A DNA stretch of 64,000 bases from Balanoglossus misakiensis (Eukaryota > Animalia > Hemichordata), in NCBI GenBank assembly GCA_040954595.2, contig CM082592.2:4976735-5040734 (forward strand), in the 5' to 3' direction. Position numbers and translations under genes: made by a program. Positions 1 through 64,000 of this stretch are shown here, one piece after another (the first letter of the stretch is position 1; every line of letters starts with the position of its first letter). Below the pieces are notes generated by a model, which saw only the letters and a program-made list of their open reading frames with translations, had not been told where the DNA came from and did no database searches.

Positions 1-90
1 CAAGTACTATCATACATGAAAAGTGCAAAATAGCTTGAAAATCTATATGGAAGATTTGAAAATAACCACTTTATTTTGACTTTATTGCAG

Positions 91-564
91 ATGTCGATAT
101 CCCTAGCAACAGACAGCGAAGACGACTCGGAGAATTCTCTCAACCAGTCGTCTTGGGAGTCCAGCTGTTCAGTCAGCAACAACGCAGATGCAAGCGGTCA
201 GCAGACAAGTGGCGCAAACAGCGACGTGACGAGAGAAGTCAGTGATGACCTGTTGAGGGCGCCAAACAGCTACTACGCTGGCAGGTTGGTGCACAGGGTG
301 TCTCCTGTACACTTCCTCAGCCAGTGCCGGGGAAGGACAGTCGACAATGATAATGATCATGATAATGATGATGATGATGATGGTAATGATGACCTCTCCT
401 CTGTTGGTGACGTCACCGAGGAAAGCGATTCGCAGCGACACGACAGCGGAGAGACGAGAACGTCATCGCGAACCGCCATGGATGTCCTCACCACGCCGTC
501 TGTGGACATTGTATTTGCTGCAGCTATGGTGGGGTTACTCCTCCACGGACCTCTGCGATTCTAA
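91..564 (+). CDS. 3'-terminal exon of an upstream gene: acidic Ser/Asp-rich low-complexity region ending in a hydrophobic segment (candidate tail-anchored protein), function unknown
   Basis: Pyrimidine-rich acceptor ttattgcAG ending at 90; frame open to TAA at 562-564; poly-Asp from (GAT)n at about 348-390; C-terminus IVFAAAMVGLLLHGPLRF*. The rest of the gene is presumed to lie upstream of the window. Confidence 0.55.
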   Translation: MSISLATDSEDDSENSLNQSSWESSCSVSNNADASGQQTSGANSDVTREVSDDLLRAPNSYYAGRLVHRVSPVHFLSQCRGRTVDNDNDHDNDDDDDGNDDLSSVGDVTEESDSQRHDSGETRTSSRTAMDVLTTPSVDIVFAAAMVGLLLHGPLRF

Positions 565-1564
565 GGCGAGCAGCACAATTTCCTGTATTAATGCGTTGAA
601 CCATTGATCCTGTGTTGAGAAGCTAAGCAAACCACAACAAAATTATTTTAAAATTTTAGGGTGTTTTCTCTTGGATGATCTTATTTTAGGGCTGGTAATA
701 CACAGCATGAAATTGTTGGATGAATTTCTACGGTTAAGGTTGCCTATCCTACTTATTTCAGACGCCATAGTAAATCATTCATATCAACTCTCCCACATTT
801 TTAACATGGGCAGTGTGTATAATATTCCAAATACTAACCTTTGAGTTAACAGCCTAACAAGAATTTTAATCATAGATTTTTTTTACCAAAATCAAAATTT
901 GAATGTTTATCTCAGCAATGATTGAGCATGTTCCCACTTTTACTTTGACAGAATAACAGTTTCACACTTGTCAATCCTGCGAAGATATGAACAAAACTGA
1001 GATTATAGTGTCCATGGAGTAGTTTTAAGGGACGTAATCTGTTTGCGCATAATCACTGCCAGATGAATTATTTGTGAACTGCAATAATCAGTACAGAATA
1101 TATATGCATTATGTCATAATTTACCAACATTTACATTGATATCATATTTATCATCTATACTGCCATCGCAATGCTACTGTTTTAGACTTGAAATTATTAA
1201 AAAAGATCCATTGACTCAGAATGACTTGTTGTAGAAGACATGTACTACGGTACAATACATGTATGTTGAACAAAAGACAGTTGACACATCAATGTGTGTG
1301 TGTGCATGCGAGAACCTAACTTTTAATGTGTACAAACATCCTCGAAAAATAAACGCAACCAAATCAGCAAAACAAGCACCGGATAAACATGACTGCGTAT
1401 GTTCTACCCTAGTCGCACGAGGCGCATTTGTAGAACGCGCGTGCGTTGTGCGCGTCCGATTTGCGAACGTCTCGATGGTAACTCTCCGCGTGTCCATCCG
1501 CCACTGTGGAACGTCTCTACGGTAACTTGTAAACAGAACGTCATCTTCCATCGTGTTTTCAGCC

Positions 1565-3201
1565 ATGGAGGACCCTTTTGTGATACCGCTCTTGTATTTT
1601 GCGGATTTGCCGCCGGCAACGACTTTCTTTACCACGATAACTTACTTGACAATAATGTTCTATCGAAGCAATGGATGCACTTGGCCAAAACGACGCGGTA
1701 AGTGTAAAACTTGCGTTTTTAGAGAGTTTGAAAGCATGTGTCTACACCTTGAAGCAGACACTGCACCTTAGTATTCGTGTTATGATCTCCAGACTATGTT
1801 CACCGTCACTTAACTGTTTATTTCAAAATTATTTCCATTTCAGCGGGCACCAGTAAGAAATCAAAGTGCATGGACTCCAAGAAAGAGCAGAGAGAGTCCA
1901 GCGTCGATCCGCCCCATCTGCCGTTGGTTGGTAAGAATGGTAGGCGTAAAGATGGCAAGATATTGCGACCTTTGTTTGCCGATGCCTTGGGCGACCTGTT
2001 TGGCGCAAACACTCCACTGGAGACGATGATGCAAAGTCTAGTCGAATCCTCGGCAATTTCCAAGCTCCGACCATCAACTGGCGATGTTCTGTACGATCTG
2101 CTGAACGAGGTGACGACTCCACTGGAGCTGGTGATGATGGACCTGGTCGAGTCCTCGGCCATTTCCACCGCCCTCATGCAAATCGAAGTGCGTCCGCCCG
2201 AAGATCAGGACCAGGACAAAGCAGTGTCTTTGAACGACCAAGAAACCGAAGACAAGACTCCGTCTACCGAGTCGACCGATGCCTACCGCGGTCTCCTGGA
2301 GACGGTGGGTCGGGTCACCAGACCCAAGATCCCCGTCGAGAAATCCAAGTCCTGTCCCTACATCGACAAGCCAATCGTCTACTATTACGGTCCACGGCAG
2401 ACGTCCATTCACCGCATCCAATTGACCTGTTCAGCCAAGAACGAACCTTTCAACCAGCCCCTGGACCGTGGATTTGACGTTGACGTTGACGAACCGCTGG
2501 AAGATCGCCGCAAGGCCGTGCACGACCGACCTGTCACTCGTCGGGCGAATCAGATCACCTGGTCGGATGTCTTCTTAACCCCAATCTATGGCACCGTGGC
2601 GTTTATTGCAATGCTGGTGAGCTATTTCAAACACTTCTTTCCCTTGACAACACAAGTCCGTGTTCGTTCATTCCTGCATGATTTCTACCGTAACGAAATC
2701 TGTCACAAAGGAACCATCTGTTTTAAAATCTAACCATTCGAATCTCTCTTGTCCCCAATGTAGATGACTATGACACTAGTTTTCCTGGTGTATGTACGAC
2801 TGTACGAAGACTTCTTCGACTTTGATGTGAACGTCGCGAATCCTGTTGGCAGTGTCGTGTATTCTGGATGCATCTATTTGATGCTGCAACTGGCATTGAC
2901 TGCGATCACCAACTCTTTCGCCATCAAACTCACTGATTTGGGTACGTATGAAAGTTTAATACATTTGAGATTGCCGTGAGATAAATTTTCTAGTTGTGCT
3001 GATCGTCTGTTATTTCTTTAATATTGTCTGATCGGTGGTATTCGTTCATTTCCCAACAGAAAACCACCGTGTACAGAGTGGATATGAAACATCTCTTCGC
3101 GTGAAGAAAGTACTTCTGACTCTGCTTGGCATTGTTGCCCCAGTGCTGTACGTCATCGTCAAAATTCTGATCTTCAGGTATAACTAATTATCATTACTGC
3201 T

Positions 3202-3253
<52 letters not shown>

Positions 3254-3887
3254 CTGACATCTTAATGTATCTCTTTTCTGTCTGTGTGTCTCGTTTACAC
3301 GTTTCATGTGTATGTCCGTTTATTGCTTCCAAACACAGCTGTGAATGCTTTCCACGTGCAATCTTGTAATAAGCATCTTTTTGGTTTTAAAACAGAATGC
3401 TACTGCCTGCGGATTTGACGTCAGAAATTGTGGCTTTCTTGAAACCTTTGCTGGGTGCGACCGCCAACCCGTGTTGGTTCGGCGACCTTGAAGTCGACAC
3501 CTGCCCCGTGGCACCAGACGCTGGCATGGATGAACTCGTTCGACTGGCATCACACGTGATCCTCGTTACCATAGTGACCGTGGTTGATCCTTTCAATACC
3601 AATAGTGGTGTGGGAGATGTCTTGTTTGGGAAGAGGTCAGTTTTGTTGTTTTATCAATGTCAGTAAAGTGTTATGCGTTTAGTAATATATCATTGTACAT
3701 GTATCTCTCCCATGGCCTCGTGTAGTAAGGCGTTGTAGAATTCACCTGAAATTATGTATTGGTATTCTCTGTGCATAATATTTCTTGGCATGTGGACATA
3801 GGAAATGTGTGTGTGTGTCAATCCTCGCTAATGTGTCCCATACTCTATTTCAGATTCCGGAGAGCTGTCGGCGGCAACACTTCTTAA
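1565..3887 (+). CDS. 6-exon, 491-aa membrane protein: novel N-terminal region fused to a divergent anoctamin/TMEM16 TM3-TM6 segment (truncated anoctamin-like)
   Basis: Exons 1565-1697, 1844-2616, 2764-2941, 3060-3177, 3396-3635, 3854-3887. All introns are GT-AG and the frame is continuous (1476 nt). Kozak-like cagccATGG; AATAAA at 4020-4025. The spliced product contains AIKLTDLENHRVQSGYETSLRVK (TMEM16 TM4-TM5 linker pattern LT..ENHRT...YE.SL..K) and DTCPVAPDAGMDELVRLASHVILV (like the C...GC..EL..QL..I pattern before TM6). Confidence 0.72.
3202..3252. repeat. (ATC)n microsatellite in intron 4 of the anoctamin-like gene
   Basis: Uninterrupted ATC run visible in the sequence. Confidence 0.95.
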
Positions 3888-4136
3888 TGCCAAAAGAGAC
3901 GCCCGTAACCACGACAACCATTTCTGAACGTGGCCGAGAGAATAAGCAGTTTCAGTTGTTGTCGTTTCACATTTGTAAATATTTATCGCCCCGGGTGTAT
4001 TCTCTAGGTTCTCTCCTGAAATAAAATTGTTCTTTTTGTTAAATTAAAAAGTGCGTACCACGTGTGTGTCTTTCCATCTACATTGCTATGTATATTCTCC
4101 TATTTGTGTCATGTTAAACGGGTTCATCATCATCGT

Positions 4137-4208
4137 AGCAGAGTGGCGCAGCGGAAGCGTGCTGGGCCCATAACCCAGAGGTCCATGGATCGAAACCATG
4201 CTCTGCTA
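4137..4208 (+). tRNA. tRNA-iMet-CAT: Initiator tRNA-Met (CAT)
   Basis: 72-nt AGCAGAGTGGCGCAGCGGAAGCGTGCTGGGCCCATAACCCAGAGGTCCATGGATCGAAACCATGCTCTGCTA. A1-U72 pair, GGG/CCC anticodon stem and ATCGAAA T-loop, all diagnostic of eukaryotic initiator tRNA. The T-stem CATGG/CCATG is fully paired. Confidence 0.98.
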
Positions 4209-4211
4209 ATG

Positions 4212-4216
4212 TTTTT
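4212..4216 (+). terminator. RNA polymerase III terminator (T5) of the tRNA-iMet gene
   Basis: TTTTT 3 nt after the tRNA 3' end, followed by a further T run. Confidence 0.8.
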
Positions 4217-4804
4217 ACTTTTTCACTTGAATTTGTTTTGCAAATCAACCCCTACTCATTTTTGCAGCTTCGAATGTTTAGAGTAATTAGCCCTCTGATT
4301 ATCAGACTCCTCCGGACATAAACATGGCTGCCCATTATAGATAACTGTTATTCGGATTACAAACCAAGTTATACCCCCACACAGCAATAGCACTTAGACT
4401 TTTCTTTCGCAACATATAAAAATATCATTTAATATAAATATACAAAAAGACAATATATACTTCTTCATAGATCATTTACATGGTAAAAAAGTGTTTTAAA
4501 AAGTTACATTCTTTCTGGACAAAAAAGAACAAGTTACGTAGTCGTTTTGCTGACTGGTCGACTTATTTCAGCTTTTCCCACCGTGGTTATTGTCTTTCTA
4601 CAATACGAGTGAGCCTTCATAAAATATGGTTTCGAAACGAGTCGTCGTTTTTCGTTTGAAAACGCTGCGCAAGTTTAAACGTTGTTTAAAAGGGTATATG
4701 TGTGAAACGATGACGGAACAATTCTCATAAACAGCGCAAAGACATGGTTCACAAAATAAAATAAATTATGTTTCTTGTATAAATATTGCTGTCTCTGCGT
4801 TTCA

Positions 4805-7800
4805 TTACATGAAAAGAGCCGCGGCGACGGTGACTAGGAGTTGGAGTATCGTCATTTTCAGGTTCGACGCCGCTGAGAGATATCCTTCGTCGCCCCCATC
4901 GGTGTCTTCTTCCTCCCCGTCGTCTTTTTCCTGCAGGCTGCCGCACCCGAACCAATCCCTGCTGACGCTGCGAGGGTAACCCGGTGCAACTGTCATGGAG
5001 ACGGCGTCGAACTGCCAGTAGTTGTCACCCTTGAAGAAGTACGTGTAACCTAGAAAGAGGGAAAGAGTGCGTGCATGTTAAAACCAGTTCAGTACTAGTG
5101 GCACGGAACGACGTGTAGTCCGTTACAGGTTCAAGTAAAAGCTCGGACATGAACGACGGCTAGATATCGGAATTTTTTTTTTCTGTTCCCTTACCATCGT
5201 CCCATTCAAATGCAGCGTCAATTCCATTAGGGATCCCTTCCCAGTTTTCGGAGATCAACTTGGGATATCCGGGATCGACTTGTTGATTGTACTCGTCATA
5301 CCGCCAGTACTGCTTCCCCTTGAAGAAGTAGGTTTTTCCATTTCGTCCCCAGACGAGAGCGGCATTGATGTTATACGGCAGGCCGAGGTTTCTGAGGTAC
5401 TGTTCACCCGAGCCATCGGGGTAGTTGGCTCTATACTGCATGTATTTAGAATCTACGAGGATAGACAGTGGTGATCAGAATTAGAAACGATAGCATATGA
5501 TGTCGTTTTCATTGACAAAAGTTCAGAACAAAACGCCATAAAAATAAGATGTGACTCAAAATATTTCAATGTCTGGAAATCCTATGCAGTTCTTGATTAA
5601 TCTGTTCAATTCGCCATTTGGTATATAGCGTTAAAAATGTGATGATAGATTTGGGATACTGAACTCACCTTTGAGGAAGATAATTCTGTAGTCGTAACGC
5701 TCGTAGACGGCGTCGATACCGTACGGCAGGTCGTACCAGAAGAGTTTGATATCGTACGGGTATCCGTCCAACGCTTTCCCCTTGGTTCTCATTCTCCAGA
5801 ACACGTCGTCCTGAAACGGTAGAAAAGTAGGCGTAAAACGTAATGATACTGCAAGTCTTCTTCGACGGATTTTACCTTCACGGTGGTAGTGACATAAAAT
5901 TAACCAACCGTGCACTGGCACGCTGCTGACGATAAATATCCAATGTTTCAGCTACTACTGTTTTCAATACTGTGAACACGTACCTTGAAAAAGAACAGCT
6001 CTCCTCTGATTTTACTGACTGCGTCGAATTCGACTGCGCACGGCTCCATGGTTGCTCTGGTTGGATCTGGTTTCATGGTCAGATCCGGCATTTTGGTCGT
6101 TGTCGAAGACGTGTCGACCCGTCGTTCACCTAACGTGAGAAAAGAAAACGACTTGGTCAAACATAGAACGTTTCAGCGTTACACATAACATTCGTTTTAT
6201 TGCTTTTCCAAGTTGCCGCGAAAGTTTTTGAAAGTTTTCATTCTTTCGTTTCATCCTCTATGAGTTAGCAAACGTACCGTAGAGGGTCTGAATGCCAAGC
6301 CTGTCGTCTTCCGGCAGTTCGTAGTCTTCCTGGTAACCTTGGTAATAGGGCGCCATCAATGCCCCGGGGACCGAAGAGTGGCCGAGACCGAGGCTGTGGC
6401 CGAACTCGTGAGCAGCGACTTGTAGGAGATTGATACCTGCAAGACGATGGCACAAAAATAAATCGAAATTCAAGAAAAGCGGTTGAATCCCTCCCAACAT
6501 TCGTCACTATTATCAACGTCGAAATTACAGCATTGTTCTGCCATGACGCCATATCTTGGGGGAAAACTGCTGTTTTTGCTTAAGAAATCCAGAACATGGA
6601 CTCACCTTCATAAGTATTGATTGTAAAAACTTCAGCATCGTCGAAATGAGCGTCGCCTCCGAGGCCCTGGCCGGGGAAATACGCATGCGCCAGAGTACCT
6701 CCTTGGCCGTCGAAGGGAGCCGCGTCGTCATGCCAACCCACCCGAAATTGGATTCTGATGTCAGCCTCCCCCTGGAAGATTTCTGTGAACTCGAGCGGTG
6801 TGACGTCCTGCCAGAAATCGAAGGCTTGGCGAATGGTTGCTCGGGTGTTTTCGGCGTTGAGGTCAGGGGAGAAATTCTCAATTCTGAGACAAGGAGAGAA
6901 GTCCTCGAGTTAATCAATGCAACATTTCATTTCTGGCTCGTTTTCTCCTATACACTTTCTTATATTTATAGTAAAACATTCCATAACAGTACACTATACT
7001 ACTGCTGACGGACAAACATATGTATATGTATAGCCAATATATGTTGTGATGTCAGAGCACGACCTCGTTATTCACAAATGTCACTTTATTTGTAAATTGG
7101 CATAGAATCTGACGTGTGACTACCCAAAGGTCGCGTGTGGCTCTTAACTCAACCCACTTAACTTCGTTGTATGCATCAAGAAAACAACCACACTGTGAAC
7201 TGAAAAGTTTTCTTAACAGGGAAACTTTTTTCAATGCGCATGCTTGATTACTGATGAAATATTAGACCCTTGTTTATGAGCACAATAAGAGAAAATGACT
7301 CGGCAGAACTTTTCAGCTTATATTAACATAGCGCCGTGAAATATTTTTACCTGTAAGTAAGGTCGTTTTTATCCCACTTGGCATTAACTAATGCGTATCT
7401 CTTCCTCCGAGCGCTTTCCGACGTCCCGACGATATCGGGCACACCGCATCGGGGTTTGCTCATCTGGGCCAGCGTGTCGGCGTCAAGTTCGCCCGTCTCG
7501 GGCAGGCCGGCAAATCGCTGCATAGTTCTGACGGCCTCTTCGAATTCTTCTCGCGTCTGCAGCTGTCCAGACTTCAGGTCGGGTGTTGGCAGGTAACCAT
7601 ATTGGCGAAGGAAGTCCTATTTGGAAAACAACGGTGCATGAGATGGGTTAGCGGTTAGGTTGGAAATTAAACAGGCGGGGTTAATAATCCAATCTCTCCA
7701 TCGGACGCAACTTTACCTACACGCGTATGTGCGCTTTGTAGCTAAAACCGTTCCTTTACTAGTATTACATTATTGTAATACAGGTACTGTGATGGGGCCT

Positions 7801-8514
7801 ATATCATTTCAGGCCTTTGTGGTTTTTGGCTTGTATGCGTGTTTACATGTGGTTTGGCATGCGTACAGTCAGTGCATTTTGGCAGAAACTGTGCCAAGAA
7901 CAGGGTGTGCCCGCGGCTTCCAAGAAAGCGGAACTTCATTGGTGGTGATTCTGCGAACTTCTTCAAAGTGAACGACATCAAACGACCGGACATGATTAAT
8001 GCCCATGGCAATGAACGAACAACCCTAAAACCCTTGGACGACATTTTATCGTGATGTGATCTGGAAGCAAGCCTATATAAACAGGGAATAGGCCTAACCT
8101 TTCTTTTTGATCAAAGAATGTTCTAAAAGTTGAATGAACGCACTCGTTTGTCTAGAACACCCCACCAGTTTCCCTGGAGTATATTGACTATTGTGGGACA
8201 TACATTTTCGCATTTTGAGTGACGCCTAAACGGGGTAAACAAGCATGATTACGTGACGCTCTGCATTCAACCAAACATGCTGGCATTTCGACAATAGAAC
8301 ATGGAGAGCACTGACCTATGACAAAGTGCATTGCAGCTAAGGGAGAAAACAACTGAGCGGGAAGGGGGGGGGGAGAGAATCATGAGAGTGTACTCACCAT
8401 TCCTCGTGCGACCGACATGTCAGGCCTCGCTGTCACGCATGGCAAAAGATAACAGCACAGCACAGAGGCAACTATGCTTATCGTAAATGATGACCGGCGA
8501 CTGTTGGTGGCCAT
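4805..8514 (-). CDS. MMP-A: GPI-type matrix metalloproteinase, MMP17/MMP25 (MT4/MT6-MMP)-like, 536 aa, 8 exons
   Basis: Exons 8398-8514, 7351-7616, 6606-6883, 6278-6436, 5984-6129, 5669-5810, 5195-5452, 4805-5049 (1611 nt, in frame). Signal peptide; GQLQTREEF prodomain (MMP17-like); cysteine switch PRCGVPD; furin site RRKR; [11 protein letters not shown] zinc motif; Met-turn ALMAP; hemopexin domain; C-terminal [23 protein letters not shown] with no cytosolic tail. Confidence 0.93.
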
Positions 8515-8683
8515 TGCAAGTAGCCAAAATATCTGTCTCTTAAAATCAAATCCTGATCAATCCAAGTCGGGACAAGCAGTTGAGAAATTTCGTGTAAATA
8601 CAAAGTGTGCACCTGGTTGCGTCTTCTCTTGTCCGTTTGCAGTTCGTTCAGCTCACTGTCTCTGATATGAGCCCACATGACGG

Positions 8684-8690
8684 TTTTATA
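8684..8690 (-). promoter_or_regulatory. Probable TATA box of MMP-A, with ETS-like AGGAA sites further upstream
   Basis: TATAAAA on the - strand about 170 bp upstream of the ATG, an Inr-like ACAGT about 25-30 bp downstream of it, and AGGAA motifs near 8740 and 8815. Confidence 0.5.
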
Positions 8691-11503
8691 GTCTAACATC
8701 TTACACAACTTCCGAATTGAAGTAGTTGTTCCTAGAAGGAGGAAACTTGTCCTTGCTACCGTGCTCACCGACTTTTTATTGTTCTTCGATATTCCGTGAA
8801 AGCACTTGGCATACAGGAAGGAAGGTGATACATTTCCTATGGGGTCAAAGGTCGTGTGTTTACATTAACAGATGACCACTGCATCACTCTCAACGTGGAG
8901 GTCTAGTCTTTACCATACATACTCGGTAACCGTTTGACCCGGGGAAGACATTTCTTAACTATGATATGTTATGTTATTTTATCACTATGTCTGCCACACA
9001 CAGTTTTCAAACAATTTAACAAAGACATCACAAACCAACAGAATGACCATACTCTCTAATAACCACATCACTTTTGTGATCCCATTCAAATTATACATTT
9101 GCAGAAATTGCAACTATGTGTCCATTAAACTGTACAGTAGTTCGTTCATTCATTCATTCATTCATTCATTCATTCATTTAGTCAGTCAGTCTTCAGTCTG
9201 TCAGTAAATCAGTCAGTCACTGGTTTCCGATTTACAACTCATGCATTGGGAAAATAATGTAACTGATACTAAACAAGCAATTGCAAGTCATATGCCAAAC
9301 CAAAGGATAACTTAAAACAATTCTGAGAAGATTGCAGGGACCGGAGTTCTTGCCTTTACGCACGGCAACAGCCAGGGTCAGTCACGGGTCACCAAGGAAA
9401 CAAACACTATACGAGTTCTGACGTCAGCATTGAGTAACAGAGTGATGCAGACTTTGACGTCATAGTCAATCTGGTAGGCCTATACTGCATTGAATTCGCC
9501 GAAGTCGAATTGAATGAGGAGAATTACAACTTTGCTTTGTTTGCGACGGTACCACACACATCGCAATACATGTAAGTTGCATTCGATGAATTTAGGCGGT
9601 ATACCTAGTGTTTTTCTAGGTTTCTCCAGGTGATCTGTGTTCAGGAAAATCATTGCCGGCCACATGTGGCTGGGTTCCAATTAGCAAATTAACCGAAGTT
9701 GTCCCCCCCCCGTCAGCGTTCGTCTGTGCTGTTCCTTTTGATTGGTGTACTGTGATAGTCTAAATCAAACACTGCATAATCTGTTGAGCTACCGCTGCCA
9801 TTTTTGGAGAAAAAAAGAGACACCGGACTTCTGTCGAAACTAAACCCTTTAGAAATTCCCATGAATGTTAAAACCACAAATTTGCGTTTTTCTTCGATTT
9901 GGTCGACGTGGGGGAAGTTGGAGGGACCGGATGTCTTAATGATCCCAGTTCACAAAACATGACTAGGGGCATTGGTCTGCACCCGTCTTACGTATTCGCA
10001 CCCGGTTTGAGTAACTCGTCTTTTTAAGTTCAGCTCACAATCCTGTAGTTGACTATGACGGGTAAGTTTTTGCTGTATAGTTCATTAGCTGTTGTAGACA
10101 ACGTCTGGGGTATCCGCCATGATCCGTCTGTCTGATCATGGTATATCTGTCATTCTGACTGTCTGTCTGTCTGTAACTCAGTCTTTCTATCTGTGTGTCA
10201 TTCATTCTATTTATTCATTTATATGTCTGTCTGTCTGTCTGTCCGCCCGCCCGTCTGTCTGTCTGCCTGCCTGCCTGCCTGAATGCCTGTTTGTTTAACA
10301 AATTGGCTTTATTCATTTACTATGGCTTTCAACAGACGAAGCCCAATAACCCGATGCATATAAAAAGTGAAAGTCAAAATGAATGACGACAACAGCAAGG
10401 CTAGACCACGGACACGATTCATGTACGCACAGTAAACCCAAAATTCCAACATGCTATCATGAACTACATCTCATGAGATTATGTTTCTCAAGAAGAGATA
10501 AAGGTATTTTAAAAAACACTTGCGAACAAATCGTCATCAAAACGATAACAGCCATGAAATGATCACACGAACAAAAGGGTGTATTGGACAATACCATCGT
10601 CTATTGACATTTTTATTTATATATCTCCAATAGGCAAGATAAAAGTTTGTGTATTGTGCAAATAAACTTTGCCTAGTATAAAATGTCTTGATTGAAGTGT
10701 CCCCCTCACGGCTTGACAATCTCTCTCACCCTGTTTGTATTGCTTAGTCACGTGAGACGCAGTGTTCAGCGAAGTAGAAATAAATCATCAGCCACATTCG
10801 CTCTGCGCCTTCCCTCAACCACGTGATTCTCAAAATGACGTCATGATTCAGCACTGGTACAGGTGCGTAACAGTACGACTGACAGTTTCGGTAGCATTTC
10901 AAAATCAGGGATCGTTTGATTAACAATAATAACAAAAAAAACTGAATGAAAGATAACAAATAAAACCATGTTGTTGAACGCAAAACTCCTTGCCTGCAAG
11001 GATTTCTTTAATAAAATAAACTTATAAAGGCTCTGTCATTAAAAAATAAATACAATGGCTAACGGCATTTACGAATTGTCACCTCGTGTTCAACGGAATT
11101 TTCATGATTTTCTCTCATTTACTAGGCACGAAATTGTTGTGTTGATGTTAATTGCTCTAACTTGTGCTCATACATATAGTGTTGTAAATATACGCCTATA
11201 TACATTTGAATATAAATTAATGATAGGCAAAACAATGTACATCTCTGTACATGATGCGAAAATCTTCACGGTACCCGTTAAGAGAAGAAAGTTTGTTGTT
11301 GGTCGATTCATAAATCTAGTTTTCATAGGGTATGTTCACTTACTAAAATATACATTTACTAGTCAAGATGAAAATGCCACATTCTTTTCAAAACACAACG
11401 TAAAGTACACTGGCCGAGACAAGAGTAGTTGCAATGAGGTCACACGCGATAAGAGATGCCTTCTGTAAATGTCGTTGCCTCCCGTCGCCATCTTGTCACG
11501 GTG

Positions 11504-11746
11504 TTAAAGGAACAAAACCAATATGGCGGCCAGTGGCAGTAGAAGTGACGCGACTTTCAAGTTTGCGGCTGTCGACAGGTATCCTTCGTCGATCTCGTTC
11601 GTTTCCTCTTCTCTGTCCCTCTCTTGTGCCAGATTGCCACACCCGAACCAGTCACGTGACACGCTGCGTGGGTAACCCGGGACGACGCTCATCGACAAGG
11701 AATCGAACTGCCAGTATTTGTCACCCTTGAAAAAGTATGTGTAACC

Positions 11747-11821
<75 letters not shown>

Positions 11822-14800
11822 ACATATCGTTGGAACTCTAATTTATGGAAGTGGACGTCGTTCTGATTTTGAGATGGTTAACTTCTCATATTCATACACA
11901 ATTTGTTTGGGAAATGATCTCTGAACCAGTATAGTAAGTAAAATAAACTAAACGTGAACACATTTTCGACTATCTTACCATCGTTCCATTCGAAGGCAGC
12001 GTCGATGTCATTCGGAATCCCGTCCCAATTCTGATAGATGTACTTGGGGTAGCCTGGGTCCACTCTCTGGTTGTACTCGTCGTATCGCCAATACTTCTTC
12101 CCCTTGAAGAAGAACGTCTTGCCGTTCTGGCCCCAGACGAGGGCGGCGTCGATGTTGCGCGGCAGACCGAGGTTGCTGAGGTACTGGGGCGCCGAATCGT
12201 CGGGGTAGTTCGCTCTGTACGGCCAATACTGAGAGTCTACGGGGAAACACATTTGAAAATTGACAGTCGATAAGAGACAGCGGACAAATTTTCCAAGTTG
12301 TCACCACATGCACGAGTCCCAAATTTACAAGCTATAATACTGTCATAAAAAGTCATTACAAGTTGCTTTTTAAACATGAGTGCACAACTTACCTTTGAGG
12401 AAAATAATTCTATAGTCGTGACGTTCGTAGACGGCGTCAATACCGTACGGCAGGTCGTACCAGAAGCGGTCAATGTCGATCGGGTAACCGCTGAGTGCCT
12501 GCCCTTTGGTTCGCATCCTCCAGAACTTGTCATCCTGCAACGACAAGCAAGATCACATCAAATCACTGAAGAAAATGGCGACCTAGTGACGCTACGTAAC
12601 CGATTCTCTCTCTCTCTGTCTCTCCCTCTCTCTCTCTCTCTCTCTCTCCTTCACAGTGGTACAGTTCGACGGCGTTGTAATCGTTGTGACAACGGAAATT
12701 ATGAGGGAACTGGCGAGATACACAACGTTGGAACACATACATACCTTGAAGAAGAATAACTCTCCCCTGATTTTACTGACTGCGTCAAAGTCGACTGCGC
12801 ACGGCTCCATGGTTGGTTTGACCGGATCGACTGGCTTCTCGGTGGGCTTGTCCGTTATCTCTGGCATTTCGGGCTTTGATGTGTATGAGCCTGCCGCCCC
12901 TGGAGCAAACAAATGAGTGAGCGAAGGTGTGTGAGTGAGTGAGAGAGGGAGAGAGAGAGCGAGTGAGTTGAGTAAGTGACCCCAACTGAAAAAAAGTAAC
13001 ATCATGGGAACACACTGTTTTCTCTCTATATATTTGTTATTAAACATTCATTGAAAAATCAGGGAAATATTCTAACTTTTGAGGAGTCATCAACCTTAAT
13101 TGGATTTGGAAACTCATGCATAAACGATTCATTCTTTTAGTTGTCGAGTTGTCAATACATACCGTAGATGGTCTGTATTCCTATTCGATCATCTTCCGGC
13201 AGTTCGTAGTATTCTTTGTAACCCTGGTAATAGGGCGCCATCAACGCCAGGGGCACTGAGGAGTGGCCGAGACCGAGGCTGTGGCCGAACTCATGAGCAG
13301 CGACTTGGAGGAGATTGATACCTGTAGGATGACATAAATTGAAATTCAAGACAGTGTTCGATATTTTGTTGAATCTCGCTCACATTCAGGTTTACAGCAT
13401 TGTTGTGCAATGGAATGCGCGTACAGTTATGTACAAATGAAGACAAGGTAGGCCTAAATTTATATTTGTCGTTTGGAAGCCCCTTCCCAAATTGTGTTGT
13501 AGACTTTTCTGGAGAGCATCGGAAGAAGCAAAGGCGTCTGGGTAACCGAGACTAGACATCGATATGATGTACAAGAGGGAATTCCTACAGTTAGAATTTT
13601 AGAACCAAACGACATTACATAGGTGTTTGAAGCCTTACCGTCGTAAGTATCGATTGTGAAGTACTCCCCGTCGTCGAAGTGAGCGTCGCCTCCGATGCCC
13701 GGGCCGGGGAAGTACGCATGCGCCAGGGTGCCACCTGGACCGTCGAAGGGGGCCGCGTCGTCATGCCAACCCTGTCGGAATTGGATTCTGATGTCAGCCT
13801 CCCCCTGGAAGATTTCTGTGAACTCGAGCGGTGTGACGTCCTGCCAGATGTCAAAGGCTTTGCGAATGGTTGCTCGGGTGTCTTCGGCGTTGAGGTCAGG
13901 GGTGAAATTCTCAATTCTGTGAATAAGAGACGGCAGGCGTAGTAGGACCAAAGTTAAAACTTGAAATCGAATCTGATAACACTTAATGTGCAAATGAATC
14001 TACAATTCTCTTGAAATGCGTGCCCGTCGTTAGTCGTTACCTGTAAGTGAGATGATTCTTGTACCATTGAAAGTTGACCAACGCGTATCTTCTCTTCCGA
14101 GCGCTCTCCGAAGTCCCGACGATGTCGGGAATCCCGCAACGAGGTTTGCTCATCTGGGCCAGGGTGTCGGCGTCGATTTCCCCGGTCTCCGGCAGGCCGG
14201 CAAATCGCTGCATCGTTCTGATGGCGTCTTCGAATTCCTCTTGGGTCTGCAGCTGTCCAGACTTCAGGTCGGGCGTTGGTAGGTAGCCAAACCGCCGGAG
14301 GAAATCCTGCTTGCGAGTAGAAGTGCGTGTGAAAGGCGTTAGTGGAGATGATTTGAATGTCTGTATGATGAAGATTCATATTAGGTCGCGAGCACGCCTG
14401 CGTGGATAGCTCGGACATCTTTAAAACAGCGCAATATCTTGCTTCAAAGGAAAATCAAAAACATTCTGTCTAAATATAGATAATAATTTTCATGAAAACT
14501 TTTTGCACCGAAGCAAGTCGAGAGGCAAATTGACCTTTTCTGTTACATGACCTTATCCCTGGTCAGGTATAGTACTGTTGAAAGCCGGGAAGTTTGGTAG
14601 TGTAAATATTTTCTGTTTTATAATAAGACCTATTGCAATACGCTTGGAACGTTGAAACGATGTCAGAGGTTGACTTCGCGAAAAAGAAATCCTTCGATGT
14701 GAAAATTGAGTAGGATTAGAAGACCATTTGTGTATCCCTGGCGTGCAATTGTGAGCGTGCAACCACTGGTTGTCAGTATAGATAGTAGAACGTGTAGAAA

Positions 14801-17800
14801 TTGGAGAATTGATTGGGGGGGGGGCTGTCAAAAGCGCCGGCCGTGTTACATAGAGAACCAACTGCAATGTGTTGGAATTTTCTGAACTTGCAAAATGAAT
14901 GTATGTGAAGAGGTTCATGGAAATCGGAGCATTCTGTTTACAAAACACCTGCCATCGTTGTGTGTGGCATGATCTAAACGAACATTTTCTGGCGGCTAAT
15001 TTTATACTGGCCGTGATATCGGTTGACAGAAATGCCGACTCTGAGCTGTGCATAGGACGACTGGCAAATGTTCCGTTTTACACAGGGGGGAAAGACACGT
15101 GCGTTCTACGTGTCGCCCATCAATCCACCGTCTGATTCTGTCTGCTTTGTTTGCTTGTGTTTTTGGCTTCCCCCTTTACTACATGCGGGTTTTCTGGATA
15201 AACATTTCTCGAAACAAGCTGTTTATTTGCCTAATCTCGACAGTGACAGTCTTTCCTGTAATCCAATAGTTCTGATGGTTACTTTCGTTCACGGCGACTG
15301 TCTTTGCCCGCGTCAGGTCAGTTTATACGACGCTTTCCGCTTATCCCTAAATCACTTGTGCGGTCACACGTAATTTATTAGTTGGGGACAAATTTAATGG
15401 CTGAAGATGACGTGAACCTGGAAATTTCCTCTTTTTACACAAACACTTTCAATTCGTCTTTCCATTTCGAGTCTTTTTTATTTGTAGATATGAAATTTTG
15501 ATACAAACGAATGATAAGCCTCATTATTGCAAATTTCAACTTAATCAATAAAAAAATTCCAAATAAATTTAAAAGGAGCAGTAACACATGGCGCTTATAT
15601 TTTCTTTCTCGACTCAAAACATAAACGTATTACTGGTTACCCGTCCCGGCAATTATGATTACAATCTTTCGATGTCTGTGCGTTTTTACACGAGGTGACA
15701 GTCCGCCAAGTCAGATGCGAGAATGATGAGAAAGGGTGCTATAGGGCGGAAATAATTAAATTATGTGACATATGCGCGACTTATCCGTGAAAACAAACAT
15801 GCTAGTATAATTTTTACGATGAGGAAAACTGGCGCGCTTGGAGATGACGTACACAGGAAAGAGGGGACAGGGGAAACATGACGTCATAATTTTCTCTGAC
15901 CTTGAACTTGCATGCATTTTAGCTGTATCATTTCCTTATGTCACCACGAATGTATAGACTCGGGACACACTTATTATACCAACGAGAAAATGTTCAGGGG
16001 ATTATACATTGTATATAATACTCTGTGGGACACACTCCAAAGAGACCATATAGATCTGTGCACGTCTATGATCTGTTGCATTGTCTACAACTTTTCGCAG
16101 GGGCATTGTGGTTGGCCCTGGTCAGGCATTAGGAACTGAACGACCGTCACGTAGGAACCAAGAAAATTAGGTGTAACACCCCCTGTAGGCATATAACACC
16201 GGGACATCGCAGTTTCCCCCGCACGATTGGGTCAAGGGTTGTGTGTCTCCGGGTAAATTTGAAAGGGGTAGCAATCCTGGAACGACCAGACAGACAAACG
16301 GAGGCAAATTCAATAGCCCCCCCCCCCCCCACCTCCCGGGTTCGCCCGCGGGGACTAGAAGAGAGGTTCCCAGCAACTCGAATCCATCTTTCATCAGAAA
16401 TTGTGCTTGTTGCATTTCCGGTTCAGGGGTATGGCTATTTCCGGTATACAGTGGCTTATATTTAGCCACGCGGTGAACAATTGACAGGAAACTGGGGCGA
16501 CGTGCGACTTTTCCGCTTGATTTAAGTTCAGTGCGGCATGGTATAGGCATTACACATTTGATAGATAACATAGGGAGCGTGGATTGAACAGAATCGTATT
16601 TTTGTCTGACTTAAATCATTAGGGTCTCATGCTTCTAATGTTTTCGGAAAGCGGTAGTATGTCTTACTAATCACACACCCATACATGGCAGAATGTGCAA
16701 ACGTTACCGTGGCAACCCTACAAAAAACGAAGTCTGCTAGGACGTGCTCGAAACTAGCGTAATTACCTCCAGTTTTCCCCGCAGTTGGCCTGGATTAGTT
16801 AGGTTTATCAGAGCGCCTTAACAGTACAGCTTTATAGATGTATTTTCAACGCTTTCAAAAGAAAACCCTTGACTCCTCGTGAACTTCTCAACACAGTTCT
16901 GGGATCCAAACACCGTCGCAAACCCCTGAGAGATATTTTACCTTTGCCCCAGACGAGAGGACAAAGCCACCGAGGTCTTTCACCACGATGACCAGTGCAG
17001 TGAAGAATTTTTCTTCAACCACACACCAGAGAATAGAAGTGTCGTGGAATCTGAGTTTGTAAAGCATTTAGGTGAAGTGGCATACCGTACATTCACGTCT
17101 GTACAGACATTCTGTTTTCGAGATCTCATTTGAGCACGAGAAAGAAAGAACTCGCTTTAAGTGAGAGTTCTAACAGAAAATATAATTGTTTTAAAATTAA
17201 ATAACACCACCTATCAATCAAATCGATTAGAACTACTTCTGCTGCTCATTTGCATGCTCCGAAAGAATAGCATTAAATGAATGTGGGAAAACTCTGGCTA
17301 TGTTAGATATACTAGTATCCATCCAGCCTTCATTTAGAGCACTATCTCAGAACTCACCAATGTCACATCTTATCAGCCTTTACCATTTAACGCAAAATAA
17401 TAACAGTCTCTTGAGCGCTCAAATTATCAACACCTTGAGTAAATGAGTAAGCAAGAATCCATTAGTTTGCGTATTTCGTACTGTAAGAGGTTTTAAGAAA
17501 TTACAAGCAAAGTCTTTTCACTACACTCGCACCCCGAAGCACGCGCAGGCTCCTTGCAGTCGTTGGCCTGAGGTATCCAAAATGCGTAAGTTGGTAGTAT
17601 TTCAAGAAAATTTGCCTCTGTCACTTTTGACACTAGGGTTAAGTTATATAAGGCGGGACAGCGACAGAAGCGCCAAGCGGCACATTCGTGTTCCCGTTTG
17701 CGGATATTTCGGCAATGCGTTGGGAATTTCAGCGATTTACACTTGCAAGTAGGGATTAAAAAGCTACAAAATTGAGAATACTCACCACTCCTCGTGCAAC

Positions 17801-17899
17801 GGACGAATCATCAGCAGTCGTCGCGCACAGCGAAAGGTATATGCATAATAAAACGGTGGATACTCTTTTCGTAAATGACGACAGATTATTAGAAGCCAT
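11504..17899 (-). CDS. MMP-B: GPI-type matrix metalloproteinase, MMP17/MMP25-like, 537 aa, 8 exons (tandem paralogue of MMP-A)
   Basis: Exons 17786-17899, 14041-14306, 13639-13916, 13163-13321, 12745-12899, 12393-12534, 11979-12236, 11504-11745 (1614 nt). [31 protein letters not shown], hemopexin domain and C-terminal [23 protein letters not shown]. Intron phases are identical to MMP-A. Confidence 0.93.
11748..11818. repeat. (AG)n/(CT)n microsatellite directly abutting the splice acceptor of the last MMP-B exon
   Basis: 71-nt perfect dinucleotide run; on the - strand it reads (TC)n-TAG|exon. Confidence 0.95.
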
Positions 17900-20800
17900 T
17901 GCGAGGTAAAATTGTCTGAATAATGCGGGGCTAAGCCAAGCCCGATCGGGTATAGCTGTATGTACTTGTGAAGTGCACAGCAACTTGGAGGTTCGTTCTC
18001 CGCTCTCGCGCCGTGTGGGAGTATTAGGCCTATAACCGAGTTGCGTATATATAGAGAGAGTTTTTCAAAATCGAGTTCACCTATACGTGGTCTGCAGTTG
18101 AATGCTGAACTAAGGAGCGCCCGACCTCTCCTTTTAAGCGCTTCCCTTACCCAACTTCCGACCGGTCGTGTGACTTTGTTCATTTGCATAGCAGCAAGGG
18201 GGCCACTACACATTGCAAGGATGGAGGGAAAGTCAGCCCTGACTGGGGATGACTATGATGACTAGCTCTGACTTGCCTTGGGTTTTCGAGTTTTATTCAA
18301 ACAATTAAAAAAACAAGGGAAGGGTCGTGATGTATTTCCGCTTGAGGCAAACGCCGCAATTTACTCTGGCGAAGGCAAGCACCACTATACGGTACGACCT
18401 GAACACTTTCCAAACAAACATATATTTATTTCACTGCGGCAACAGAATGTTTGACTAGAGATAGGTACAATCGTGCAAGGCTCTGCACACGGAAAGTCAC
18501 CATTCTGTAGGGATATTGCGGTGTTACTTTGCCGTTCTGAGCGTTGGCTCCTTGTCGTGGGTTTTTGGTAGACAATTATATGTCACACGTATATCGATGT
18601 CTGAAGACCCTGCTACTGCATCTGGTATACAGCTAGCAAGTTTATTTACCACGATAAATTTCTTTCAAGTATGCTCGGACTAGAACAAACGTCTTAATCG
18701 TTAATTTTTTAATTCAAGTGTAATTTTAGAGTAATTGTAGCGAAACCAGATAATGTGTTAAAGGGGGTGTCACGTGTTATTTATGCGGAAAGAAGACTTT
18801 CTTAAACCAAATGGTTTCACGCATGCAAACTTCCAAGCATTTCACACAAAGAAGTACTTTCATGTCCTCACAATGACCGGAAGCGATTTTGCGCGCCCCG
18901 TATTACTCGACAGACATCATGGTAGCCAGGTTGGGGATCGCCATGACAACAGATGAAAATCACAATACTGGCCCTTTTGTTGTAAGACCATTGACCGGAA
19001 GCATAATCAATTTTAAAGTAGGGGTGAATAAATATTATGTTTACAGAAATCGTTCATGGGCGATAGATGGATGTGTGGTTTTAGGTTTTAGGTTCCATGT
19101 ATCGCGCAACAACAATCAGCCTTTTGAGCTCGTTGAGCGCCAGACTGATGTGACTACATCATTGTTGAAAGATGTTATGTAAACTCAGGTTTGCAGGGGT
19201 TAAGATATAGCTGGCAGCGGTTGTATATGAAAAGAAGCACAGAACAGCGAATTCTCCACTGGCAGAACGGGATCACGATTTTAGGCTGAATTTTAGTTTA
19301 ATATATCGACACACACTGAGTTAAGGTGAACATCTGTAGAGCTCTGCCAATTTTGGACGTTTGTCCGTTCCCCCCCCTCAAAAATATAGATATAATAGGT
19401 AAACTTGCTATTACCTAAAACGGGGTCAAAACGCCCAGGCAAGACTTTTGTGTACTCTACTCATACTGAGTTAAGGTGAGTGTTTTGACAATCACGCCCA
19501 CTTTGGACCTTTTCCGTTTTCTCCAAATATAGGTACAAACATGAAAGGTAGACTTGCTATTGTCCTCAAATGACTTTCAGACATCGGACAATGTCAGTTG
19601 GAAACGCAGACATTGTTTTACGCATATCCGAGTCCTAGGTACCAAAATAGTACAAGTAATCTCACCACATCCTAGTTTCTAGTAAAAACTTAGAGAGATT
19701 GGTTAACTCGGCATAGTCACAACTTTCACCTCTCAAGCCGCACCGCTGGAGTGTTGGGTTTCTCTCAACGGCGAGGCGCACGACATCGAGACTTCGGCCG
19801 GAGAAGCGTTACTTCAAAAGCTTGAGAGCTAGTTATAGTTTCACTCAAAGACAAACACCGGTAAAACAACTATCAGCCATCTTAATACAGGGGGAATTAT
19901 AGCATTTTAAAATTGTCATTTTACAATGTCAAAGACATCTTTTCTTTAGTCAGATGTAAGTCTTGAAAATTAAATTTACAAAGTCGAACAGTATCGCAGC
20001 ATTACATCGGACACGGGAACATTCATATTACCCTCTCGTGTTTTTTTTTATTCCGGTCAACCAACAGTTTCCTCGATATTTCCCAAAATAAAAATTTTTC
20101 TCATTTCCTTTCTGTACTATATCTTGTAGGTCGATGATACGCTACTGTAAGGAAATTTGAATATAAACGGCGTATGCCATCATGACCGCGTGACTTGCCG
20201 GATTTTTGATGTCAGATGACCTCAACATCTGACCTTGAATTCCCACTGTAGCAGAGTCCAATGTTTTCTTCAGATTGGTGGGGGGGGGGGGGGGCTCACG
20301 CGGGTAGAAATGCGCACGAATCTTGCACGCGCGTACGCATGTACGCACGCACGCACGCAGTCAGCATAGCCACCAGCCTAGCTTGCTATGGAGCGAGCGG
20401 GAGTCACAAGGACAACCCGTTCATGCTTATTTACGTTCTCTACAAAAATAGGGAAATGACTTAATATTTTTTCCTGCAATTCGGAGCTTTGATTGATGAT
20501 AATTTGCAGATAGTATTCATTCAGGCTCAGCTTTCCAGCTCTCTTACGTACTGGTCTCACTCTACAACGATATTTCCGTTTTTATTCCGTTTTGAAAAAA
20601 AAACAAGAGCACTTAAGCTTTCGTGGTGGTTTTCCAATGTACAGGGACACCTTTCCGAAGTTATACAGTCACCAGTGCAAACCTAAACACAGTACATGTA
20701 TATACTATACGAGAGGTTGGGATCTATAGCCAATCACAGATCTCCACTCGGGTGGCCACGCGACGGGGAAAACGAGCGCCACCACATGGTTATTAGAATA

Positions 20801-23800
20801 CTTACTAAAAGACACAGTCAATGCAAAAAATGCGGGGAGAGGGGGGGGGGGGCTGCATCATCCCTTTGGACAGGTGTGAGAAGCAACAAAGAATTTTTTT
20901 AATTACAAAAGACATGTTATACAACCTATAATCCATTGACATTCTTGAGATTCAAAGATTCAACGAGTTGTTCCCAAAAAGGTCAGAGTTGCCGAGGCTG
21001 AACACTCAAATAGGGCACTGTCTGCTCTCGCTCAGTTGAAACGCGCGCCCGCCGACATTTGATAGGTCCAGGCAGCTCCGTAGTCGGTCATTGTGAGAAC
21101 GGATATATGAATGTTGTCAGACACATTTCTCAGAATTATGCACATGGGGAGCCTTCGAATCTGATTGAACACACATCACGACTTTCCTTCTCTGCGTTGG
21201 TGATGGTCACCTTCAGATCTCTCACCTGGACGTCTCCCCGACATCACTTTCTGGGTGTACACCACTATATTTGGTAGCGATTATTCACATAACTCTTTCA
21301 TTATACCACAAGTTCATTTGTCCTGGGGCGTGCACGTGTTTCTATAACACCTGCAACACGATACAACGTTTTAACATACCTGTAGAAACCTTTTAATGTG
21401 TTTAGGATGACGAATTCTTACATCATTCGACCATACCCCAAATTCAGTCCTGCAAACCTCAAATACCACCGACCCCCACCAGAATTCCAGTTTTCACACC
21501 CTGTGAATGTTTTGGTGTATGTGCCGTATTAAAGACCAATGACCATGATGACGTCACTGCGGTTTGTATTGTTTGGTCGGCGACATGGATAGTTGGTAAC
21601 GACAATGACAATGTCATTCCGCTATCTATAAATGGTAATGTAAACTTAACGGTCAAGTGCAGAGGTTGGAATTCAAGCCCCACTCTGACGTAGTTCAGTG
21701 CATCAAGTGACGACAGTTCGAGGAAGATGACTGCACAGTTTGTTATTTCTCCAGCTCACCTTCATTCAAAGGTGCCAAAGTAAACCACTGGAACAGACAC
21801 GACACGCCGCATTTAACGTGGGTGCAGCTATGGACGCGAGGGTGGCAATGAGTTAACTATTTTAAGGTATTTTGAGACGGTAACAGCGTCCTACCACAAA
21901 TTTCCCGTCTATTCAACTTTCGTGAACCACAGAAGTTATTCAGGTGTTCAAGGTGATATCTCCAAACTTTGGCAACGTGACGAGGCACACACGGGCATAA
22001 GTTTAAATATAGAAACATTTTAATCTTTTTTTAAAATTCATGCTGGGAGATTTAACTACATTTCTTTCTATAAAACTCCATAGACAGAGGCATACACGCG
22101 GGGAAAGTACACGAGGAAATATACATAGAGATTGGTTCATGTATATGTTCAAAATATTATACAAATTGCAGGTAGTAACACAAAACTCCTACAGATTTGC
22201 AAAAATACGCAACAGATAAAATATCGGATTTGTCATGGGTAGTATCAGAACAACGCAAAGAGTCCAGAGCGTTTTTTCTGTACTGAAACCATACATACTA
22301 GTATATACGAGTGAGAGCTAAAACGGAAATGTCTCTTTCATTTTTCTCACTATAAATTATCGAGGAAATGTAGGGTGAATCGATGAGCAGAGGTGACGTA
22401 ATGTATGCAAACGTGATGTAGAGCAGTTTCGGTGCCATGCGTAATGACTTGTTTTGGTCTGGCAGAGTACAATGTACATGATTTCCAAATGGGGACCATT
22501 TCCAATGTAATGGTGTCTAACTTACTATTATCAAAGCACGAAGGTAGCAATATAAATGTTTGTTCCTCGTTGTCTAAATTAATGACGCAACTGCGAGTTA
22601 TCACTGCCAGTCGGACACGTACACTGGATTTTGCCTCAAGACCCATGAAAGACCAGGGTCTATGGTACAGTAGACATGGTCTTTCACGCAAGACTACTGT
22701 TAGTACACAAACCAGTTTCGAGAGGAAAATAAAATTACGTCACTTTATTGGCCAGAATCCAACATATTTGAGAATAGTTAAAGAATACATTCTCTACTAT
22801 CTTATTCCAGGAAAATGTGCTATTTTCAGGAAGGAATCGTTGCGAACGATAGACCGCGGGGTTCGATAGCATCGGCTCGGTGACTTCCTCGGGGAAATGG
22901 TTGCAAGATCGATCGGCGCCAAGAGCGAAACCGTGAAACGTTCCTGGCACAGGTTTCCTCTCCGAGCATCCCAAGTGTCACATGACTGGGAAAGAACTTC
23001 TACAGTATTTTGGTAATGTGATGGTTATTTTGTCTGCTTTATAACGTCATTCGGATGACGAAGCGCACCGGAAATTCGAGATATCATTGCTTCTATACCC
23101 GTACCTGTGCGAAGGTAAACATCAAATTCCACCTGTACAGTTCGTTTGTCCAACGCAAGGTCAAACAATGAATCGTTGGGGGAGCTTCCTGCAATACTCG
23201 CGAATTTGGAAACATCCCAGGAATTTTATCGCGGAATTGTCTTGCCGAATACAATGTGCAGCGCCCACTTCCGATGCTGGGTATTTGTATATGTTTGGGG
23301 GATTCGCCGAAAAAGTATAACGTGTGCAAAAGGAATTCTAGATCAGATCCGACAAGTAGCTGGCATTAAAGCCAAGTAGGCCTGAAGAGGCTATAGCTTC
23401 CTGCCCCCCTTGTGACACTGTCTACAAAGTTTATGACCCAACGCCAACCTTAACCGGGGACACGTCAGTCAAAGGCCCATTTTGCGTCATTGTGGTAAAG
23501 TTCTCGCGCACGCATGCGTAGTTTCGCTTTTCTGCCCAAGAAACCGGTTGACTGAACTTACTTTAATGCATGTATAGATGCCCCCGGCCCGCCTCCTTAC
23601 CAAATAAAGGGATCTGTTTACGATTGGCCCGTGTTAAAAATAAAGCAAGCGTTCGTTGAACAGCACAGGGCATTTCGCAAGCGGGTAGACGATTGAGGTG
23701 CTGTCTTGCATTGAAGGTAAGTCCAACCTTCTTGCATTGAAGGTAACGCTATTGTTCTATTCTTACCTTGTATATGCCACTGTACATCGCACTGAACATC

Positions 23801-24016
23801 ACAACAAGCTAGTACAGTAGTGTAGGCCATACCAAACGAGAGATGTGTGAAACATCGCAAAAGGCGATTGTTTGACGCCATTCATGCCGAGTCTCTTTTC
23901 GCAATTTCTTGCAGGCGATCACATACCCCAGGGCCTAACCCAGGCACTTCTGGATTTCACCGTCAGCTTCTCACACCCTCCGTTCCAACGCCACCAATAA
24001 CAAGCCTACTCGTAAC

Positions 24017-27000
24017 ATGGAGAGAACCGCAGTTTCTGTCGCGTTCGTGTTGCTCTTGATCTGTTCGTGTCACGCTGCCCCAGTTGAAGATGAAATTGTT
24101 AACGAGGACGACAGGGCAAAGAGGGCAGCTCCCCAGATTGGGCGTCCCCCCGAGATCACCCCGAATGTGAGTATAGGGTTACAGAGCATCCAACTCGCGA
24201 TCCTTGACACCGAGTGCATTTATTAAGTTGTTGTTGGAGGTGATTTATTATACTGCGTGAAGATACTTGTCTTTATTGGACGACGTTGCCCTTCCAAGTT
24301 TGCATCTGGGTGTCAAGGGTTAACCATTTAATACGAGGACGGGGCTGAAGGGAACTGTGAAAAAGTATGAGAAGTTTGTAGACATTTCAGCAAGAATATC
24401 ATTTTTGGGCACCGTCACATTATAACTTACCACTAACGGAAACGGGGACAGATTCCGCCTAAAATGTAGTTCAGGCAAATGATGGACAGAGAGCTTTTGA
24501 ACGTTTTGGTATATCAATCGAAATATTGCCCTCAAAGATCGCGGAAAAACATCAATCGAAGCCCTAAATAGCCAATGTAGGTCAACTTCAGAATCAGATT
24601 TAGCACAGTTGTCGTGACCCGTGACTGTCATACATACATGTACAGCGCTGGAGTGACACTTAAACAATGCTCGATTTACTGTCGTCCTACTTTAATACAT
24701 AAAAAACTTCAATGTCACTTTTCTATACGCCACTGCATATTGGACGCTCCTGACCCTACTAAAGGGTTGGTGGTGTGGCATCTACGGCGGAACCAGAGAG
24801 TAATAGTTGCCTGAAATGATGTAATAACACTCATCAACGTCTTACCGAAAATTCATCTCTCTGTTTTAGGATTATTTGGTGAAGTTCGGCTACCTTCCAC
24901 CTCCCGTACCGGGCAGGCAGTATGACCCAACGAGCAGGGCAGCTGCAATCAAGTATGTAAGATGAATTTTATTCTGAAAAGATGTCACCTATTATCAATG
25001 TCTCCATGAACTAGGTCATTGCAAGTAAAACGTGTCAGTTTGCCCGTCTGTCTGTCCGTCTGTCTGTCTGTCTGTCTGTCTGTCTGTTCTCGTTCGTCCC
25101 CACAGTTCAGTCTTTAGTTTGTAACTTCAACCGTTTTCTCAAAGCAAAACAAACGCACCCAAACATGCTTTATTTACATGGAAATCTAGAATACCACGAT
25201 GCCATGCAAGACATTTTACCAGTGGTACCCAGACGATAAGTTGACACCAGCCACGTAAAACGTCCTAACAGTTTCACGGCGTGCACGTGAAAAGCTGCGA
25301 AAATATGGTCTCCGGTTTCAAATGGTTGGCATGAATTCCTTGCAACATTATATTAATCGGAATGATTTCTAAAATAGTGCCTCACCTCTCTCTCCCTCTC
25401 ACTCCATCCCTCCCCTCTCTTTCTCTCTGAAGGAATTTTCAGAGAATGGCTGATATTCCCCAAACTGGAGAGGTGGACGAGAAAACGATGGAGATGATGA
25501 CGTCAGCTCGTTGCGGTGTGCCTGACATGGAAGGGTCGAATAGAATGGGCGTGAAAAAGCCTAAATTTCTAAAAACTGAATCTAAGCGTTATTCATCACA
25601 AGGTAAAGTAAATCGGTTATTTTACATGCCACATAATAGCCTGGTTAAGTGAATACATGTACATGTACTTGCTTTCAACCACACCCACTGATAGAGTCTG
25701 TCTGTCTGTCTGATTCTACGACAGAAACTCTTGATTTGCATCTGACAGCTATGTTACAAGTAAACGTTTACTACATTCAAGTCAATTAGTTAGAATATTG
25801 CCCTACCCGGCGGCGAGCTTTGAACACTGACTAACAAGCAGACGGTAACTATCGCCAACTCTCTTCTGTGTTGTAGGTTATAAGTGGAGCAAAAATGAGC
25901 TCACCTACAGATTCCTCAGCTACTCGCGTGACCTGAGCGAAGGCGAGACCCGCAGCGCCATCTACAGGGCATTCAACCTGTGGTCGGAGAATTCCAACCT
26001 GCGCTTTTCAGAAGTTACCGGTGGCGAAGCGGATATCATGATCGAGTTTGTGACCGGTGTTCACAGCGACGGCTACGGCGCCGCCTTCGATGGGCCAGGT
26101 AGGCCTAATAGCAGACCTTAATTTTATTATACATGTATCAATAAGCATACATATACTAGACTAAGTAGTTCAAAAACACCATATTGCTGGTGTGGGATGT
26201 TTTATAAGTAAGTTGCAACACAGGATGGACTGTGATATTAAAGAAAAAACGTTGGTGTGGTTGACTTAGACATGGCTAATAACAGCCTTAACCCGATTCA
26301 GACTCGTGAGTTTGGACCGCCTGAATTTTGGATGTCTGTGTCTTTCCAGGTGGTGTTTTGGCGCATGCGTACTACCCAGAAAATGGCGACGCTCACTTTG
26401 ATGATGACGAAACGTTTACGGTGTACAGAGACGATGGTACCAACCTGTTTATTGTCGCTGCCCACGAGTTTGGCCACAGTTTGGGCCTGGGTCACTCCGA
26501 CACCAGGGATGCGCTCATGTACCCGTGGTACCAGGGCTATGTCGAGAACTACCAGCTCCCCCAGGACGATATCTTAGGTATTCAGTATCTTTACGGTGAG
26601 TGCGCGCGGAGTAATACGTCTACTTGAAATGTCAGTGGACATAGAAACAAACCTCGCAAGGGAAACGAAACATCACCCACTTCAAAGCACAGGTGCTCGT
26701 GGACTTGTGCTGTCACAGGGGAGTTGTCCCCCCCCCCCCATTCGCTCTCGTAGCGTCTAAAACAGAACTCCTCTGTGACAGCACAAGTCCACGAGCACCT
26801 GTGCTTCAAAGCATGCCATTCCACCTATATCTCTACAAGTAGTTCCATCAAAGGATAGTTTCGTCTGATATTCAGTTTTTAAAATGGAACTTTGGCAACG
26901 TTAAACCTTTACAGGTCTGCCGGACACGAATCGTCCTGGCGAAGACGAGGAAGGAGGTGACGGCGGACTGAACCCTCCGGTTGATCCCGACCCAGAATTG

Positions 27001-28131
27001 CCAACAGCTTGTACTGATCCCTTCGATGCTATATTCATGGGTAATTACTATTATTAGCATTATTCATTTTGGATTTGGATTTTGGAACAAAATGAGTTCC
27101 CAAAACAGCCAAAAATGGAGTCTAAAACATCCAAAAACTGGTTGATGTGTAGAGTAAAACATTTGAACACAAATATTGAAAGATCGCCGGTTCGATACAA
27201 AATAGACGAAAGTTCACATTTTGTCGTCTGCCCACTCAAACATGGTATCGCGAATTCATTCCGTAGATATCTATAAAACAACCTACGCTCTTCGCGGGAA
27301 ATACATATGGCAGATCAACAGCCAAGGGGTAGAGGATGGATTTCCGCAGAGGCTGAAGACGATCTACAAGGGGGTGCCTGGCAACATCAACGCGGCCGTG
27401 ACGTCACACTGGACGCAAAGGACATATTTCTTTAAAGGTGTGTATTATAGGCTATAGTCAGTCAGTAAGTCAGTCAGTCTAAACAGTATTAAGGTTTACT
27501 GTTTTAAACGATTCGCCACATCTATAAGCCTTAGGCCGGGGCCTTAGGACAGAAAATAGTTGTGTACATGTATCACTGTCATTCGACACTATTTAACATT
27601 TGGTCGTAGAAATTCTGATAGACGCCATCAGAGGTTGGCGATGAATGGGGTGAAGAAGCACTCTGGAATTTACGTATTTGTTCTCACCAAATAGGCGAGA
27701 GATATTGGAGATTCTACGGAAAGTCTCTCGAGTCTGGCTATCCCAAGTATATCCAGGGCACTGGCCTGCCAAAGAACCCGGACGCAGCAATCGTCTGGGG
27801 CGGCAACGGCAAACTGTACATCTTCAAGGGCGCCCTGTACTACGAGTGGGACGAGTACAGCCAGCAAGTGGCCGACGGCTACCCGAAGAAGATCAAGACT
27901 CACTGGAAGGGAGTCCCGAGCAAGGTCGACGCGGCGTTCCAGTGGGAGAACGGGAAGACCTACTTCTTCCAAGGCGACAACTACTGGCGTTTCGACGACG
28001 CCGCGCTCAAGGTGGGCAGCGGGTATCCCAAATCCAAGGCCAAGAACTGGATGGGTTGCAGCGGAGCCAGCACTCCCGATAAACTCATTGAACGCCCTCT
28101 AACGAGAAGCGGTGGCGATGGCTCTGAGTAA
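24017..28131 (+). CDS. MMP-C: secreted matrix metalloproteinase, MMP19/MMP28-like, 534 aa, 8 coding exons
   Basis: Exons 24017-24166, 24870-24952, 25433-25602, 25877-26098, 26350-26595, 26915-27040, 27267-27437, 27695-28131 (1605 nt). Signal peptide; variant cysteine switch ARCGVPD; short loop [14 protein letters not shown]; [11 protein letters not shown]; acidic hinge; hemopexin closed by WMGC; no membrane anchor. The exon pattern (short prodomain exon ending AI[K/R], introns at FDGP|G and LY|G) matches my recollection of MMP19. Confidence 0.92.
26688..26803. mobile_element. 116-bp MITE with CACAGGTG termini and an 8-bp TSD (P- or hAT-type non-autonomous element) in MMP-C intron 5
   Basis: Arms of about 38 bp, CACAGGTGCTCGTGGACTTGTGCTGTCACAGGGGAGTT / AACTCCTCTGTGACAGCACAAGTCCACGAGCACCTGTG, with one mismatch. 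CTTCAAAG is directly repeated at 26680-26687 and 26804-26811. Confidence 0.88.
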
Positions 28132-29232
28132 TGGATGACAAGGACGAATTTAGTCACGTGCTGTGTTATCTTCACTCAGACGGTCATGGTAGAGTGACGT
28201 CTAATGTTCTGGAACACAATGGTGTTCTCCGTAAAAAGCAGTGAATTTACGTCATCTGATCCAATCTGATCTTGGAAAGCACAAAGATGACAAAGATATT
28301 TGAATTATAAGCGTTTAGCATTAGGAAAGACGACTTTCAAATTAACGAAAAGCGACAAAAAACTACTAACAGAGAATGTTAAATAACCTTCCTTCGATGT
28401 TTTATTCGTTCAGCAGAAACTGATTGTTCCTTAGAGGGCGAGTGGCCTGATTCTAGTGATTTGCATTTGAAAAGTCGTTTGTCATTCCTTGAATAGGTAC
28501 CTGTGTCGAGCTCACTTCAAAACAATCTCGTTTTGATTGTTGTGCAATGGTGTCCATAAACCGGGTAATTTCTTCCAATTAAAGCTTAAACAATAAAGGA
28601 ATAAACGTAGTCGACCTGACGTTTACTTGAAAAGGCCTAATCATTTACGGGTGTCTTTCGTTTATCACATCGGTGAAGAGAAGCCATGTTTTTTTTGTTA
28701 TTACTGACCGAAAGAAGTCAATGACCGCTCTTTAGTTATACATTTGTACATTGAGGGTGCCGCTGCTACAGTCGGAAGAAGAAGCCGATTATCTTTCGAG
28801 CACAAATTTCAAGTTTGAACGAATTAAATACTAGGCTGTCGAGGGCAGTTTGCGCTGTTAGGTCTGCAGTGCTATTCTGCAAAACTATGAAAAGCTGTTT
28901 CATACAACTACTATAGAATAAGAACTGGAATTCGACCTTCCTCATATCAAAGCGTACATTCTTCTTCGTCGTCGTCGTATATTTACATTTTCCTGTTTGT
29001 CAAAGTTGGGAAGTGCGGAAAAAAACAGGAAGTTCTTGTAGGAGAGGGGATGTATCCCGGGACAATGGATTTCGTTTACTCATGCGCGCGTTTTAATTAC
29101 CCACGGTCCCTGAACGTGCATTCGTAATCAGGTATTCCACAGGGGGCGTCATTCAGGTGCATGACGTCTTGCATTGAAAGTCAGTGAGTGCGTTAACGTT
29201 GGTGCAAGTCCAACGCCACTAGCAAGCGCAAC

Positions 29233-34189
<4,957 letters not shown>

Positions 34190-35593
34190 TTGTCGAAGAT
34201 GGGCTGGATTCGACTCTTAACAAGGCGAAGGTGGTTTCACTCGCTGTAAATCTAGCTTGCCCAATTTCTTGAAGTTAGTATCGCATTTATTACCTCGACT
34301 TTTGCGATTGTGATCGTGTGCAAATCTTATTATCAAAGGGGAATTGTGATTCACTACAATTAATTACTTGTAATCACGTGATTGATTTATTAAGAGACGA
34401 CCGAATACTAATTGTATAGTGTACTTAAATAACTAACAACATTTTGTTTGCGGTAGTTCAAAAATGTGATATTAACAGAATAAATCGTCATTGAGCTTTT
34501 CAATCTGTTCGTTTTACTTTCAATAACTGTATGAAAATAAAAAGAAGCGTTCGTTAACTGTAGAAACATCGGTCTGAATGCGCTGGTCACAGGGCCCCGA
34601 CAGGTTGCAATGGTCTCGCCCCTGGGTTCTTGTCTTGGTCGTAAGCATTTGGCAAGGCAGCATATCGTCAGCGGGAGTATCGGTTCAAGCTGAGGTCCCC
34701 CCCCCCCTTTCCCTTTGTGTCGTCGTTCTTCAAAAAGTGCTTCAAGAACCCACCTTGAACAGTTTCAAAAATGTCCGAGATTCTCTTGGGAAACACCGTA
34801 GCCAATGCAGTTGTGATTGGCGTTCAGAAACCTTGGAACCCGCCCAGACGAAACTTTCTTGGTTGCCTTACATTCTGTGATAACGAAATGGCCTATCCCC
34901 TGGGACATGCCCGCCAACATGCCGCTCGGTCACCACTTGCCGGTCGTCAGCGTATCACGAATCTTTCTTTGACCATTTTAGCTGTTTGTCGTCACGACTG
35001 TACGCTCTGTTCCTTCGGCGAGGCCGAACCACAGACTGTTAATATCGCCAAAGATAAGTGTAATTGCACACCATTAGTACACTGTATATCATTTAGCTTC
35101 AAGCACCAAATGTCAAGAGTTTGTAGTTTCAAATGTTTATCGTGCGGATTTAAATTGAAGATGGGGAAAGATTTGATTATGCAGCGATTTAAGCCTACTC
35201 ATTTCATGTCATGGTGTTTCGTATCACACGCCACTTTGAAGGGATCACGTATGTAATTGTGGTACACGAATAGTGATAAGAAAACACTTTTCTACCAGTT
35301 TCATTGCTAAGGTCACCTCAACTTTAGCTCGGGTGCGGTGATTGATGGATTAAGGTGACATTGAAAACTTGACCTTTCCCGAAGCCCAATTATCGAATAT
35401 CCGGGGACTGAGATTGGGTTGCATCGCAATTTAACGCCAATCGAGGTCTGCGCAGCATATATATGGGAGATAATGTGTTTGTAACTTCAAGTCTCAGACC
35501 ATTGTGGTCTAAAAATATTGCCTCTGTTCCCAAACCTGTCCTGCACGCGCGCAGACGACACAGCAGACGACACTTTGTGACTTCATACTCGAC

Positions 35594-38500
35594 ATGGAGA
35601 AGTTTGCGGCTACCCTGCTGTTCATGTTATTTGCTTTGGTTAAACCAGCTTCATCTGAAATTGGTGGAGAAAGCGTTGAAAACAGCAAAGAAGGAAGACC
35701 AGGTCTTTCTAGGAGTCGACGGCCTCAAGCAGTCGATGCAGACGTGAGTATGCTCTAGTTCTTGCTAACTGATCAGTCAACGTGTGTAAATCGCCGACAT
35801 GCGGTATCTGTATTCAGTCGAATGTGTGTATTTTTGAAAGTTGTGATTCGAATGTCAAAGAATATAAACTATATAATACTACATGTACCAGCGATTTTCA
35901 CGTCCAATTAAGCGGCTAGTTCATATTGAGCACATCATTGCAAAGAATTCTAAAACTCATGTCATATTGTGATTTGTTCCGTAACAGATATATCATAAAG
36001 ATAGATTCTGGGTACGTATAAAACTTGGAGTGTACTCGGATGGTGTGATCTTGTTATCTGTTATACATAGTTAGCAAGCGCAAGATAGACCCAAACCTTT
36101 CTGCTTCTTTGAAAAGTAATTGGGTTTGGCATTTATCCGTAGACCCAAGGGTCTATGATTACTCACACCAATTTTGCATGCCTCACCTGAGGGATAAAGA
36201 AATCCTTCTGTGTTATAGTAAATGGTCAGAAATCCTTGGAAACCGGAGAACGGGATTCAGACGTCGTGGACGGCTGGGGCTGCCGTCTTCCGAGCTTCCG
36301 GAGAAAAGACAGATAAATACCGGGATCGATTTAAGACAAATTATAAGCCGAAGGTCATCGAGCAAACAATCGGCATGATGGCGATCATTAAATGGGAGGA
36401 GACGGATAGTAATTTTCGGCGGGTCAAGTACAGGGCGCGCGCAAGGCTGGGAACGTTGTCATGGCGGAAACGGATTCTTACCTAAAGGCTATTTTCATCA
36501 AAACACGATTCAAATTCTGCGGCCAAAATCACCAGTAAAACTACTGACGATGCGAAGTTTCTGACAATTTTTCATTTGAAGTCATTCTTGTTGTGAAATG
36601 AAATGATTTTGTTGTCCAGGGTTTCAGTCAGAGAGAGTCGGTCAAAACCAATCGCCATATTTTTAGCCGCTAGTAGTTTCTTTCTGCCTCCATCTTGCAG
36701 GACTATCTGACAACGTTCGGTTACCTATCGCCACCGTTACCAGGGACTCAATACGACGAAGCGAGCAGGACAGTTGCGATTAAGTAAGTTGATTTTAAAA
36801 AGAATGATCGTGTGTGTACTGTTGTTCTTTTAATTGTTTTGCCTCACTTTCCTTGTCTTTTTGTTGCTTTAAAAATATCGATACGGACACCACACACCGG
36901 AAACGAATACCTTTCGTTTGTTTGTTTGTTTTTTCGATAGAAATTTCCAGAAAATGGCTGCCATCCCGCAAACTGGCAGAATTGACAGAGCAACGAGGAA
37001 GACGATGATGTCACCTCGTTGCGGAGTCCCCGATAACATCGACTCGGTAACGCCCGACTCCGGAATGACTAACCACCGAAGCAGGTCAAAACGGTACAGC
37101 CTTAAAGGTTTGTGGACTTGAATGAATATTCCCATCTTCTGGAAATGAACTTTCAAATCAGTGTGGACTAGCTGTGGATATATTTTCTGACATAAAAGTT
37201 TGACTATTTTTCGGCGTTTTCTTATGTGTATTTACTTCGGTTTCTTGTTATTGACAGTGTCAATGCTGATAAGAATTTATATAAACATTCCGGCCAAGAA
37301 TCCACGTCTTATCCTTTTTCGGGGAAAGGTCTTCTCCAACTGTATCTCATCGCCAAAGTCAGAAAGAAAAGAAAGTATTTTTAACCTGTTTATTGACCTT
37401 GCGTCGAATATCAAGGTGTAAATTAATTACCCGTATAGCAAATAATGATTGACCTTGTTGAAAGGGGTCGAGGTATTGATCCCAGGATCGAATTCCTTCG
37501 AAATTGCAAGGGGGCTGATGAGTCAGAAATACTTTTACCATTGACATTGAAAAACAGTAACCAAAACGAAAAATGAATGTAACGTAATCAAATTTAATTT
37601 CAAAGCCAGGTGTCGGGTCCTATATTTCAAAACATTGCATCAAATCGTACACACCTTCATTCGAGATCGTCGATAAAATATGCAAAAAGTGCTATGCGCA
37701 GACTCGTATATGCACAACTTGAAATAAGAGCCCGGATGTTTATGGTCTCATATTAACAGTTAGGGTTAGGGCTTGGTCTGGTTGTGGTTTCATGACTGTT
37801 TTATGACGGATTAGGGTTTAGGGTTAGGGTGAGGAAGTGTCCAGTCCGGTATACAGACTTACAGGTGTACTAAAACCACGTTCACGTCGTAAATCTATTA
37901 GTCTCTTGACATGGACAGTAACACCGTTTCTATATTACCATACCAGGGAGAAAATGGAACAAGAACCACCTGACGTACAGATTCCTCAACTTCACCGACG
38001 ATTTGCCGGAGGAGGAAGTGCGCAGCGCCATCTCGCGGGCATTCAAGCTGTGGTCGGACGTTTCACCGTTGACATTTGCGGAGATCGCATCCGGGACACC
38101 GGATATCATGATCGAGTTTGCCACCGGGATGCACGGTGACGGGAAAAGGTCCGCTTTCGATGGACCAGGTATGATGATAGACATATAATACAATATAAGG
38201 CACAGGTGGCTAGCTGTCATTGGTCGTTCTTAGGGATAACCAATGACCTCAGCCACCTGTGATATTAGGCACCCGAATCTTTTCAGACAACCTCATTCAA
38301 AGTATGTGAGGCGATAATGGAAATCTGCATTTCCCCCTCAAATCTGCATAATTAACACTTTTTGTCTCTTTAAATAGTTCAAACTTCATTCTCGCTTTGT
38401 TTGCGTTGAAGGACGAATTTTGGCCCACGCCTTCTTCCCAAAGAACGGCGACGCTCACTTCGACGACGACGAACTCTTCACGGTGCACAAGGGCAAAAAG

Positions 38501-39204
38501 GGCAGCAGGAACCTGTTTGCCATCGCCGCCCATGAGTTCGGCCACAGCCTGGGTCTGGGCCATTCTCGCGCCAACGGCTCCCTGATGTACCCGCTGTACC
38601 AGGGACATGTTCCCGCCGACTACCAGCTCCCGCGGGACGACGTTCTGGGAATTCAGGCGATTTACGGTAAGTGGTCAGCTAGTTTAAAACAATTGCTTTC
38701 GGCGAGTCTCAGAACAAATGTGTGAAGTTTTGTTGATGTGACATGACGTGATGTGATGTGATGTGATAGATTGCCTCAGATTGTCTCTACATCGAAACAA
38801 CAGGATGTACATTGCGTTGACATATGGTGCAACAATGTGTTCAACATAGGTAGTCTTTTATTCTTTTCGCTGGTTTTCAAAGTACTAGTAAATATATCAA
38901 CATATTTGTTTCCTATGTCCCCGTCATTTCCAGGTAAACCCAAACGCCATCGCACGACTGAAAATGACAAACGAAAGGATCGACAAGGAGGAAAAAGTAG
39001 ACAATCGTCGCGCAAGGCTAACCTTAATTCATTGACAGTCTGCACCGAACCCTTTGACGCTGTATTCTCCGGTAAGACCTAATTATTCAAGTGCAAAATT
39101 CTGGAACTTTGTCTTCTAGTCCGGAAGTAATTCATACGATTGAATAACAAGAAAGTTTAATGCTTTCAATCCGTTTTCGTGGTGAGAGCGAAAGAGAGAG
39201 AGAG

Positions 39205-39238
<34 letters not shown>

Positions 39239-40175
39239 GGAGACAGAGAAAGAGAGAGGATATAAGGAAGAGCGAGAGAGAGAGAAAGGGGGAGGGAGTG
39301 GGAGAGGAAGAACGAGAAAGAGAGGGGAGAGAGATTGAGAGAAGACTGGAGAGAGAAGACAGACAGACAGACAGACAGACAGACAGGAGTACATTTCAAT
39401 GTTTACACTGTTTAAAGAAGTCCTACAATGACGGACATGTTTTTCATATTTTTCATTCAAAGACAACGATGAAAACATATTTGCTGTCAGCGGAATGAAC
39501 ATCTGGCGAATGAATAGCCACGGAGTTATTGACGGATTTCCAACGAGAATCAAAACTACATTCAAAGGCATTCCGGGCAACGTCGATGCCGCAGTGACGT
39601 CCAATAAGACAAAGATGACGTATTTCTTTAAAGGTGGGATGTTGACACCAACACATTTTACGGTGATTACTCGGAATACATCATGTTGCTAGCATAAAGA
39701 AGGAAAAATACTAACGCGTGTTCTCTCAGGACCAATTCCATTATAAACTGAGGTGCCATTCACGGAGTTAATAAAAACACCTTTTCCCTCTTTCCCAGGC
39801 GAAAGATATTGGAAATACAACGGACGAAAACTTCAGCCAAGCTACCCGAAAAAGCTCAGGAGAGCTGGTCTCCCGAAGAATCTAGACGCAGCCTTAGAAT
39901 GGAGCGGCGACGGCAAGATCTACATCTTCAAGGGTGCCAAGTACTACGAGTGGGACGAGAACGCCGAGCGAGTTGCCGAAGGTTTCCCGAAGAAGATCGA
40001 ATCCTTTTGGAAAGGAGTGCCGAGCGGGCTCGATGCAGCTCTCAGCTGGAAAGGAGGCAAAACCTTTTTCTTCAGAAGAAATAAATACTGGCGCTTCGAC
40101 GATTCTAAAGTAGAAATTGATGAAGAATATCCTAAATTGAAAGAAACGAGCTGGATGCATTGCGGGGGGTCGTGA
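35594..40175 (+). CDS. MMP-E: secreted, basic matrix metalloproteinase, MMP19/MMP28-like, 520 aa, 8 coding exons
   Basis: Exons 35594-35743, 36701-36783, 36941-37107, 37947-38168, 38412-38666, 38934-39071, 39463-39633, 39799-40175 (1563 nt). Signal peptide, PRCGVPD, RSRSKR|Y furin site, [29 protein letters not shown], Lys/Arg-rich hinge, hemopexin ending WMHCGGS*. Confidence 0.9.
38201..38261. mobile_element. 61-bp hairpin MITE with CACAGGTG termini and an 8-bp TSD (1 mismatch) in MMP-E intron 4
   Basis: CACAGGTGGCT..GTCATTGG / CCAATGAC..AGCCACCTGTG; flanks ATATAAGG (38193-38200) and ATATTAGG (38262-38269). Confidence 0.72.
39184..39385. repeat. GA-rich / (GACA)n low-complexity tract in MMP-E intron 6
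   Basis: Purine-rich imperfect (GA)n followed by (AGAC)n. Confidence 0.9.
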
Positions 40176-43100
40176 TCTGCGGACGTGCACCGCGCCCTCT
40201 ATCAACACAGTTGACATTTTCCACAAGAACGTGTGAATGTAGTAACATTACTCAAAATTGTACCGTTGAGGGGGGGGGAGAGATTTTCAGAGTAATCCAA
40301 ACCTATCCACTTTTTTTGCAAGCGATCATTTGGAAAGCTAAAAAGAACTTTTTCCAAAAATGGAAATAAACATTTTGGTATACTTGTTTAAAGTATTCGC
40401 AATATAGAGATGATTTGTTTCTCCAGACTTATGAGAAAACGAAATCATGGAAATGCAGTCCCGATTGCTTTCTTTTCTTTCATAGGAAATATTGTAAAGT
40501 TTACACCTTGTTCTAGGGGAAGGGTCACATTTTAGAATTGGACATTTGACAAAAAATGTCTGAGTTCATCAGTAGGATCACAATAAGTTGTTATTGTGCA
40601 CCAGACTCAACTAAGGAGGATCATCTGCCACTTTCAGAGATTAATGCTGATCCGATTACTCAGAGTGAACGTTGCATCACACAAATCTTAAATACAATAC
40701 AAAAGTACAAAGAATGTCATTGAAGCTGCGTCGATGTCTCCAGTCTTCTACTATTCAGTCTCCTTCATCGGAACACTAGCTTGCTGGCCCTAACATGTCG
40801 AGTGGGCACCATGTTCACCAAATAGTGTAATAGTTATCCCACGTACCCCTGCCACCATTGACAGTATTGGGCATATGGCAGTCCATTATACTAGTATGTG
40901 TCTCTGGGCTATCTTCGACTTCTTCAATGTTTTACTTGGTATTTTTTAGAGCAAAAGTGCACGATTTTTTTGTTTAACGTTGTCTTCTCACTATGGCCCA
41001 ATGCGTCCAAGTACAAAAAATTGGTAATTTGTACGCCACCGCCTTTCTCGATGCACGTAAGTTAAAACGACGACTTTTGATAGTTTATGCTGATTACGAT
41101 GACTACCCTGGTTATTTTATTTAACTATTTGATAATATAACTTAAATTGATAGAGCAATAAAATCAATTTGTGTAAATAATTACTTCTAATACGTTTGTA
41201 TTGTAACATTCTCTTTCGCGTCTTTCTCATTCAAACGTTGGCCCCATTTTTGTTGTTTAAAATCTACAATGCGCTGGGGGCATAATTTATCTTCGAGGGG
41301 GTATTGTCTGGTTGTGGAGAAGATGCGCGTCGAAGTGATTAAAGTTAATCTTCAGAGAATCGGGACACATTCCAGTCCGCCTCTAATAAAATGAACATGT
41401 CCGAACAAGAAATTGTTTTTTAAGGGTGCCATAAAATCGCTTTTAATGAGTCGTGACAATTTCTGAGGTGTAATCCTATTGTCTAATGGTATCTATCGTG
41501 TTTCTGCACGCATTCGTCGCTGCACCATGCAACTCAGTGGGTATAGCCGCGATTAGGGCCCTGGGGATTAGGGAAGCAGGGCTCCCGCGGGGCAGTCCTT
41601 ATAGTACACGGTCAGGTTTCGCAACGTCGCTAAATACTTGTCAACTTTATCATTTGCTTCGTTGGACCTCATTCAACTGGACGAATTGTGAAACCTATAA
41701 ATAGAGGAGATGGGGGATTGAGCTAACGCCCTGAACTTGACTGGCCCTGAGTTACTAGTAAAGGTGTTCGTTCTAATACAATATATCCCAAAATCCATTT
41801 CTCACCAGTTCGCCGCGAACTTTTGTGGCCTTGAGTTCAGAGAGCTCACTCACGACCGATTTTCTCGATAGAAATTTCACTTTGTCAGTAAGTATATGAA
41901 ATTCAAAAATGCAAACACAAAAATAAAACATGAGAATTTTATGAACCTTCAGTCTCCACCACGTCATTTTCATGTTGATCGATCCCTTACGTAGCATTTA
42001 GATAAATTGTCTGCGGAGGACTCTTTCTACCGCTGCTCTCTTACATGTTTATTTCAATATACTAGTAGTACGTGTAGCTAGAATGTCGAACATGTGCTTA
42101 TCTGAAGTGGCATACGTATACACAGTCCTCCTTTAGATACACGTAAACAAACGAAAAGCATAAACATCACGTTTAGCCTTGCATAGAATAAAGCGATGTG
42201 ATTATTTTCAGTGGAAATGTGACCATGACCATGATGACGTTCACATTCATTCAAAACAGTAAAACGAGTCAAAAAGGAACATAGTCAACACCGATTGTTT
42301 AAATTGAGTCTCAATGATCAGGTATAAATAGTAATTTGACTCGTGTAGTATTGGTAAGCCGTTGTGTATAATTGTCAATGAATGGTGGTTATGGTTAAAA
42401 AATTGAAAATATAATGCTTAATGCTGAAAATCAACCTGAATCATATTGAAATGATCAGTACTGAAATATAGGGCGTTTTGTACGAGGCTCTAAGACGGGT
42501 TGAGGAGGAAGGGGCCCAAAGAAATAGGTTGAACCCCGCATGAAGCAATTTATTTTCATCCCATCGTAGATATCTCAAGCCAGCGCGGCCGCGGTCAAGT
42601 TCTCACCCAAAGTTCCCGATGGGTGAAGGACATGAAGGGACGGGCTCACCGACGTCACTCCAGCTCTACGCGTCAGCGAAACGATTAAACGCTTGATAAG
42701 TTAAAAATAAAGAACTTTCTATTCAATTTCGAGTCTATTGTACTTTCTTTCATCTTTCGTATACTTACTTCTACGCATGCACGCACTGTCTCGACTTGCT
42801 CTAGATATATATATTGCTATATATAGGCATGACAAAACAACAAAAGCTGGTACAAACAAAAACAACAATGCCTAGACGTCTATATAGCAACTTACTTTAA
42901 CATAGAGGGCGCAAGGATCGGGAGACGCCCACATGTCGACGTGATTCCCTCAACGTTTAAAGAGAATTTTCATGAGATTTGTTATAGCGTTAACTGCATA
43001 AGGGCATAAATTTAATTACGTCTATTGATTCATTACCGCTCTACCCTCATAATCGGCGATTTAAACTTGAAGAATAATTAATTAGGTGATCAACTCCGAT

Positions 43101-43342
43101 TAAGCTGTTCCAACCTCTGCATGAATGGTACCGTCCTCTACCAGCTGGGTAGGTCTACCGATAGATGTGTAGCATAAGCGAACGATCGTGTGTATATGTA
43201 GGTTGTTGTTTTTGTTGAGAAGCGTGTGTGTTTCTTGGCTTCGATTCGGCGTCTTTGATAATTAACGAGACGTTCACAAGTCAGAGTGACAGAATCATCG
43301 ATATATTTCACTACTCCTCCGCACGGCGGCTGATCGCCCAGG

Positions 43343-46300
43343 ATGCCTGGACACCAGTGTAAATTCATCGAGAAAGTCGGTCGAAAATACATCTGCCCGT
43401 TCTGTCGACTTCCGATGAGAGACCCAGTGCAGATCACGACCTGCGCTCACCACTTCTGCGACACCTGCCTGCAGGAATATCTAAGGTAAATAACGATGCA
43501 CTTGGTTTGTGAGAAAAAAGCTCTCATTTTGCTATGATAGCTTTCTCCTCCTGAGCTCTGTTGTTCAGCAGCCATTGTGCATTCAATTTCTATTCCTTTT
43601 AAATGCAGACGACAAGACACTTCCATCATGGCCACGGTACAAAGTACAATACGCATAATTGGCACCGTGGTTTAAATATAGCCGCGACTGCAATAAAACG
43701 TGTCAGTCTATAAATTTTATACGGGTTTGAACCCAGTTTTGTAAATTTGTAGTGGTTGTGAGCTAAAATGCATTCAAACCTCAAGTGGCAAGTGTAATAC
43801 TTGAACAGATGGTGTACTGCCACGCACGACTTCCATAATTTTGAAATTGTCAAATTTATGTGCTTTTATGACGCTAGGTCGTCTCTTTTCAAGACCCTGA
43901 ACATTTTTTATTAGACTTATATCCACAGGTCTGACCTCTATTCCAAATAAACACCCAGTCTTTTTTATAAGCATGTAAATTTTCTAAACCCAGAAACGAT
44001 TTCTCTCACTATTAAAATTTATGCAATTTACGTGATGAATATAATTTACATTTTAATATTGAAATCAGATAAATGATTTTTCACAGTTTCATTACACAAA
44101 ATCTTCACAACCCCACCCCTTGAAAAAGCAGGCCATATTCTTGGCTCGTCTTTTCCTCAAATTATATCTCCCTGGATGGATGGCCTAGCTTTTTCACATA
44201 TCTCTCACATGAATCATTACTTAATTATTATGAAAGGTTCATTGAAATGTGCATAAATTATTAATGTAAGTATTCTATAATTTTCCAGTAAGACTCAGTT
44301 TGGGTCAGCCTTCACACAGACTACGATAGGTTTACTGTTCACTTGGTAGGTTAGGAAATCCTGTACCACTGTTTTACCAGACATTGGTAAAGGAACCTCA
44401 GTAACCAGTGACTGTATTAAAGAGATCCTCAGTATTTAATGGGCTACTACAAGTAACGAAAATGTTGAAGACGATAAACTTCTCAAATAAAGATAGACCA
44501 TGATTTAATTATGGTGTGCATAATCTGTTTATGTTCTGATAATTCCTGGCTTGTTCCAAACCTAATTCCTGATTTATTGGCAAAATGACTGCAATGCATA
44601 GTTCAAAGAAGGGGCGGCGTGTCTGTTCTACATTTCAAAACATGCGGATAGTGTCCAGCAGATTGCGCACCAACATGGTTTATGTGCTTATTAAAAAAAG
44701 CTATCATGTGTCAATGTAAATGGCAAAGGCCAAACGGTCACCATTATTAGGTGAAAGTGTAACTTTGGTCGTAAATTTCATGATCGAAAGGGTAAAGGTT
44801 AAATATATCTTTAATAGGAAGTGCAGTGCATGTTCTCTAAGGCAGTACCAGAGTATTGCCAGACAATGGTTGCTATGGTGATTTTTTTTTTCAAATTTCA
44901 CCATTAAATAATAATGTTGATTGTCTAAGAAGGAAATAGCGCAAGGATTGGAAAAATTAAACATGCATCTGCACATGCTTTTGAATAAAATGTCTCTGCT
45001 CCAATCAGTGAACAGACTAGACATTCCGGTATAAACTTTGCATATACAGCACATCCACCCATGGCGTATAAAGCTAGTTACTGTCACATAATTACAGTCA
45101 CGCACAGTAAAAAATAAAAGCGCTTTAATATTTAGCACCAATAATCCTGGCTATAATCATGATGTGTTCACTTCCTGTGGTGTACAAAGACCACTGCAAT
45201 ATGTGCATATGTACATGCATGACTATGTCAATTTTGATGGTAGGTAGATAATTGGCCAACGGCCAGCTGGCGATAATCTCTCAAAATAAAAAAGGATACA
45301 TATGTTTTAAAGGATTTTTACTGGCATGTGGCCAGTTATGATGTTCAATGCATTCGGCTTTGTAGAGAGGAAAACATTTATTTAATATTTGTTCAGTGAA
45401 CTGGCCACGTTATTCTCATAAACTGAAAAAAAATGTTCTGTTGGGCAAATTCAATACTGAAATAAAAAATAAACTCTCAGCATTGAAATTATGGGGAAAA
45501 ATAACATGCTCCATTGAGAAGTTTAATAATGTGCAGAAAATATTCAACCCAGCTGTGGCCTTGTAAATTCAAAGTTTTTGTGTAAAATGGCAAAATCACT
45601 CTGATTTTATTCTATCTCTTCATGCACACAAATTATGTAGGATATCCGTTCGTACTGAAGATTCTGCATTCCATACCATCACAGCAGCTTTTGGCCCCAC
45701 CCGTTTTATATCCCTATAGATACATTGATATGATCAGAAATGATGTCATACTGGTATTTAGGGTCAGGTACATGTATCCAGGAAATACTGATACGTGCAC
45801 CTTCTACCAAAACAACCAGGTCACTGTGGGCTAAAAGTGCCAACTGTAAAATATTTTAACAACTGGTAAATCGGGGAAACTTTTCCCTAATGTATGGCCA
45901 TAAACATCGAAACATACTGAAGTTTATTTTTTCTGGGATGACAAAATTGGTCCCATAGGGCTGTGTGGTTACCTAAGTGAATGTAACGAATATGTAACTA
46001 TGTACAAATTAAATATCAATAGATTTTATAGTACGACATTGTCTTTTAATGTCAGATTTTTTTAAAACCAGTGAAGTGATAGTGTACCTCTGTTCAGCAT
46101 ATATGGACTAAAACCAGGTGTAATGTTCCTCAGGTTTTTGAAAGACTTTGTGCCAGGTGTTTTTGCTATGTACTCTACCCAAGAAACACTTCACTACACT
46201 TAAATACAGAAAAGAATGATGATATATGACCATGCTGATTTGTGGTGCGACAGAACGAGAAGTAACTGAACAGTATGAGTTTTTGATGTGACCTATAATT

Positions 46301-49300
46301 CACAAGTAATGAGAAGTACCCGCAAAATACACAGATATTGACACGCACGTATGCACAGTGGCTGCATATGACACCTGTTTTCAGACAGATTCCTTCAAGT
46401 GCAGTGTGTGTGAAATTTGTACTGACTTTGGCCCTTTCACTGCATTGGTTCGATCCGAGTCCACTGTTTTCCATGGTAAAGTTGGAACTCTACAAGGGGA
46501 AACGGGGGTGAAAGGGTTAATCAGTCTGACTTTGAGAAAAGGAGAGCAAATTGTCAGGTCATACTTTGACACTACCGTGATGGTACCTGACTTGGCAAAG
46601 GCTGAAATTATTTGATTCCTGTGAGTGTCTATAGTTGTTTCCACAAAGATCAAACAAGTACTATTGTGTAACAGAAGCTGGAGAAATCCACTCCTACACA
46701 AAGTTAGATAAAACTGTCGTCCTGTAAGAGGAAAACAATAGCAGCAGAACCCAAGCCCAGGATGTGAGTCAGAGAAACACGAACGGTGCAGTACGTGTGT
46801 GAGGAAACACCGTCCTGACCGATATGCCCTCGTGAATCGCAAGTATGTCAAGGACCGTGGGTTTTTTGTTGGAACAGCCTTCGAGCTTTTTCAAGGCATT
46901 GTGATAAGAGTTGCCCTCATAGCCTGACCCCGCTTTTCTTCTGGTGTGTATATTGGAGTCAATGAGTGATTCGCTCTCATGTTCTCTATACCTGCATCCT
47001 GTTCCTACAAAAAAGGGTGTCATCTTCGCGCCCGGTAGCCATTGTTGAATTCCACAAGTAAAATCGTGGATGCCAGAAAAGATAACATTGAAAAGAGAGG
47101 ATTTTTTTTTATGTCGGATTGTTTAGCTGTGGTCCAAACAGGAAAGACATAAAAAATTTATTAAATCGTCCTAGTTACGTGTACATAGTTCATCCTGATT
47201 GATATAATAATTGATTACAGTATTTTGTATTTTGAGAATTGATTTAACAATCCACCGGAGACCTATATGGAAAATCTGAAATCAGCTAATGTCAGAGTTC
47301 TGGTCAAAGAATCATATCTTGTGGCACTATATGTACATAGAAGATATTTGCCCCCAATGCGCTAGGTTTTCATTATCAAACCAGTGCAGACGTCTGTACT
47401 GTGGGAAACATGGTTTAAAAACCTGTACAAGGGTTCTCGGGTTAAGAGCAGTTGACCGGGCCCGCGGGGTGCGGCCAGCCGAAAGGCTGATATTTTGACA
47501 GGCCTGAGTTGTCACACAGTGGGCAGTAGGCTTGTCCCTGACGCAAGAGGTCTTGTTTCGTGCTACTGACTGCTGTGTGTGTACGTGAATGCATGTGTAT
47601 GGGATCGCTTCAAGCATCTGCTCAGTGTGTTGAATGTCAAGAAGCTATCGCTATGTGATATTTGATACTAAATTAAAATGTACAATTCACACCACGTATC
47701 ACATCACTATTGTATGGCGCTATATGTATAGATTTGGTCGAATAGAAATAATTTCAATGGGAATTTTTATTGGGAACCGATCAAATTTTTCAGCAAGTGT
47801 CCCTAAAGCAGCAACCAATGAAATGAACAGAATGATGAAAGTGCTTGGATGATTTGCTAATTAACCAGGGAAGATTGAGTAATCAATTAAACGATGCCTG
47901 AATCCTGAATCATGAATGGAACTGGTTAATGCAGATGTAAATTACCTGAAAATTCTGCATGTGAACTGCATGCATGGGTCTTACAAGTTAATTACCGGTA
48001 TTCTTATAAAACAAGCTAATGGATGGGGGAAGTGGTGGTTGTAGATTGCGTCATAGGTAGAGGAGGGTACAATAGAGGGAGAGGGGTAAACCTAGATGGA
48101 GTGGGGGGGGGGGGTAAATACATGTAGAAAGGGACCAATGTAAGAAGATTGTCACCCAAAGTGCCTACATACATATTGAAGTACCTCGGTCAGGTTAATG
48201 TCACAGTGATTGGGTGGGAAAGTGTCCTGTACCTTCGGGCAAAGTGCAACTCGAGACTAAAGTGACTTTGTCTCTGTTCGCTGAGACGTGGTGGGGTGTC
48301 CAAATGATCCTGTGTGTTTTCAGGTGCATGAAACGCCATTAGGGCACAGTTCCGTGTTGAATTGTTCTTGTGCTGATGGCATGACCTTGATGTTTCAGGG
48401 CATTGTCAACACCCGGGTGCCTAAAGTCTTGAAATGTCTTACTTTAGAGTCCTGGGCTGGGCCATTTTAAGCAACTGGTGTGTGGTTCATGACTTTTAAA
48501 TTAGACATAAAAGTCCCAGATGTGAATTTTTTAAAAAATGTGTCCATTTGTACTTGTCGAAAAAGAATTTCGCACTTGTGTGTTTGTTTGTTGACGTCTG
48601 CAGGTGGTTTCGTAGCTGGAGGGTGGTGGAAGGTTTCAATGAGTAAATTGTCATCGCTTGATGTCCTCAATAGAAAGTTGAGAACATCTACCTGAGAGTT
48701 GAATCGTTCAGCCCCCACAGGGCACTGCTAGATAATGTGATTGATTAAGTCGTCAGGCATGATCAGTTTCTGTTTTTGCTGAATTTCGCCCAGTTCTCAC
48801 GTGGCGAGGTTCTGCTTTTGTGATACCTAGGTGTATATTCAGCTGTTCAGGAATGCAACTGGCTGAGTTTTTATGTGGGAAAGTTACATCCCTGCCGCAT
48901 TGATGTGGCCGTGCGATGTCAGTTGGAGGAATTTCACAAATTTCGTAATGATGATGGTGTCATGACAAGTATGTGAGATTAATTCGTCTGGGTCCTGCGT
49001 GTCGCTTGCAATCTAAATTGAACAAAAACATGTCTAGAATTTTTTTCACGGGGTGGATAGATACAGTGACAAAAATCTGACATTGATGTATCGCACAAGT
49101 CCAGCAATCTCAAATGTTGATGCATAGCACAGGAAAATTCTCAAGCAGTCTTCGTGTATCCGAATTTTACAGTAAACCTGGATTCGTTCAGTGCAAGAGG
49201 TGATATGAGGGTCAGATTCGCATTACAAAGCAATTTTTCGGAAGTCATTGGTGAAGTTCTTAAAAAAAACGGCCAAGAACTATTTGACATCATTCCATAT

Positions 49301-52300
49301 CATGAACAAGCACATCCACTTGTTTTCTTCCTATTTTCCCGATAAAATGCTTGATACTTTGCCATGTGGTACAAAGTTGTTGCATTTTCAAACAGTTTCA
49401 TTATATACCACTGGCCTTTTAAAATTCTTTCAAAGAGTTTTGGGAATGTGCAGGTGTCAGCCAGTTATATTTGCGAGAGTTCGCTATATTTTCTTTTTCA
49501 ATTATCCGGAACCTGCAGTTGTTTGTCTTTTACGGTCCTAGCGTAAAAGGCAAGCAGAATTTAAATATTGACGTACACTTTGTCTTGAAAAACAGCCCTT
49601 TATTTCACGGCAATAATTACTTCCTGCCCCAGCTTCTTCTCACTCAGTGCCATTATCCCGAGAATTTCCATTTGTATGGTGATGATGTAGGTGTTGTTAT
49701 TACTGTAGAACGACCTCTTATGTCATGCCTTTTTCTCTCTTTTTTGTCTCGTTTACAGTGAAGGTATTTTTGAATGCCCTGAAGACAGGCTGCCGCTGGA
49801 CTATGCAAAGGTGAGTAGGACAACCGAGTTGAAATGGAGCGCGAGGAATTCACTTTTTGTTTCAAATTACACTGGCGAATGTCGGGGAGGCAGTTATGCG
49901 TAACCATTGTTATTGTTGTCATCATCATCTTGTTCTGGCTAGATGATTCCCACACTATTAAATATTTCCCGTTTCATATTCCCTGGCAACTAGACCACTG
50001 ACAACCCCCTGCCCCGCCCCGCCCGTAAGACAAGTGGTTTAACCCTATTGTTTTCCGAGTATTGGACTTTTAATGGTTTTACTTGAGAAAACTCAGGTAC
50101 TAGGTTTTCAGCGCCTATTTTATTAGTATTTTGCACAAACTTGAGAACATCGAGGGAGTTCAGGCATTTGTTTTGATTGTCGTTTCGACAATTCCATACT
50201 AGCATTTAAAAAAGGAGTGGTCCAAAACATACACTTGATATGAAGTCAAGATGGTTAATTTACTGTAATGTCGGCTGCCATCAGGAAATATGTCATGAAA
50301 TTTTGTAAATAAAATTCACATAGGAAAAAAGTTATTACTAGTAGACTGTTTTTACGTAAAATTCATCAAATTTGCCTCATTGCAAAAAGAAAAAGAAAGT
50401 AAATTTCAGTTACTGAAGTGAACCAGGGTAAAAGTGTGAGTCGTTTGTTGATGCTTCACAACTCCACCCAAAGACAACTTCCTGTTCATTAAAACGTAAT
50501 TGAAAAGTTGTTGGTTGCTTGCACTTGTAGGCGATGTTTTGCAATGTGTTGCTCAAGCAAATAACGCTCTTTGTTCCATAGAGTGGTGGCCACTCCTGCT
50601 TTGCTTTGAAAAAAAGTCAAATAAACGGAAAGTATGTTGTAAATGTTGACCCGACATCGAGTGGGGTAATACCACATACCTTAGGGACTGTCCAGAATTT
50701 ACTTCCAGGGGGGGGCTGGAGGATTTTCAGGGGGGGCCACCCATTTTCCCCAAGAAAAATTAGGGGGGGTCAGACATAAAAATCACAATCCTTTAGGGGG
50801 GGCCATGTAAAATACTCTCACAAACTCAATATTTGCCCAGAAGCACTGATTTATACAATGTATAAGAAACAAACCACCATGGCTACCTGGATGACAGATG
50901 AACTCCGCAAGTGCATTAAATCTTCATAAGCTTGAATTTCCGGTAATTTTTACGGTGGGTTATTTTGTATATCTACTACAGTTTCTTGTTCTACTCTGTG
51001 AAGCATAATAAAATGCCCAGTATTTGCCCTGCCAGCACAGACCATAAATGTACAGTGAACAGTCAGTGTTGTTACTGTTGACGAGCTCAATTCAAGTCCA
51101 GACTAGAATTCGTTAATTTTCTCATCAATCATTCATATATGTATATAAAAAGTTAATTTGCTTTTGGGTTCATTAAAATGCAGCTTTGAGCTCTGTATTT
51201 TATAAAATTTTCTTACAAACCCACCCCCTTCACTTCTCGGTTTACAATATCTGCCAACACAGAATACAAATACTTAACAAATATAAACAATGTTCAGTTT
51301 TAATATCCACTGATGAGGAAAAACATCAGTTTCAAATTATTTTCATGGGAGCGCTGTTTTTCTTTTTTTACAAGATAGATAGGTGATGTGTTTTGCTGTG
51401 TGAAAGAAAATGGGGGGTGGGATTTCAAAATTTTAAGCTGTTCGGAAGGGGGGGATTTGAAAATATTTCGGGTTGTTGAGGGGGGTATGTGAAAATTAAC
51501 GGTAAAAAAAATTTAATTCTCCCCCCCCCCCCCTTCCAGAGGTGTTTGTAAATGCAGCCTTATCAGACTGTATGTGTCGTAGTCTGTACCGGTAAGCATG
51601 CATGTATATATTGGGGGGGGGGGGGGGGGGGGGGGTCATGGAAAAAAAACAAGAAATTTACGGGGGGGCCACAGATTTCCTCCACAATTTACAAGGGGGG
51701 GCCATGGAAAAAAATCACCAGGAAAATAAGAAATCCTCCAGCCCCACCCTGGAAGTAAATTCTGGACAGTCCCTTATACACCTTTGTCATCAATGTTGTT
51801 AAACACACTCTGACAGTTTGCATTGCTATCCAATTCGCTGCCTGATTGATAATACTAGTATTCCCAGCTTTTCTATTACAATTTGTCAAAAATTTCCTGA
51901 ATTCAATCTTTATTTTGCAACAAGTCCATGACGGATATTGTTTGTGTGAATCGGTTCCAAAATAGGCCAGGTACCATCAAAAAAATTATGAAACAGGAAT
52001 GTTTGTGGTGAGCAAACATTGCAGGAAGGAAAGTCTGTTAGCATTCCATGACATCACATTTTTCCAAAGTATGTGTGTTTTGTGTAGCAATATTCACAAC
52101 ATTTAAATACTGTTATGCAATTTGAAAGGGAAAATCCTAGTGGGTATGCGTGTCTTTTGATGCAAGATGAGCAAGTTAAGGCCTAAAATATTTTGTCACC
52201 TTCACCCGGTATAATAATGCATTTTGTCATCATGGTGTGTTTACAACTTGTTTCATAATTATTGGTTGCTGGAACCCTGGGAGAGTAGTAGGATAATTTT

Positions 52301-54697
52301 AGTTTGTAAATTTCATTTCTGTGCCAAGAGTGCACAAATTCTGTGTAGCAAAGATCAGCGTCACAATATTTAGAATTGAAATTTTTGTAAAAGCACTCCA
52401 TGGATGAGCCTTGTGACTAAATTCGCATTGACCATCATCATACGCCTTTGTTCCCGATTGTTGTGAGCTGTTTGCGCCATAATGCAGGAATGCACATGTC
52501 TACACTGATTGAAAATTTGCCAAAAGATGTCTGCGGCTGCTTTGTGTCTCTGCCACTGTGATGTAATACCCGAGTCAGTTTACTTGGCTGTGCTTGGTCT
52601 AGATCGCCCCAAGTATGCAAGCGAGTCTGTTCCACATACAATCGCTAAACCCCAATTCTAGAATAAATTTGTAGGAAGCACCAAACAAAAGGAGACAAAC
52701 AGTCCAAGTTTGTAACCAAAATAATCGTAGTTGTAATAGAAAAAGCCATCGTGTTTATAGTTTGGGAGTGTGTCTATACTCACTTCAGACTGAAGGACAT
52801 TCTAGTACATGTAGATGTACCGGGGGTATGTCTGTATTAGTTTACATGTGAATAGTGATCTGAAAGTCTGCCAACTCTTCCATGCCCCTATAGCCATGGA
52901 AATTATAGCTTTCAGAATAGTTTCATTCCTTTAGAAAATACACCAAACTAAAAATCGCCTTTTCTAGAAAATTCAAAACATTTTTGGGTCATAATTCCAT
53001 CAGAATATCGACAGCAAAATGCAAGTCTAATAGTGCAATGTTCTGAACTATATAATTGAGAAAATATGAAATTTTGATGAAAAAGGAAAATATATTGGCT
53101 TGGGTAATATGCAGTAGGATTACGATTTTGTCTGACATTGTGTCAGTAAAATACAGGACACTGTTTTGTCTGATAATATAGGTCGATAGATTGTAATTGA
53201 CAATAATACATGTACTTAAATCCGCATTGTCAAATAATAAAACCATTGTTCAGGGAATGAAAGATGTGTTTATTGAGTCTCTCTGAATGCCACGATAAAG
53301 ATGTTTGCTAGGCAGTCACCATGAATGTAGTCTATTGTTAGTTGAGTATGGATGTGTTTGGTCTCGGACACTAGTTGTACTGAATAAATACTGGCTGGAT
53401 TGAGATAATAAAGTTCCTGGTGTTAGGAGATGTCATAACTCTGTATGAAATAACCACTATTGAAAATAATACATGCCGGGTTTCGGCGTCATAATAAAGA
53501 TTGTGAGGAGGAATACTCTTTTAGCTATGCTTTGTGGGTCACATGCAAAAGTTTTCGTTCAAAAAGGTCAGTTGAATTAAAGGGTACTGTACTATGTCTG
53601 GTTATGAGCAAATAAAATTTTACTCATGGCCAAATGAAATAATGTAGACCATGCTTCATCATGCTCATATGTGTAAGAAAAACCCAAACTTGGTACATTA
53701 TAATAAATTTACAGGCAGATGGTCCAGAGTCGGGCTATTGCCCAGTTTTACCCAATATTGGCTTCTTGAAATTTTGTAATCACTCTCTTTTTTTGCTTAC
53801 TTTCTCAGATCTATCCTGATGATGACATGGCCGACGAGATTTGCGGCATGTCCGTTCGATGTACTTACCTCAAGGACGGCTGCAAGTGGCTGGACTTGCT
53901 GTGTGAGCTGCAGGTAGGGGAACGGTCGCTACTATACAGTCGCAGTGAAAAAATGTTTGAAGAACTCTCCTTAGTCAATATATACACTGCTGCAAGGTGA
54001 TCTTGGGAACAGATGAAACAAGGCATATTGATCAATTGTTATGGTGGCTTGACTGTGCTTTGTTTTACAGAATTTTATACATATTAATTTATCAGTGAAT
54101 TCTGGTTTGAGGAGAAAACAAAGTAAATATTTTCGAATGATGTAGAGGGCGCCTTATGTGGTGAATTTTAACGAGTGCATTTGGAATCATGTATCTACGT
54201 ATTAAACTCAGTCTGCACATCAGGGTTTAAATCATTTGTTAACTGCCCAATCACTTGGCCTAATAGTAATAAATTATTTATATCTCAAATTCTTATGTCA
54301 TTTTTATGCCCTATGATTGCTGTTTTTTCAGACTCACCTGGAGAGTTGCAAGTATCACCGAGTGCCGTGTAAAAACGACTGCCAGGCTCTTGTGGCCAGG
54401 AGGCATATGAAGCACCATCTGGAAAGGGAATGTCCGAAACGACGAGTTGCCTGTGAGGCCTGTGGAGCGGATATCCGCGGGGAAAATGCAGAGGTAATTT
54501 TCTGAGTTTTCTGTGGGCAGTGACACATTCAGTATTTTATTTCTAATACACCAAGGTGATACAGTGATGTACAAGCATAGACATTGTCATTGTAAAGCTC
54601 AGCAGAAAAGATTGCATGCTTTCTGAGTAGGAGAGATGTTAAAATGAGAAATGAATCAGCAGATGACTCAATCAACCAATCAGTCAGTCAGTCAAGT

Positions 54698-54730
<33 letters not shown>

Positions 54731-56558
54731 GTGAGTGAGTGAGTGAGTGAGTGAGTGAGTCAATCAAACAATCAATCAACCAACCATTCAAGACATAGCT
54801 ATCTATGCCTGTGCATGTAATGCAAATATTATGTCATTTGACAACAACGAAACTTGTGTACAAGTAAACTTGATGTGCTGTTACATCACTTTCCACCAAC
54901 AGAGCCACAAGAGAGTATGTACCTACGAGAAGCTATCGTGCGAAAACAATTGTGGCGTCAAACTACAGAGACGCTACATGTCCAATCATAGGCTGAACGA
55001 GTGTCCCAAAAGGTCAATCGAGTGCAAATACTGCAAGAAGGACTTTGTGTATGACAACTTACAGGTGAGTTGAGTGTGCGGGGTTTCAGAGGCTATGAAG
55101 CAGGGGCTTAAAATGACTTCAAAGAAAAGTAGTGGTATTCGAAGTTCCAACCTAGCATAGAAGGAATTTCTGTTGTCTTTATTCAGTTCATCCAAAATCA
55201 GGCAAGATTTGTTTCAAGTGTAGCATATCTACTCCATTTTCTACTGATTGTCCGGCAAACCCAGACTGATCACATCTCATTGTGGTTTCTCTCTTTTTCC
55301 CCTTCCCAGAATCATCTCCACGACTGTCCCAGGTATCCGGTGACCTGTCCCAACCGCTGCGACCCCGTGAGAATGGCCAGGGGCGACCTGGAGAAACACC
55401 TCAGGGACCACTGTCCGTCGGCGATCATCTGTTGTCCGTTCAGAGAAAATGGATGCAAACATAAGGTAGGAGAGAGTTATGGTGTCATTTAAGCTGAATG
55501 GGAAATCTAGGGTGAAAGTCTTAGACACAGTATACCGTAGCCAGTACTCTCACTTGGGGTTGTAGTACTTGTAAGTTAAGAGAAGACTTGGAAAATTGCA
55601 AACATCTGTAAATGTATGTTTGGTAGTTACTGAACATTTTTGTTTAATAATTTTCTGATGGAATGCCCAAAATGTCAAACATGGCTGCATTTTGACTTCT
55701 CAAATTAAAATTCCTGACTTTCATCAATAGTAGACACTTACACAGGCATATCATATTAAATATCCAAGTATTATAAGTGGAGGCGGACTACGAAGCCTTT
55801 TCAAATCTAATCACGAATTGCCTAACAGGCCAAAAATTCCTTAGAGAGCACAGGTACGTTAAAACAGTACTTGTTGAAAAATTGCTCTCTCTATAAACCT
55901 GACATTCCTCGCGGTTTTGATTCTACGTCGACAGAGCGCACGCTTCGCCCTCGAGCAGCACCTCAAAGACGACGTGCAGTCGCACCTGCTGATGATGTGC
56001 GAGCTGGCCAAGCGCCAACAGGAGGAGGTGAGCTCGCTGAAGTCGCAGCTGGAGTCCCTCGCCTGCAACACGGACGGCACGCTGCTGTGGAAGATCACGG
56101 GGGTGGCGGCGAAGCTGAACCACCGGTCGCGGAATGGGGAGGAGCAGTTGGAGCTGCGCAGCCCCTGCTTCTTCACCGGCCGCCACGGCTACAAGCTCGC
56201 CCTGACGCTGTTCCCCAACGGCAACGGCAGCGGCGAGGGCACCCACCTGTCGCTTTACCTGAAGGTGCTCCCGGGCGAGTACGACGAGCTCCTGCAGTGG
56301 CCCTTCGCACACCCAGTGGAGTTCTGCCTGGTGGACCAGACGGAGGACTCCAAGCGGAGGAAGCATGTCCGGGAGCGCTTCACGGCCGAGCCGTCCTGGA
56401 AGAACTTCCACCGCCCCAGCAAGGACGTCGTCACGCTGGGCTACGGCTACCCGACTTTCATCTCGCACGACGATCTGAAATCCGTGAAGTACATCAAAGA
56501 CGACTGCATGTTCATAAGAGTGACTGTGGACACGTCAAGAATCGCCCCTCTGATCTAA
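43343..56558 (+). CDS. TRAF4: TNF receptor-associated factor 4 orthologue, 467 aa, 7 exons (RING, TRAF zinc fingers, MATH/TRAF domain)
   Basis: Exons 43343-43485, 49759-49810, 53809-53913, 54332-54493, 54903-55064, 55310-55465, 55935-56558 (1404 nt). The N-terminus MPGHQCKFIEKVGRKYICPFCRLPMRDPVQITTCAHHFCDTCLQEYLSEGIFECPEDRLPLDYAKIYPD closely matches TRAF4. MATH motifs DGTLLWKI, NGNGSGEGTHLSLY, LPGEYDELLQWPF, WKNFHRP and LGYGYPTFISH are present. Confidence 0.96.
50684..51773. mobile_element. 1090-bp non-autonomous DNA transposon, PIF/Harbinger-type (TTA TSD), in TRAF4 intron 2
   Basis: TIRs of about 43 bp, GGGACTGTCCAGAATTTACTTCCAGGGGGGGGCTGGAGGATTT / AAATCCTCCAGCCCCACCCTGGAAGTAAATTCTGGACAGTCCC (one mismatch). 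TTA on both flanks (50681-50683, 51774-51776). No transposase ORF inside. Confidence 0.9.
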
Positions 56559-58525
56559 CCCGTCACCCCTATTTCCTGCATTGTGGTTTGCACCAAAGAG
56601 GAATGGGTTATACAATAATGTATAGGGGAAAAACTATCAGGAAGACTTTTATATGGTAATAATCACTCAAGAAACTTAAAAGCCACGGCAGTATTTAACC
56701 ATGCTCCTCTCTAGATGAAGATACTTACATTTCATGTCATTGTCATGTCACACTGGAAGGTCAGCTTGACACCACTCGCCCTTATATGGTCATCCAGTGA
56801 TGACTCTTGTTACATCACACCTCATCCGTAATCTGTGATGTGATTCGCCAATGTGCTGTCACATGACAGGCAACAGTTCCGAAAACTGTTGCCTGGCTAA
56901 GTTGAGAAGCACCATTGATGCATGCGCACTCCACAAAACTAAGATGGCGATGTCGTCAGCGTCCGGGACCAACTTGATGACAGTGCATGATTTTTTTCTA
57001 CTGGCCTCTGGAGACAGACTGTTTAAGGGCGACTCACAGTCACTCGGAGAAACACAAATATGCTGTTCGACTGATGGCCAGTCAAAGTGTGTATACGTTA
57101 TCACGCTCTGTGTTATATTTATTCAATCTTTAGCCCATACAAGGAGTACTTGTATGTTTCACGTTAGTGAACATGATGCAGCACCATCTCAGTTCCCAGA
57201 TATTTAAACACATAATGGCAACTCTATCAAATACACACTCAGAGTTTTTCAAGGTGTTGTGATATACTTACTTTGGTTGATTGTGGTTTGTTAGAATTAA
57301 CACAGAAGTTAACACGAGTCACAATTCACCCCCCCCCCCCCCCCCCCCCCCCGCCTTCCCCCACCAAGTGTTACATGGGCCAGGATTTGGCCTCGTATTT
57401 AAAATTTGCATTGCACTGCCCTCGTTAGTTCAAACTAAAGCTACTTTTGTTTTTATTTAGTTTAGCAAGTTTATTTTGCAGCGTGTATTTTACTGAATGG
57501 TGAAGCCATGCCTCTGTGGGTACATTCTTTTGTGTTATAAGTTTTTTTCTCCAAGTTTATGTATTTGTATTTTCACTTTGTAGTCTGGTTACAAATTTGC
57601 AAGCTCTGAAAAAAGTTGGAAAAAAAACCAAAAGCGTGACATTCTTAACACACTAAAACTCAGGATTTTAAAGAATATTTTGATACCCCCGTTTTTTACG
57701 TAGCATATTCTCTCCATTCTTGATGAAGCTTCTTTGCGCCGTTGTAAATAAACCAGCGTATGTTTCCAAATTAAAAGTGATTTGAGGTGTTTTCCGTTGA
57801 TGGAAGTGTGATAGAAACACGAAGATCATCAAAACCAGTCACATTTTCATTTGTGACTCTCCAGCTTTTCATGCGCAACCAGACATGTATGTATGTATGT
57901 GTGTGTGTGTGTATGTATGTATGCGGGACTAAACCATGAACAAACATTGGCAAACATCAGAACTCGTTTCATTTTGTAAGAATAAACCTTTATTAGTACT
58001 ACAGTACTCACAGTAATGAATAAAACAATGTATGGGCAATACAGACCGATCCGTTGATCTTAATAATACATGTAATTGAGGGAATTAGTTTATGGACGAT
58101 CTATTATAACCACCCAGTGTAAATAGTTTCTGTGCAGGATATACTAATCTAAGTAAATAGAGAACATTCCCTCGGGTAGGGTAAAATAGAATGTCTATAC
58201 AACCTTCAAGTCAAAATAATCATACCTTTCAATACAAGCAAAAGGGTATGATATTCATGGAAATATTCACCCGACTGGATGATAAGCGTGTGCGTCGTCC
58301 CTTCTGCGGCTGCGCAGTTGACAGAAAGTCAAAATAGGCGCAAATTGGAAATGCTACAATGCACATCATTGTATGGAACGCGGTTATACTGTACACCATG
58401 GCAAATGCGTCGTTACCTTATGTCACATTCCAAATAGCCTTGATGTAAACATGTTTTGATTGGCAGGGTCTCCCCCGCACATGCGCAGTTCGAACGACCC
58501 TTCCCTTGAATTCCATTATTTTCAT

Positions 58526-61500
58526 TTACTGATGTCCCGACTCGTCGTCCATGGAATGTTCCTCTTGTTGCGACGTCTGAAGATTTTGCAATTCAAACTT
58601 TTCTGTTTCGCCTTGCATCACACTGGTCGAAACCTCGCCTCCTCGCGATGTCTCGTCCGCAGTTCTTTGGTGCACGCGATCATATTTCCGCACGACGGGT
58701 TCCCCCCGATCAGGTTTCACCAGAGCGGACGCCCTACTGATATCGTTAAATCCTGTAGAAGCGGTTTGGCCCACTCGCCTGCTTCGGAAATCTGAGGGCC
58801 GCAAGATGCTGCAAACAACCATAGTATCAAAACGAAGTTTAGTATTTGTGGTCAGTTTATGATTATCAACGCGAGTCGTGATCTTCAGAGGGAATTGCTG
58901 CAGTTTGCAGCCCCTCCATCTCCCCTGGACGATTTTTGGTTTTGCGGGGAGAGCGCCCTCTCCCCGCAAAACCAAAAATCGTCCAGGGGAGATGGAGGGG
59001 CTGCAAACTGCAGCAACAGAGGGAAGTACTCTGGAGGACAGAATGCAGTACATTGCAAAAAGCCAGTCTACAAGTATCACAGACAACATTTAGGGGAGAG
59101 CCATTTGATTTCGGGGGGGGGGGGAGAATTTGGGTATGTCGGCAATTTTTTCAGCATTTTTTTTCTATTGCTAGTCCTGCTTTTTTCTCAAGGCATTGCA
59201 GAAGACTTTTTTGTCTACCACACCGTCTGCCAGCATTGTTTCCCCAAAGTCCTCCATCCCCAGAGAATATAATTATGGTTCTCCCCTTAGTCATGACTGT
59301 CCAATATGTTTACCGCCACGTCGCAGTCCCCTGTTGTCAGTACAATTTCACAGACCCCCCCCCCCACGTGAATAATGAATATATCATACATACCCCATGA
59401 ACAGCGATTTCGTATTTTCCCGAAAGGTCTTGTTGAACACGACGATCAGAATCGGATTGTAGATGGTTGAGAACTTTGCGAACACAGAGGGCGCCGTCAG
59501 AGATTCCACCGACAGCGGTGGTTGGCCGCCGATGATCATAGCCCATAGTGACAAGGCAGAGTAGGGACTCCAGGCCAACAGAAACGCCACGGTCATCGCG
59601 ATCGCCACCTGTTGAAACAAAAGTAAAGCTGTCATATACCGATAAACACCGGGTTGAATCATAGAAACTGTACAAAGGGTCACATTAATCAAGGTAGACG
59701 CAAGTACATTTAATTTATGATTAGGTAGTTTGTCACTGAGCAAGCCAACGGGTCGTCTCGGTTTGTTATTGAAGTCTAAAATTCGAAGGCACGCAGGCAG
59801 ACAGACAGACAGACGAATGGACGGACTGACAGACAGACAGACAGACAGACAACAGATAAACAGACATACGTCGTTTTCAGCAGCTGCAATAACATTTTAC
59901 TTAACGCCTGAACATGCAGTTACATTTTCTCTGGTCTCATATTGTACCGATAGAGGAGACAAACCTGAATGACCTACTTTTGTTAGTCTCTTCTGTATTT
60001 TGTGTCTAAAATGATATGACTGCTGCGACGAGACTCCAACTTGCTTCCTTTGGACGCTTAACGTGCGAATGATGGCACCGTAACTTGTCACAATAATTGC
60101 CAGTGGAACAAAGAAGATGAACACGAACAAACAAACTGTGTAGCTGAGACCTTCGCTATCGTTGAGTACCCAGTCCAGTGTGCAGAATATACCACAAGGT
60201 TCCGGAACGTACCTGTAAATAATAATTAAATAAAGAATTATAATTAAACAAAGAATTATAATTTAAATTCGATAAAAATGGATTTTTCGGTGTTTTCTTC
60301 AATTTGAGTTTGACGTTGACCAGACCATTTAATCCAATAACAGTCTTTAAAACAACCGTGACGCAAAATCAGATGACAATGTAGTAAACGTTGGTTACTC
60401 ATAGCCTGATCAAAATCCCCTGGGGCAAGTTCATTATAGTAACCTTACAGCCTTGAACACCTACGAACGTACATGAAACGTGGCGTGTACACTCCTATGC
60501 GATTTCAGTTGCCATGGCAAGCGGAGAAGTGACGGCCGCGTGAAAGTGACGCGCCAAAGCGTGCGTCATTCAAAAAATTGGCCGTATATAATTCAAAAAA
60601 TTGAGTACACTTGTGCCCCAGAGGTGATTGCATCACTTACTAGTGGTCCCGCTGAGATTTATGATACACGTCTTCTACTGTCTCTCGACGCGTTTTATCC
60701 TCCGATAAATCAAATGTATGTATTTTGTATTTTTTTACGAGTCGGGTCAACCGTTATAGTATGTGTGTATCTGAAAGTCCGTAACTTAAACCATTCGTCA
60801 TATCCTACCTGTTCCAACCAATCAGCGGTGGAATGGCCCACAGCAATGAATATATCCAGACGAGAACCATGGATATCATTGTGTTTCTGTTATTAACATA
60901 TCTTCCTGTGAAGTTTTATAAAACGTGAACGTCGAGGAGTTAGTAATGTTTGAAATACATTTGTGAATTAGAGCAATTAGAACAACAACATTTTGTCTTT
61001 TTACACTTGGGCTGGTGTCTTTAGGACATTTAGCTGTAAGGCAGCAATATAGATAGCGATGTGTTAGAAATATTTAATCTCACTGTGCGATAGTTATATT
61101 GTATTTGTTGACCATGAGAAGACTTATAAAAATCTCTCCAAGATGATAAACTCGAGGGCCTTGTCTTGTGTTGAATCGCAAAAATATGTATACCAAAAGC
61201 CCCCCCCCCTCCGTGCGGTATACTGTAAAACTCTTTATTTTCGCGAGCAATACATTTTCGCCAAATACGCGAGAGCCAAAATAGCACGAAAATAAAAAGT
61301 CGCGTAAATTTTTTTTGAAGATAACGATGCAGTGAATGAAATAACAGAACGCGAAAATTAATACTCGCGAAACAGTGGCCTCTCTCGATATCGCGAAAAT
61401 TTCAACTCGCGAAAATAAAGTGTTTTACAGTATATTTGCCGACCGACACCGTCGCGTATTTCGAGAAATCCGCCATATTGTGAACCACCGCTGTGCTATA

Positions 61501-62125
61501 ATTACGCAGACACACGGCAACGTCGTGCGAAACTTACCATATGCCGCGGAACAGACTTTGATGTATCTAGAGACGGCCAATACAGCGAGGGTCACCATGC
61601 TGACGTAATTCAGAAACGAGGACAGGAAGCCATACGTCCGACAACCGATTTTGCCGAACATCCACTGAAACGAATAATATCAAATACACAAATTAAGGTA
61701 GTCGACTACTCAACATTTAGAATATTGTCATTTCCCTGATTTTTTATATATGTTGTATATCAATGAGATTTAAATACAAAAAGAAAAAAAGAAAACAAAT
61801 AAGAAAATGACAAAATTGTAACATTGTATTCTCAAAATTCTACGTGTAAGGTATGGGAAGGGACTAACCACTGCATCTAGGTAGTCGTCTACATTAAGAA
61901 CGTCAAACGGTATTATAGGGGAAGGTCATCGCGGTTGGATAATAATATAAAAAAAACCTACCTTATGGTTGAAACTGGAATAGATATGTAGTCCATGTCC
62001 GAGTAGAGGATACAGAAGGTCTGATATCGCCATATTTATCGTCAGTAAGTCAAAACTGTTCAGCGAACGACGATTTTTGAAATATACCAATAAGACTAGT
62101 CCATTTGCAAGGATCGAGAGTATAG
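58526..62125 (-). CDS. Opsin, neuropsin/Opn5-like (tetraopsin group); first coding exon not found in the window
   Basis: Exons 61962-62125, 61538-61664, 60809-60905, 59978-60212, 59394-59608, 58526-58808, all in frame. TM1-2 ANGLVLLVY...LLTINMAISDL; WMFGKIGC; EL2 YVPEPCGIFCTLDW (E181, C187, T188); KRLTK|VA and AWSPY resemble Opn5; retinal-binding Lys296 equivalent in FAKFSTIYNP. Confidence 0.9.
58895..59016. mobile_element. 122-bp perfect-hairpin MITE with a 9-bp TSD (Mutator-like TSD length) in the last opsin intron
   Basis: 59-bp perfect inverted arms (58895-58953 / 58958-59016) around a 4-nt loop CGCC. CAGAGGGAA is repeated at 58886-58894 and 59017-59025. Confidence 0.93.
59093..59286. 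mobile_element. 194-bp Harbinger-type MITE (TTA TSD) in the last opsin intron
   Basis: TTA|GGGGAGAGCCAT ... ATGGTTCTCCCC|TTA (12-bp TIR, 1 mismatch), with a subterminal G tract like the 50684 element. Confidence 0.72.
61223..61430. mobile_element. 208-bp MITE with a TA TSD (Tc1/mariner-pogo type) in an opsin intron
   Basis: TA|CTGTAAAACTCTTTATTTTCGCGAG ... CTCGCGAAAATAAAGTGTTTTACAG|TA (25-bp TIR, 1 mismatch); internal CGCGAAA motifs are repeated. Confidence 0.85.
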
Positions 62126-62897
62126 CTTTAAATATAAAAAAAGAATCAAGTTCGGATTAAAGCGACACGAGTTTTATGTTGGGGGCAGGGGGGAAGACGT
62201 CTACGATTAGATTCCATCCATGAATCTAGGCCTACTTCTGTCAATCCCGAATTTGCATGAGCGTATACACTGTATTCAAGTCTGGACATGAATGCGTTCA
62301 TAAACGATTATAATGATCCTAAATCCTAGGCCTAAAAAAATTGACGAGCAGAAAACTGGGTGTGATGAGCTGCTGTGCGGGGGTGAACACGAAAATATAT
62401 GTGATAAACAGAATAATATTCTGGGGGAAAAATAGCCAGACGTTACAGATATTGGCCCTTATGTGTCGTAGGAAATGGTCGCCTCAGGAAATCTTATATT
62501 TCGACTTGAACATTTTCTTAGCAACAAGAGCAGCCGGATTTGCGTCCAGTTCTGAACTATGAATAAGCGGGAAACGGTCAGTGACAAGGCGAAATGGGCT
62601 TCTTGATCTGATATTTAACGTCAGGCTATATACAAGCAGCGGCTAAGAGGTTTCTAGTCAAAGCACCGGAGGAGTAAAAAAACAACAACGGATCGCTTAG
62701 AAAATGACCCAACGGTGAAACGATCCCGTTTGGAACTTTGCCAGTGTAATAAAAGAACCATCGCGCACGTTGAACCAGAAACCCGTAATGGTGGTTTTCT
62801 TACTATACTGCAAATCATTAGGCCAAGCGCGCATTCGTGATTGCACATACATACATGGTGAATGAATTGCCATCGAGTTTCTCCGGCGGAACCTTAA

Positions 62898-63241
62898 AGG
62901 GACAAAGTCTCTCTCTCGCTGCCCTTTCCATTAATTATGTTTGATACACTGTTTATGTTATTCTACATGTGGATATATAGGGAATCAACGTTCGACAACA
63001 CACAACTTTCATCCCACTTGTATGATATGAGACTAAAAACTCGCCCAAAATGAATAAATGGTAAACACAGATTATTCATTTTGGCGAGTTTTTCACTCTC
63101 GTGTCTACAAGTGGGATGGAAGTTGTGTGTGGTTGAACATTGATTCACTTAATATATCCACATGTAGAATAACATAAAGAGTGTCTTGTATCAAACATAA
63201 TTCATGTAAAAAGGGCAGAGAGAGAGAGAGACTTTGTCCCT
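62898..63241. mobile_element. 344-bp fold-back MITE with a TTAA TSD and AGGG termini (Kolobok-like)
   Basis: TTAA|AGGGACAAAGTCTCTCTCT ... AGAGAGAGACTTTGTCCCT|TTAA. Imperfect inverted arms extend about 160 bp towards a short central spacer near 63059-63072. Confidence 0.85.
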
Positions 63242-64000
63242 TTAACTGAATAGCGCAAAAGGGTACTTTTATCAAGGCGGCAGGTGAAGCGGTGGGGACA
63301 ACGGACAAATTGGCTGATTCACATCCTATATGATTGAGGGATAAATGCAACATCGTTATCCGCATAGACCTCTATAGCAATTGCCCGTTCTATAAAGCAC
63401 ATCTGCGTCGCGACTTCCTTCCCTGTTAATCAGGTATTAAATGAATACCGTTCACCATCGAAATTTCATGACACTGAAGAAGTTACTGATGCCTGTCTCT
63501 CTCTCTCTCAATGCGTGGCGCGTGAGCTAGCCCGTTCAGCTAACGTTTTGGAATGTTTAAGGACTTGCAATCAGTAAAATTGAAAATATCGTCATAGATT
63601 TTTGGTTTCCCATTTGTAGGCATAATAAAAATATGTAATAAAATGAGTACATATGTGGAGGTGGTGAAAAGCAACCGTGCCTTATGGGGGCTATGACAGC
63701 AGTCTCAGACGGGACTATACCCCTCTTCACTATAGTATGAAAATGACATTTGCTATGACGTTACATGAAATTTGTGGATGGAAAACTGCTCGAAAACTTT
63801 AACAAAGGTTTGGATTATTTCTTAAAAATGTCGTCGAAATGTTGGTGATTTAGAAAAGAGGCGAGGCGCGTATGTCATTGCAATGTTTTTGTAAAATTGA
63901 CCTATAATTTCTGTGTTTAATTGCGGTTGTCCAAATTGAAATACTCAATGATGATTGGTTGGCGTGCGGCGGAGTCAAGATGATGAAAGGGGGAATATTC

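What the first reader, a model, noticed from the sequence alone, without database searches (positions are those of the whole stretch)
1565..3887. 'Mini-anoctamin': an intact gene that keeps only the TMEM16 TM3-TM6 groove module, fused to a novel N-terminus
Seen: six exons splice into one uninterrupted 491-aa frame with a Kozak start, a stop and an AATAAA; the ORF track shows these only as unrelated fragments. Exons 3-5 encode four hydrophobic segments and the motif LTDL|ENHRVQSGYETSLRVK. Established: in TMEM16 proteins TM3-TM6 form most of the ion/lipid groove and TM4-TM5 carry the scrambling domain, while the Ca2+ sites need TM6-TM8 acidic residues and dimerisation needs TM10. The introns here (phase 0 within TM3, phase 1 at LT..|E, phase 2 after TM5, phase 2 after TM6) match my recollection of anoctamin intron positions. 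Seen: the gene stops about 11 codons into the next exon, and a tRNA gene and a convergent MMP follow within 1 kb, leaving no local room for TM7-TM10. Inference: exon shuffling produced a Ca2+-site-less, non-canonical membrane protein. It could be a constitutive scramblase module, a regulator of full-length anoctamins, or half of a split anoctamin.
Basis: partly seen in the sequence, partly recalled or inferred. Interest (0 to 1): 0.85.

Follow-up and report, generated by a model that had tools for sequence, protein, structure and literature searches.

The report
Trimmed anoctamin keeping only its core
A six-exon animal gene keeps an open reading frame for only the middle helices of a TMEM16/anoctamin membrane protein, with no calcium-binding half found nearby, and is likely a fast-evolving, non-conducting membrane anchor rather than a working channel or lipid scramblase; its expression is untested.

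Summary
Six GT-AG exons give an open 491-aa frame. Residues 264-394 match real anoctamins fetched here: BLASTP E 2e-9, profile 25.2 bits, 0 of 600 shuffles as high. Two introns fall in the same alignment column and phase as in three intron-bearing anoctamin genes; two more share the phase. TM3-TM5 are shown, TM6 rests on position, and no TM7-TM10 exon was found in the window. Corrections: the N-terminus is only partly new (residues 264-302 are anoctamin, 1-75 likely a worn TM2), and polar pore positions of TM4-TM5 are replaced, which argues against a constitutive scramblase. Divergence is extreme yet the frame is intact, so long decay is unlikely. Best reading: a trimmed, fast-evolving paralogue that likely keeps the TM3-TM5 lipid-binding module as a membrane anchor for a large cytosolic loop, possibly in ciliated cells or sperm. 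No relative, transcript or genome was available, so a longer or split gene and recent death stay open. Earlier scan notes show calcium-site-less full-length anoctamins on other DNA, none truncated like this.

The parts
1401..1600 (.). CpG-rich, promoter-like stretch at the start codon
   Evidence: 21 CpG in 200 nt, o/e 1.56; 3 of 319 bins in the window reach this count
1469..1482 (+). RFX X-box-like site, 96 nt before the ATG (weak lead)
   Evidence: one mismatch to a recalled consensus; 22 such places in the window
1513..1526 (+). second X-box-like site, 52 nt before the ATG; 89% like the first over 19 nt
1565..1697 (+). Exon 1 (aa 1-44): start codon, mildly hydrophobic segment followed by basic residues; likely degenerate TM2
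   Evidence: collinear second HSP, E 0.17; 1 of 1000; 11-16 of 300
1844..2616 (+). Exon 2 (aa 45-302): about 190 residues without relatives, then the anoctamin pre-TM3 stretch and first half of TM3
   Evidence: no homologue; low-confidence model, pLDDT 38; aa 264-302 align to the anoctamin profile
2011..2167 (+). In-frame internal duplication in exon 2 (2011-2062 and 2116-2167, 105 nt apart)
   Evidence: 77% over 52 nt; 12 of 17 codons keep the residue
2764..2941 (+). Exon 3 (aa 303-361): second half of TM3, short outer loop, TM4
   Evidence: 0 of 1000 shuffles against reference L005; both flanking introns in conserved columns
3060..3177 (+). Exon 4 (aa 362-401): TM4-TM5 cytosolic hairpin and TM5
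   Evidence: Pfam PF04547 only hit, E 0.0051, positions 191-222 of 460; z 13 against four references
3396..3635 (+). Exon 5 (aa 401-481): lengthened outer loop with two cysteines and a marginal helix at the TM6 position
   Evidence: weak by sequence; both flanking introns phase 2 as in references
3854..3887 (+). Exon 6: 10 further codons and TAA stop; basic tail
4020..4025 (+). AATAAA poly(A) signal (ATTAAA follows at 4043)
4137..4208 (+). Neighbouring tRNA-Met gene (context)
4805..5077 (-). Frame holding the last exon of the convergent MMP gene (context)
   Evidence: family read from the translation, a sister exon hits Hemopexin

Best explanation
This is an intact, strongly diverged TMEM16 gene copy that keeps TM3-TM5, likely a worn TM2 and TM6, appears trimmed at both ends, and likely works as a calcium-independent, non-conducting membrane anchor for a large cytosolic loop rather than as a pore. 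Shown: ancestry of TM3-TM5, intron positions, open frame, no TM7-TM10 match in the window. Inferred: a duplicate of an ANO1-7-type gene lost its N-terminal domain, TM1 and TM7-TM10, gained a start in front of TM2 and a stop after TM6, and expanded its TM2-TM3 loop by about 190 residues. The best kept part is the TM4-TM5 cytosolic hairpin, which in TMEM16A binds PIP2; three of its tested positions are kept (E564, K567, K579 as E362, R365, K377), so the protein would sit in acidic-lipid membrane patches and present the new loop to partners, possibly in ciliated cells or sperm given two X-box-like sites at the promoter.
For: Homology. Introns. Exon 4 shares only 8-11 of 33 residues with four references that share 18-26 of 33 among themselves, yet a neutral copy stayed intact in 0 of 1000 simulations at 0.1 substitutions per site. 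Codon-choice score 5.5 against -186 +/- 23 for background. CpG-rich start, Kozak context, poly(A) signal. Charges fit the TMEM16 topology: basic after the first segment, before TM3, in the TM4-TM5 loop and in the tail; acidic in the two outer loops. Reading across the alignments, mouse TMEM16A N542, R511, N587 and Y589 stand against Y340, E317, G385 and V387; all four references keep R, N and Y at the last three and N or Q at the first. PMC6704070 (passages): the pore needs both TM3-5 and TM6-8.
Against: No relative found, so selection is inferred from one sequence. Exons 1 and 5 have codon scores below all 17 known exons of the window. Exon 5 is weak by sequence and one aligner set its helix against TM7 instead of TM6. 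Intron 1 matches no reference intron and two reference introns around TM2 are missing, which counts against exon 1 being TM2. R482 and R575 of the PIP2 site are not kept. The window scan would find a TM7 exon as worn as exon 5 in only 34 of 200 trials. The anchor/scaffold role itself has no direct test here.
Confidence: 0.45

Rival explanations
1. The six exons are only part of a functional anoctamin: the missing helices are encoded by further exons (outside the window or too diverged to see) or by a separate partner gene, and the pieces form one channel or scramblase.
For: An acceptor-like TTTTCAG lies two bases before the ATG and an in-frame phase-1 donor exists at 382 in the upstream frame. 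Only 1.56 kb upstream is visible. Exons 1 and 5 themselves escape the window scan, and detection of a TM7 exon at that wear is 34 of 200. No genome is held.
Against: Exon 6 has a clean acceptor, a stop and a poly(A) signal; other nearby acceptors give short frames without a helix. At exon-4-like divergence TM7 would be found in 184-198 of 200 trials and TM1 in 170-191 of 200; none was. None of the 6 best of 55 TM7-sized exon candidates downstream resembles TM7 (best 106 against 715-799 for references). The acceptor-like site is not at a reference intron position.
Confidence: 0.2
2. The protein is a constitutive, calcium-free lipid scramblase or membrane-thinning module: TM3-TM6, alone or as an oligomer, leaves a lipid path open.
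For: The stretch matching the TMEM16F scrambling domain (TMEM16A D554-K588; PMC4477620, passages) is present without gaps as residues 348-382. TM3-5 and TM6-8 may be a structural repeat (PMC5868767, passages), so two copies could in principle pair.
Against: The cleft also needs helices 6 and 7. Polar positions of TM3-TM5 are replaced, and TM5 is more hydrophobic than in the references (2.51 against 1.45 and 1.79).
Confidence: 0.13
3. It is a recently dead or dying remnant: a fast-evolving anoctamin that lost its 3' half not long ago, perhaps when the MMP cluster expanded.
For: No relative or transcript was found; weak codon bias in exons 1 and 5; the internal duplication shows no clear excess of silent changes. 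A neutral copy stays intact in 237-511 of 1000 simulations at 0.01 substitutions per site.
Against: Both ends are finished (CpG-rich start with Kozak ATG, last exon with stop and poly(A) signal); all ten splice dinucleotides are intact; exon 6 shows no trace of the reference post-TM6 exon beyond its phase and basic start.
Confidence: 0.15
4. It regulates full-length anoctamins directly, as a decoy subunit that binds them and damps their trafficking or gating.
For: Truncated ANO5 peptides are thought to be harmful in muscle (PMC5903698, passages); the TM3-TM5 module contacts TM10 of the partner subunit in the TMEM16A model.
Against: TM10 and the N-terminal dimerisation domain are absent, and identity to anoctamins is only about a quarter to a third in the best block.
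Confidence: 0.06
5. The anoctamin likeness is chance.
For: Single exons score below Pfam's cut-off (16.2 against 28 bits); PDB hits for single exons are not significant.
Against: Independent significance of exons 3 and 4, collinearity, and two introns in identical columns and phase.
Confidence: 0.01

Closest known systems
Animal TMEM16 proteins of the ANO1-7 type (mouse TMEM16A PDB 6bgi, TMEM16F 6p46; references L005 and the three genes on G002:C17)
   Same: TM3-TM5 sequence, E-x-HR hairpin, scrambling-domain interval without gaps, intron phases 0,1,2,2 with two exact positions, long cysteine-bearing loop after TM5.
   Different: 491 aa against about 900; no Anoct_dimer domain, TM1 or TM7-TM10; about 190 new residues in the first cytosolic loop; polar pore positions replaced; far more diverged than the references are from one another.
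PIP2-binding regulatory module TM3-5 of TMEM16A (PMC6704070, passages)
   Same: The clearly kept part is this module; E564, K567 and K579 have like residues.
   Different: R482 and R575 are not kept, R451 and K461 cannot be placed, and the paired TM6-8 calcium module is missing.
ANO-L family TC 1.A.17.2 (PMC5868767, passages) and TMEM16M (bioRxiv 10.1101/2022.04.22.489151, parts 1-3 of 4)
   Same: Natural anoctamin relatives that lack parts: ANO-L seems to lack TM10, TMEM16M is small and mostly lacks the dimerisation domain.
   Different: Both keep the TM6-8 calcium residues; none described loses TM7-TM8.
Short ANO7 isoform ANO7-S (PMC9239746, passages) and truncated ANO5 peptides (PMC5903698, passages)
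   Same: Truncated anoctamin products exist.
   Different: They are N-terminal products of full-length genes, not a separate gene for the central helices.

Membership tests
Anoctamin/TMEM16 (PF04547) | Sequence homology to the anoctamin membrane domain | tested here: met
   aa 264-394: BLASTP E 2e-9 to L005, profile 25.2 bits, 0 of 600 shuffles; exon 4 Pfam E 0.0051
Anoctamin/TMEM16 (PF04547) | Score over the Pfam cut-off for the whole protein | not tested
   Only single exons were scanned; best 16.2 bits against a cut-off of 28
Anoctamin/TMEM16 (PF04547) | Ten transmembrane helices | tested here: not met
   Four, at most five hydrophobic segments; no TM1 or TM7-TM10 match in the window
Anoctamin/TMEM16 (PF04547) | Five acidic calcium ligands in TM6-TM8 | tested here: not met
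   Frame ends after the TM6 position; the TM6 ligand cannot be aligned
Anoctamin/TMEM16 (PF04547) | TM10 dimer interface and N-terminal Anoct_dimer domain | tested here: not met
   No match of window ORFs to these parts of L005; no Pfam hit for exons 1-2
Animal ANO1-7-type genes | Shared intron positions around TM3-TM6 | tested here: met
   Introns 2 and 3 in identical columns and phase, intron 4 same phase and two codons later, intron 5 same phase only
Animal ANO1-7-type genes | Shared introns around TM2 | tested here: not met
   Reference introns within and after TM2 are absent; intron 1 has no counterpart
TMEM16 scramblases | Hydrophilic groove lined by TM3-TM7 | tested here: inconclusive
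   Scrambling-domain interval present, polar positions replaced, TM7 absent; read from alignments, no model of the whole protein
TMEM16 scramblases | Lipid scrambling or ion current | not testable with these tools
   needs assay
Expressed, conserved gene | Spliced transcript and orthologues under purifying selection | not testable with these tools
   No RNA holder listed, no genome, no relatives found

The most novel reading that the evidence does not exclude
Evolution has cut a TMEM16 at the seam of its two proposed modules, and the TM3-TM6 piece is active: it scrambles lipids without calcium as an oligomer, or pairs with a separately encoded TM7-TM10 half to form a split anoctamin in cilia or sperm.
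Probability: 0.2. Interest if true: 0.85.

Novelty: new variant of a known kind. Interest (0 to 1): 0.5.

Why it matters
TMEM16 proteins are described as ten-helix dimers whose pore needs a TM3-5 lipid module and a TM6-8 calcium module. A natural gene that keeps the first and drops the second is a ready-made test of whether the module folds and acts alone, and of what the smallest scrambling unit is. Family surveys would miss such genes: the metazoan survey read here set partial-domain proteins aside as unassigned, and single exons fall below the Pfam cut-off. If it is only an anchor or a remnant, it is a clear case of a channel gene being recycled, of moderate interest.

Tried and rejected
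No genome held for the window. No RNA holder listed; this says nothing on expression. Large protein searches with exon 2 (173-552 aa only), exon 4 and exon 5: none at E 1 or 10; the one representative hit for exon 2 (P0001) is a repetitive bacterial adhesin, 28% over 67 aa, rejected. Atlas searches with exons 5 and 4: no usable hit. Metagenome scan with exon 5: 4 loci matching 21-26 residues, taken as chance and not used. Viral scan for the TM7 motif: 0. PDB searches with single exons: ANO10 at E 1.2, others unrelated and not significant. Single-sequence model of exon 2: pLDDT 38, no fold search made. The 504-aa form with donor 2655: rejected, weaker donor and off the conserved column. Internal duplication as a dN/dS clock: too short, uninformative. 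Exon 1 also scores against TM5 (z 3), out of order and taken as hydrophobic noise; this tempers the TM2 reading. Human intron positions from papers: only ANO5 c.1898+1 (phase 2) was found (its place after TM6 is recalled); searches gave nothing more. The first power run used too mild a divergence and was redone calibrated. The whole spliced protein was neither scanned against Pfam nor folded, which leaves its family score and fold open.

Full report
Observation. The sequence holds six exons at 1565-1697, 1844-2616, 2764-2941, 3060-3177, 3396-3635 and 3854-3887. They splice at GT-AG sites into 491 codons and a stop, with junction phases 1, 0, 1, 2, 2. A weaker donor at 2655 would give 504 aa. 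The start has Kozak context; AATAAA lies at 4020; a tRNA-Met follows at 4137-4208 and the last exon of a convergent MMP ends at 4805. Exons are 45-60% GC, introns 35-40%. Earlier notes on this genome call it likely an acorn worm's; I did not test that.

Is it an anoctamin? Scanned one by one, only exon 4 hits Pfam Anoctamin: its only hit, E 0.0051, positions 191-222 of 460, below the cut-off. To test further I fetched real anoctamins with a motif scan: an intronless full-length one in L005 (Pfam E 2e-156; mouse TMEM16A E 2e-180) and three intron-bearing genes on G002:C17 (3 models, TM1 to TM7, no stops). The spliced protein matches L005 at E 2e-9 over residues 297-393, that is TM3-TM5; exon 3 and exon 4 each beat 1000 of 1000 shuffles alone. 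A profile of the four references matches residues 264-394 and scores 25.2 bits; none of 300 full and 300 local shuffles reached it (scores were printed for 151 and 293 of them, best 6.9 and 4.0). Among 2,175 window ORFs, those of exons 3 and 4 rank first and second against L005 and are collinear. The references are four sequences of unplaced animal-type origin, three of them tandem kin, so the profile is shallow.

Introns. All three reference genes have a phase-0 intron inside TM3, phase 1 just before the E-x-HR motif, phase 2 after TM5 and phase 2 after TM6. Window introns 2 and 3 fall in the same alignment columns (190, 259) with the same phase. Intron 4 has the same phase, two codons later (exon 118 against 112 nt). 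Intron 5 shares only the phase (exon 240 against 153 nt). Intron 1 has no counterpart.

What is weak. Exon 5 is not significant against L005 (975 of 1000 shuffles as high), borderline against the four TM6 exons (16 of 300 local; 44 of 1000 end to end), with a shared GDL...CP stretch; one aligner put its helix on TM7. TM6 therefore rests on position and intron phase. The N-terminus is not all new: residues 264-302 are anoctamin, and residues 9-74 form a collinear second match to TM2 and the helix after it (E 0.17; 1 of 1000 end to end; 11-16 of 300 local; bounds chosen after seeing the match). Its hydrophobicity (1.22) equals that of TM2 in L005 (1.24) and basic residues follow it, but the two reference introns there are missing. 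About 190 residues (76-263) have no relative, hold a 35-codon-spaced duplication and give no confident fold.

Is the gene really truncated? No window ORF matches TM1 or TM7-TM10. Simulated TM7 exons as diverged as exon 4 were detected in 184-198 of 200 trials, TM1 in 170-191 of 200, but only 34 and 37 of 200 at the wear of exon 5; TM8 and TM10 had no power test. Of 55 TM7-sized candidate exons downstream, the best scored 106 against 715-799 for references. Exon 6 has a good acceptor, a stop and a poly(A) signal; the start sits in a CpG-rich stretch reached by 3 of 319 bins. An acceptor-like site two bases before the ATG and an in-frame donor at 382 keep upstream exons possible, and only 1.56 kb upstream is visible. 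No genome or RNA run was available.

Alive or dead? Exon 4 shares 8-11 of 33 residues with references that share 18-26 of 33 among themselves. A neutral copy stayed intact in 39 of 1000 simulations at 0.05 and 0 of 1000 at 0.1 substitutions per site without indels, so most of the divergence arose with the frame maintained. Codon choice scores 5.5 against -186 +/- 23 for background and 165 +/- 20 for the window's 17 known exons; the background is AT-rich, so part of this is base composition, and exons 1 and 5 score below all 17. Death within the last 1-2% of divergence is not excluded. No relative was found; these searches are weak for short, diverged queries.

Mechanism. PMC6704070 (passages) describes the TMEM16A pore as a TM3-5 PIP2 module plus a TM6-8 calcium module; PMC4477620 (passages) places the scrambling domain at TM4-TM5 and the cleft at helices 3, 6 and 7 with it; PMC8835819 (passages) gives the ten-helix dimer. 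Counting by hand along the alignments, E564, K567 and K579 of mouse TMEM16A have like residues (E362, R365, K377); R482 and R575 do not. R511, N542, N587 and Y589 stand against E317, Y340, G385 and V387 (that these line the pore is recalled), and TM5 is more hydrophobic than in the references. With no TM7-TM8 ligands, no TM10 and a drier groove face, a pore or scramblase is unlikely; what is best kept is the cytosolic lipid-binding hairpin, next to a large new loop. I therefore read it as a calcium-independent membrane anchor or scaffold (0.45; inferred). Two X-box-like sites 96 and 52 nt before the ATG sit where validated worm sites do (PMC3245922, passages) and hint at ciliated cells or sperm, but 22 such places occur in the window and the two may be one duplication. 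Rivals: part of a longer or split anoctamin (0.2), recent remnant (0.15), constitutive scramblase (0.13), decoy subunit (0.06), chance (0.01).

Comparison and novelty. It descends from the family but fails its defining ten-helix, calcium-site and dimer features, so it is filed as TMEM16-derived, not as a working anoctamin. ANO-L proteins seem to lack TM10 only (PMC5868767, passages). The metazoan survey (bioRxiv 10.1101/2022.04.22.489151, parts 1-3 of 4 read) reports the calcium residues kept in all subfamilies and set partial-domain proteins aside; its supplements could not be seen and may list similar cases. ANO7-S and truncated ANO5 are N-terminal products (passages). PMC2974728 was seen as passages; its supplement was listed, not opened. 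Paper searches (listings only) showed no TM3-TM6-only gene; the library lacks most subscription journals. Earlier scan notes: 24 mention anoctamins, 8 were shown, none truncated like this; none by sequence, by the truncation words or in this genome. Verdict: a real feature, new variant of a known kind, interest 0.5.

Noticed in passing
window 91-564 (+): A 158-codon acidic, low-complexity frame after a good acceptor at 90, ending in a short hydrophobic stretch and a stop, with ATTAAA at 1196 and AATAAA at 1348; likely the last exon of an upstream gene. No Pfam family.
   Followed up: partly
window 4805-40175: A cluster of matrix metalloproteinase genes: two on the minus strand (about 4.8-8.5 kb and 11.9-14.4 kb) and at least three on the plus strand (26-40 kb), read from ORF translations.
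   Followed up: no
window 55133-56558 (+) and 59384-60262 (-): A TRAF-type gene (MATH domain, E 5e-42) and a convergent rhodopsin-family receptor (7tm_1, E 3e-9) whose translation looks opsin-like.
   Followed up: no
window 1995-2170 (exon 2): The duplicated motif and the segment between its copies have a helical, amphipathic pattern (helices in the low-confidence model); a candidate partner-binding surface.
   Followed up: partly
window 58526-59400: Two near-identical stretches in tandem (about 58800-58950 and 58950-59100) seen as repeated ORF text; local duplication or assembly overlap.
   Followed up: no
L005 (G001:C26) and L027-L029 (G002:C17:1456001-1516000): Contigs filed in bacterial genome bins carry animal-type anoctamin genes: one intronless full-length gene and three tandem intron-rich genes, two with a GC-AG intron inside TM3; eukaryotic contamination of those bins.
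   Followed up: partly
window 16703-16716 and 60508-60521: Near-palindromic X-box-like sites closer to the consensus than those at this gene; genes beside them not examined.
   Followed up: no
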